Positions 1-64,000 of a stretch of DNA of 64,000 nucleotides are shown here, piece by piece. The position numbers were made by a program, and so were the translations under genes. Numbering within the stretch: position 1 is the stretch's first letter; each line of letters starts with the position of its first letter. Source of the DNA: Trichosphaerium sp. ATCC 40318 (Eukaryota; Protista; Tubulinea). The DNA is taken from NCBI GenBank assembly GCA_038496445.1, contig JALMLS010000309.1, positions 248,001 through 312,000 of the forward strand. The letters run 5' to 3'. Below the pieces are notes generated by a model. That model worked only from the letters and a program-made list of their open reading frames with translations. It made no database searches and was not told where the DNA came from.

Positions 1-1400
1 TCAACAACGTTTGAAGACAGTACATTTATTGACGTGGAACTTTACTTCAATGGCAATCCCTACATGATGACATATGCGTCCCTGTATTTAAAAAGATGTA
101 AGTTCTTAGCAAACATTCCTTTTCCAAGACAAGGGTATTCACAAACTCCAATAAGCCTAGAAGAAAGTTCTTGGAACACAAAATATATCGATAATTCAAT
201 TCAGTTCAGAAAAGTCATACAATCAACTATCGCTGTTAACAGCACTCACAACAGTATCAGTGCTATTACGTTGTTTCCTTACAACATGAGGTGTAGTACA
301 TTCAACGTCACCAATACAGAAGTAATAATTGACTTATGTTCAGACAGTTTCCATTGTTTTGATAACTACAGAGGACTCTTGTTCCAAAACAATACTATTC
401 ACGCTGATGCTCTTTCATCGATTAATGTAGATACGGCTCTCAATTTTAAGCCTATTCTTCGCGACAATACTATCTATTCATCTAATGTAACAATTAATAA
501 TCTCTCCCCAGCGTTTATGTACAACAATGTTTTTTGGCCTACACGTGATGATACTAAGAATAACACAAAAACCAAGAGCTTTACAGCAGCACCATTAACA
601 ACATGAATGTCATTTTGAAAGGGTCTATCAAGGAATCATCTCTACTATTCGGCACCATCGTTACTTTGATGGATTTTGATGATGTGGATATATCCAATAA
701 TTATTGGGTACAACAAACTTTACAGCTATCAAATCAAGAGTCTGTGATGTACACTGTGACCTACAAAAGGCTTTGCTACAATCAAGCCAATACTATCAAC
801 ATATCCACCACCTGTTTCAAATCCTACGTCATCCCCTTCTTTTGATCCCCCTTCTTCCCCTACTTTTGCTGCCCCTACAAAAATCCCAGTCCTCCACGTG
901 CGGTGCCACCCAGTGCCCCAGTGCATTCACCAAGTACAAACACAACAGCACCAACGTTCAACACAACAGCACCCACGACACTGCCAACATACGCCGCGCC
1001 ATATTCTCCAGTACATAATTCTACGCCTACGAGTGCACCAGCAAAGAACCCAATAGCACGTACGTGTCAAAAAAAAAAGACGATGCCATTTTGGACAAAA
1101 CTAACACTTCACAGCGTCACAACCACCAGCGATTACACCTTCTATCTCGCCAACCACTGTACCAATTGTTAGTCCTGTCACGCCCACAACAAGAGTACCT
1201 TCGCTGAGTCCCTCAAAAGAGCCTACTGCGACAAAAAAGTCTGGCTATTCTGCTTTAGCTTTTGGCTTAGTAGGTGGCATACTATCTCTGATTATTGTAG
1301 TACTTGCTGTTATCATTGGAATACTTGTATTCAAGCTTAAACAAGGTAGACAAACAGTAGAGTATTCACGCATGTAGATGGGATTTCCTTATAGTTACAT
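1..1400 (+). CDS. 5'-truncated cell-surface protein: beta-helix-like ectodomain, P/T/S-rich stalk, single TM helix; reading frame interrupted (possible pseudogene or indel errors)
   Basis: N/I-rich beta-helix-like segments and an NNYW(G)TTNFTAIKSRVCDVHCD cap motif; PT-rich stalk at ~800-1240; TM ALAFGLVGGILSLIIVVLAVIIGILVF followed by KLKQ at ~1250-1345. Apparent 1-nt frameshifts near 706 and 768. Confidence 0.5.
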
Positions 1401-1682
1401 TGTTTAATAAAGTACTATTACACCTCCTAATTTCGGTTAAAACGGCATATCTTTTACATAGATCAACTCTTTGATACATCGACCAAAAAAGCCTTAAAAT
1501 GTAACTATTTCGTGGATGACATGTATCGGGAATGACAACTATAAGAAGCACGTTGTTCGCCATTAAATTTACAAGTGCTTACAGTTAACAGATGCATCAT
1601 CAAAGGCGCTGAGTGCTGTATTAAACAGCTTGTTGTTGTTTTTATTAATCTTAACACAACTTTAGTACAAAGCCACATTTAA

Positions 1683-4271
1683 TTAGGCAGATAGCTCTTT
1701 TATAGATGTATGAATTGCATCAGCATTGAAGGAAGAACCATCGTCAACTCCTGAGAATAATAGTTAAGGGTAAAAAAGTTGAGTTTAATGATTCAAAAAC
1801 TAATTTGACTGAGTCACTGACATACCGCTATCCGTTGCTTTAAATACTCTAACAGGTTAGCACCAAGACTAATACCAACTTTGATAGCAGAGGCGTGGAG
1901 AAAAGCGATTATAGCGGTTCTTTGTGCGACCCAACTTCCAGTCCAGTTTTTGTTCAGCTTCACAAAAAATCCAATGTTTAGCTTCTCAAGACAATCCGCA
2001 GCTGCATTTTAAATAAGCCTTTATGCACATGTAGTAATACTAAATTCCTTGGGATCAGGCCCGTACTTGTTAAAGAAAATCCAGGGTTTGGTTTGTAAGA
2101 CTCTGGGTGACCGTTTATGTATTCAACGAACAACTTTTTCAAAGCCAACACTTGAGCCATTGTAGTACCCAAACCTGCTGACAACTTGAGTGACAAGCTA
2201 ACGCCCTGAAACAACGCGTTAGATTACCAAAGTATGCAGTATTCGAAAAGGCTCACCGTTGTTCGTGATAGATTTTGAATAGGCTCTTTTATCAATGCAG
2301 TGTTCGAGAAAGAAATCAGTTTCCCTTCTATTCAAAAAAACCAGTTAATTACTGTCACTCCAACTCACTATGGTACCATAGCTAACACCAGTGGTGCATC
2401 TGACATTCATGTCGGTAACTTTTATAGTATGTCCTTTAACGGTTACTAATTCCCCGACATGGAGACGTTGATCGACGAAAACAAAAAGAAATGCTTCGAA
2501 GTACTCCTTGATTGTATTTCCGAAAATCCATGAGAAACTAAGCAGAGTGGTTGAAACTGTTAAAGCCAAGTCAGACCCAACGAATACTTTGATCCCAATC
2601 AAAATTACAAACAAGACAGCAAGAGCGTCCAAGATTCTATCAATACTGACGGATATACTAAAAAAAACAAAATGTAAGTTAGAAAAAGGAAAAAAAAACT
2701 GCTACAAAACACGTGCTGGCAAAACAGTACTTACTACTCCTTATTCTCACGTTCTTGTTCTATGCGTATTCGTGCTGCCCAAATAGTGGTTAAAATTCGC
2801 ACAAATTCGTGCTTGTAGACCTTGTCGTTTTCTGTACACTAACAACAAATTAACCGTTTAAAAACCCAATGTTCAAAGTTGTACATCGACTGAAAAAATC
2901 TGCCAAACAATCTCCACCTCGCATTGATCTGCATAAAATGAAGCAAAATCTTCTTTGTGAAGGAACTTTCTATTCCTTCCAGCGTCAATGTCAGTAAACA
3001 CCTTCTTTGCAATTGCAACTCGTTCAGTCTCTGCCAAACGCAATAAATGACTTGGAGTAGACTCAGGGCTAAAAAAAAACAGTTACAATCGTTCCATACA
3101 GGTTGGTGATGGTGCTTACTTTTCCCAGTTGACACCAGTTATCCTGTTCAAATTCAAGGCATCTTCGAGCTTCTCAAGCTAAGATTGTATTACTTACCAC
3201 TAACACGCGCAGAAGAGGCGTACTGGATCTTGTTGGTAGTTTGTATACATTCTATTCAGCAAGTCTTCTTTTACAGTAAGCAATTTATCCTTCTTGGACC
3301 ACTCTCTCGTTAATACCCCTTTAATAAGTTTAAGATATAAAAATAGTCATGGTGAAATAGCGTACTGACTATGAGCTGTTGTAGTACGCCCTTTATGAAC
3401 CACAAAATAGCCATTGACAGCACAAATGTCAAGACTTGATCAGTGCGCCTAGAAGTCATTATACACTAGAACCAATCACATGCAAGCTATGTACGTTAGC
3501 GCTGGCTCTTCAACATAAGATCTGAATTTGTATTGATATAACACGTGACACAATATCGCTATCAACACGTCAGTTAGATCTATCGAAGCTAGGTTCGCAC
3601 CCCATATCAAAAAAGTAGATACTGCTTCGAGAGGATGCTTTGGCTGCCCGAATGTTCGCCGCTCAAAGTAAAACAGGACGTGAATTATAATAACAAGTAC
3701 CCAAAAGCAATCGGTAGCCACCACCAGTCCCAAAACAACGCTCGCCGGACGCAAGCCATAAACGTCACAACTATGCACTTGAATTACTTCTGTAGCGTTG
3801 CCAGACACCTTCAAACTAAAATCAACCAAAAAACAAGCGTCACGTGCGCGATAAACGAAAACAAAACGATTTTTGATGTAAATGATATAAAGTACCACAG
3901 TTTGAGCTACATCCTTACAACTGACGGCGAATGATACTGAAATAGAGATTAAAAAAAGATTCGGCACTCCGAGTTCGTACTATAAGCTACAGCAAGTATA
4001 ATATTGATCAAGCACACCAGGAGTATGTGAATACCAAATAGTGGGTCATGATACAGAAAAGCGTGGTGAACGTGTTGTGCTGTTGATTGACGCGACAGAA
4101 GCTTCTCTAAGTGCTCTTCCGCAGCAGATTGATCGAATGTAACGTCTTCGGAGTCTTTCTCTGTTTTTTCAAAAAACCGTTATCAGAACGCAGTTATGGC
4201 ATCCACATACCTTCCAGAGATACAGTTACTGGTTTATCAACAGATTCGTACCCCGATCTTGTCGATGACAT
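1683..4271 (-). CDS. MscS-like (MSL) mechanosensitive ion channel, multi-exon
   Basis: Exon 2345-2632 reads SFSWIFGNTIKEYFEAFLFVFVDQRLHVGELVTV...VTDMNVRCTT, followed by LISFSNTALIKEPIQNLSR (eukaryotic MscS signature). Several upstream TM exons. ATG at 4271 (MSSTRSGYESV), stop at 1683-1685. Confidence 0.8.
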
Positions 4272-4942
4272 TTGTACGACAAATACAGGAACAGAAATTA
4301 AAAAAGGTCAGAAGACTAAAAAAACGGGTTCCCCATTCACAAAGAAGAATAATCCAATACTTACTGACCTTATAAACACAATACATAACAATAAGCCTAG
4401 AAAACATGAACGCAACGCCGAAAGTACATTTTGGGAAGGCATAGCAAAAATACAACGGCGTGTTATCCGTTTATGACGTGTATCGTATATGAGTGACTGT
4501 TTGAACGACAATTTGCTAGGCGGAAAAGCAACTGTGTATTTTTTTAATAGCCTGAAATCTCCTAAACTGCACTTACAGCAAAAAACCCCATAACTGCGCT
4601 ACTAGCCTTCAATCGAAATAATTGCTCGTGTTATATTGTTTAAAGTCCCAACCATCCATAGTTGCCAAAAGAATTGCAAAAGATCTTTTTTTAAACCTTG
4701 GACTGCCGAATCTGTGAATACAAAAAATAGACTTGTGGTATTGGTCCAAAAATCGTTCGTAGCAGCGTGAATTCGCGCAATAAATTTAAAATAAAATAAA
4801 ATAAAACGGAAATCATGAAAAAAGAAAAGGACAAGTCTGTAACTTTTTTTTAAAAAACTGTGGTGGGTTTAATTGGAGCATATAGTACATCAAGGGTCTT
4901 GTCGTCGTAAACGAAATGGGGCGTCATATTTTTTTTTTTCTG

Positions 4943-5361
4943 TTAGAGGACTGTGCAAAATCCATTTCCAAGTTTTTTTGTGTATGGGTTCGCGGCGCTA
5001 GGCTCTGGACCAAATGGCTCCTCGCTTTTCTTTATGTGTTTTACAAGCCTTTGGTTCAGATTAGTTTAACAAACGCAAAAACATTGCTAACAAATGCCAC
5101 AAGCATCAAAAATGATTATAGAGAAGTAAGGGATAAAAATAATGAGGTTCTTGCGACATTGTGAGATTTGAAAGTTTGTTTTTTTGTTTTGGCCGGTGAG
5201 AAAATAAACATTCATGTAGCATTTGCGGAAAAGCGAATTAAGAAAGCGTACTCAACGCAAGCTTCCGAAACCCGTGTGATCTTGTTTGTAAACTCCAATT
5301 CGGCGGTAAGTGCTGCCTTTTCTTGCTGTAGGCGTTTTACTTGGCTTGCTGAGGCTGACAT
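4943..5361 (-). CDS. Heterotrimeric G-protein gamma subunit (71 aa, 2 exons)
   Basis: Exons 5361-5252 and 5048-4943 give MSASASQVKRLQQEKAALTAELEFTNKITRVSEACVELVKHIKKSEEPFGPEPSAANPYTKKLGNGFCTVL*. VSEAC motif, NPY and the C-terminal CaaX (CTVL) are present; GT-AG intron is in frame. Absent from the ORF track. Confidence 0.9.
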
Positions 5362-5658
5362 TAGTTGTTGTACTGCGCTTACAATATTTTTCTATGTACC
5401 AAACTTAAGTTTCCTTCAGCGAAGTCGTCTTCAACTGTGCACGTATTTGCTCTGTTCGTGTGGCTTACTAATTAACCACTATGCCAATAAACTTGTCGCT
5501 TTATGTCTTGCCGCGTTTACAGAAAAAGGCTTCAATAAGAAATCGTTAGTGGAATTTCACTTGTTTATACGTTAGTTTTTGCTACCATTGAAGGAAGACT
5601 TTTCGTTTTAAGTTCATTTTCCAAATTGAGAGTTTTCTACTATTCACAAGCACAAGCA

Positions 5659-6187
5659 ATGCACGCAATAACGTATTTGTTGCTTCTGGTTTCTCTATTC
5701 GCTTGCGCATCCCTAGCTCGCCGCAATCTTGTTACTAGATGCCCAACTAAAATGCGGTCGCTTGAACCGCGTAATTTCTATCCAGTACAGTACCGCACCA
5801 ATGGTAACAGAGGTACAGTGCAAAGTACCCTTCAAACTAACTGTTGACGAATCTGTTGCTCTAGGTATGCCTCATTTACGGTTTCCTGCATTACTATTAA
5901 GTAAAAGCTGGGTTTCTGATGATGGAGTTTTAAAGTGCTCGTATGACTACGATAAATACGATTTTACACCATTTTCAGTGACGAGCCGTAAACCATTCTT
6001 CACGTTTGTACAAACGGGGACATTCAGCTTTACCTACAAGCACAAAGTAAGAATTGTTAAATCCAGAGACACAAACCTGTGGCGTCCTTATGCAGGCACA
6101 AGAGTTTGCAAAGGGGCAGTTATAAACAGACCTTGCAAAGTGAGAGTGCTTAAAGCTTATGCACCTGACCCAAACAAACAAATGTAG
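5659..6187 (+). CDS. Small secreted cysteine-containing protein of unknown function
   Basis: Signal peptide MHAITYLLLLVSLFACASLA; a 40-nt GT-AG intron (5771-5810) joins it in frame to ORF 5729-6187 (QVQCKVPFKL...). Confidence 0.6.
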
Positions 6188-6465
6188 GACGACTTATTTA
6201 TTTTGATTGGCTTCGTCTTTCTGTTGTTGGGGCATTTTCTTTTTTTTTTACATCTTTTGGTATTTTGTATTGATACAAGCATATATTATTGCACGCCTCT
6301 TTTTTTGAATAAAAGTACATATTTGAAGGAGTGGTAGCGAAATGGTAGAGGCACATTTTCTTTTCCCTGTTTTTTTTTCTATCCACTATTTTTATACATC
6401 ACGTGGAGGACTTGACTCGGTTGGTGCGCCACCTTTTATTTAGAGATGGTGAGATACATGTGTAG

Positions 6466-9400
6466 TTAGTCTTTATCTGTACCTCCTTTTTCATCCCAGT
6501 TGATGTTTGGACTTGGGCCACCACCTATGGAATGTCTTCTCCGTGTTGCCACTTGTTGTGTGACACGTTTCAAACCTCGGAATGATGTGTAGTTAAAGTG
6601 AGGTACTTCAATAGAAGATGAACGAATTCTACTCATGCGTCTGTTTGAACGTTTTTCTGGGGTAATTTCTGGAGAAACTGGGTTGTCATCCATTTTACCG
6701 TAGTGCTCCGACCGGTCTTGGTAAAAAAAATGAGAAAACTAGTTAATATAGACTTGGCACTAACCCCAATGGTATGACGTGTCTTCATTGTTGTCAGGCT
6801 TTGGAATAAAGAACTCTGACATGTTAAGAGAGGGCAAGTTCTTCCAATCTATGGACGCAAAGAAAGGGTGATCCTTTATTTCTTTGGTACCATGTTTCCC
6901 CAACCGCCTCGATGGATCAGGCGCCAATAATTTATCCACAAGATCCTTTGCTTCGGCGGACACCTCAACATCATCTAAAACAAAATGTCTTAGCGGATAT
7001 ACATTGAAAAAACACGTGATTTTTTGTGTTAGCCTACCTGGCCATGGTTGCTTTTCTAAGTGTGAGTATTAGTCGTTTGAGTAACTTAGAATATACTTTT
7101 GTCGTACCATTGCTAATGATTTTATTGAATATAGCCTCTGCACTGTCACCATCAAAAGGAGGTAAACCGCATATGAATTCATAGATCATAATACCAAGCG
7201 CCCAAAAGTCCACTTCTTTGCCGTGGGGCTTTCCGAGTAATATTTCGGGTGACAAGTAGTGAGGTGTACCCTTCATATCTGCGCCAGACTCTTTTTTAGG
7301 GGTTCCAGCAGTCTACTTCCAACTGAGAATACGTTCAAAACCAAAATAATGTTGCGTACCTTGGCCAGTTCAAGTAAAGGATCAGGCATGCCTAGGCAAC
7401 ATACGTTAAAACTTAACTCATTTTTGTGCGTAGAAATTCCTTACGATTTGTAGATTCGTCTACTTCAACATCTACGTCTGACAGCCCAAAGTCCTATGTA
7501 GTGTGAGATTTCTTTGTATTTTAAGAAGCATACAGTAAGTTGTAAGTGTCCTTCTGTGTTGATCAATAAATTGTCTGGTTTCTATACACAAAAAGTAAGA
7601 ATTTATCACTAAGATATTGAGAGGCATACAAGGTCCCTGTGCACGATGCCAATGGAGTGAATAAACTCCAACGCCAATAGAATTTCCGCACTGTATACTC
7701 GCGCCATGTCCTCTTCAAATTGACCAAACTGTCGAAGCAGATTCGCTAGATCTCCACCAACCATGTACTCCATCACGAGGTATATGTATTTCTACAAACA
7801 GTAAGCCAAAATGTGTGACAGAATGAGAGTCAAAAAGTACCTCGGATTGAAAGGCATAGAATAATTGTATGACCCATTCGTTTTGCGCTTGGACCATCGC
7901 ATTTCGCTCTGCAAGGACATACTCTAGATTCTTACGCTGCATAATAGACTCTTTATCCAACATCTTTATAGCATACGTGTCGCCTGTTGAGTTTTTTCGT
8001 GCCAAGTAAACACGACTAGGCCTACCAGTGAGCACAAAATATTTTTTCAAAACACAAAAAAAGCAAAAATGTTTTGTGATGATTTTACCCATAAGCGCCT
8101 CTACTGATTGGTTTTATAATTGTGAAATCCTGTATGGATACCTGTGTATGCGTTGGTATTTATACTAATTTTAGAAGAAAAATAGCGTACAGCTGATTTA
8201 CGGCGTCTTGGCGGAGGTCGGGGAGGTTGCTCGAAGAAAGACACAAAATTCCATACACCGCCAACGTGTTTTCTAGGTGAGCTCAACATAAGGCGTTGAT
8301 ACTCCAGAAGGGACTCTCGTTTGTCTTTAACCTTGTATTGTTGTTAACGTAAGATCTTGTAAACGAACTGAAGCTATTTGCCTCAACACTCACCACTGCT
8401 AAAATCTTGTTCGCGATAGACACAATGCTGGGATCCCTGTATTGACCAGGCCATCTATTCAATCGTATTTAGTAAAAGGCATGCTTGAGAAATTACAAGG
8501 AATCTTACTTGCGTCGAACCAGGTTCTTAACTTTATCTTCATGCATGTGTAGCGTATCAATACCCGTCCACGTGTCTTTAAACGACAGGCGTGAAGTACT
8601 ATCCGATTAAAAAATAAGTTTTTACAATACTGACGCTGTATTGCTTTCAAACTACGTACTCTTTAGCGACAGCCTCCAAAACGCGCAGTACAGCAATTGT
8701 ATTAGAAGTATCGTGCTTGTTCGCTCCTGAAGCTTTTTCAGCGGTTTTCTGCGCTCTCCTTAGTGCCTCGATAATGGTTTCAAGGCGAACATCACATGTC
8801 GCATTTTTAACATCGCAAGTTTCTAAAGCTGCGCACACACTACAGGAAACATTACAACCAAAAAAAAAATATAGAGCGTACGCAGAGTGTTCCTCTAGTT
8901 TCGATAGTCCTATTCTCTCCTCGCATATTCTACAAACATCTGTTTCCTCATCTTCGCTCACATCAGATCCTGATCCAGAGCTTGCACTGCTTCTGCTAGC
9001 AGCTCTAACGCGCCTTCTGTAGTCATCGCCAAGCTGATGATAAGTTAGAAAAAGTATTTATCGCTGGTTGTACTTTAGGAAGACTGAGTGTCCTCAGTTT
9101 AGATATGTCACGTTTGGATGTTGTTGTTAATTTTTTCCGTTGCTCTTTCTTGCTGGGTCTTGCTGGCTGGTTCATTTTTGGTTTCGGTGTAATTATTGGC
9201 ATGATATGTTTCCGGAAGGCGCTCTCCTACAGGCTATTTAATCAAGTGCATTAAACCTATTTCTCCATTACCTTTATTTTTGTCTTGTCTTGCCTATTCA
9301 AGTACTCCACCTTTCTCACATACTTTGAAAATATGAAAACAAGTTGAGACGCCCTTCTTGAGTATCGGTGAGACTTTTCGTTTATCGAAAGTATCTTGCT

Positions 9401-11708
9401 TTGAATTTCCTGTATTTCAAGCGTCAGACAAGAAAACGTGCCAAAATTTCGCCAATTTTTTTTATTACCTGGCATCTCTCCTCTGTTAGATCACGTAGGG
9501 AGCAATCCAAGATTTCTTCTGCAATGTCCTTTAGGGCTTCTGGAGGTTGTAATTCTCTCTTTCGCGTGGGACTGGACTGACGCAATGAAATATCTCTTCT
9601 TTGCAATCTGACTGACCGCTTTTGATGAACAAGCTTTGCGCCTGATCGAGATGACGTTCGTGGAGCAGAAGAGCTTCTACGTAGAGGTGCAGGTGAACGA
9701 CCCCTTTTTGGTGGACTCTCTGATCTACCAGCACCATCATTTGAAGGCCTGGATTTTATCCGTTTTGCAGCTTTGGATTTAGCTTTTCTATCAGGTGTGC
9801 TGTCTCCAGAATTGAATTTACGTTCTCTCATCGACATCATTGTTTTAGAGCTATCAGCGAGGTGATGAGACATGTCTCGTATATATTCGCGCAAAGAGCT
9901 ATCAATCTCAGATTTTATGGTTCGAGCGGCGTATACACGTTTGGGTATGTTCTTATCGGAAGTGATGAGCAATTGAGGGTGGCTTAGTTATATCATACGT
10001 ACAAGCATTTTTTGAGTTCGGCTTTTTTGAAGTGTTTTGCGTTGCCTCTGCAACACTTCTGGCCTCAAAACACGCTCACGAACGGCTAGAGCAATAACAG
10101 GTATCGATGATGATTGGGCGTGTTCTGTTTTATGGCTTTTACTGCGCGTATGGGATCGCTTTCTTCGTTTAATGGGAACTGTTGTTAATGTTATTCTTGG
10201 CGTTCAAGTCAGTAAATAATCTTGTTGTATGGATGTAAAACAAAAAGTCACCTTCTCTTCACCATTCGCGATATCAGTTGCTTCCACGCTTGATATTCAG
10301 TAGTGCTGCGCACTATTACAAGTATTAGATCGCAAATTGAATGGATTAATATAATAAAATGTAACTACATACGTTTAACAGCGAGTGTCTCTGATTTGAA
10401 GTGTTTTGAACTTTCTGTAATGGAAATTGTTTTTTTGGCATGTTTGCTCGTAACCTTTGCACCACGAACATTAATCACCATTTCTGGATTTTCAAGCACC
10501 TAATCAATTGTCAGCGAGCCTTGAGGGGTTTTTTCAAAACGCCTGCTAGCATCAAAAAAAAAAATCACGTGATAAATTACAAAATCACGTGAGTGTTATA
10601 ACAAACCCATACTCTATTTTTTGGACTAGTGTTAGCTGCTAAACCCTTAAAAAGTTTCCTGTCAGTGTTCATAAAAGTGCGATTGGTAGTACCTCTGCAC
10701 TGAATAAATATAGTATGTGATCTTTGATCTGTATTAAAAACAGTAAGTCAAGTCGTTGTTGAATGTCAGATTCAGTATAACGTACCGCAATCACCTTTTG
10801 CTTCCATTCTGAGCGTATACGAGCGCTAATAAGCCCTGATTTGGAGTGCTGGTGTAGAGGGTATCCAATAGCCTGAAGTAATGTTGGTTTGTACGGAGTT
10901 CTATTTTAAGCCCTTTCGAAAAATGTACCCACCTCAAGTTCTGGATTATCTGCCCAAGCGCTCCAACTTTTACTAGTGTTTAGCGGTAAACCCTTTGATA
11001 TTGAAAAAAGGAAGCGCTAGCTGCGTGTTAATACAAAAGAATTCCAACTGTCAAAACAAAAACAACTTTTTGGAACAAACGTGTGATAACGCTTTGATCG
11101 CCACTACAGACCACGTGGGTCTTTATGAAATTGAAAAATAAATAAAATGTACGCTTACGTCAAGGTCAAATCGCTTTTCTTGTGCGTTTCTGACCGCAAC
11201 TTGCCACGGAATGACACTTGAGTCGTGCAGATGTAGAGATGATAAATAAGTGCTAGAGGAGAGTCCCGGGAACTCTTTAATGAGCTATCACGCCGTTATA
11301 TATATTGTGGAGGATCGAATGGGTACCTGCGCATGTAGCTCATGAAATTGCCTCGTTCTCCGATTAATCACTTTACGTTTCCCAGCGTATACTATGCGTA
11401 TACTGAACACCTAAAAGCCAATTACAGGCGGTTGGATGATGGACGAATCTACTAGGGACTAAAAAAAGTCCCATAAAAGTATGCGTACGAGAAAAGGCAC
11501 TCCTGTGGCCTCTAGTCTTATGGAGTGAGATATTATCTTTGCTGATAACGCCATTTTTTATTATTTCAAACGAGGGCTTCTCTCTGGGCGTAAGAACCGG
11601 CTGAATCAAAATAAAGTACCTATAATATGCGCATGATTTGTTAGCGGTGACGTGCACGCTTAGCCTTATGTCGGTTGAGGCGTTTGACTGGTTATTGAAA
11701 CTGCACAT
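6466..11708 (-). CDS. AGC kinase of the IRE/Greatwall/MAST/Rim15 group with N-terminal PX and PH domains and a C2H2-like zinc finger
   Basis: Kinase motifs YAIK, IVHRDL, KPDNLLI, DFGLS, GTPHYLSPE, DFWALG, and AGC tail HPFFASIDW...FIPKPDNNEDTSY. CRICEERIGLSKLEEHS zinc finger. KSEIDSSLREYIRDM resembles the IRE N-terminal helix. Upstream exons encode PX-like (WEVINRRTRQFHELHAQLIKEFPG) and PH-like segments. Confidence 0.85.
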
Positions 11709-11860
11709 AGGAAACCGAATTGTTTATTGAACTATTCTGTACTGCGTGGCGTTGTTTGGTGAATTACGCTACGGATGATGACATACAATCTGTACAGTGG
11801 GGTGTTGTATTGTTTTTTACCTTTTTTTTCTGTTTTATTGTGTACGCCATCATCGCTAAG

Positions 11861-13235
11861 CTAGCGAGGCGTAGACACTACTGATAGAGCGAATAGCTTT
11901 GGCCATAGCTTTCCTGTCACATATACTGTGTTTGATGCTTTATCATAAGCAATACCGTTCAACACATCTGAAATCGCTCAGCTCATTAGTTACACAATAG
12001 AAAAACTACTTGATGGGCGTTTATGACGCACCTCCAGGCTGCTTCAAGGCTTCAAGGTTGAGCACACCAACTACTTTTCCTGACTCTGGGTTGATGATGA
12101 CGATATTGTCTTGTTGCCACACGTTAGCAAACACATAACCATCTATAGAAATAGTTTGTCAGAAGCAAATAAACTAGTTTGGCATGAATCACAATCACAG
12201 CAAAGGAAATTTGGCGAGTTTGCATCCAGGACAAACTGTACGTTAATGTTCACGAACCTATCCATTCAATTTCGTTCAAATATGTTACAGGCTTGTTGTT
12301 AAGAGTGACGTGGACGCCTTTGGAAACACGTGGTGAACACAAAATATAAAAAAAATCTGGAAATATGTGTGATCGTACGTTTTGTTTCCACTAGCGTCAC
12401 AGGGTCCCAAAAGTATAAAAAGGCCTCACCAGACGTAACTATGAGTTCCTTTCCGTTATGTGTGATACCCCAACCCTGAAATCCACGTTACGATTGAAAT
12501 AGGTAATAGCAGTACCTCGTGAGCGTAGGAGAAGGATTTTATGCGTGTAAGAGTATTCTTGTCATACACAAATCCCTTACGGTTTCGCCACGTCAGTTGA
12601 ATAATCCTAAGAACGGTATAAGAATGTTTTCTCTCATTGTTGATCAGAAACGAAATTTCAACAGTATCCTAAAAATAAGCTGTCTGATAATGACAGAATT
12701 GGTTCAACTTTTCAAACTTCATTTTTTTTTTTTCAGCTTTACAACCACAACTGGATGATTGTAATTCATACCTGTCACCCCAAATGACCATCCCTTCGCC
12801 GAAGTATGGTTCTTCCAAGGGTACTTCTCTGATTACTGCCCCTGAAGTTATTTCAACTTCGCGTATTACTGATTGTCCTACAAGCCCAGTGCTCTCCCAC
12901 ATCCTTCCTTTGTAGATTAGCATTGGTTGATCGCTCTTGTTAGTGTATCAATACCTTCTTCCATTAAAAGTCCCTGTGTGAAAGCGCTAGTGTCGTGTGG
13001 ATACTCGTGAAGTACCGTATATTCCAAATGACGTTGTACATCGCTCACTGGAACCTTTTCTGTACTACCTTGCGTTACTACATGTCAAAACCGTTGAAAT
13101 GTACCTTGACACATCAAAAACGAGCGTTAAACACAGATAAACGCCAAAAACGGTAACACCCAAGCATAATAGCTTCAAAACAGGGTGGATTGTTTTTGTT
13201 GGTTTTCTATCGAGTTGACGGCGCTTACGCGGCAT
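11861..13235 (-). CDS. Glutaminyl-peptide cyclotransferase (plant/bacterial beta-propeller type) with N-terminal membrane anchor
   Basis: [50 protein letters not shown] and TGKLWPKLF motifs across exons; hydrophobic anchor [19 protein letters not shown]. Confidence 0.92.
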
Positions 13236-13377
13236 GCTTATGGCTCTAATGGTACTATCAATGCTTGTGAAGATAATTTCAGTTGAAGTCAACAACAACA
13301 GCCTTATACACTGACGTCCTCAATCTCAAGAACAAAACAGCATTGGTCGATACGCTCTATTGTACAAATTACACAGC

Positions 13378-15699
13378 CTAAGTGTTGATGTAAAAATTGT
13401 CCTCAAAGCTGTGCGAACAAGACCAGCAGTATTTTCCGCTGGAATCAGAAAAAAAGGGATGTGTTTGTTTAATGTCTTCCAAGTGAGTTGACCCAAGACA
13501 CCAAGTCCGTATCGTCATATTTGATATTGTAGCGCTTCTCTATCTCAGCCTTGAACTTGTTGAACATGTTGTGCATGGTTGTTGGCTATTCATTTTAGGG
13601 GATGATTGTTGGTAAAGCGAATTCAAGGCGTACTTTAAACTCCTTTTTCCATGACTTTGGTTGCCCAATGTCAATCAAAAATTGGTCTGGAAGGACGTTT
13701 AACGTGTATCCAGCAGCCATGACTTCAAATAACTGTTGGGCTATTGTAGTTGTATTAGTTATCTTTTAGTGCTGACACTGTTTGAGCGTACCTTTATTAA
13801 TGCCAAAGTTGTAAAACCGCTCATCATAGCGAGGTGGAAAATGTTTACCCAATCTTGTAATGTAATACTAGTGTACACCCAATTATTTAAACAACAAATT
13901 AATACTACTTTCTTGTCACTAACCGGTTCAAAGTAGAGCTTGTATGGTATGTGATATGCTTCTTCAACACGGTACCACCTGGGATAATTGGTTGGCTTGT
14001 ACGCCTATTTAAAAAAAATAAGAATAAAATGAGAACCAATATTGGAGTATTACTTTGGCGTATTTCTGAATATGCATTGGCTGGACTATACTCTTCCGAG
14101 CCATTTGACGTAGTGTAGATTTGTTTGTTGGAAAGTCCTGGCCTTCTTGCTTGGTGATGGGTACCTTGGCAGTAAACTCGAAAGCAGGTACAATAAATAC
14201 GTTTTTAATTAATGACTCTTTCGAAACATCCGTAGCCGCATCAAGCTCTAAAACCCGGGTTAAATTCTGTGGTTGCATGTGATGTGTACCTTTTGCTTTT
14301 AATGCCTTGGACACAGAAGCCATGTACTGTGCGCTTGTACCTGATGGTCTAGCATCAGCATCCACTATGAACGTCCACCGATATGCACAATACTCCATTG
14401 CCACATTTCTAAGAAACAGCTGTGAGAGCAACGCTCAGCAGTAGATAGTGCTGACTGCTTTAATATGTTTTTACCTTAGAAAGTTGATTGGATACTTGTC
14501 TCTATTCGTTGGATCGTTCAAGACAATGTGTATATCAAGGTATTTAGTGACTAGAGCATCTTTGTCGTACTATACCACATCGATAAGTTGTATTGCAAAA
14601 ACCGCTTTAACGTACGAGCTCTGATAGCTTTTGCAATGTGGAACCTGCCTCCGCTTGGTTCTTTAGAAATAATGCAGCCGATATATGTCCTTGCCACCTA
14701 TGAAGGGTATCCACAAGGCGAGATATTCGATTGATTGTGAGTTGTGTTGATATGGCCAATCCGTTTCCTGTGAAAGGCGTTGGAAACTCTGTTGTTGGTT
14801 GTTTTGGTAACGCTTGTGAAGTCTCAGAAGTGAAAACAAATGGGCATAATTTAACGTGAGCGTTTATCTGTAACGCTGCATCCCAACAATCTATTTCTAG
14901 GCCTGCTAATTGTATTGTCTTGAGTTCGCCAGATAGCTTGTGATGTGAAGGATTGGGGAGGGCGACGCGCAATTCTTCTTCCGCTAGAAGATCATCGTGT
15001 GATACTGTTTTATCAGCGCTGCCTTGCACTGTACCAGGCGTTGGTGAAAGAGTTGTGTGCACAACTTCTGTCTTTGGCGGCTCTTTTTTCTGAATTTCTA
15101 CTTGGCTACGTGGATTCTTGGTAGGTAGTGATTCTAGGTGTAAGGTAAATTATAACCAACGTATTGAATACGCTACACGCAGTGCTACTTGTCGTACTTG
15201 GCGTTGTTGATGTACTCCATTGTTTGTGCTGTTTAACAATTTTTTCAATATCCACAGGCGGCTCTTCATCCTCATCTACATCGTCTCCAATTTTTGAATT
15301 ACTGTTTTTATTCAATCGCACGGAGTTTTTGAGATAATGTTGCGGTTTACCGGTCTTAGCATCAAACAGCTCCTTTCTGCTCATTTAGTTCGTTGGATTG
15401 GTAACTGGATTAAAATAAAGCGATATACATTTGTACCTAACAGCAAAGCGTGCCTTTTGTACTGTGTAGTGCGCACTGTGTTGGTGATGTCCCTGACGCA
15501 CAGCTGAGGCGAGATTATCTGTGTTTGTAAAAGATGAGTACTTTTTGACAATACACTCAAATCACGTGCTGCGTTTAATTCACGTACGCCTAGTAACCCC
15601 TTCCTCTGGTTGACCTAGCCATAAGATATGTAACCAACACGTCACCGTCACAGAAACCAAAAATAATGCAATGCGTTGTGAATTACACCGTAGAAACAT
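13378..15699 (-). CDS. GT49 family glycosyltransferase (LARGE/B4GAT1-like), type II membrane protein
   Basis: TQLTINRISRL...RWQGHISAALF, YPINFLRNVA, FIVDAD (DxD), VFIVPAFE, PTNYPRW, YFEP, YDERF...NK; N-terminal TM IALFLVSVTVTCWLHILWL. Confidence 0.9.
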
Positions 15700-15911
15700 G
15701 CTCGAAACGAGGTTTCACGATTTTACTCTTAAAAGCCAATGGATCTGTATTGACCGCTCCAGGCTCACAGCAGTATATTTACGCGTCGCCTGGACGTGTA
15801 TCTCTGTGTAGCTACGTGTTATCAGAAAAAGGGTAAGTGCAAAAATGTGGACGTGATGGCAATTCTCGCTTAACCAATCTGCAAAACATACGTTTACACT
15901 TTACACAACCA

Positions 15912-17801
15912 ATGACATCACTTAGCGATGGTTGGACGCTGCTGAACGCTTCGCCATCGCAACCTGATGACACCCAACAAGTTACAAGCCCTAGGACAGC
16001 ACAGGTTTGCTATTCGATATTATTTGTCGTTTTTAACGCCTTTCGCTAAAGTATAAAAACCTTCTTGCAAGAATACGTCGAAAGCTTGAACGAAGGCGTC
16101 TGAAGGAAGTCCCAGAAGACCCGTTAACTCACCCCGATCTACAATGGGCAAATACAAAAGATGCACCATTCACGGTTTTCTTTCAAGGTACGAACAAAAT
16201 ACGCTACAATTCGGACTATCACAGGTGTTGCAAAGCCAACAAGCAGGTTTTCGAACCTTCCTAAAAACTCACGACTGTTTCACGTTCTACTGAACCGTGT
16301 TCATTGACCAATGTAGGCATATTTTGCTCTCAGACGCAACTTGCAAAGTACACAGGCAGCAGAGGATTTGAAAGCACTGCTGGAGATAAAGTTGTATGCG
16401 CAGCAGGTATAGACACTGTATATAACGTACGTATACGTGTTTTTGGCCATAAAGCAATTTCAGTTGACACGCCGTGCAATCTAACTATACTACAGCCATT
16501 TGTGGGGAAAGAAATAGATGAAATTAGGCTCAAGTACGTTAAAGCAACAGGTTCAGCGTGAATTCCATTTTTCACGTATTTATTTTTCAAAACGTGATGT
16601 TGGCCTATTTTCGTTTCGATTACGCGACTTATGGTACCTCGCAGACGTGTCAACAGTTCTGGCCATATTATGGAAAAGTTTCAGGATTTTCATCCGGTTA
16701 TGCACATATTTACTGGCTGGAAGTACAACGACAGGTTTGGTATGTCTTCGGTTGTGTTTGTCCTTGGTTTTTTACGAATATTTTTTTCAATGTGTACTCT
16801 TAGCTGTTGTGAACTGCGATGTCAACCAGCTGGTTATTCTACCGTGTCTAACGCGCGCTTAGGTATACACATTGAAGCAAAGGCAGAACAAGATGAAACG
16901 GTCAGGGCACACAGCGTAAGATTTCGCAGGTCTAGCTTTGGCCAAGAAATAGACATCAAAAACCACAAGGAAAAGTATGACACGCTGGTACGTAAAAAAC
17001 GGAGAATCTTGATCAATAACAAAAACTTTCTGTTACCCTTTTTTTTAGCCCTCTTCTCACTTTTTGGGCTTAGGTTTCAGAAAAAGGAAGTGATAATCCT
17101 ATAGTGCTTTATGGTGTATCACGAGGAGCGGCAACGAGTTGGTACTGGCTCTTTTTTTTACCGCTTTGAGTTTGTGTTGTGACCTCATTTTGACAAGTAT
17201 TGTAGGAACGCTTTATGCACGTACAAGTATCCAAATGTAAAGATGCTAGTCGTAGAAGGTATATTCTTTTCGATAACAGATATTTTGGAACGACGGTTTC
17301 CTTACGGCCACAAGCCACTCGGTAAAGTGATGGAGATGGCTTTTCCAAATTTTAAAATCGATGGCATCTGTCCAGGTACTGCACTCGCTCCTCACTCGTT
17401 TTGACTTGACCTTACACCTTCTGTTTATAGGTTCTTGTGTGGATGACTTCCCAGAAGGCATACCTGTTGTTTTTGTGACGTCCCGCGTGGACGAGGTTGT
17501 ACCTAATGGTTCAACAAAGAAACTTGCCTTTGAATTGGCACGGCGCGAGCGCAATCAAGTCTATGTCATTGAACTCTTGTCGTCATGGCATCCACATTAT
17601 CCACTACAACATACCAAGGATCGAGAAATTTACACGTATGGACTTCACGCTATTTACAAAACACATGGATTGCCTTACATCGAGGAATTCGCACAACTCG
17701 GCGTAGATATACTAAAGCGAGCACGGTTGCCATTCATACCTCCGTTTAAAATGGCAGTAGAGTCTGGTAGTCCCAGCATTGCTGAGCCAAACAAATTGTA
17801 A
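15912..17801 (+). CDS. Alpha/beta-hydrolase fold protein
   Basis: Nucleophile elbow IVLYGVSRGAAT (17100-17140), acid VTSRVDEVVP and His SSWHPHY. Confidence 0.8.
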
Positions 17802-18053
17802 AAAAACACTGTACATAACGTTATATATCTGTACATGTAACGTATTCTCATTACTTATTTTTACTTTCGATAACAATAAAACGTCCAAGGTAAAAAGCTC
17901 CGTCTGTTCACTTAACCTTACTTGCAAGTTACTGTATCGAACGTTTGCTATTTACACGTACTGAAACTACGCAATTGTATTTGCGGCCTAAGGCGTCCTC
18001 AAGAGTCAAGAGCAAATTAGGCAATCTAATTACAATCTTACATTGAGGATAAA

Positions 18054-21023
18054 ATGTATCCAAATGTCCGGCAGCGCTCTAAGTCCATTACACAAGATTT
18101 TAGAGGCGACAATAAGCACAAAAAGCATCGCCGGATAAACTCGCTAGAAAACAATGGAACGCATGGAACGCATATCAATACGCACGGTACACGTTCTAGT
18201 ATCACGTTAACATTGACACTGACATTTTACTACCAGATCCTTCTAAACCTCAAGAAAAACCACAAGCAAAGGGTGACGATCCCATAGAAAGAGTTGATTT
18301 CGAAAAAAAAGAAGATACAGTATGGTCGCACCTCCCGCCCTCTGTGTACTACCACGATAGCGCTCACCATTGTACGGAGTGAGGTAGAGGTCATTTGTAA
18401 TTTTTTTATTCTAGCACCACAGAACTATGATCGCATTGAAGCCAAATGTAGGCAACGAAGAAAAAAATGGACAGATCCGTTATTCCCTGGCGAGTTTGCT
18501 GGCTTTGGTGAAAAGATAGACTGACTTAAAAATAGGACAGCACCCACGCAACCATACAGTGTTCGATACGAACGAAAAGATAGTGTGGACACGTATTTCA
18601 GATGTAGTCGCGGCACCACACCTCTTTAGAAAGGGAGCGGATCCTGGTGATGTCATTCAGGGTAGGCTTGGTGATTGCTGGTTCTTAGGGCCTTTGAGGC
18701 AAGTCCATGGATTGTGCTCCTCAACAAGTCGTTTAATATACTATCAGTGTACTGGCAACCCGTAAAGCATTGTGGAGCGTTGTTATTCCAGATTGGCAGA
18801 AGCAAGATTGGTCGTACAAGAAAGATGAGGATAATTTTCATCCAGGCATCTTTCGGTTTAAGTTCTGGAAATTCGGCAAGTGGATAGAGGTTTGTGTTGA
18901 TGATAAGCTACCCACACGCAATGGCAGCTTGGTGTATGTCACCACCAACAAAAGAACGTTAATTGACGCTACTTTGTTAGATACGCACAGTGTCAGAGCA
19001 ACGAATGGTGGTGCCCATTAATGGAAAAGGTAAACTTTAACATAATTATGTAAAGCTCAAAATCTTCCCAAAAATCAGGCTTATGCCAAGTTACACGGTT
19101 CATACGATGCCTTGGATGGAGGAAATACATCAGACGCCATGGTGGATATAATCGCAGGTGCGGTGGCAAGGTGACATGTGCATATTGACTTATTCAAAAC
19201 AAGGTGTTACTGAATCCATTAGTCTCACTGACAGGCTCCTTGATGATGCCAAAAGAATGAAAAAATTGTGGAGCGAGCTTTTAGAAGCTAAAGAACGGCA
19301 TCACTTAGTGGCATGCTCGGTGCAGCTGAGCAACCAAGATGAGGAGGTTACTTTACCAAAAACCTAAATAGTTTGTTGAAATGACACTCTGGTAGGTGGC
19401 CATTGAAGCCACTGATAAGGGTCTCATAAAAGCACATGCATACAGTGTTGTGAATATCAAGAAGGTTAAGGTTTCTACATTCTCGTACGAATAGTGGTGG
19501 TTGTTTGGTTGCCACGGCATAGTCTCAAATAACGCCGTCTTCTAGGCAAAAAAAGTTTAAGCTGTTGCAAGTACGAAATCCATGGGGAGATCATGAGTGG
19601 AATGGCGCTTGGGGCGATAATTCGCCAGAATGGAAACAAATATCGAAGCATGAACGCAGAAAGCTTGGACTTACATTTGAGGAAGGTCAGTAGCACACCC
19701 AAATCCGGTTTTACAAATTTGTGTTGCATTACGCTTCAAGCTAATTTGGTTTTTTCAAGACGGTATGTTTTGGATCTCGTTTGAGGACTTTGTAAAATAT
19801 TACACGCACTGCAAGATATGCAGACATCTCAATACTAGTTTTTTCACTTTCGAGCCGTTATGGCACAAGAACAAGGCGACAGGCGAATGGACAGCGGTAC
19901 TTGGTTCTTGTCTAGTGTAACAGTAGTCACTATCGTTTTAGGAAAATGCAGGAGGCAGCGCAAACCATGCCAGTTTCTTGAGCAACCCTCAGTACAGTAT
20001 CGAGTTTTCTAAAAAGACAGATGTGCGTTAACACTCTCAAACTTAATGTAGTCATCTTCCAATTAATTATTGTGTGGTTAGATTGTAGTGGGTTTGATGC
20101 AACCTGATGGTCGATTGTGTCATAAGGCACACCTCACCATCGGTTTTGTCATTGTGCACGTTGAGACGAACAGAAAAATCCGATTACACAACCTCAATAG
20201 TGTTGCTGTACGGAGTAAAACAACGTATAGAAACGCCAGGGAGGTGATGCATCGCGTCGATGACATCCGTCCCGGTAAATACTACATCATACCCACCACG
20301 TTTGATCCATCACACCACTGTAAGTAACCGCCATCGAAAGTAGGAAAAATAACTTAATTTCTACTGGTAGCCAAGTTTTTACTTCGGGTGTGGACCAGAT
20401 GTCGCGCTTCATTTCATCATATTCAAGAGGATGCTGTGTCTAAGCGCTGGTACGATTAGTTTTCACGTTTGTCCAGGTTAACTAATGCCCTCACTAGGTT
20501 TAGTAAGATGCCAAAACTCGCCATCAGAGTGTGGGTAGAGGAGTTGAGCGGTATCAAATCTCCATTGAAAATACGAAAGCCAAGCTATCACGTGACGATT
20601 GACGTTGATGGTAATTGAACACGTTTTAGAAATTTGTATAACCGACAACCGCATTAGGACATCATAAGCGGACGTACAGTAGCTCAAAGAGTGCCATTGA
20701 CGAGGGGTATCTGTTCTTTCTCAAACATCCTGAAAAGGCTGTCATTAAACTAGACGTCTGGGATGGTCACACCCTTAGAAGCAATGATTACTTAGGATCG
20801 TTGCTTATTCCAGTAACGGACTTTTTATCTTACAAGGTATGTATGCTAGACTATAGTATTATTACAGTACTTTATTCGTTTTTTTAACATGAGGTCGGTT
20901 TAGGCAAATGTTCAATACACAGGAACATACAACCTTCGTAGCCTGCACAAAGCACAGAGCAATCGCGTAGGTGGCACATGCAAGTTGCGATTCTCGTACA
21001 CGCGTGATTTAAAAACAGCTTAA
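18054..21023 (+). CDS. Calpain (CysPc + domain III + C-terminal C2 domain; calpain-5-like architecture)
   Basis: DVIQGRLGDCWFL (catalytic Cys), VDDKLP, EKAYAKLHGSY, HAYSV (His), RNPWG (Asn), DGMFWISFEDF, GKYYIIPTTF; C2-like KLDVWDGHTLRSNDYLG; stop TAA at 21021-21023. Confidence 0.93.
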
Positions 21024-23004
21024 ATGACGTTCAAATCTTTGCCAACTTGAATAAACGCGTCTACCGCCTTATCCACCTCAGCCAACGAATGTGCTGCAGA
21101 TAGTTGCACACGTATACGCGCCTCTCCTTTAGGCACAACTAAGCAAATTATTAGAGAGGCTTGATAAAGTGTGCTCATGTAGTAAAGTTGTGCTATGTAA
21201 ATACAGATGTAGTAAAAATAAATACACATAGGATACCTGGGTATGAAAATCCTATGACGTAAATGTTCTTTTTGAGCATCTCGTCCGCGAACTTGGTAGC
21301 CAATCCAGCATCACCTATACAAGAAAATACCCTGTAAGTACACAAAGGCGTACAAGAAGGAGGGCTATTACTTACCAAGCATAACTGGTGCAATTGGGTG
21401 ACTATCTCCCTTGAGTGTGAAACCTGCTTCTGTCATTCTTGACCTACAAAAATGGAGTTAATTGGATGCCTGCACATGCAAAGAGCCAAAGTTCTAGTGT
21501 TTTACCTGAATCGTTCAGTATTTTCTCTTAGTCTGTCAAGAAGCTCGGTGGACGACTGCAACATCCGGAACACTTCTGTGGCAGCACCTACGAGTGCTGG
21601 GGCGACTGAGTTTGAGAACAAGTACGGTCGAGATTTCTGTCTCAGCAAATCGACAGCCTCAGCCACACCAGTTGTGTAGCCACCTGTAGCGCCTCCTAAA
21701 GCCTTTCCAAGGGTAGAGTTGACCAAGTGCACTTCTTTTTCTACGTCGAACATCTCTGGTGTGCCTGTAAAGTAGTAGATTTGGTCAATTTCAACTCAAG
21801 CGATTACTCAATGTAAAATACACTCCTACTTACCTCTACCAGTTTTACCAACAAATCCGGTGCAATGGCACTCGTCTAGTATGTTGTTAGACAATCGGTG
21901 AGTTATGTTTTGTGGGTGGATGCCGTACCGACCATCACCATCGCATCATATTTTTGCGACAGTCGAACAATTTCGTCCAACTTGGCGTATTCACCGTCCA
22001 TAGAGAACACGCCATCGGTCACGATGAGCACTAATCGCGCCTTGTCTCTAGCTTCTTTGAGTTTCTCCTCTAGTATTTGCATATCGCTGTGTTTGTAAAT
22101 GTATCTCTGCGTCTTGGCTAGCCTAATGCCATCTAACAATAGATATGTCAAGAACGATACAAAGAGAATAAATGGCGCCTTACCAATAATTGAGGCGTGG
22201 TTCAGGGCATCGCTCACAATCGCGTCTTCTTTGGTGAGCAACGCTTCAAATATACCAGCTAGAGAGAGGACACAAGTTAGGGCACAAAAACGAATGGTAC
22301 AGAACTATGAACCAGCTAGCTATCAACGAACAAACAGTTTTGTTGTACATACCATTTGCATCGAAACAAGACGGGTAAAGGCTGCATTTAGTGTGAGTGT
22401 AGGTTCATGTGCAAGTGGGAGATAGGAGTGATCGCGTACATTGTGTCTTCGGTGCGATGAAACGAACTGATTTCGGACTCCAGCTCTTTGTGTATATCCT
22501 GTGTACCTATGCGCCTTGTCAACAGAGAGATGCTGGATTCAAGACGGTTACCACAAATAAATCTGACAGATGACAATCCTAATCCATGAGAATCTAACGT
22601 CGTTTTCGCCACATCGACGAGTTTTTGGTTGTTACTTAGGCCAAGGTAGTTGTTGGCGCAAAAATTTAACACTTCACCTAAAATCCGCGTAAAACAGTGT
22701 TCATTGCCACAAGTATGATGGTTTAGCGTATAATTGTAGTTTAAGAAGGGTTATGAAGCAAATAGTATTCTTATGTCACATCATAAATTGTACGCGTACT
22801 TTGTGTGCTAGTAACGCCAATAGAGCTTTTTTGTGGTGTTGTAATTATTCTCTCTTCTTTGTAAGTGTTGGCCTTCTTTATTTCTGCTATTTGATTCCCC
22901 CAAGCCTCTTTACCGCTCATATTGCTCGATTTCGAGGCATGGTACGTTCTAATATTGAGTGGCTTACAAGTTCGAGCTCTGACAGCAGTCCTATATGCAA
23001 ACAT
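21020..23004 (-). CDS. GCAT: 2-amino-3-ketobutyrate CoA ligase (glycine C-acetyltransferase), mitochondrial
   Basis: [55 protein letters not shown] (PLP lysine), [22 protein letters not shown]; Arg-rich presequence. Confidence 0.96.
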
Positions 23005-23153
23005 TGCGAAGGTGATTGTAAAAAAATATTAACGGCAAGTCTGGTCTGATACGATTCAGTTAATAAAAACAGCACAAGTTGAAACGATTTCTTTTTTTTT
23101 CAGTTGGAATGCTACAAATTTACAATGGTGTTGTGCTGATGATACATGTGCTA

Positions 23154-25667
23154 CTATGTTCTAAACGGTGGTAGTTTACCGTAGTTGCCTTGTGACGGCT
23201 CGCGTGGTTTTCTAGGGCTTACTGCGGGAGGTGAGACCATACCCTTCAGAGATGATTTCGAAGGCAGTTGACCATAGTTTCCAACTTCTTCATCCAATTT
23301 GCTTTGGCGTTGAGGTGAGGCCGGTTGCGTGTTCAAAGACGGCAAGCTAAATGGCAAGCCAGTGCCTGTCGGCTCGGGACCTATGGAGGAGGGAATGCCA
23401 GGCTGCGACAGGGTTTGTGGGACTAGATTGCCCAATACATCCCCGCTCATAACTACTGTTGGTGGTCGCATAACCTTTGGTGGTTTTATCTTGGCAGTCG
23501 ATAGTTTTTGCGGCGATGGATCGTCGAACGCGAAGTTTGCCAGAGATTGTCTGTCCAAAGCCTTCATCTGCCTTGTCTTTGAAGCGCCTCCATCCACAGG
23601 AGAAACAGGTGTGTCAAACTGAAACTGCGACAAGCGCAAGTTGGCGTTTGAAGGCAAGGGTTGAAGCGGGGCAGATGCGTTTGAAAATGTAGTAAACACT
23701 TCTGAGTATCGCAAACTTGCCGCCTTGGATGTTTTTTCAGGAGATCTGACATAGATTTGCCCTGGTGGAGGCTGCGGCCGTGCAAGTGGACGCGCACTCA
23801 GCGAGCCTTTGAGAGATTCTCTTGGCGATTGGTTGTCTTCCACCGCCTTCTTCCGTAGCGAAGGTGCGCTCAATTGTCTCTTGTGATCCCATGTCGGTTG
23901 CGCGCGTACTTCCGGTGGATCAAGTGATGTGATGTGTAGCGGTGGTATTGGCCTATTCTGAGGAGGCGGTGTGGACATGTGAGCACCAGGTTGAGCAACC
24001 CTTTTTGGCAAGGCAAGCGATACTTTAGGTGTTACAGGTGGTTCTCGTTGAGGCGGAGTCTGTATAGCCCTTGGTTTTGGTGTAGGTGGCAATACCGGGG
24101 GTTTATGTGAAGGCGGCCGTGATACTGCTCTTTTAGGGAGGTGTGACTCCACAGTGGCTGACAACTGAGCCAAGTCACTTTCTGAAGATGGTGTTTTAGG
24201 CGAGGCGTATACAACTGCTTGCGAAGGCGTTGGGTTGTGAGGCGGCGTCGGTTTACGTGATGGCGGAGGCACAGACATGTGAGCTTGTTCTGAAGGCGCC
24301 AAAGGACGTGTAAACGGTTTACCAGTGGTACATGAGGGTCCACTAGACGGCCCAGTTATCTTGGGTGTGGACGGTGAGCTCAATTTTGGAGGTGGTGAAG
24401 GCAACGCGCTAGACCGTTTCCGTAACAAACTGTTTGGCGGCTTAGTGGGCTGCACAACACGACGTCCACTAGATCCTTGAGACGTCTGGGCACTAAGTGC
24501 TTGACGCCTTCCTACCGTTGGACTGAGTAGAGCTGGCTTGATCATCGATTTCGGTAGCGACTTGCTGATGCCTCTGTGCTGTAGTTCAGCTGCAGAGTTA
24601 AGAGGGGTGCCAACTGGTCTGCAATATTTGGTGGCCGATACATCCCCTGACAATATCGATTGTATGCTCGGATTACCACCAACATCTGCAGGCAATTCGT
24701 CCTTTTTGATTCATACGGTAAGAATAAAATTTGCAATGGCTTTGTATCAACACCCAAGGTGTAACAATTTTACGTGTCAAATCAAAAAAAAAGAGAGAAA
24801 AATGCGTAAAGACTCACCTGATGATTTTTAATGGTTTTATCAGCGCCTTTATCCAAGAGACAATATAAGGTCTCAATATGCTTCCACTGGGCAGCATAGT
24901 GTAATGGTGTCATGCCTTCTAGGTCTTGACTGTTAACATCAATGGTTGGGTGGCACAACAGCGTCTTGGCTAATTCAGGGCTACTTTTAGAAGCATAGTG
25001 TAACGGCGTTTGACCTGCACGCTACAAAGTAATAGTTTGTCAATAACTCAAAGGGTTAGAATGCTTGTCTGCTTTTCGTACGTCCTTCAAATTGACATCC
25101 GCGCCTGCAGCTATCAACACAGCGCATTCTCGCTTGAATGAGCGCTCTGTAGCAATGTGCAACAGTGTCTACAAAGTGGGGGTTACTTACTGGACTGTCT
25201 TCTTGCCATGTGGGCATACTGCGCGCTCTTACCTTGCCTGTTGACGTCTTTAAATTTAAAGAGGGATCACAATTCATCAATAGATGAAATAAATCGAGGT
25301 TGTTGGATGTCAAACATTCCATCAATGGAGTCTCAAGTTGTACAATCTTAGATATAATAATAAACATACTGTTACGCTACGCACCTTCTTTGTGGAGCTC
25401 ATAGGCGTGTTTACGCTCGCTCCTTCTATTACAAGCCACTTGGCCATCTCAACGTAGTTGAACCTTGCTGCTATGTGCAGCGCAGTGTACCCATTGGCAT
25501 CGCTAACGGTGTAATTCAACATAAACATGCGCAACAAAAGTGACGTATTTGTGATGCACGTACGTAGATTCATTGAGCATGACATATCGGAACTTTTTGT
25601 ACTGCTTTTTGGCCTTTTTCAAGTTGTTCTCGCGCACAATTTCCAACAGCCTGATTCCCTTGTCCAT
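23154..25667 (-). CDS. Ankyrin-repeat protein with a long proline/serine-rich disordered C-terminus
   Basis: GYTALHIAAR, TPLMEC, GQTPLHYASK and GMTPLHYAAQ ankyrin repeats in 5' exons; 513-aa P/S-rich terminal exon. Confidence 0.85.
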
Positions 25668-25875
25668 CGCAGCTACGACTGCTTTCGCGTGAGCACAGAA
25701 AGACGAAAATTACAGCCCGTGGTTAACGCTAGACCAAAGAACTTAAAGTGACCCTTTTTGCTTTAAGTTTTCACAAAACGAAAAATTGCCTCTTTTTCTG
25801 TCGCTAATTTACTAGTACCATTGTAACGGTTTCTCCCCACGTAGGCAGCTCCACTGCACAAGTTGTTCTGCCACC

Positions 25876-28800
25876 ATGTACATGGTACAGGATAGTAACG
25901 AAGAGAGCCTTCAAAGGGACGACAATGATAGCATGCGTGTTGACGGACAAGGTAAAGAAGATTCTTGAGCTGCTTTTAAAACGCGTTACGCCCAAACAAT
26001 ACCCTAAGCCCATCGCTCTAGATGATTTAGACGCCCCTCTGATACAAGAAGATGCATGGGTTGTTATTAGCGCGTATTTCGACGAGAAAGGCCTTGTGCG
26101 CCAGCAACTCGATTCATACAATGTATTTATGACAAACACGATCCAAGAGCTGGTCGATCAATGCGACACTATTAAATTAAAACCACAAAACCAACACAGG
26201 GCAGCTGAAGATACAGACGATAACCAGGTACAATACCCACGCTCAGGCTGTGCCTCAACATTTACTTCAAATCTGGCGCCCTTAATTTCGATTAAAACTG
26301 TGCAATGCTGCAAAACTAGGCGACTAAAGCGGTATTAGATTGAATACGACATCAAGTTTTGCCAGGTTTATATCAGTAAACCATCATACGTTGAAAAGGA
26401 CAGAGAGCTAAAAGCAATGTTCCCAAACGACGCCAGGCTCAGAAATTTAACGCAAGTGTCACTAGATTTTGTTTTAATTCAAATCAAAGTTTGTTGTTGA
26501 CATGTTGTTCTGTTTGTGCAAAAACGCCCAATTACATCACATGCACAACACTTTAAACAAAAGTTGGATTTGCAACAAAAATGTGTAATCTACAACGGCT
26601 AATTGTACACCTTTTTAGCTATTCTGCATCTCTATACGTCGATATGGAGAAGACGTTAACACAGTTGGACGACGAAGAGCTCAACAAACAAACAGAAAGG
26701 CTCTTCAAAGTGCCGATTGGTCGTGTGCCTATCATGCTCAGATCTCATTATTGCTTGCTGTCAAAACAAATTGGTCGTAGTCTAGCTCGACATGGGGAGT
26801 GCGAGTATGATGAAGGTGCGCAACACACAACCTCAAACTGATTAGTGCACCACTTGGCAAACTGTAACACCATAAAATAGGCGGTTACTTTATCATAAAT
26901 GGGTGTGAAAAGGTGCTGATCGCACAAGAGAAGATGAGTAACAATCACGTTTACGTCTTTAAGCAAAAAGCCGGTAAATACTCGTACACAGCAGAAATCA
27001 GATCTTCTATTGATTACGGTATGCGACCTACATCGTCATTGTATGTCAAAATGTACCGCAAGTCAGACAATGGCAAAGTCATGCGCGCGACGATTCCATA
27101 CGTCCGGGATGAAGTATGGCTACCTCCTTTTTTACAAATGTTCCGTATGTCACGACTGACAGATTGTACTTGTGTAGATTCCAGTAGTTATCGTGTTTCG
27201 CGCTTTGGGCTTTGTTGCTGACAGACAAATCCTCGAGTACATTTGCTACGACTTGAACGATCAACGCATGATGGAACTCTTGAGACCTTCTCTAGAAGAA
27301 GCCTATGTTGTACATAACCAAGAGGTGGCACTAGAGTATATTGGTAAGTCAAATCAAAAAAAGCATTTTTGGTCTGCTCGGGTTTTAACCGCCACCTATA
27401 GGCTATATCATTCTTTTTTTTTTATGTTTTAACATTATTTAATAGGTTCTCGTGGTATCTCTGGTATAGGTGCTTTGAGGGACAAGCGTATAGAATATGC
27501 TAGAGGGTTGTTGTACAAAGAGATGTTACCTCACGTGGGCAAGGACGAGTTTTCTAACAACACGAAAGCGTATTACTTTGGCTACATCATACACAGGCTT
27601 CTCATGTGTATCTTGGGTAGAAGAGAAGAGGACGACAGAGATCACTACGCCAATAAACGGCTTGATCTAGCAGGACCTCTACTGGCGAATTTATTTAGAC
27701 AATTGTTCTTGAAACTCGTAAGAAACTTGCGTCAGCGCCTTCAAAAAGATGTTGACAACAATCGCGATTTCAATCTCACCAAATCCGTACAATTCAAGAC
27801 CATCACAAATGGTTTAAAGTACTCTCTGGCTACTGGCAATTGGTCTGCAAACAGAGGCAATGTTACAAAAGTGGGCGTGAGTCAAGTGTTGAACAGACTC
27901 ACTTTCGTGTCAACGCTATCTCATCTCCGCCGTTTGAACACGCCTATCGGTCGTGAATCCAAGCTTGCAAAGCCTAGGCAGCTTCACAACACGCAGTGGG
28001 GTATGGCGTGCCCTGCTGAGACGCCAGAAGGGCAAATGTGCGGATTGGTAAAGAATCTGGCTTTGATGGCGTACATATCTGTAGAGTCCGATTCTGCCAC
28101 CATTCTAGAGTTTTTGGAAGAATGGTCTATGGACAATCTTGAGGAGATATCGGCCTCACAAGTCCCGTCTGCCACTAAAGTCTTTGTAAATGGCAGGTGG
28201 GTAGGTATTCACAGACAGCCAGAGCAACTTGTACAGACGCTAAGACAACTCAGGTACACACCCCTTTAAAAAGAGAGCGCTTATGCCATATGATCCCATT
28301 TGCTCGTACTTTTTTTTGCTAACGTAATGGTGTGTTCTACAGGCGACGAAAAGATTTGAGTCACGAAGTATCTATTGTTAGAGATATCACTGATAAGGAA
28401 TTACGCATTTACACAGATCCTGGACGTGTTTGTAGGCCGCTGTTCATCGTAGAAGACCAGCAATTGAAATGTACAAAGAGGTACGCACATACAACATGGC
28501 CAAGTAACATAAAAAATTATCTAACGCTGCTACTGCTAATAGGCATATTAACCAACTACAACGGCGCATGGTGGGAGAAGATTATGGATGGGTACATCTC
28601 GTGCACGATGGTGTAGTAGAGTATATCGACACGGAAGAAGAAGAGACCGTGATGATAGCCATGTTCTTCGATGAGCTCATAGACGCTAGAGATAAATATG
28701 CCTACTCCAATAAGTACACGCACTGCGAAATCCACCCATCCATGATACTTGGTATATGTGCTGGTATCATTCCGTTCCCTGATCACAACCAGGTACCCGG

Positions 28801-30616
28801 CCTTTCATCAAAAACCACACGAGAACCAAAAAAAGTAGAAAACCGTTTACAGCTACACTTTTTTTTTTTTTGGTATTTAACTTCCACGTGCCCTAAAATA
28901 GCCACTAGTCACCACGTAATACGTATCAATCTGCTATGGGTAAGCAAGCTATGGGTGTGTACGCTACAAACTATCAGTTGCGTATGGACACGAGTGCGCA
29001 GGTGCTGTACTACCCTCAGAAACCGCTTGTCACTACACGTGCTATGGCTTTCCTAAAGTTCCGCGAGTTGCCTGCAGGTCAGAATGCTGTTGTGGCTGTA
29101 GCTTGCTACTCCGGTTACAACCAAGAAGATTCGATCATCATGAACCAGTCAGCCATCGATCGCGGCCTCTTCCGATCAGTTGCCTTTCGTGGATACAGCG
29201 ACGAGGCTAAATACGAGGATTACGGTGTACGACAACACAAGCTTGTTTTGTGTTAAAATTTGCGCTGATACCATTTCTTTTTGTAGATGTCCCACATCAT
29301 GGAGACGTTCGAACGGCCCAACCCGCATGAAACGTCAGGGATGAAGATTGGATCTTACGATAAGCTGGAAGAGGACGGGTTTGTCGCTCCTGGTACCCGT
29401 GTGTCAGGCGGTGATATCATCATTGGCAAGACGACACCTGTGCCACAGCGAGAGGACGCCAACACAAAACCAAAGCGAGACTCGTCAACGGCAATAAGAT
29501 TGAGCGAGAACGGTATCATTGATCAAGTCATCGTCACCACAAACGCAGATGGCCTCAAGTTCGTCAAGGTCAGAGTGCGATCTATTCGTACACCACAAAT
29601 TGGTGATAAATTCTCGTCGCGTCACGGACAGAAGGGAACAATAGGCATCACATACAGACAAGAGGACATGCCATTTTCATGCGAAGGCATTTCTCCTGAT
29701 ATCATCATGAACCCTCATGCTATACCTTCACGTATGACAATTGGACAACTCATCGAGTGCCTCCTCGGCAAACTATCTGCCATAACAGGCGATGAGGGTG
29801 ATGTACGGATTTTTCTTTCCATTGCTTTTTTTTTTGTTTTTCAGATAAAAGTAAAAGAGAAGGGTAACGTATCATTTTTCTAATCAAAACCTTAGGCGAC
29901 ACCTTTCACAGATATCAGCGTAGAAGATATCTCCACGCTCTTGCTCAAAAAGAAATACCAATCTAGGGGATCAGAAGTGATGTACAATGGACACACAGGG
30001 CGACCTTTGGAAGCTCAGTTGTTCATCGGGCCTACCTACTATCAGCGCCTAAAGCATCTTGTCGATGATAAGATTTATTCTCGTGCTGGCGGACCAACAC
30101 AGATTCTGACTCGTCAGCCAGTCGAAGGTATGGATTTTGTTATTACTAGCCAACTAACTGCGGAACACAGGTCGTGCTCGTGGTGGTGGTTTGCGTTTCG
30201 GAGAGATGGAACGTGATTGCATGATCTCTCACGGCGCCTCTCAGTTCTTAAGGGTACTACCGCCTTTTTCACTTTGTTTTGTGACAACTCACCAACTCGG
30301 CTTTTTAGGAGAGGCTGTTCGAGCAGTCGGACGCATACCGAGTGCATGTTTGTGATAAATGCGGATTGATTGCTATAGCCAATCTACAAAAGAAAGTGTT
30401 TGAATGCAAGGGTTGTGGCAATACTTCACAGGCACGTCTTGAGCATCTTCCTTCTGGCGGTTTTTTTTTGTTGTTTTAACGTAGTACTCTTAGATCTCGC
30501 AAGTGCACATCCCGTATGCTTGTAAATTGCTATTCCAAGAGCTCATGTCAATGAGCATTGCTCCGCGAATGATGACAACAGTACCTGAGGATGAACCGGA
30601 TTTTATGAAAAACTAA
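25876..30616 (+). CDS. RPB2: RNA polymerase II second-largest subunit
   Basis: [38 protein letters not shown]...[36 protein letters not shown], zinc site CDKC...[15 protein letters not shown]. Confidence 0.98.
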
Positions 30617-30783
30617 ATTAAAAAAAAAGCAATCAAATAAATAAAAACAAACTGACACCCTCAATCTGTATATGTGTTTTTGCGTTGTAAATCATGCTGT
30701 TGTTGCCAATGAAGCAATTTAAAACTGAGGTGACGATGTTGCTTAACGCTTTGCGTAACGGTCAAACAAGGCATGTTAGTAAG

Positions 30784-31513
30784 ATGAGCAGTGAAGAAGA
30801 ACCAACAACGTCTACGCCTACTGACGACTCGCCACCAAAAAAGAAAAAGAAACGGAGAAAGAAAGCCAAAAAGAAAGAGACACCACCAGTCAGCGAAACT
30901 GAGGACATAGATGAGATTGTAGTCGTAAGGGACTATTCTAGGGGCACAGCAGTCCAATTCAGCGCAACATTCCCCGAAGAGCTCTCTCATTGGGTAAGCA
31001 CGCAGCACGCAGCTCAAGAGCGCATTTTTGATTAATTGTAAATGAATTTCATTAAAATTAAATTGAGCATAATACAATTTGACGCTCTAACGCTGTGACA
31101 CTGTTGTTAGAACATTTCAAGCAAAGAATTTACAGACACTGTCACCACTATAAACGGGTTGCTCTTCGATGCTGAAAAAGTGGATTGTACGACCGTATTA
31201 GAGGGTTGCTTGGGTTGCGTGACGCTTTGGACGTTTTTCTTGTGCTCCAACACAAAATACGATAGAACTCTCAAACTCCTAGATGAGTACATAGAAGATC
31301 AAAACAAGAAGGTGTACCGGCCAAATGGGTTAGAATTACAACACCCTCTTTACAGTACGATTCATTTGCTCTCGTGCCGTTTTTATTCCTTTTTCTTTTT
31401 TTTTTTGAAATCACAAAAATATGACAGGCCGAAATGCCAAAAAATCCACTTGACGCCTTGTTTACTCTTTATCACCAGACGGATTACTCCATCTTTGTTT
31501 CACGACAATTTAA
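30784..31513 (+). CDS. ERF4/golgin A7 family (palmitoyltransferase accessory subunit)
   Basis: VRDYSRGTAVQFSATFPEEL, EFTDTVTTINGLLFDAEK, EGCLGCVTLW, LDEYIEDQNKKVYRPNGL. Confidence 0.85.
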
Positions 31514-31714
31514 TGTGGCCACAACGGGATAACCGCGAAACAAAAAAAAACACAATTGCTCACAAACTCAGAAAGCAGAAAAAAAATACAAAGTGTACTA
31601 GTAATAATAAACAGTTTTTAATGTACAAGGTTCTACACTCTACAAGCCAAAAATTGAGTGAAGGGAGAGGGGACATAAACGTTTATGCCCACCAACTACC
31701 GACGCCTGGTTGTT

Positions 31715-33177
31715 TTAAAAGAACAAGTCAGAGCTAAAGGTATTAAAGGTGCCATGTAAACCAGGCATGTGTGAAGAAGGATCAGGCTTTATCATTGTAT
31801 CCAACCCTTGTGTTCCCGCGTATAGGAACTAAATAAACGGTTAGTATTATAGTCGTTCGTGCACAAAAAGTAAAAAAAAGTTGTATGTTCGTTGTTTTGT
31901 ACTTCCGAAAAAAAAAAAAAAAAAACTTTTTTTTGGTTTTGACAGTGTTGTGTATCGAAAAAAACCACCAAAAACTGCACAAACACCAAAAACAAAAAAA
32001 ACAAATAAGTATGTTTACCCACCCGGTTGTTGTCGCGATGTGCCAAACCAGAGGCCATCATTAAATCTACCATCTCCAAGAGGAGATCCGAATCGGATAG
32101 AGGAATAGTTCTGAGCAATCGTCGCACGCGTTCGTGTTTTTCGGTAGGTGACAGTTTGGCGTATTGTTGTAACGCAGCGCTCATTGCGCCTTCAAAAGTC
32201 TTTGGTGTATTTTCTAAATAAAGATAAGCTACAATACAAAGGAAGGGGGAAACGAATAAAAGCCAAAACAGAAAAGTGCACCAAAAAAGGTTTTTATTTT
32301 CTTCCGTTTTAATAAAAGTGCAGTATTGGCGACGTGAGTAACGCCACGTGGGGTTAAAAAATGTTTTAAAGCAAAAAAAATGTTCCGTCGTTTTGAAGTT
32401 TTTTTTGTACAAATTCACTTGCTCTATTTTCAGATGTTACGTACGCTTTTCTAGCTTTTGTCGTTTGGCTGCGCGCTCCATCATGACTGGCGAGGCAGAA
32501 GTTATGGACATAAGATCCATGCCAACTTGGTTTGGTACATTTTGTGGTTGACCTGCTGGGAGGCCGCTTTGTTGAGAAAGTTGACGCAATAACCGCAATC
32601 CTTCCGCTTGTTGTTGTTCCACGCGCCTTACTATTTCCAAAGTCTGTGATACGGCAGCTGTATTGGTAAGTGCACGACTGCGTTTTTGTCCTGTAACTGA
32701 CCCGCCAGTTGATCGTTTGCGGTGTTTCAATGGCTTGGAAATGACCTTGATTGGGGCAGAGAAGGAGGAAAGAGGAATGAAGGCAGGGTTTTGAGGATCC
32801 CATACTGTAATTTTGAGGATAAAGTGGTTATCCTCGTGGTGGCTTGATAGAACCTTGATTTTAACGTCGAAATTGATTTCATCGCCCGCTTCGTTTACCA
32901 TAGGCTTATATTCTACAGGTTTAACCTTTACGTAACTGACTTCTTTTTCAGTCTGTTGCATGTCGTAGATGAGCTTAATATCGAACGCCAGTTGATTAAA
33001 GTTCGTAGGCTTGCTGTTGCCAAGCTTTACAGTTAATTGGAAGGGGCTATTCTTTACTACGACGTGAATAATTTGTGTAACACCGTTCTTCGTTATCTTC
33101 TCTTCGTTCAATGATGTCTGCTTGGTGACAGTGAGCGCCGAGTGTGGGGTACGGTCTAAGTTGAAGAGTTGTTCCAT
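31715..33177 (-). CDS. CudA-family (STAT-like DNA-binding) transcription factor
   Basis: VVVKNSPFQL...KEVSYVKVKPVEY...KIKVLSSHHEDNHF...SAPIKVISKP core, followed by a coiled coil and C-terminal FEGAMSAALQQYAKLSPTEKHERVRRLL. Confidence 0.8.
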
Positions 33178-33694
33178 GGTGAGCAGCTGTAGTTGTTGCT
33201 TTTGGATTATTTTTGTTAAATTAGTTTGTAATTTGTGAACGGCTGGTTTTTGGCATCCTAACCCATTAAAGCGTAACGTATCACATTCACTTGACTAGTC
33301 AACCCCAAAAGCTTCTCCAACGCACAACGGAGGTTAACCATCAAATAAAGGAAAAACAGTAGAAAAGGAACGTCGGGGTAATTTTAGACCTAATTAGTGC
33401 GACCTACACTCCAGGCGATTGAGCGACACATTTTGCTGGTGGTTTGTAGTGAATTCTTGTTTTATTAAATCCAACTTTTTTTTTTTTTGCGCTTTTGGCG
33501 CCACACCTAGTTCTTTAGACGAGTGTGTTGCTGGGAACTATAGTGCGTCGTGCGCAACTGTACGTACAGATCTATTAGTGTAAATTTGTGTGTGGCAGTA
33601 CTTCCATTCGTCGCCAAAATAAGAAGTAGAAAGATATGTGCACTGCAACCACCCTACACGCCGCCCAGAGCGATTGACACGAAACATGAATTCG

Positions 33695-34800
33695 TCAATT
33701 TTTGTGAATAAGTATGCAGTCATGATCAGTGCCATAACACAACCGTGCGTGATCCAACGCAGCACTATTGATGGTGCAACTGGCTAAAAGAACATTTAGA
33801 AAGGAGAGTTGCCTTGTTTACTCGCGCTAAAAGTGGCGAACGGCCAGTTAAAAAACGTACAACGCGAAGACGCGGGATTTACAACGGTGAACACGTCATT
33901 GCTTGTGTCATAGTTTGCCAGTACGACATAGTGACCTAAAAAAGAATGGTATGACTATGGTTACCACTACCTAGGGACAAAGTAATACCGAAATATGAGT
34001 TTGTACAAGCAATCAAAGACATTGCGGCGTGCAGTACACAGTTGGACGCCTCAACGCTGCTTATGAATCTCGCCGCATTTACCTGTCAGTAATTAACGAA
34101 TGAACTTTTTGACATATTCAAAAAGCCGTGCAGTGATGAATCGTAACTGCCGGCTGTAGTAACTTACCAACATTATTGCAATGTTTCCCCGCTCCAAGTG
34201 CAGTTGCACGTCCTCAATACTGATAGTACTAGTGCTTCGTAAGCGGTACGTTTTTCTGTACCCGATATGTAACGTACTCGTTATTAATCTCCAAGCCAAT
34301 GTCTTTGGCCTTTGAGAACAAGTGCTTAACGCGTCTGCAAGCAAGATTAGCACCGAGTGATGACGTTGGTTGTTTGACTTGACGTGTTTACCTTGTGTCC
34401 CGTGCCCACGATTGCTTGTAGAATCCCTACCGAACGCTTGGTTACTTTACTCAATTACTATTCCTACGCACGTCACTGGCGTAGTCCATGTTCAACCCTA
34501 GCTCTGCTGTCCAATATGTCACCTTGACGCCATGTGACTGCAAAGCAAAAGCAATGTCTATTGTCCATACGCTCTACATTTGTGCGAGTGAGTGGCCTTA
34601 CAGAGGGGAAAAAAAACCACCTTGGTTTTGATATGCGCAACAAGCGCTTCTCGTGACACGGGTTTACCAACGGCACTACATCACGTTATACGTGTTTGAT
34701 AACGCTTTTTTTTTGTTGAAAGGGGTTACCTCAACACCATCAATGCGCATGCTACGCCGCAGTCCCAGTTAGAGCGCTGCTTAATGTGCGTAACATGCAT
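33695..34800 (-). CDS. GUCD1-like (C39-peptidase-like fold) protein
   Basis: HIKQRSNWDCGVACALMVL, ISIEDVQLHLERGNIAIMLV, GHYVVLANYD...VVNP, ARLCYGTDHDCILI. Confidence 0.8.
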
Positions 34801-35002
34801 GAGGTAGAACTTTAGCGGAGGCGGTTTTTTGTTTATCAACAACCTTGTAAATACTTGTGGCACTAATAAGCCGGAAGAGCTCTGTAAAAAAGAGAATTTG
34901 TAATTTTTTTTTAAGCCGCGGCAAAGATTTGTTAAGCTCGTAAACGAAACAATACGGAGCTCGTCCAGAAATCTACCTTCACGTTGCCAACCCTAACGGC
35001 GG

Positions 35003-37491
35003 ATGGATGTACGTCTTTTTGTAATCCTTGCTTTTGTTTTCCTACTTTGTTCGATGTTACCGCGAAGCCCTTTGGCCTTTTCATTGCTTGTTTTTCATGG
35101 CATTTTCATTGTTACTTCTGCATTATGTTGTATTGGCGGCGAAAACTTTTGGTGCTTACTCTTTCCAGCCACTGATGCAACAAACTGACGGAGACGAAAA
35201 CAAAGTGCAGTATTTTAGATGTCAGAAATGTAACGAGCCTTTTGGTGTGAAGAATACAAATTATAGCACCCTATCTAAGCAATACAAAACAAAATGCCCT
35301 ATATGCGATGCATGCCTAATCATAGAGCTGTTGCCACACAAACAAAAGGGTAAGTACCATTGTTGAAGCAAAAACAAAATCAATTTATTTTTTTTTTACC
35401 AACGGTTAGTATATGGCTTTCAATCGCCGTGTAATACGCTCCCGTTAATTCAAGTTTTTTTAACGTTCGTTTTGAAAATTCATCAATTGCGATGTTGGCT
35501 TTTAATACAGCGCGTTGATTAACCCCTATATGCCCAGTTAAAAAAACCAACCTCACTGGCTTCTCGTCGTTGCTTTTTTTTTTTTTTTGGTTTAATTATT
35601 ATTTGTTCTTCTCTTGACGTTTGTTTTTGTTTTATCTGTTGGAGCACAATTTCTTTGGACTAACTTGTAAGCAGTGAACCCAGACGAAATATTTTCTTCC
35701 TCAATGGATGGGCCGTTGGTGGGAAAAAGGCTTTTGATTTGGTATGAAGATTTGAAATCTTATTTCTCTGGCACAGTCACTGGTTTCAGCGAGAAGGACA
35801 ATGCCTACACGTACGATCGTACTCACATGACCTATTTTGTGGTTTGTAACCGAGCAATAGAGTACTCTTTGACAATGGAGACCGTGAAGAATTAGAGCTC
35901 CCTGATGCTGACCACACGACCAGTTCCGAAAATAATGATAGGTGCGGGATTTTTGCTTATTCACGATTTTTTCTTTGGCGCTTGTTTTCTACATTGATTG
36001 CGTTATACTTGTTTGTGGAGTTTTTTTGGATTTGTCACGCGATAGCCTGTTTTTTTTTTCACGCCTTTTTGTTTATTTCAGCCGTGTTGTGTTAATTGGG
36101 CTTTCTTGTATTTCTCGCAAATCATCTGTTTTTGAGAACAATACGACTCGCTCCTTTGAACAATTCAATTTTTTTAGATACTAGTTTTGTCGTAGCACGT
36201 TATTCGTGTGCTTGCTTCTGTTTTCTTCTCATACACATAAATGCTAACATCTTTTTTTTTTTTTTTTTTTTGCATTCGTTATTTCACGTAAGCAAACACG
36301 CTTTACTTATCGCAAAAACAGGTGGTGCCTTGAAGAGGAAGTGCAAGACAGAAGTCTCATTAAACCTGTACCTAATTCACAACCAACGACACAAGCCGTG
36401 GCTCCTGCACCCACTCCAACAGAAGTGAAACCGAGTCCTACTGCCCAGCCAACTTCTTCAGTTGCGGCTCCATCACCGGCCGTCACTGCCCCAAATGGTG
36501 TAGCACCAGCTGCTGAATCAAGTGGTGATATTGCCATGACAGAGGCAGCGCAACGTACGTTTGCTTTCATATTTCAGTTTGAATTTTGTTTTTATTTTTT
36601 CATTTTTATCGTTATACTATTGTTATTGTTGTTGATGTAATGCTACTGCCACAAATCTCTTCTTTCTTTGTTGTAATACTAGCTAATTCACGAGTACAGC
36701 AGCAGTCTCAGAACCAGCACCAGTACCTGCACCTACCTCCATGGAGGCACCAGAGAAAGAGCTAGAGCCAACGCCAGAGCCAATGCCAACGCCAACACCA
36801 ACACCTACACCAATGGACACTGACAATGGCAATGGTACTGCTCCGGATGTTGCATCCGCTTCTGCCCCTTCTGAGTCAGTTCCGGAACAAAAGCCAGAAA
36901 CAACTCAAAAACCAGAAACAAGTCAAGTACCTGAAACACAAGCACCTGAAACAACTCAAGCACCAGAAACAACTCAAATTCCAGCAAGCGATACGCCAGC
37001 CACGAAACCAGATGCAAGTGCTGCAATGGATGTGGATGATGCTACCAAGGAAATTGATAGCGTACAACCCAGTGCCACAACTGAAGGAGGTCAGATGACA
37101 ACTTCCCAGGAGGCGGATGGCTCAACTTCTATAACAGGCACTAAACGCTCTATTGAGGTGCGGAAAGCACACCCGTGTTGCTTGTTTAGTTGGACATAAC
37201 GTGTTTTTTAAGTTTCTTACTGTTTTAATAGCAAGTTGAGAATGTTGCTGAGCAAGCTGAGCCTGCAGCAAAGAAACCCAAGTTGGACGTGGCAGAATCA
37301 AGCAGTGATAAACCTCCTTTGCCTGTACTGCCTGTGCAAACACCACCGCCACCACCGAGTAGCACACCTGCTGCGTTAGATGCTGATAAAGGTATGATTT
37401 ACACTGAAGGTGCCAATGGATTCATGTGTTATGTGTAGGTGGTGAACAGATTTTCCAAGATGCTGGTGTTATTGGTGACATGACGATATGA
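35003..37491 (+). CDS. Zinc-ribbon + Tudor-like domain protein with acidic P/E/T-rich tail
   Basis: CQKC...CPIC; LVGKRLLIWYEDLKSYFSGTVTGFSEKDNAYT/VLFDNGDREEL (Tudor-like barrel); low-complexity 3' exons. Confidence 0.65.
36893..36980 (+). repeat. Coding tandem repeat (PETTQx, ~15-18 bp units)
   Basis: ccagaaacaactcaa-type unit repeated about 5 times in frame. Confidence 0.8.
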
Positions 37492-38214
37492 ACACATTAA
37501 ATATGCAAAAATAAATAAAAAACAGATGTTCAGCTCACAACGAATGCAAAAGAAGCATTATCAAATGCTATGAGCATCTTAACCAAACTTGATGTAGTGT
37601 CACTAGGGATAAAGCACTTGTTTTTCATATGATACAAAAAAAATAAACAAAAGTGTATGTATTCATTTGTACAAATTTGAACATTGTTCAAAATTCAGAT
37701 AGCAATGTTTCATACTGGTGTGTTATACTAGTTTTTCTTGTTGATTTTCTCTGTAAGGCAAAAATCCTTAAAAAAAAGAAAGTAACTGCCAAGGTACCTA
37801 ACAGTTTGTAATGAAAATCTCTTATTTGAACTATAATTATATAAATGTAATGAAATGCATGCTAGGGGTACAATTGGATTGTTTGTTAATATTTTGGTTA
37901 ATAGGTGGTAGAAGAGAGGAATCAGGAAAATAAGGTAAACCAACTCCAATCCTTCCAAATATTCTTATAATCAGCCACAATACTGGAATCAGGATTTTGT
38001 CCTGTACTAAACCTGTATGTGACATACTATAGACTTGTACCTAACCATACACGTTTCATACTTTTTTTCTATAAAGTGGTGTTCAGTAGTAAAATTGGGA
38101 GTACAGATAATGTACAGGTAGAGTATGCTTTTTTATATTGGAATTGGGATTTTGAAAAAACCTGTACAGTATTGGAATCAGAATTTTGACCCATACTAAA
38201 CCTGTATGGACCTG

Positions 38215-39143
38215 CAATGGTGGAATCGGACAAAATACACGTGCCTAAAACGTGCCATTTGCGTGTTTTAACCATAACCTGTCCTTAATAGAAATTTGGA
38301 GAAAAATTCAAAATAAAAAAATTGACAAACTCAAAACTCAACCATCTCACCCCAAAGCCGATCGCCTCCAATCGTCAACAATAAAACATGTATTTTCACC
38401 CAAGTAAGCAGTAGTTAGGTTTGTATTGGCATGGCTCTAAAAGTAGGCGAAAAAATCTAAAAATACCCAAAAACCAACAATTTCTTGATTTTCCTATTTT
38501 TCATGAATAACTCAGGTCTACTAGTATGAATCCTTTAAAAAACGAAGTATGGCCCACTATTAGGTACAATGCATGGTTTCGTGGTGGTTTGGGGTTTGGT
38601 GCCCCTTTTTAAGACAAAAATGATAGAAAATAGATATTTAGGGTAGTTTAAGGATATTATGGCTCAATAACTCCATTAAACCCCTTTTTAAAGACGATTA
38701 TTGGATTTGAGATTTTTAGCCTAATTAGGTAAGTTCTTGCTTAAGTATTTACGGTAAGGCAGGATTGACGAAAAAAGCAGGTAAAATGGCAAAAACATGA
38801 AGTTGGTTGATATAAACTGGGTATTGTTTATGTGGGATAGTTTTATGTACAGTTTGTAATAATTGTACCAAACCTCTTTGTAATCGTTATGTGTTATGTA
38901 TCGTAATAAACTGTTATTTTTTTTCCTCTATAAAGTGGTGTTTTATGTGTGCCCAAAATGTGTGATATGTGTGGCAAATATGCGTGCCCAAAACGTGCCC
39001 AAAACGTGGAAAATAAACATGCCTAAAACGTGCCCAAAATGTAGATAATAAACATGCCCAAAACGTGTCCAAAACGTGGCTTTTGTGTGGAAAATAAACG
39101 TGCCCAAAACGTGTGATTCACGTTCTGTCCAATTCCACCACTG
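38215..39143. mobile_element. Non-autonomous DNA transposon (MITE, hAT-like ends)
   Basis: Terminal inverted repeats caatggtggaatcggacaaaa (38215-38235) and, reverse-complemented, cagtggtggaattggacagaa (39143-39123) match at 18/21 positions. Subterminal AAAACGTG repeats lie at both ends; no credible coding ORF. Confidence 0.65.
38985..39113. repeat. Subterminal 11-bp repeat array (cccaaaacgtg)
   Basis: Multiple exact or near-exact copies with short variable linkers; a related copy lies at ~38244-38256. Confidence 0.85.
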
Positions 39144-39559
39144 TGTACTTTTGACCCATATTTAACTTGTACAGATTCCATATTGTTGATCCATACTCTA
39201 TTCATATGGGTTATGTACAGAATTATGGCTTAATAGCTCTATTAAACCTCTTTTTAAAGGCGATTATGGGCTTCAAGCATTTTTGAAATAGTTGTTAAGT
39301 TGTGGATATTTCGTTGGGTTTTAGGACAATTAAGGCATGATGTCTGAAATATCTTTTCAAACAGGTCAAAAACATGGTTGTTTAGTGGTAATGGGGTTGT
39401 AATGTAATGTAATTTATTGTAATGTGTTGTAAACCCCATATGGGATCTGTACTTTCAACCAATACAAAACCTACATGACTTGTACTTTTGACATGTATTT
39501 TATTCATATGGGATCTGTACTTTTTAACCTGTATTTTACCTGTACTGGGTTCAATGTTA

Positions 39560-40496
39560 TCAGCAGCTTTAAAACCTGTGGAAACTTTTGAGTTGTATAA
39601 AAAGGCTTCAAAATCATCAAACCAGAGTGTTGGAGGTGAGTGTAATATTGATGGACCATGGCTTTTGAAAAAGATGTTAAGGTTACAAACACCACATTGT
39701 GATAGCCCAGGGGTTTACCACAAAGAGACAACTTACTCTACGGGGTATTAACAAACCTAGAGACATTTTGTGGCGGTACTTTTTAAAGTTATTACCCCTA
39801 AAACACTCTGACCTTTCCTATCCTTTACACAGACATTGTTTATTTTTTGAATGGGATTATGCACTAGCTATTGGTAAAATGTTAGCTAAGCATCTATCTG
39901 TAGGTCTTTACACTTGGTCATACAATATACTCAAGCTCACCACTAACAAAGATAAAGCTATTCACATATCTTCTATTATGCATTGTATTTGGAAAGTTAG
40001 AAATTCAGTCTTATTTGATGAAGAATTACCCAAAATGCAACAAGTTGCATTTTGGCACCAGCAAAATCTATTGGTAGCTCTCAATATTGACAACTCTCAA
40101 TGCAATTGGCCTTTAGATGAAGACAAATTTATTCGTACTGGTGACTATTGGAAAGCAACTAACTGGCTATCAGACTTTAAAGACTCCTGGGAAGATTGGG
40201 GTGCAGGCTTACCGCCTCCGCCTCCACCTGAACCTCCTCCATTACCTACAGTAATTTTTGCAAAAACTCATACCAATAGTATCATGCCCACTACACCAAT
40301 CTCCCCTGTAACTTGCAGATCTACTAGAAAAAGATATAAGTATTACTCAGACTATGAAAGCTCAGATGGTGATAGCTCAGAAGAATGGGATTTAAACCAT
40401 TTATTCTAACAATGTAACTCCTATACTAAAATTGCACGTGTGGTTATTGTCGTCCACAGCACAATAAACCCACCTATTTTTTAAAAAAAAAAAAAA
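39560..40496 (+). mobile_element. 5'-truncated non-LTR retrotransposon (L1/TRE-like) 3' end with poly(A)
   Basis: Intronless ORF 39699-40409 with RDILWRYFLKLLP...LFFE and IMHCIWKVRNSVLF (decayed C-terminal zinc-knuckle region of ORF2); short 3' UTR; A-tail at 40483-40496. Confidence 0.75.
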
Positions 40497-40624
40497 CAAA
40501 GAGACAACTTTTTTGCTTCTTTGACCATGTATGTAGTTGAGTTATCAGATGCTTTGATGAGCAACATGATGGCAAATGGGGTAAGTAGTTTGCATTTAAC
40601 GAATTGTAAACACATATATCAAAA

Positions 40625-40684
40625 TGCACATGTGGTTATTGTCGTCCACAGCACAATAAACTCATCTTTTTTTGAAAAAAAAAA
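40625..40684 (+). repeat. Second, very short copy of the LINE 3' end plus A-tail
   Basis: 31-nt core tgtggttattgtcgtccacagcacaataaac is identical to 40439-40469 and is followed by a T-run and an A-run. Confidence 0.85.
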
Positions 40685-40929
40685 GTAGTTTGCATTTAGG
40701 TGGCATGAGGAAAAAAGAATAACAATTTTACAGAAAGTTAGTTTAAAAGAATGAATGGTGTTGGCATAGTAAAATGGTTCTAAAAAAAGTTTTATACAAT
40801 AACATGGCAAATATGTGTCCAAAATGGTGATTTGCATGCTGTTTGATTCCAACACTGATTATGCCTTAATATTTAGTGTTAACCCTTGATTACATTATTT
40901 TTTTATTATGATACAGCATTGATACATTG

Positions 40930-43754
40930 TTATTGAACATTTATAGTTTCTCTGGATGGCACACTTAAACATGATTTACTTGTAAAAGAGGTAAATAATA
41001 CAGGTTGATTGTTTGACAAAACACTTAATTTTACTTCAGGCCTAAACTACATCAACAATTTAATTAATTTGTATTTATTACCTGAAATGAGCTATAGTTG
41101 CTGCCAATGAAGCAGAATCACCTTTCCACCAATAAGGTATGGGTATTAATGTCAATCCTAATTCAATTTAATACATATTGGCAAATAAGCCAATACAGTA
41201 CCTTGACTTTGACACATATGTAATTTTTCATAGTCACGATGTTCTTGCATTAATACAGGACCAAATCGAACAGGGCTGTCATCATAGTGATGTTCACCTA
41301 CAATTGTAAGTGCAATTTATAGTTACCTACTTTACCTTGATATTCTAATGCTACACTTAAAGCAGGTATGTATATGTCTAATGTAATCCAATCTTTTGTG
41401 TGCTTGTATTTTAGGCCAGGATTGTATTCTTCTACTACTTCATAAGAAAGTAATACTTTTTTGGTTTGTTCCAATAAATATCTATTAAAATTAAGTATTT
41501 AGTTTTAAAACCATATGTTTATACCTTTGAGCAGCTTTTTTCCTTTTGTCAGCAAATAAAGAAAAATTCCAATTGATATCAGGATACACATTAGCCAATG
41601 CTTGTGGAAAAAATGCAAATACTGACTTTTGCAAGTTTCTGAGTTGTGGCTGTGATACTCTATACCAATCAAAGGGAGTATTAATGCCAAGATGAGTTTC
41701 AGCATTTTTTAAAAATTTTTCAGCCATGCCAGGTATTTTCCACTGTAATTTTTTCTTTTTTTGCAATTTATGTTTCCAATCCTTAACAACACTACTAAAA
41801 TTAGTAAAATTCCTTTATTGGACAAACCATACTGGAATTTAGATATTTCCCAAGTAAAATGAGGGTAAGCTGCCATTATTGTGCTTGATAACACACCATT
41901 GTGTCTAACAAAAGATTAAAATATCCACATATTGGATTAACCATACTTTTTAATTAAATCTCCTCCACCAAATGAAATAAAATTTCTGGTTGTAACAGAA
42001 TACCAATCATCCAAAATCTCCAAACCTAGTTTTTCAGCTATTTTGTCCAAAGAACTTTGTTCAAAATATATCCTTTTCCAAAATTGATGGTATGCTTTAC
42101 CATTCTCAAAAAGCTCAATGTTCCAATTGTATTGTGGATAATTTCTTTTTAATAGTTCAAAAATAAATCCTCTATGTTTTTTTAGTAGCCATGATCCTCC
42201 TAAATCAACAATCTGCTGTCCTTTAACAACATACCAATCACTTGCAGTTTTGTAACCTAATTGCTCAGCTATTGAGTTTAATTTTACAAGTTGATTAATT
42301 GAATGTGGAGCTCTATTTATTGTCAGTTTACAACAAAACATGATTTTTAGCAACCTGAATGCATTTTTTTTCCATTTTTGTTTGGGATAAATGGCTTGTA
42401 AAGCGTGTACTAATGATCCACCATATCTAATAGTGTAAATTTTTTGTAGTCATTAATGGCACTATAATTTACCTTTTTAAGACAGTATTTATCCCCAACT
42501 CGCCAATTCTATCATTAGAAATATTGTACCAGTCATTCAAAGACTGCATGCCAAAAGTCTTAACAGTTGCATCAAATATAGCCCGCTGATTAGCCAATTG
42601 ATCAAAATACCTTTGAGGTACATTTCTTGACAGATAAATTAATATTGTTTTCATAAATTTTTTTGCTTACCTGAACTGCCACGGCAGCCATTGTTGTTCA
42701 GGATATAATTCATTTAAAAGGGTGTACAAGGAATTGTTGTGCCTAAATGAATAAATGATCCATGTTGTTAAATGTAACATACATTTTGAGTAGAGTTTGC
42801 CCTCCTCTCTTCTTTAAATCGTCACAAACAATGTCATACCAAGCATCAAATGTATGTACAGACAAGCTTTGACTTAAATCTTCCATGAGGTCTCGTTGAT
42901 TGTCAAGGCTATCCCAGTAGTTTTTTGGGACATGTCTTGGTTTGATAAATTTGAGTAACAACTTTACAAAGTCAACGCTTACTTGAATCTCCAAATACAC
43001 CAGTCAAACTCTGGATATATTGTAGTTATAGCTGCTGTGATTGAACCATTGTAAAGCCTATAAGGTTGATGAGTTATGATGGTGACTACAAGTATGATTG
43101 AGTGCATACGCATTTATAAATGGTTGAGCTTTTTGTTTTGTGAGATCTGCTGTTTGCATGTTGTACCAAGCGCAGTATGTCTTGAATCCCAAATCTTTTG
43201 CTATCCTATCCATCGCATCTCTTTGATTTGCCATGATCCAGTACACTGGAGGAACGTTGCTAGTATAATACTAAATATTCAATATACGTTGACTTGTACA
43301 ACACGCACCCAAACATGGCTTCAATCCACTTGTACTTTGGATACAGAGCGTACAGCGTTTGTTTCAGCGAGCCGTTATGGTGCCTGTCAAAATGTCACCA
43401 AAATATCCAATAAAGACCATGTTTGGCATAATTTACGCACTGTATCAAAGCTCCTCCTCCGTTTTGGATACATCTAGCTTTAGTGACATTGTACCAATCG
43501 GATAACACGCAAACACGTAAATTGCACGCTATTTTTTCAACGTGCGACTGCTGCGCCTCCAGGGTGAATAAAATGTCGTTTGTTTGTTCTGGTCCGTGAA
43601 CTTGCGCCACAGAGTGCGCACAGCGTACTAAGAATCAAGTCAGTACCACCACGAGACGTTTATCCAGCTGTTATAAAATCGTACCATAAGCTTTCGCCTT
43701 CTTTCGGTCGTACGTGACACACGTATTGTGTGGGAGCGTACAACGGAAAGCCAT
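40930..43754 (-). CDS. Tandem 'DWY'-repeat protein (7 x ~72 aa) with C-terminal PD-(D/E)XK / RAP-Vsr-like nuclease fold
   Basis: Repeat consensus NQRxxxDxIAxxLGxxxxxDWYxVxxxxIxxxGGxxLLK-YxGSLxxxLxxxYPxxxWxxxxF-VPxxYW; C-terminus TLDIYIPALSVALEYQGEHHYDD...RDYEKLHICQSQGLTLIPIPYWW. Confidence 0.85.
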
Positions 43755-43860
43755 GAGCGTACTTACATGGGGTAGGCTAGATTTTTGTACCGTTTGAATT
43801 TAATTGAATCAAATTGCGCCAATCAACCACAATTGTAGAAGGTTATGCTAGTTGCTGCGT

Positions 43861-46415
43861 ATGTTAGTAGCCAAACACGTCCTAGGCCGATTTGGGCAAA
43901 CCGATCGAACAAGTGTACCTGGTGCCCTCAAAAGCGCGTTACACCCAAAAAATCTCCATCGATTGCGCTGGTATGTAGCTAACAAAGCAAACAAGTACCC
44001 GAGCGCAGAACTACATTTTTTCGAGTACGGCGTTGCCATGCGCTACGGGTTGTGCACGTTCGAAGATTTGTACAAATTGTCGTGGAAGCAAGTGGTAAAA
44101 GCTGACAAGTTTTCAACTCTCAAAAAGTAAAATCCCAGAAAATTTTCTTGGTGTGTAATTAACTACCCTCTTCTCTTTCTAGATACAAGGCATCATTACC
44201 TGATGCGCTTGAAGGACTGTATCCTGATCACAAATGGGACTTGTGGAGATTCAAGTGAGTACAAAAAGCCGGTTTTAGCCTTTAAAACGTATATAAGAAA
44301 AGCGCCACACCAGTACTGGGATGACGTCAAAAACCAAAGGCAATTTCTTGATGATTTTGCCAAGATGCGAGGCATTAAAGATGTCGATGGCTGGGCTTCT
44401 GTCACCAATAAGCAACTTACCACCTTGAACGGATCAGGCGTATTGCACAAGTAAGATATGACCAAATCGAAATAATCACACAATAACACATACCTATCTA
44501 TTTACAACCCCCTTTAACAGGTATCGCAATTCTCTTGGGGCTGCCTTAGAACACATCTACCCAGAAAACAATTGGGATTCACGGTATGGCTCCTTGGTAA
44601 TGTAGTTGTCCTCTCCCTCGGTAAACGATATTGTAGCACATTCAACTTGAAGGCAAACACAAAGGTGATGCACAAGTATTTGGGAGATGAGATAACTGTA
44701 CTCAACGCTGTCGGTGTTCTTCTTGGAGTCAAGAGCCTGGATGACTGGTATGCATGCACGAGTTGGGACATGCGCAAGCACGCACGTGGACCTGGCCTTA
44801 TGCGAAGGTATTTTAAAGTGTGTGCGCTACAATGCAAGAATCTTATGCATGCTAGATTCAATAACTCTGTTGCTGCTGCTGTTCAGTACGCATTCGGTCA
44901 TTATACATTTATAACTGCAAAATTCGTGTACGTTGCCTAGTGCAGTAATTTGTTTACAAACGAGAATTTACTAAATCTGAAACAGGGAAAGTGCAGTGAC
45001 GTACAAAACACAGCGCGAACAAAAACAGAAGATGGAGCACGTTGCTGAAGCTCTAGATGTCAAACTAGCTGAATCCTGGTATTATGTATCAACCAAGAAG
45101 GTTATTGAAATGGGTGGAGCAGCTGTATTGAGAAAGCACGTCCAGAAATATTTATGATTACTTTGCTTCAAAAACAAAAAAAAAAACAGCCATAAATTTA
45201 CATGACACAGATATAATGACTCCCTCTGGCGTGCCGTATCCACCTTGTATCCACATGTCACATTTGATAGGCGCAAGTTTAGGCACGTTTCATATCATAG
45301 TATTCGTGTGGCCTGACTGTTTAGGAATGCCCGATGGCTAGAGAGTGAACGTAGGCTTTTGGACCGGCTTGGAGAACGCCTTGCTGTTACAACCTTGCAA
45401 GCCTGGTTAGAATTGCCTGTAGACAAGGTAAAATCAGGAGGTGCAGCGCATCTGCTAGACAAGTATGCTATTATGATTATTATTGCTTTTTAATGAAAAC
45501 CGACCCTCACCATTTTTAGATATGGGTGCATGACCAGACTGTTGCGTACAGTGTACTACACGTATGCGTGGCCCTCGGCCAATAGAGAAATACCCCAGGG
45601 ATACTGGCTCCAGCCTGATAACCAAATCCACTTTTTATTGCATGCGGCCAAGTCTCTTAACATTGAACACCAAGACGACTGGTACCAATTTACGTCGCTA
45701 ATTAACGTCTATTGACACCATTAGGTATCGCGTTTCATGGCAGCAATTGATAGATCTTGGTGGGTCAGGTATTTTAAGGTACTATCCTCGTGCACTCACC
45801 CTCTTGGATACTTGTGCGCAATGGGACTGGGGACGCTTTCCAAGGATGTCTAAGCGTGCAGCTCAACGGTACAACACTGCATAGCGTATAATAGTAGGCT
45901 AAAAACATACAAAAAGGGGCCTTGTGGTAGCCGTGTCTAAAGTACTTGAAAAAGTAGATTATATTTTCGAAGAGCATAAGCTCACTCTTCGCCCATCCAG
46001 CGGACACCACACTACTGTTGACATATTTATTCCGGAACATAATATTGCATTTGAATATCAAGGTAAAAATGGTAGTTTATATACATACATGTAATACTCA
46101 CCAACCGCAGGTGAGCAACACTACAATGACGGTGTCTTCCCACAGGGGTTGTCAGCAGCTGCACAAGAAGCTCTAGATCTTGAAAAGCTGCAGCAATGCC
46201 AAGAAGTTGGCCTTTCGCTTGTTTCAGTGCCATACTGGTGGAATCCTACGGATTTGGAAGGCTTGGCAGCAACGATCAAGGCTTGTGCCCCACACGTTCC
46301 ACTAGCGCACAAATTCCATTCCACACGCGCTGCTCCATTTACCACCAGTGCAACAGATTTCCATAACAAACGTTTGCCTGTAATGCAGCCAATGGCAGCT
46401 CTAGGTACAAGATGA
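43861..46415 (+). CDS. Paralogous 'DWY'-repeat protein with C-terminal PD-(D/E)XK / RAP-like domain
   Basis: APHQYWDDVKNQRQFLDDFAKMRGIKDVDGWASV, IPQGYWLQPDNQIHFLLHAAKSLNIEHQDDW; C-terminus TVDIFIPEHNIAFEYQGEQHYND...LDLEKLQQCQEVGLSLVSVPYWW. Confidence 0.85.
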
Positions 46416-46515
46416 TTATTTGTCATAGGTAGTTTTTACCTTTTTGATTAATCAATTGTATTTTACATAAATAAAAGGGCGGCAGTAAAAAGCACCCACT
46501 GTACAAATTTCAAAA

Positions 46516-49500
46516 CTACAAGTCATCGTCGTCCACGTCGAACATATCTTCATCGTTTGGTTGTGAATTCATAGGAACGTAATCTGTATCTTCTTCTTGT
46601 TCATTTTGAGCAAACAAAACAGTTTTCTTTGGTGCACGTTTGCGCTTCTTGGATTCTTTTGGGAGGTTACCTGCTGGTGGAAATGCCGATTTGAACTAGA
46701 AACACATTGTTAGCTACAAATACATGGTTTTTTTCTATTGATGTACCGGATAGTATTTTCTGTGCACGCGTGCAGCTTCACGCAAGCCAGACGCATATGC
46801 GCCTACTAATGTGGCAGGATGCATTTGTTCAGTTGCTTCGCCAGCAAAGTACAAGTGATTGTCAACGGGTTTTGAGAGGAGAGTGTAGTCGTTACCCGAG
46901 GATCCCTTTGGTATATAGCTGTAACTACCACGTGCAAATTCGTCAGAGTGCCAACGTGTAACAACATACTCTATTACATCAGCGGACCGCTTGAAGCACT
47001 AAAAGCAAGAGAGGTTAGATAGGTAGGTTAGGCACAAAGCCAAAAAAAAACCCCAACTTTCATACTTAATTAAAAAAAAAGAGATTGTACCTTGGCAAGG
47101 ATCACCCTTATGTTTGCTACCAGCCACTCATCGCTCTTATGTTCTACCGTGTGTGCAGCTTCTCCAGAGGATAATACTACAAGGATTGGTTTCCCAACGT
47201 GGCGGTACATATTCCAGCAAATGTAATGAGCGCCTCGCTTGTGAGTCTCTGAATTTGGGTCTGAGCAAATACCAAACCACGCCGGTGTCTTGGGCCAAAA
47301 GCACTCCTAAAACCATATTCGTTAGTCTTTTGCGCACTACTTTAGCGGCTGGTGGGTAGGTCGTACTGAGAACTGCAATACTACTTTATTGAGCAAACCA
47401 AAGCCAAGCCTGTCAATCGCGCCTTGCTTCCATTGTGGCAGCGCCGGGTTGAAAGTCACCGACTTTGCCTTTAGAATGCCCAAAGGCAATGTACAAATGC
47501 AAGCATCTCCATCATATATAGCATCACCAGCGGTTACTTGAACGCCATTATTGTTGTAACTGATATCTGTTACTTTTTGGCCAAATCTAATATCCAGGCC
47601 CTATTATATCAACACTTAGTGAGGCGCAGGGACCGCATTGCTGTATAGGGCACGTACGGAAGCAATTTTCTCAAGAATAGAGCAGTAACCCTCTTTTAAT
47701 ACATTGTGTACACCACCGTACTCGTACGGATCGTCCTGATCCCAGTGGTTCAAAGAAAGCTTCTCCAAGTCCTCTGCGCACGCGTATTCCATGTTCGCAA
47801 AATACCTGCGACACACCCAATAAGCAAACAAACAAATAACAAATACTTTGGGTGAGGTCCCCGTTGTGTCTGTCACAGTACCAGTTCAATACGCATTCTT
47901 CAATAAACTTCAGATCTGTGTGCTCCTCTTCTAGGATCTGGCGCATCACAGTACCCAACCCTTGATCCTACTCTGAGTCATTGATTTGAATGGCGCTTAT
48001 TAAAGAGGATTTGGAAGAAAAACATTGAATGAGAGTGATAAGATTAATTGATTACCTTGTCTGTTTTGCGTCTGTCGTTCGCTGCATTGAGGACCGTGTT
48101 AAACAACTTGCTAATCTTTTCATCTACATCTGCAGGTACCGTGTCACCTGTGCACAAAGTTGGTGTTAGGCTTTTCTCCACGTTGGTGTCCGTGTTTGTT
48201 TGTGTGCGTACCAGACTCCAAGAATAGAATGCTTTCGTCATCCAGTGGACTCAACGGCACGTCCAGCTGGCGTACGATATCATCAAATGGATTACCCTGC
48301 AAGCCCATTAATATTGCTAAACTACGGTTAGGAGAAGTGACATTAAGCGTGCTAACACAAAGGTTGACGTCTTCTTACCTGCACCCAGATCCACTGCTGC
48401 ACCCAACGTTCTGTCGGTATATGCTCTTCCACCAACTCGCCACCGTGCTTCTAGCACAGTAACCTTGTAACCGAAAGATCTTAGTTGCTCTGCTGCAGCT
48501 ACACCTAAGCGACTGTTTCAACACAAAAAATACAATCCTTTTTTTCATGATCTAAAAAAGGGGTACCTGCCGCTCCTGCTCCCACCACAATCACCTTATA
48601 TCGCTCCAAACCGCCTTTGCGATATTTAATACATACTGGTAGGCACACAGGAAGGTAAAACGTACTTATTTTTTTGCAAGTGTGAAACCCTTCGAAAACG
48701 CCTACGTTGATGCTGCCAACGCGTTGCAGAAAGTCAAAGACTGACAGTGCCTTGGAGTGGTATTGCTTCTAAACATTGCCGCTTAGCAATGCAAAAATAC
48801 CAGAAACAATTGTTCGTGATGGTTACGTACCCTCATTGTGTTCCTAGATCGCGCCAGAGTGAGGCACTTCTTAGGATTGGTCTTCCATTCCCACAAGATT
48901 ATGTTTCTGTTAAAAAAAATCAGTAAATCAGTACATTCACCAACCTGCAGCATAAATTGCGTACCGTATGCCAGTGTATTCCTCCTCCGACACGTTTGGA
49001 AAGTACTCGCGTTCGGCAGCACTCATCTTTAAAGGTGTGTAGCCGGCTCGCTCTGCTGACCCTACATAGAAAGCAATAGCGTCAGTCTAGTTTTAAAAGG
49101 ATTGGTGAGGTCCACACGCACCCCACTCTTCAGGGACATTTTGTTCGCCTAGAGCATCATTGTGCACATCCTCGTGGATATTTTCTAGCGCCTTAGACAC
49201 TGCCAGCTTTGTTGTGGTTTTACGCCTCTTTCTGGACATACGCGATGATGATGGTTTTTGTTCAGCTTGAGTTAGTGATCCTTACGCCGCAAACGTCAGT
49301 ACAAACAAAGCATTATCAAGCGCTACAAAAAAAAATCAATATCGTTTTCCCTTACCCTCTGTAGTTTTATTGAGCTGAAATACGCCTAGTGTTTGCGTCT
49401 CATCCGCCCATTCACCTTGTATGCGTTCTTGATTGTAATTTCCACACAGAAAGAATTTCTGTCCGTCTGACTTGTTTTCTTTACATAGCTGTATTTCGCC

Positions 49501-50192
49501 CATGTACGCCATGCCTAATTAGTCGAGTTTAGCCTTGATTGTAACAAAAGAATTTCACAAACCAGAAACTATGCTAGTCCCTCCAATGCCCTGGCCCTCT
49601 CCTGATATTATCTGGCCTCCCAACATCCCACACTTTGTAAATTGTACGGATAAACTCTCTTTGAATCTGGTTTTACTGACTCATACATTAGTTTGACGCA
49701 TTCAATACAAAGGCAAACAGCGTATTAGATTTTTATGCAAAAATTGACATTTTTAGTACGCAAAAGAAGCATTTAGCCTTCTAAAGTCGGTAATAGCGTA
49801 CTCGTATTGCAAATAACCTTTCCATACGCCGTTAAAGCACTTCAAGCTCTCGTTGTAAACTGTAACTTTCTTCGCTGATTGTACGTTGCCTCCAGGTGCT
49901 GCGTCAGCGTTTACACTATTGTCTACAGGCTTGTTAAACAAATTCCATTGTGTGATCAATTGTTGGCACCTTCGTGTCCAAGTGGCATTCCTCCAGGCTG
50001 AGTTGAGCTATTGTCATTGATGTACCTCAAAAAGTTTCGAAAACCGTCTTTTGCTTTATCTTCTTCTCGCTCTTGCGCTATTTTAGCTTGAATAACATCG
50101 TGAGGAGCTAAGCGTTGCAACCCACTACCCAGAGCCGAAAGCGTGTTAAAAGTGCTTGAAAAGAAACCTTGGTTGACAGGCGGCAATGACAT
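46516..50192 (-). CDS. LSD1/KDM1-family histone demethylase (SWIRM + amine oxidase, no Tower domain) with an extra N-terminal domain
   Basis: SWIRM EREYFP...[18 protein letters not shown]; FAD motifs [25 protein letters not shown]; [10 protein letters not shown]; GFGLLNKV; [13 protein letters not shown]; YFAGEAT...[14 protein letters not shown]. Confidence 0.92.
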
Positions 50193-50305
50193 TTGACACT
50201 AGCCACCTATCAATGTAAAAACGTTATCTTTGGGTGAAAGTAATGTTGTTGCAAGTCAATTTCATTCTGTTTCAACAAACATCCACAACAACTTAAGAAA
50301 TCGCA

Positions 50306-53105
50306 ATGGAAGCGTTTAAACAGTGGCTCAGCGACGAAGTTGAAAAAATCGTTGGATTTCCAGCGAAGGACATTGCAAATTACGTTGTAACACTCGATAC
50401 GCTCGCAGCTCAAAAGGAACACTTGTTGGTACGCGTTTTACAGTATGTTAAAATATTTTAAAACCAATTAATCGCCTCAAGTCGTTTTTGGGAGCTCAGC
50501 CGAAAGTAAACCAACTACTGAAGCAATACGACGCGCGTTACAAAAAATTAAACGTTAGAAAGCCACAAGCGTCTAAACCACAAAACGCGGCTAGCACAAG
50601 CCATAAATCATCTAACCGTGGCTCTACAACAAGAGAAAACCCATGGGGCAAGAAAAAAGAAACAAAGACGCCAGTAGCACAAACACAGCCTTCTAGGCAA
50701 CAAAAGCAGCAACAAAAACCAGAGCAACGTGCAGGTGGCAAAGCAAAGCTGAACGAGAGCGGCGGTGATCAATATTTGGAAGACAAGTACAGCACAGCTC
50801 CTGTCTCGAAGGGCAAACGAAAGAAAGGCGCAAGCGGTACCCCACGTGACACAAAATTTAAGATTTTATTTGTGACGAAAGCAGCACTCTAGTGACGTCT
50901 ACAACTAAAAAACATGCTACACAAACAGAAATTTCACAGAAAATTACAGAGATTTGCGCACAACCCATTGGAACCCAACCTGACACTTCACCTCTAGACA
51001 ATGCAGCATACGTGGTGATTGATGAACGTGATGCTTCAGTACCGTACAAAAGAGTTGACAACGTTCGGATTGTGCGCAAGATTGCAAAGAATAAAGGAGG
51101 AAAGTCAGTTGGCAGGAATCAAAATAAAAAAGATAGCCAACCCCGTAAGCGCAAGCCATGCACCTGCAATGGTAAGCAAGTAAAAAAAAGTTGAAAGTCA
51201 GGATTGTACTAACGTTTCTATTCGTCCATTAGGCATCAGGCATAAACTATTTAACAACTGCCTAAATTGTGGCAAGATAATTTGTGTAGAAGAGGGTCCA
51301 GGTACAACCCTTGTTTCGCCTACAATTGTTTCCTAAGACACCCCCAAAAGGTCCTTGCTTCTTCTGTGGCCATGAAGTGGTAGGTCGTGGTTCAAGCACA
51401 GATTCTATGGTTGCTGGTACAGATGCGGCTGAGGCACACTTGAACAAGTGCGTGATTATATAGCCGCTAACAACCAAGGATGAGTACTAACTGTGTGTTC
51501 AATGTCAGGCTTTTGGAATTTGATCAAAACTCAGTTGAAAGATCTAAACTCTTTGGTAATGCACTTGATTCTATTCTAATGGGTCTTATCTAACGTTGAA
51601 ACAGACGATCAGTCCGATTACTTTGACACAAACAAATGGATGACCCCAGAAGAACGAAATGTACTAAAACAAAAGAAGATAGCGTACGAAAAGGAAAAGG
51701 AAGACAGCAAAAAGCGCATCACCCTGGATTTCGCAAATAAGCGCGTTGTATCTGGTACCTGTTATAACACTGCATGCTCTATCTCTGGCTCACTGTAGAC
51801 TACTTTAGAAGCCAAACCAGCGTACAGTATATCAACGGAAGATTCGTATGGCTCAGACTTCCGCGTCAAACCAAAACCTGGAATGGTACGTACATATATA
51901 TTGATATGATGGATTTGCGCTTATTCGGTAGTCGAGTGGTGGCGCAGAACACACAGACGGAGGGTTTTATCACAACCCTCATTTGGATTTCCATCCAATA
52001 TTTATTCCAGAGGATGACAAGGATACGTCAAAGAAGGACACTGCACCACAAGAAAAGAAAAAGAGTAGAGTACAAACAGGTTACTTTGATGAAGAGAATG
52101 AAGATATGTCGCTCTTCGCAGTCGCCACAAAGTCTGCTGCACTCACAGAAATTGAAACACGTTAGTTACCCCTTTACTCATAGTAGCATATGCTCACCCT
52201 TTCCAATGCCTAGCGGTACCTGGTGTGCGATACTTAAAGGACTATCTTACAGAGAAAGAAGAGATGAAGCTCATAGAAATAGTGGATGGCTCAGAGTGGA
52301 GTGATGGTACCATAATAGACACTGCTATACACTATTTTTTCCACTTGCGAGATGTTTTGCTTATGATTTGTAGCATTGCGTAGAAGGACACAGCAATATG
52401 GATACACCTATGATTACAGCGCGTATGTAACACGTGTGGCTCAAAATGAGCTAAATTTGTCTTTTGTTTGTTTGTGCTAGAGTCGTTGGTAGTGTTAACA
52501 TTTGTTCTTTGTCTTTAGAAGGAAAAACAAATCGAAATCAGTTGATGCTGCCAGATTGTCATCGGCGCAACCAATGCCACTGTGGCTGTCTAGTTTAGCA
52601 AAGCGATTATTCAATGATGGAGTGACACCGCATGTGTCCGATCAGCTCATTATAAACGAATACAAGCCTGGACAAGGGATATCACCTCACATAGATCACA
52701 CCGCCTCATTTTGTGACTTGTACGTGCCTGTTGTGTCGCTTTGTTGCAACTCTCTTACAATTGTTGTGTTTTTAGCATTGTATCAATATCTATGGCTTCT
52801 GGATGTACCATGACGTTTCAAGCGTACGAAGATGAGAGTAAACCACATGACTTGTACCTGGAGCGTCGATCAGCAGTTGTGTTGAGGTATGTGTCCCCAC
52901 CTTGTTTTGATGCCTCAGTTCACCTGCCTCGTAATGTCTAAGCATAAAATCTAGTGGTGAAGGGCGATACGACTGGACACACGCAATCACTGGCGAACAC
53001 AGCGATGTTGTTGATGGCAAATCAATACCACGGTCTCGACGCATTTCTTTAACATTCAGAAAAATAGTGGAGAAGAAGAAAGAACAAGAACAAGACGACT
53101 GGTAA
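50306..53105 (+). CDS. TRIP4/ASC-1/Rqt4-like protein fused to a C-terminal AlkB-family 2OG-Fe(II) dioxygenase
   Basis: PWI-like N-terminus; C2HC5 finger CTCNGIRHKLFNNCLNCGKIICVEEGPGPCFFCG; LLEFDQNS...DDQSDYF; ITLDFANKRV. Then VPGVRYLKDYLTEKEE, RRTQQYGYTYDY, IINEYKPGQGISPHID, WTHAI, RRISLTFR. Confidence 0.85.
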
Positions 53106-53216
53106 CAAACACACTCCTTTCGTTTAAATCTTTTATTTTTTTTGGTGTACATAAAAAGAACAGCGCTTCGCACATACGATGGCACTTTGGGTTTGATTCG
53201 TTGGGGTTGGTTTTGT

Positions 53217-54580
53217 TTATGCTGTTGCATCGTTTCTTGATGAAAATATCAAGTTGCTCTCGTCACAATTTATACCAACCATTGCTTCTCCTAAAAACCA
53301 CTGCATTAACATTCTGCGTTCATATGATAAGTGTGGCGGCGTACCGAGATTTTGACTGATATCAGCCAGGATTTTGGGGTTTTTATAGTGTGTTACAGCC
53401 TGTACCATGGCTTTAGCGCGCTTTTCAGGGTTTCCAGATTTAAAGATGCCAGATCCCACAAAGACACCATCCACACCAAGTTGCATCATCAACGATACAT
53501 CAGCAGGCGTTGCAATACCGCCAGCTGCAAAGTTGACAACAGGGAGGCGACCCAATTCCCTAGTCTTCTGAACGAGTGCCAAAGGCGCCGATATTTCCTT
53601 TGCGAAATGGTATACTTCGTCATCGCTCATAGCCTTCAGTCTGTTTATTTCCTTGTTCACTAGGAGTGCGTCAGTAGGAAGCGAGGGGTTTGTGGTTGGT
53701 GGGTGATAAAAGAAGCAAAACTTAAAGAGTGTGGTAATCAATAACACGTACATTGGCGCGTGTGGCGCACAGCGTTAACAACGTTACCAGTGCCCGCTTC
53801 ACCTTTGGTGCGAATCATGGCGGCACCCTACGACAATGTCAATTAAAGGCGGACAATAAAATGTCCGCATGTTAGCCTCCATTTATTTTGACACTGACCT
53901 CAGCAATGCGGCGTAGGGCTTCGCCCAAGTTTCTACATCCACAAACAAATGGAATCTTAAACTTGTGCTTGTCAACGTGATAAATTTCATCGGCTGGTGT
54001 CAACACTTCAGACTCATCAATGTAGTCCACCTCCAGGCTCTCTAGTATCTGAGCTTCTGCAAAGTGCCCTATACGACACTTGGCCATCACAGGTATCGTC
54101 ACTGCCTCCTGTATCTCTTTTACTTTCTGCACAAAGTGATTAGAAGGCGAGCGCAAAAGACGTAAACGACTTTAACTACTCGTTGGTTTCACGTGTTATT
54201 TTTTGCTGCTTGAAAAGGTAAAGGGACGTGCCATTGGATCAGCCATGCGTGCGACGCCTCCATCCTTCCTGATATCGGCTGGTACGCGTTCTAGCGCCAT
54301 TACAGCGCATGCACCCGCTGCTTCGGCGATTAAGGCTTGTTCCTTGTTAACGACATCCATAATGATGCCTCCCTTTGGCGTGTAAGCGATTATCAAAAAA
54401 GAAAAATGTTCCGAAAATCAAAGTAGACATGGTGACTCTTCACAACTGTAAGAAGCGACCGTTCACTTACTTTTAGCATTTTAGCGAGTCCTGCTTTTAC
54501 TTCCCATGTCCCTGTTTTAGCGGTGCTTGGTGTCGAGCCTATGCGTACGTTAGGGTTGTTGAGTACAAAGACGCACTCAT
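53217..54580 (-). CDS. PDX1: Pyridoxal 5'-phosphate synthase, synthase subunit
   Basis: [85 protein letters not shown]. Confidence 0.98.
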
Positions 54581-54809
54581 GAGGTGATGTGTTGAATTGC
54601 TGGTTGAGCTTTTAATTTTACGATTTTTTTACGTTTTACGCGAGTTCAGTAAAGGTGACTCAGCATGGAATTTGTCAGCGAAATACTGAATGTTCCAGCC
54701 ATCTCTGCAACCCCATAAATTCTAAAACGTGAGTCAGCACAGATTTTTGCGACGAAATACGGAATCTTCCCCAACTCTAGCAAAACCCCACACTTCTCAA
54801 AGTACAGCC
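54581..54809. promoter_or_regulatory. Probable bidirectional promoter between PDX1 and PDX2
   Basis: 229 bp between the divergent start codons of two subunits of one enzyme; no specific motif identified. Confidence 0.55.
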
Positions 54810-55581
54810 ATGACCGACGTAACGATTGGTGTACTGGCGCTACAAGGAGCATTTATAGAACACGTTCAGAAACTGTTAAAGTTAGGCGTCAAAACGCGCC
54901 AAGTGCGCTTACCTGAGGATCTAGAGGGTCTCGACGGTCTTATCATACCAGGTAAATAAGAGTTGACATGTCTTGTTAATAACGCTTGTTTAGGCGGTGA
55001 AAGCACTACCATGGGCAAATTGGCACAAGATTTTAACTTGTTAGAACCGATCCGTGCATTTGTTCTTAAAAACAACAAACCTACATGGGGAACGTGCGCA
55101 GGCATGATCATGCTGGCGAATGAGCTAGAACAAGGTCGACAAAAGGGTCAAGCACTGGCACGTGATAACACTTATTTCAGCACCTTGAATCAGTACTTCA
55201 GCTAAAATACTTTTAGATTGGTGGCATGGCCATTAAGGTATCAAGAAACCATTTTGGTAGGCAATTGCAAAGCTTCAGCTGTAAGCTCAATCCAACAGAA
55301 GATATAAAGCAAAGCATAGACGTGCGCATTGTTCTTTCCATTGCGCCTTAATTTTTTTCTAGTGTTCGGACGATGACGCCATATTTATTCGGGCGCCATG
55401 TGTGACAGCTGTCCTTGATTCCAAAGCAGTAAAAGTGCTCGCAACGCTACCAGAAAGCGCAGCTATTGTAGCAGTGCAACAAGGAGGGATGCTTGCTACG
55501 GCTTTCCATCCTGAGCTGAGCGCCTCTAATGCTTGGCACCAACACTTTGTAAATATCGTAAATCAACACAAAAAGGCGTGA
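54810..55581 (+). CDS. PDX2: Pyridoxal 5'-phosphate synthase, glutaminase subunit
   Basis: [32 protein letters not shown] (Cys), [23 protein letters not shown] (His/Glu). Confidence 0.97.
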
Positions 55582-55829
55582 CGCACAAGACAAGAACTAA
55601 CTAATGTACAAAACTGGACAAACAGGAACTCACCTGTAGACAATAGGCGAATTATAGCTATTTTCTTATCATCAGTACCCCGAGGCCACCCACAATACAA
55701 CAAACGGAGAGTTATACTTAAATAAAGAATTAAGTCGGACTTTCCAATTGTAAAATTTTTGAGCTAGACACCAGTTACTACACAGGAACTCTGTGTTTAA
55801 TTTATTCAGTAACTCAATTATATACACAA

Positions 55830-58383
55830 ATGGCGGATAACGAAGAGTGGGGCGACTACGAAGCTAGCGAGTACCTGGACCCTGAAACGTGCGAACATGG
55901 CTATTTTACAAATTTCGAAAGTCGAACACCCACTAAATCACCGTAGGCCGCTCCCTGGATCAATCAGAGAAGATTTGGACACACCAGATTATAAAGTACG
56001 ATATTTATTGTCAGTGTTTTGCGTATGCTTTAAAACGTTAAACGTTTCATAAAAGGATGACCAAGACAATACGCACAAACCAACTAGAACGCCACCACCA
56101 AAACGTGGTGCACGTGATTTAGCTACGGATCACGTGGCCCAGCCACATTATTATGATGATGACGATGTGCCACCACAACACGTTGATCCTATGCCTGAGC
56201 CGCACGGACAGCCAACAAAACCTAGGAGTAAACGTTATGCGCCCAAGCCTGATCCACAAAGTCCAGGAGCTCAGTACTCGCCTCATGATCCGGACTACCT
56301 TTATGAAGGTACAAATTGGGATACCTTGTAACAATCAAAAAAAAAGTAGAGTGATTTATAACGCAAGTTTCAGAGTTCAGTCCCAGAAGACAACAACCTC
56401 GAGATGGGCCCAGACAACGCGCTCCACTTACGCCCAGTACCAAGTTCCTGCCTACAGTGACTACTCGAGACGAGTATAGGCCCGCACAATCATCGCCTAG
56501 CTATCACGATAGGAACAGCCCTCCAGCACCGTACTATCCAGACGACCCTCCAGACAGACGGAATTACACGCCAACTCAGCACGAGCGCGAACATGAACCT
56601 GACTATGATTATTGGGACGATCCTCCAACACGCAGCCCTCGTCGGGCTGTGAGCACTCCTAATCCGCACATGCCACATAGTCCACATGCTCCTCATAATC
56701 CTCACAGTCCGGCACATCCACGTAGTCCACATACTGTGCCGTACGCCCAAAGAGGATACGCTGATGCTTATGACTACCCATCTCCATCCGCTAAATACCA
56801 ACAGCACCAACCAGTACATAGCCATCATCGCCGCGACACTCGTCCTGTAGCATACACAGAAGGTAGACGGCGTGGCCCTCCATCGAGGGTTGGGAGGTAC
56901 GAACGCCTTGATGCTTTGTTTTCTTTTTCGTTTTTGGAAGAGACTTACAGCCCGCATCCAGGTCACGCATAGCACCGGGAGAAATGAGAAGTCGTATCAT
57001 TGAGGTTGAAGTAAGCATGTTGAGAGATCACGCACATAGTGGAGACAAAAAGGCCCACGACCACTACCTAGACAATAAAATAAGTACGCAAATGTGGTTT
57101 ATTATTTATTCACCGCTTCAAATACCAACTCATTTCTGAACAGAACGTAAAATCCAGGATATGTTCTACCTCCTGGATCCTCACGCTAATATTGACGCGG
57201 TACAGTTTAACGCCTGAGTTAGCTAGTACTTGTGCTTATTGCTAGTAGGTCCTAAATTCGCCTGAGCTAGAAGCACTCCGCATGATGCACGCTGGTCTAT
57301 CTCCGCAAATCATACAACGCATTATTGACAAACAGTTTGGAAACGGTAAACCAAACACTTTCAACAAGGAAGTCCCCCTCGTCCAAGCTCATACTCTATT
57401 AAAAAAGGTAGCGAGATATGGTCTGGCGTAGAATGCGTACTTCAAGAAGAAAATCCAAGAGATTACTCAGAGTACCTGGGGAGGTATTTGTACAAACGGC
57501 ACTGGGAAAGAAAGCATGGTGGCCCCATTGACAGCCCAGCACGCCGTGCACCTCGAGGCACGCCAAGGGGAACACCAAGAGGAAAGGGAAGCCCAAGAGG
57601 AACACCAAGAGGCACACCAAAGGTACCCTTTTGAGAAACGGGATTTGTTCAAAACCTGCTTCATTCCGTACTTGCGCTAATATACGTTCAACTAGTCCAC
57701 CAAAAAGTCAGGTATTAATCCTTACAAATCGCCAGATGGAACGATAGACTTTTCACTTTCAGCAACAGGAGGCTCTGGTAGGGATTTGAGAGTACGCATA
57801 CACTTAAGTTTACTGGGTACGTTGAGAACCTAACAGCTTACAACAGATACCGGCTATTGACGTTTCCCGAGGCCAGAACTATGTACGTGTTGTTGTTGCA
57901 GATATAATTGACTGACTTGTTGTGGGGGTAGATTATGCAGAAAGAAGTTGCTTTCAAAAAGACAAGAGTAACTTCACCCGAAGGTGGTGGCATGGGTGGC
58001 ATGACGTTCTGGCAGCTTCATAGCACGACCCACAATGCGCCATACTACCTACACGATGTACGGTGGATTACCCTCCGCCCATTGCTTTTACTAACTAGTT
58101 CTCAAAAAGGCGTGCTTAAAGTACCTTAAATCGCGTAACCTCGTCGGCAAACGCATGTGGATTCATGGCGAAGTCAAGCGTGTCGATACTATGACTGTAA
58201 AAATTGGTAATCGCTATGGTACGTGCAGTAGGAATCATTCAGCATGACATAAAACTGTAACATTGCACGCTTACAAAATATTTAGATCAACCGCCGAATT
58301 CAAAGGTATTTATAGTATCCATAAACTTTCCAACAAGACCGAGTCTAGTCAAGCAACAACCCCTCGCTGACGACTTGCTGTAA
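55830..58383 (+). CDS. Pro/His/Tyr-rich disordered protein with a C-terminal Atg11/FIP200 Claw-like domain
   Basis: Low-complexity exons; the last three exons splice to FWQLHSTTHNAPYYLHDACLKYLKSRNLVGKRMWIHGEVKRVDTMTVKIGNRYDQPPNSKVFIVSI. Confidence 0.6.
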
Positions 58384-58596
58384 CCCTTGTTTACAACACG
58401 TGTGCAAATCTCTTGTCAAAATCACAATGGATTAGCTGACGGCCGCAGCACTTGTTCGTTCTGTATTAATAAATAATAATAAAATTCTCAGTCAGCTTGA
58501 GTTAGTTGTCGCACAGTGGGATGATGTAGCTACAACATGAGATATTGTTGAGGGAATGTTTTAATTATACAAGTTGACTTAATGTACAGTGCTCTC

Positions 58597-61500
58597 TTAA
58601 TCAAAAGAAACCTTGGTGCCACGTTTGGCTGTACCAATTTCGCAGTTGTTTGCTTGTGTAGCGAATTGTAGGCAGCTAACAATACGTCAATAATCAATCC
58701 ACATAGAAAATAAAGCAAAAATGCGCAAATTGCATGATTTTGTTTCGTACTTGACACTCTCTCTGTAGTCGGTTGCGTTTGGTGAAATATTTACAAACAT
58801 GAGGCACTTAGAATGCCCTCCAAGTGAGAACTGTAATAGTTTTGTGAGGGATGACTCTCTGAAAGGAACATAGCTCGCTTTGTTTGCTACAAAAAATAAC
58901 GTCAGAATATCTCAACAGCATAACGAAAACTAAACCACAAAATGATGAGGTACGTACCAAGGGCTGCGATGGTTTTGCGCAGTGTCATCAAACTCAAGTT
59001 AATGTGCATCGTTTCCTTCTTGGTACCGCCTTGAGCGTGAGATCTTTTCAAGCTTTCAGAACCAGCAAGATCAATCAAGTTGAGTACAGCCTGAAGAAAA
59101 TACAATAAGAAACAAGCATGAAGAAAAAGTGTTATGCGTGTCGTACATTGCACTTATCGTTTGTGACCTTGTTCACTCCAGAGATGTACAGTTGGAATAC
59201 AGCGTGACTGCGTGAACTTCTTTCGTTTTGGTCAGTTGAAGCTACTTTACGGTTTGAAGAAGCTCTGGACAAGAGGTTCATGACGTATTCAGGCGTCTTT
59301 ACACAAACTGCAAAAAAAAATAAGTATTCGGCGACTGACGACATGTCCTAGATTGGATGACAGGAATGTATTGCGTACCTTGTGTTAGATTTGTAACGTT
59401 GACCTTATGAGCCTTGGCATCAACCTTGACATCATAAGATGTTTTCTCAGCGACCTTTCTAGGCTTCAAGAGATCGTTTATCTTCTCGTTGTAAATCTCG
59501 AGATAAGAGGCGTGGATAGTGTATTGCCAGCCCTTCTCTTTCAAATCGTGGGCAGTAGAAAAGATTTGTTGGACGGCACGAGGAATCATACCACTACAAA
59601 GGTAAATCAGTATATTTGGCAATGGCAAAGGTGTAACCGAATAAAAAACAAAGAAAGCGAAAAAAAAAACAATCTAGTCGAAGAAGATAAGACAAGACGT
59701 ACACATTTTCGTCAGTGCGGTGCTCTGGCTCAGGACCCTCCATGGTGTACGTCTTACCAGAACCTGTTTGTCCGTATGTAAAGATACAAGTATTGTATCC
59801 ATCAAGTGCACTTTGTGTCAACTGGCTAATCTCGTCAAAGACTTGAGACTGTGTTGAGCCTGGCGGGAATACTTTGTCAAACTTGAAAGTCGTCTTCTTT
59901 GGTACAGGGCGAGACTTGGAACTTGTCTTCATGCGCGTGTGAATATCCAAGGTTTGGTCATTGGCGCGGTTGAAGATGTACTCGGTTGTCTTGAGACTCT
60001 CTGTTTCGTCCTCGCCTCCCAAGAATGGACGGACACGGCAAAATACGCGAATATTACCCTTGAGCTCTTGGATGTGGTTGTGGAGCTTGCGGCGAATGGT
60101 ATCGTCATTTCGGCTTTTTTCTTCCAAGTAACTGACGTGATCTTTCATCTCATCATTCGCTTTCTATTGCATGTCATGTTAGTTTGATGATAAACGCACG
60201 TGATTGCAAAGTCTTTCAAATTAAAAATTCGATTTTGGAATTCCGGGTGGGGTACCTGAAGTTGAGCGATCAGTTCTTTCTGTTCAGCGCATGTAGCTTG
60301 TTCAGCTGTCAAATCGGTGGTTAGCTGTCCGTTCTTCTTTGTAAGCGTGTCAATCTCGCTCAAGTGTTGGATTTTGGTGGTGATCAATGAATCTCTCTCG
60401 GTCGTCATGGTCCTGTGTGCCTCAAGGTCAGCAAAACAGCCACATTTAAAAAATCGCGAAATAGAGAATAAAAGACAAAGGGGGACGTACATGAGTTCAA
60501 CGACTTTGGCTTGTACTTCAGATTTGAGATTAGCGATTTGTGCCTTGAGAAGTGAACTTTCTCTCTCCTGGTTGAGCTTCATGTCCTCCATCAACCTCAT
60601 CAGTTCTGAATTGCGCATGTTAGATTTGCGCATCTCTTCGTGAGCACTGTCCATTTGTGATGAAAGCTGGACCTTTGTGGATTGTTCTTGCTTCACTATA
60701 CAAAACTTAGTCACCCGGCTCGATACAAAAAGAAAGAAAAACCAAAGATGATTAATCAACGAGAGCCCACGTACAAGTTATTTCACGTTGTGCCAATCGC
60801 TCGGTAAGCGTCTCAAGGCTCTGTGCCATAGCAAGCAACTGTTGTTGAAGTGCTTTTGAATACTTCTCTTGTTCGTCCATGCGGTTCTATATCCAACAGG
60901 TGAGCACACATGGAACACGTTTATACAAAACGAAAAATCGCATTGCAGGCATGTAGCGGAATATTTACCTTCATGTCTGAGACCGGACGCCTGTTAGCAG
61001 GGCGTCTGTTGGTGGTAGCGATTGTTTCTCTTCGTGTAATTTGTCGAGTCTGACCTGGTCTCGTGCCAGTGCGTGTAACTCTTAGAAGACGTCAATGATT
61101 TGACAAACAAAACAAAACAAAACAAAGAAATGCTCAATCAAAAAAAGCGAAATCTGTTGCAGTTTACCTCGTTGGGCGCCTACTGACAGTACCACGTGAA
61201 TCTCGTCCTACAGAAGGTGCGCGTGCGACTCTTCGTCTTGGTACAGCGCTGTTGAGCATTGTTAGTGCGTTGTACAGCAAATGAAAAACAAAAAAAATAG
61301 CGGTTGTACTGGTACGCTAAAAACTGAAAGAAAATCGCTATATGTATAACACAAACACAAGGAAAACAGTTTTTTCGATTTGGCGGTTTGATTTTTTGTT
61401 TTGGTGTTTAATCGTACGTTTTAGTTGATGAGCTCTGCGTTGGACGTGAGAAGTCCTTTAGGCTTCTCTTTGCGAGGGTTTCGCGGCGCGTAGGAGCGTT

Positions 61501-61749
61501 TGCTGTGTTTTCATCACCCTGAGTGTATTAGACGCTGTAAGCACAGTTATAACATACCACAGTTCTTCGTGTTGTGGTTCGAGGTCTTACAAGGCGGGTC
61601 GGTTTTGTTCCCGTTACATTCTACAAGGTGTTAACAGACTACCGGTTTTACGTTTAGAATTGATGAGTGTTGATGTATTTCAAACTGCAAAGTTGCAGAA
61701 AGAGCGTTTAGCGCGTTTTACTACTTCGTACCCTGCGTGTTGTTGACAT
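58597..61749 (-). CDS. Kinesin-14 (C-terminal motor; Kar3/KIFC1/Ncd type)
   Basis: Basic tail and coiled coil, neck RRKLHNHIQELKGNIRVFCRVRP, P-loop YGQTGSGKTYTM, NERSSRSH, LIDLAGSE, HINLSL. Confidence 0.96.
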
Positions 61750-62072
61750 TTGATGCTAGAAGGTATATGTTAGCGCCGATAAAGTGGCTATGGTTGTTAG
61801 AATGTTTCGGCGGGATAAAATGCGAATTTAAACCTTAACCGCAATTAAGGAGGTTAAGAAAACAGAATCATCTTCTTAACGGCTACCTGGACCGTCCTCA
61901 GTAACTGAAACTCAAAGTGGTTAACTCTTCAATTCGATTTGACAGTGAATATTCGTATTTGCGCCTAGCACATACAAAGATGTGATTTGTAGCGACGTTA
62001 CATTTAAATTTACAATTTACTGGCCGCCAATAAGGCCAATCAGGTACACAACCGCAATTTGAAGACAATATT

Positions 62073-63002
62073 TTACAATCCGTCTAGCAAGCTATAGCTG
62101 CCTTGACGCTCTTTTCTGACCTTCCATATCAAGTAACCGATGCAAGCCCATGATCCAAGCAGGCAAACTACGAGAGCGCCCAAAACGCACCATACCACAG
62201 GTGTCACAATTTGAACCTAATGCAATTGCTTGTCAATACAAAGAAGGGCATGGGCTGAGATAGTAAGTACCCTAACGATTCGTATTGGTGGTGGCGTAGG
62301 TTCTAGTAATAGCAGTCAAAACACACATCCTTTACAAATTTAGCATACGTACCTTCTGGTATTGGAGGTTCCAGAGTTGGCGCTAGTATGTGAGTAAGCA
62401 TAATGTATATCAATTTCGAGTCCGTACGGGCTGTAGGTCCTACAGTGGTGGGCGGCAAAGTAGGTGCAACAGGGGGTATTGGTGCCGTGCTTGGTGTAAC
62501 CGTAGTAGGTGTTGATGTTGGTGGTTGGGTAATCGGCGTTTTAGTTGTTGGTGCGATGGTAGGTGGCTTCACGTGGGTTAGAAAAATTGGTAATTTCTGA
62601 ACAAAAAAGCGCTCGTCTAACGTGTCAAACAGCAATTCCCAACGTACTTCTGTAGTGCAGTTCGGCGCCAGCTTGCACGATTGTTCTGGCTCGGTACTAT
62701 TAGCGTGTTTACAAACATGGTCTGTTCCGGATTCGCACTTTGGTTTCAAGTAAATAGCTGCGTGTTATTTCACTGTAGAAACGCGTACCCAACTGCACAT
62801 TGAACCGCACTTGAGGCAAGACGCCGCGTCCTGGTTTGTAGAGCACGATAAACTGCTTTGAGCACCAATTGACGCAATACATAAAATAACGCATATTACA
62901 CCTATTAGCTGTAGCTTCCTACTATATATTAATTCAAATAGTAACGTTTGGTTTAGTTTTGAATTATAAATACCTAAATAGTCCGACCGGTCCGTCTGAC
63001 AT
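62073..63002 (-). CDS. Type I membrane glycoprotein: signal peptide, PSI-like Cys domain, PT-rich mucin stalk, TM, short tail
   Basis: LIGVICVILCIASIGA; CSTNQDAASCLKCGSMCSW/CESGTDHVC; PTT-rich stalk; TM VVWCVLGALVVCLLGSWACIGYLIW; tail KVRKERQGSYSLLDGL*. Confidence 0.7.
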
Positions 63003-63131
63003 GCTGCACAGTTATGTTGAGTTGTCTTTGGTGAACCTCTTGAATGTTTGAGACCAGCCTAAGCCGCACACGGCCGTTTAAGTTGCCGAACACATTTTTC
63101 GCCGTTACGACAGTGGAACGCTTCTAGAACC

Positions 63132-63879
63132 ATGTACTATGTAGCTATTCCAGTTGTACTTGCTGTAATTGCATACGTTGTGAGCGTATTTACAAGGTGC
63201 GTGTGGATTCACAGTTGCAACAGTACACATTAAACAGTTGAATAACCGAAAAAAGATCAATAGATAAACCAAACAGTTCACAGCAACCAACACGCAGTAC
63301 AAAGGAACCAACACCTAGCTCTGAAGTTGGTGAGGCGAAAGAAGTAGTTCAACAGGCAGATACAGCAACTACACCAGTTGTAAGAACAACACCTCCACCC
63401 AACAAACCTACGGCAGCACAGACACCTGCGCCAGAATCGGATAGCCTGTCACAAGTAAGAGGCCTTGTCAATACCACAAATAGCTAATTGTTACAGTTCT
63501 TGGATTCAACAGAAGCACCTAAGCAACTGTCATCGCCCAGAAGACCCAAGAAACCAAGCAGGAAGGCAACTGTAAAGGTACGTCAGAACATGGCCACGGT
63601 GGTTTTTGACAGCCATGTGACAGTTCCCATACAAACAAATTGAGGCCGAGCCTATGCCGGACCGTAACACCCGAACAATACAGCACGAAGATGAGGAGGA
63701 GTATACTGCTCTTACTAGAAGAGTACAAGCAGCAAAACAAAGTGGGTCAGCACAGGCATGTCAATCCCATAACGCTTCTTGTACATTACTAACATGTACC
63801 CCACAAGGCAATGATGGCCAATGCGATGCTCGCTGGGTTGAGATCACGTGGTGGTCGCAAAGGAAAACAAGACCAGTAA
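63132..63879 (+). CDS. Small protein with N-terminal signal anchor and P/T/S-rich body, unknown function
   Basis: MYYVAIPVVLAVIAYVVSVF followed by GT-AG-separated exons (SIDKPNSSQQPT...; FLDSTEAPKQ...; AMMANAMLAGLRSRGGRKGKQDQ*). Internal 3' splicing is uncertain. Confidence 0.5.
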
Positions 63880-64000
63880 TGTACCATGACATTAGCATAA
63901 AAAAGAAGGTGGTCATTACTGAAATGTTTAATTTAATTTTTCTTCTTTTTTTATTCGCCGTTAGACACTTTCACAACCTGCGTACACCTTTAACGCTGTC

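Follow-up and report, generated by a model that had tools for sequence, protein, structure and literature searches.

The ASCC3/Slh1 helicase complex has roles in ribosome quality control and in alkylation repair, and it is partnered by TRIP4/ASC-1 in animals and by Rqt4 in yeast, the latter a protein with neither an ASCH nor an AlkB domain. Among the AlkB-type dioxygenases, those of the ALKBH8 type are known as tRNA hydroxylases and not as repair enzymes. In the human complex, the zinc finger of TRIP4 docks on the ASCC3 C-terminal cassette, while a lasso peptide (residues 398-424) positions the ASCH domain (425-578) at the DNA exit (PMC10076317). Human ASCC3 also supplies single-stranded DNA to ALKBH3, and the TRIP4 ASCH domain contacts the DNA leaving ASCC3; binding of ASCC3 by TRIP4 excludes binding by ALKBH3, and vice versa (PMC10076317). 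In yeast, the Rqt4 zinc finger packs on RecA1 of the Slh1 CTC, near uS10 (PMC9938168). According to a preprint, the ASCH domain of TRIP4 reduces ac4C in tRNA, so that ASCH may itself be an eraser (10.64898/2026.02.27.708502).

The gene analysed here lies in a stretch of 64,000 nucleotides of Trichosphaerium sp. ATCC 40318 DNA (the window) and occupies positions 50306-53105 on the + strand, from ATG to TAA. Its product shares the C2HC5 finger, the third domain and two linker motifs (NP..P.F and R[VIL]Q) with animal TRIP4 and yeast Rqt4, probably along with a TRI4_N-like start, and in the region of the finger and third domain its identity to animal TRIP4 is 35-42%. Unlike animal TRIP4, it has no ASCH domain, and an AlkB domain begins at the ASCH position. 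A frame-consistent model divides the gene into 14 exons and 13 canonical GT-AG introns of 46-96 nt, except that intron 2 measures 161 nt in its RNA-supported form; the version of intron 2 determines whether the protein is 641 or 676 aa long. The exons are as follows.

50306-50428, + strand: exon 1, putative PWI-like N-terminal domain of TRIP4, weak alone
50482-50836, + strand: exon 2 of the gene model
50998-51171, + strand: exon 3, RNA-supported start; alternative predicted start 50893
51233-51301, + strand: exon 4 of the gene model
51351-51447, + strand: exon 5 of the gene model
51509-51555, + strand: exon 6 of the gene model
51605-51754, + strand: exon 7 of the gene model
51809-51885, + strand: exon 8 of the gene model
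51932-52160, + strand: exon 9 of the gene model
52214-52306, + strand: exon 10 of the gene model
52374-52422, + strand: exon 11 of the gene model
52519-52719, + strand: exon 12 of the gene model
52776-52886, + strand: exon 13 of the gene model
52955-53105, + strand: exon 14 of the gene model

Spliced RNA-derived contigs confirmed 7 of the 13 introns, including the one at the TRIP4/AlkB junction (50429-50481, 51556-51604, 51886-51931, 52161-52213, 52720-52775 and 52887-52954, plus the joint 50836>50998). Four introns bear on the reading of the gene.

50837-50997, + strand: intron 2, 161 nt in RNA; joint 50836>50998 in contig X1, short side of 27 letters
51755-51808, + strand: intron 7, 54 nt, in-frame join, acceptor AG at 51807-51808
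52161-52213, + strand: junction intron between TRIP4 linker and AlkB, reading ET-P-VPGVRYL; contig X3 record 9 joins 51943-52160 to 52214-52252, short side of 39 letters
52423-52518, + strand: intron 11, 96 nt, the longest apart from the RNA form of intron 2; only acceptor 52518 keeps the frame

A shorter version of intron 2 (50837-50892, 56 nt) is in frame and without RNA support, and the 35 extra residues that it yields had no counterpart in the aligned homologues. At intron 11, the junction YDYSA/RKNK agreed with the homologues; the alternatives considered (AGs ending at 52482 and 52492, and an exon beginning at 52491) hit stops when checked by eye. One short RNA fragment, 52500-52642 (X3 and X4), starts inside this intron.

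The RNA contigs leave 51728-51826 uncovered, making intron 7 the sole TRIP4-AlkB link without RNA, and the predicted junction here rests on homology and an open frame. Joining donor 51755 to acceptor 51808 gives ...RVVS-E-AKPAY..., where the homologues read RVISEDE and MILAEGN; VVSE thereby matches VISE in homologue P0001 and ILAE in P0151. The initial annotation had held that this donor leads to a premature stop and that continuity depends on the donor at 51748. This caveat did not hold, as 51755 is in frame when paired with 51808; the pair 51748/51798 also keeps the frame but was set aside, since the residues at the homologue junctions fit 51755/51808 better.

Continuity is further supported by the homologues. 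A single-HSP alignment to P0001 covered aa 210-671, from the zinc finger to the end of the AlkB domain, with 43.6% identity (E 1e-121). The model was also collinear with P0151, which is one 619-aa ORF on mRNA-like contigs, while in P0233 and P0229 an unbroken genomic ORF encodes the full set of domains. If intron 7 were retained, a stop at 51796 would leave a TRIP4-only product, and this in-frame stop, together with the stretch 51728-51826 devoid of RNA contigs and the lack of a C-terminal enzymatic domain in yeast Rqt4, is what could be expected if two adjacent genes had been misjoined, one for a short TRIP4 resembling Rqt4 and the other for an independent AlkB starting at the Met in ...ENEDM/SLFAV... 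(around 52106). We consider this highly improbable. Spliced contigs join 51827-51884 to 51931-52094 and 51943-52160 to 52214-52252, the AlkB transcript reaches well upstream of the proposed Met through an open, coding-like frame, and just ~70 nt would be available for a terminator and a promoter. In addition, the same collinear protein is encoded by the uninterrupted ORFs of the homologues, and the junction residues are conserved. The 14-exon frame, the RNA joints and the collinear homologues agree with one continuous TRIP4-AlkB gene, as the initial annotation had proposed, and its in-frame junction intron 52161-52213 was recovered directly in the spliced contig X3 record 9.

The domains encoded downstream of the N-terminus are listed below.

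51159-51379, + strand: C2HC5 zinc finger, interrupted by introns 51172-51232 and 51302-51350 and covering aa 249-285 in the 676-aa model
51555-51750, + strand: TRIP4 third domain (DDQSDYF ... ITLDF; Pfam TRIP4_3rd), with the RNA-confirmed intron 51556-51604
51965-52096, + strand: linker, with NP..(x)..P.F(I/V) at 51965-52006 and S-R-V-Q at 52064-52096, both common to canonical TRIP4
52216-53063, + strand: AlkB-type 2OG/Fe(II) dioxygenase domain, aa 477-663, five exons

Exon 1 alone fell short of the Pfam cut-off for both TRI4_N (E 0.011) and PWI (E 0.019), though it aligned to the N-termini of P0151, P0231 and P0236, the first of which passes TRI4_N at 4e-8. The C2HC5 finger and the DDQSDYF/ITLDF segments recognised earlier were both borne out by Pfam: zf-C2HC5 matched a single 22-aa exon (51235-51300) with E 1.2e-6 in a single-exon search, and TRIP4_3rd (PF23134) matched 51607-51753 with E 1.2e-14 and 54.8 bits, where the cut-off is 27.7. 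All eight zinc ligands are present (C249, C251, H256, C262, C265, C270, C278 and C281), with a spacing near-identical to that of P0001 and animal TRIP4. Compared with animal proteins named 'activating signal cointegrator 1', the TRIP4 part gave E values of 1e-29 to 1e-36, and by these sequence matches it is a true TRIP4 relative.

The frame of the linker was the best by coding log-likelihood (+30.5, against +4.6 and -46.9). In a MAFFT alignment, the R[VIL]Q peptide directly precedes ASCH in seven canonical TRIP4s, whereas here it is AlkB that comes after it, and no Pfam match to ASCH was obtained across the exons of the gene. The alignment shows replacement of ASCH by AlkB, with TRIP4 sequence kept up to the exact ASCH start point; the earlier claim that AlkB stands in place of ASCH is upheld by its start right after this peptide.

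The fusion was found in four named Tubulinea amoebae, mostly with a GH84-like insert separating the TRIP4 and AlkB parts. The long form, comprising zf-C2HC5, TRIP4_3rd, GH84 (NAGidase) and AlkB over 960-1350 aa, is complete in Echinamoeba exundans, Rhizamoeba saxonica and Arcella intermedia, while a Flabellula baltica transcript (P0006) with an apparently cut 5' end holds GH84 and AlkB only. The amoeba proteins do not retain the catalytic Asp-Asp pair of GH84. The TRIP4 and AlkB parts of the window protein are collinear with and homologous to those of the long form, and the AlkB domains fall in one clade, but GH84 is missing: approximately 20 residues stand in place of the ~600-residue insert (an alignment gap of ~600 columns), and NAGidase gave no Pfam match on the linker exons. 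The possibility that S-R-V-Q-T-G-Y-F is a leftover of the first GH84 strand was rejected, because in the long forms the motif precedes the GH84 start (RGVVEGF) by ~40 residues and because canonical TRIP4s have it too. Judged from these alignments, the fusion is a conserved family in Tubulinea amoebae.

A search of the ESM Atlas with a single exon returned nothing useful, but the Atlas does contain a cluster of 54 proteins, mostly from Streptophyta, with the zf-C2HC5, TRIP4_3rd and AlkB Pfam families. These plant proteins have the same three families as the window protein and a similar length, and the language-model similarity of the cluster was 0.94 to P0001 (202 of 256 features in common) and 0.91 to P0151. 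The same fusion family probably exists in plants too, a link drawn from domain set and Atlas scores. With the TRIP4 part of P0001 as query, a word-limited search gave only ASCH-type TRIP4s, mostly from animals. Literature searches on TRIP4/Rqt4 with AlkB, on zf-C2HC5 with 2OG-FeII_Oxy_2 and on O-GlcNAcase with AlkB and Amoebozoa turned up no paper in which the architecture is described or interpreted. The only mention found is one sentence of domain annotation in a Ginkgo survey, which reports zf-C2HC5 for GbALKBH1B (665 aa). The initial annotation had presented the fusion as new, while naming a widespread architecture as an argument to the contrary; its occurrence in amoebae, the plant cluster and Ginkgo weakens the claim of a singular fusion. 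The fusion is widespread, though described only as a domain annotation in the literature found, where no paper connects it with TRIP4/Rqt4.

The AlkB domain gave 2OG-FeII_Oxy_2 matches on three exons searched singly (E 5.8e-5, 0.014 and 0.025). Its motifs, reported earlier as intact, are so at the expected places: N-E-Y at 52655-52663, H-I-D at 52688-52696, W-T-H-A-I at 52974-52988 and R-S-R-R-I-S-L-T-F-R-K at 53031-53063. The metal triad and the 2OG pair (H580, D582, H636, R656 and R662) are present, and the triad and arginine columns were invariant across an alignment of 30 relatives. Going by its ligand residues, the domain is predicted to be catalytically competent.

To assign the domain to a type, structure prediction and family searches were carried out with P0001 and relatives, while the window protein, whose AlkB domain is 53% identical to that of P0001, was searched exon by exon. 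Against the PDB, the family profile scored 160 bits for ALKBH8 (4.6e-46) and 24 bits for ALKBH3, with all others at or below 84. The AlphaFold2 model of P0001:285-479 (pLDDT 94.7, pTM 0.90) displays a double-stranded beta-helix fold with the N-terminal extension of the AlkB type, and Foldseek ranked ALKBH8 (3tht, E 8.5e-18), ALKBH6 and Ofd2 as its top matches. ALKBH8, the tRNA mcm5U hydroxylase (PDB 3thp/3tht), is the best profile and fold match and has the same H-x-D...H and R...R ligands. In a quick-search tree with a midpoint root only, the fusion proteins formed their own clade (SH-aLRT 91), which grouped with the ALKBH8 clade, while the methyltransferase-bearing ALKBH8s formed a clade (SH-aLRT 99) without any fusion protein. 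To the question raised initially, whether the domain is ALKBH8-like or viral/bacterial, the sequence comparisons answer that it is of the ALKBH8 type and not of the ALKBH3 type, in a separate clade beside the ALKBH8s. Small bacterial and giant-virus proteins were among the nearest AlkB relatives.

ALKBH8 stands well ahead of all other solved relatives in the profile comparison (160 bits, with no other above 84), the fold searches by Foldseek and in the Atlas agree, and the two clades group together. On these grounds, the AlkB domain might be a tRNA wobble-uridine hydroxylase that TRIP4 brings to tRNA on ribosomes or to the ASC-1 complex, for modification and not for repair. We give this an appreciable but minor chance, as the protein lies outside the methyltransferase-bearing ALKBH8 clade (SH-aLRT 99) and is devoid of the RRM and the SAM methyltransferase (Trm9-like) domain that ALKBH8 uses, neither of which was detected by Pfam in the window exons or the fusion homologues; moreover, the nearest bacterial and giant-virus relatives can hardly all be mcm5U hydroxylases. 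A protein target, such as a subunit of the complex or a ribosomal protein close to uS10, is improbable. Such targets have been proposed for ALKBH4, ALKBH7 and Ofd2-type enzymes, and the C-terminal exon alone matched ALKBH7 and Ofd2 best; the GH84 domain of the long-form relatives, being of the protein O-GlcNAcase type, could then read or remove a protein modification. The whole-domain profile, on the other hand, favours ALKBH8 by ~75 bits, and with the Asp-Asp pair lost in the amoeba proteins GH84 says little about chemistry.

The reading we favour, with moderate confidence, is that of a TRIP4-family protein with ASCH swapped for AlkB, which would dock on ASCC3/Slh1 and oxidatively demodify the threaded strand. 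From the conserved docking elements, the zinc finger and the peptide following it would bind the ASCC3/Slh1 C-terminal cassette as in human and yeast, placing AlkB at the ASCH position beside the nucleic-acid exit. There it could oxidatively strip a base modification, be it m1A/m3C-type alkyl damage or a uridine side-chain hydroxylation, from the single strand threaded by the helicase, which would most likely be RNA at stalled or collided ribosomes. Repair at collided ribosomes, the Rosetta-stone function proposed initially, is a putative role of the fusion; the ALKBH8-type identity counts against the repair-enzyme part of this mechanism.

A role on nuclear DNA, in which the ASC-1 complex unwinds modified or alkylated DNA for the fused AlkB to repair or demethylate without involvement of ribosomes, appears unlikely. 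ASCC3 does feed single-stranded DNA to ALKBH3 with the TRIP4 ASCH touching the exiting DNA (PMC10076317), and the Ginkgo homologue is nuclear according to the survey, by prediction only, yet RNA is the substrate of ALKBH8-type relatives. Under the favoured docking of AlkB on the helicase, the fusion would be an in-cis counterpart of the human ASCC3-ALKBH3 partnership: an AlkB-type enzyme would be tied to an ASCC3-type helicase in both, covalently and via TRIP4 in the fusion. This parallel, drawn initially, holds as a functional analogy and not as homology, because the domain is ALKBH8-type (160 bits, against 24 for ALKBH3) and no ALKBH3 orthologue. As ALKBH3 and TRIP4 compete for ASCC3, the chimera may be seen as merging two alternatives for binding it.

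It is tentatively suggested that the TRIP4/Rqt4 adaptor of Tubulinea, and probably that of plants, bears its own AlkB at the ASCH site and demodifies or repairs RNA from collided ribosomes as it exits the helicase. If true, oxidative dealkylation would be an old, recurrent function of ASC-1/RQT, with human ASCC3-ALKBH3 as its split version, and ASCH and AlkB could be interchangeable 'eraser' modules on one scaffold. Since evolution appears to have exchanged ASCH for a known type of base-modification eraser, the fusion also bears on the function of ASCH in animal TRIP4. Among the signs from which a functional partnership can be predicted, domain fusion is one of the better ones, and a TRIP4-AlkB chimera conserved in two groups that are far apart among eukaryotes would lend independent support to a demodification link between the ASCC3/Slh1 complex and AlkB. 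The plant and amoeba proteins offer a tractable test system; plant surveys class such proteins as 'ALKBH1' and as putative m6A erasers, and the ALKBH1B-type label overlooks the TRIP4 half.

The TRIP4-AlkB gene was modelled by three-frame translation of 50306-53110 and joining of frame-consistent GT-AG sites, which gave a first coding sequence of 14 exons (ATG at 50306 to TAA at 53103-53105, 676 aa). The introns of this first model measured 46-96 nt, all ended in AG and most began with GTA(C/A/T), several contained CTAAC-like branch sites, and G+C was 44.1% in exons vs 38.4% in introns. A tblastn search of the 64-kb window with the model revealed no second copy. The borders of the gene are tight, with neighbours approximately 110 nt away on either side:

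49956-50192, minus strand: divergent ORF without a Pfam match, its start 113 nt ahead of the ATG of TRIP4-AlkB
53217-54100, minus strand: convergent SOR/SNZ gene (PDX1, pyridoxal-phosphate synthase), ending near 53217, ~110 nt past the stop codon

As the divergent ORF starts only this short distance upstream, it and the TRIP4-AlkB gene probably have a common, very short bidirectional promoter region. At 56457-56972 (+) lies a 171-aa ORF of low complexity with many Pro, His, Asp and Tyr residues, and a 161-aa ORF of the other strand overlaps it.

Contigs assembled from four public runs under the same species label were placed on 50200-53200 (3001 letters). Those at the locus carry spliced joints and thus derive from RNA:

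50428 to 50482, plus strand: spliced joint, RNA contig
50836 to 50998, plus strand: spliced joint (intron 2), RNA contig
51555 to 51605, plus strand: spliced joint, RNA contig
51885 to 51932, plus strand: spliced joint, RNA contig
52160 to 52214, plus strand: spliced joint (TRIP4/AlkB junction intron), record 9 of run X3, 51943-52160 joined to 52214-52252
52719 to 52776, plus strand: spliced joint, RNA contig
52886 to 52955, plus strand: spliced joint, RNA contig

The joints cover 7 of the 13 introns, with introns 3, 4, 5, 7, 10 and 11 lying outside the RNA coverage. The junction intron proposed in the initial annotation (52161-52213) is removed in the X3 contig. Intron 2 measured 161 nt (50837-50997) in the sole RNA contig over it, compared to the 56 nt first predicted. 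Both of its acceptors, ending at 50892 and 50997, are in frame, and the RNA uses the distal one, giving an RNA-supported protein of 641 aa; the 35 residues present only in the longer model are of low complexity and, in the alignment, were without counterpart in any homologue. The two acceptors could reflect alternative splicing, or the first prediction could simply be wrong. An adapter-flanked RNA fragment at 52500-52642, present in both X3 and X4 (runs of one sample), reaches 19 nt into intron 11 (52423-52518), retention of which breaks the frame. Since the alternative acceptors that were checked by eye all lose the frame, the fragment suggests an unspliced or intron-retaining molecule. Towards the 3' end, RNA contigs of 1.2-1.4 kb that contain the final three exons of AlkB continue without a break into the PDX1 gene, meaning that the two transcripts overlap or meet at their 3' ends, and the high depth found there (23-47) probably belongs to PDX1. 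The RNA contigs differ from the window by five single bases, all exonic (50778, 51109, 52027, 52045 and 52547), and by a 2-nt deletion at 53109, just past the stop codon, which are likely strain or allele differences.

Continuity of the reading frame had been thought to depend on the intron 7 donor at 51748, with a donor at 51755 leading to a premature stop. This concern dissolved, as donor 51755 keeps the frame when joined to an acceptor ending at 51808 and yields ...K-R-V-V-S-E-A-K-P-A-Y..., where relatives have R-R-V-I-S-E-D-E and R-M-I-L-A-E-G-N. The original pairing of 51748 with acceptor 51798 is in frame as well, but 51755/51808 fits better because its joint residues resemble those of the relatives. 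Judged from the sequence, continuity would hold with either donor, the joint itself lying outside the RNA coverage. The 101 codons from intron 7 to AlkB are open in this frame and one other only, and the codon-usage log-likelihood of this linker was +30.5 bits vs +4.6 and -46.9 in the other frames.

Pfam, run on individual exons, matched zf-C2HC5 (E 1.2e-6) and TRIP4_3rd (E 1.2e-14) on single exons and 2OG-FeII_Oxy_2 on three (E 5.8e-5, 0.014 and 0.025), while exon 1 gave sub-threshold matches to both TRI4_N and PWI. All eight zinc ligands are present (51159-51379), as are the AlkB motifs N-x-Y (52655-52663), H-x-D (52688-52696), the distal His (52974-52988) and R..R..T.R (53031-53063), the AlkB motifs lying where they had first been read.

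In an alignment of 30 AlkB domains of the family (A1), the metal triad and the 2OG arginines were invariant. Scored against PDB sequences, the A1 profile matched ALKBH8 (160 bits, E 4.6e-46), Ofd2 and NMAD-1 (84 bits each), ALKBH6 (77 bits), ALKBH7 (63 bits), ALKBH5 (53 bits), E. coli AlkB (42 bits), and ALKBH3 and ALKBH2 (24 bits each). Structure prediction and several searches used homologues rather than the window's own spliced protein: AlphaFold2 modelled residues 285-479 of homologue P0001 with A1 at pLDDT 94.7 and pTM 0.90, and the best Foldseek match of this model was ALKBH8 (3tht, E 8.5e-18, TM 0.79). An ESM Atlas fold search returned clusters of ALKBH8 type together with two further AlkB clusters, a small one from Bacteroidota and one from giant viruses. 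In a maximum-likelihood tree of 146 domains, built by a quick search with SH-aLRT as the only support and a midpoint root, a single group (91) takes in all fusion proteins along with a few short fragments from metatranscriptomes, beside and outside the clade of methyltransferase-bearing ALKBH8s (99*); the partner of the window domain is P0001, and the pair adjoins the long forms of Rhizamoeba and Flabellula (84). Profile and fold point to the ALKBH8 type, and the tree to a group of its own beside the ALKBH8 clade. ALKBH8-like tRNA uridine hydroxylation is one candidate for the reaction.

When the 66-aa AlkB core exon served as query in an exhaustive HMMER search, the list was headed by long proteins with a C-terminal AlkB match. 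By Pfam, the short form P0001 (479 aa) carries zf-C2HC5, TRIP4_3rd and AlkB, and the short form P0151 (619 aa) has TRI4_N in addition. The long forms P0008, P0010, P0011 and P0236 combine zf-C2HC5, TRIP4_3rd, NAGidase (GH84) and AlkB, as do P0229-P0233 in the precomputed Pfam list, where P0234 shows the same families minus the zinc-finger match. P0151 is one ORF on two mRNA-like contigs of ~1.9 kb each. P0233 and P0229 are each encoded by an uninterrupted ORF (3.75 and 3.46 kb) on genomic contigs of 90 and 181 kb, respectively, among eukaryote-type genes, and the fusion in these organisms is therefore independent of any splicing model. The window model aligned to P0001 in one HSP (aa 210-671, 43.6% identity, E 1e-121) and to P0151 at 33% identity (aa 244-669), with all exon junctions in collinear, conserved sequence. 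Wherever EukProt names the source, it is an amoeba of the Tubulinea: Echinamoeba exundans, Rhizamoeba saxonica, Arcella intermedia and Flabellula baltica. At the sequence level the fusion is real and conserved, and collinear homologues, uninterrupted ORFs and the single HSP agree with the one fused gene originally proposed. Two TRIP4-like proteins, P0248 (518 aa, Logan; ranked second among the matches to the TRIP4 part of the window protein) and P0239 (419 aa), keep the zinc finger and third domain, while Pfam recognised neither ASCH nor AlkB at their C-termini; they could be truncated models or a further C-terminal variant.

Most amoeba relatives carry a GH84 (O-GlcNAcase-type) domain of ~300 residues between the TRIP4 part and AlkB (P0008, P0010, P0229-P0234 and P0236; for example at L004:2001-5750 and L005:2001-5456), whereas the window protein has ~20 residues at this place. 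The insert matches bacterial and human O-GlcNAcases. At the site of the catalytic Asp-Asp pair, which is not kept, the amoeba proteins have N-E, S-G-E, D-M-D, E-E-D and similar, and the insert may therefore be a non-catalytic, inactive, altered or repurposed module. No description of the four-domain combination was found in the literature. By placing the window domain and P0001 beside long forms, those of Rhizamoeba and Flabellula, the tree faintly hints at loss of GH84 in the window's lineage.

The fusion is not singular: the same domain set occurs in Tubulinea amoebae and in a mostly plant cluster. ESM Atlas language-model searches with P0151 (score 0.91, 194/256 features shared) and P0001 (0.94, 202/256) gave the same first match, a cluster of 54 with a 626-aa representative, in which 2OG-FeII_Oxy_2 is found in 100%, TRIP4_3rd in 96% and zf-C2HC5 in 56%. 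All members are eukaryotic, most from Streptophyta. A 2026 survey of m6A genes in Ginkgo lists GbALKBH1B (evm.model.chr4.229, 665 aa) with AlkB and zf-C2HC5, without comment (PMC13296198). A common origin of the plant proteins and the amoeba family is likely. No paper recognising these proteins as TRIP4/Rqt4 chimeras or discussing their function was found in a search that left out most subscription journals. The window gene is an amoebozoan, GH84-less member of a functionally unstudied architecture already in databases for plants.

Searched with the TRIP4 part, animal proteins named 'activating signal cointegrator 1' matched with E values of 1e-29 to 1e-36, and the finger and third domain of P0001 as query matched almost exclusively ASCH-bearing TRIP4s. 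When the fusion proteins were aligned with seven canonical TRIP4s (the human protein not among them), similarity spanned the zinc finger, the third domain, and the NP..P.F(V/I) and R[VIL]Q motifs. In canonical TRIP4s the ASCH core (C-L-S-M-H-Q-P-W-A-S-L-L) follows R[VIL]Q within ~15 residues; in the fusion family GH84 and AlkB follow, and in the window protein AlkB alone. By this alignment ASCH is replaced by AlkB, with no ASCH alongside, as had been proposed. The earlier interpretation is supported in part: the fusion in the place of ASCH is a true one, but it is not unique, and its AlkB is of ALKBH8 rather than ALKBH3 type (160 vs 24 bits).

Human TRIP4 is anchored through its zinc finger on the C-terminal cassette of ASCC3; residues 398-424 form a lasso, the final stretch of which occupies a groove and supports ASCH (425-578) where the nucleic acid presumably exits; and binding of ASCC3 by TRIP4 and by ALKBH3 is mutually exclusive (PMC10076317). 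The yeast Rqt4 finger packs on Slh1 CTC RecA1 near uS10 (PMC9938168). The retained NP..P.F and R[VIL]Q motifs would be lasso equivalents, since they sit just upstream of the ASCH position. With this architecture, conserved intact catalytic residues and retained TRIP4 docking elements, the protein may dock on ASCC3/Slh1 like TRIP4/Rqt4 and hold AlkB, in the place of ASCH, against the single strand as it emerges from the helicase. One candidate substrate would be mRNA or rRNA at stalled ribosomes that carries alkyl damage (m1A/m3C, for example); another, if the ASC-1 role is nuclear, would be DNA with lesions, and a protein substrate is the least likely. As a Rosetta stone, the fusion would plausibly tie AlkB chemistry to the ASCC3/RQT machinery, a link that is conserved and directly testable. 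According to a preprint that is not peer reviewed, the human TRIP4 ASCH domain lowers tRNA ac4C (10.64898/2026.02.27.708502); if this holds, the swap of ASCH for AlkB would exchange one eraser module for another.
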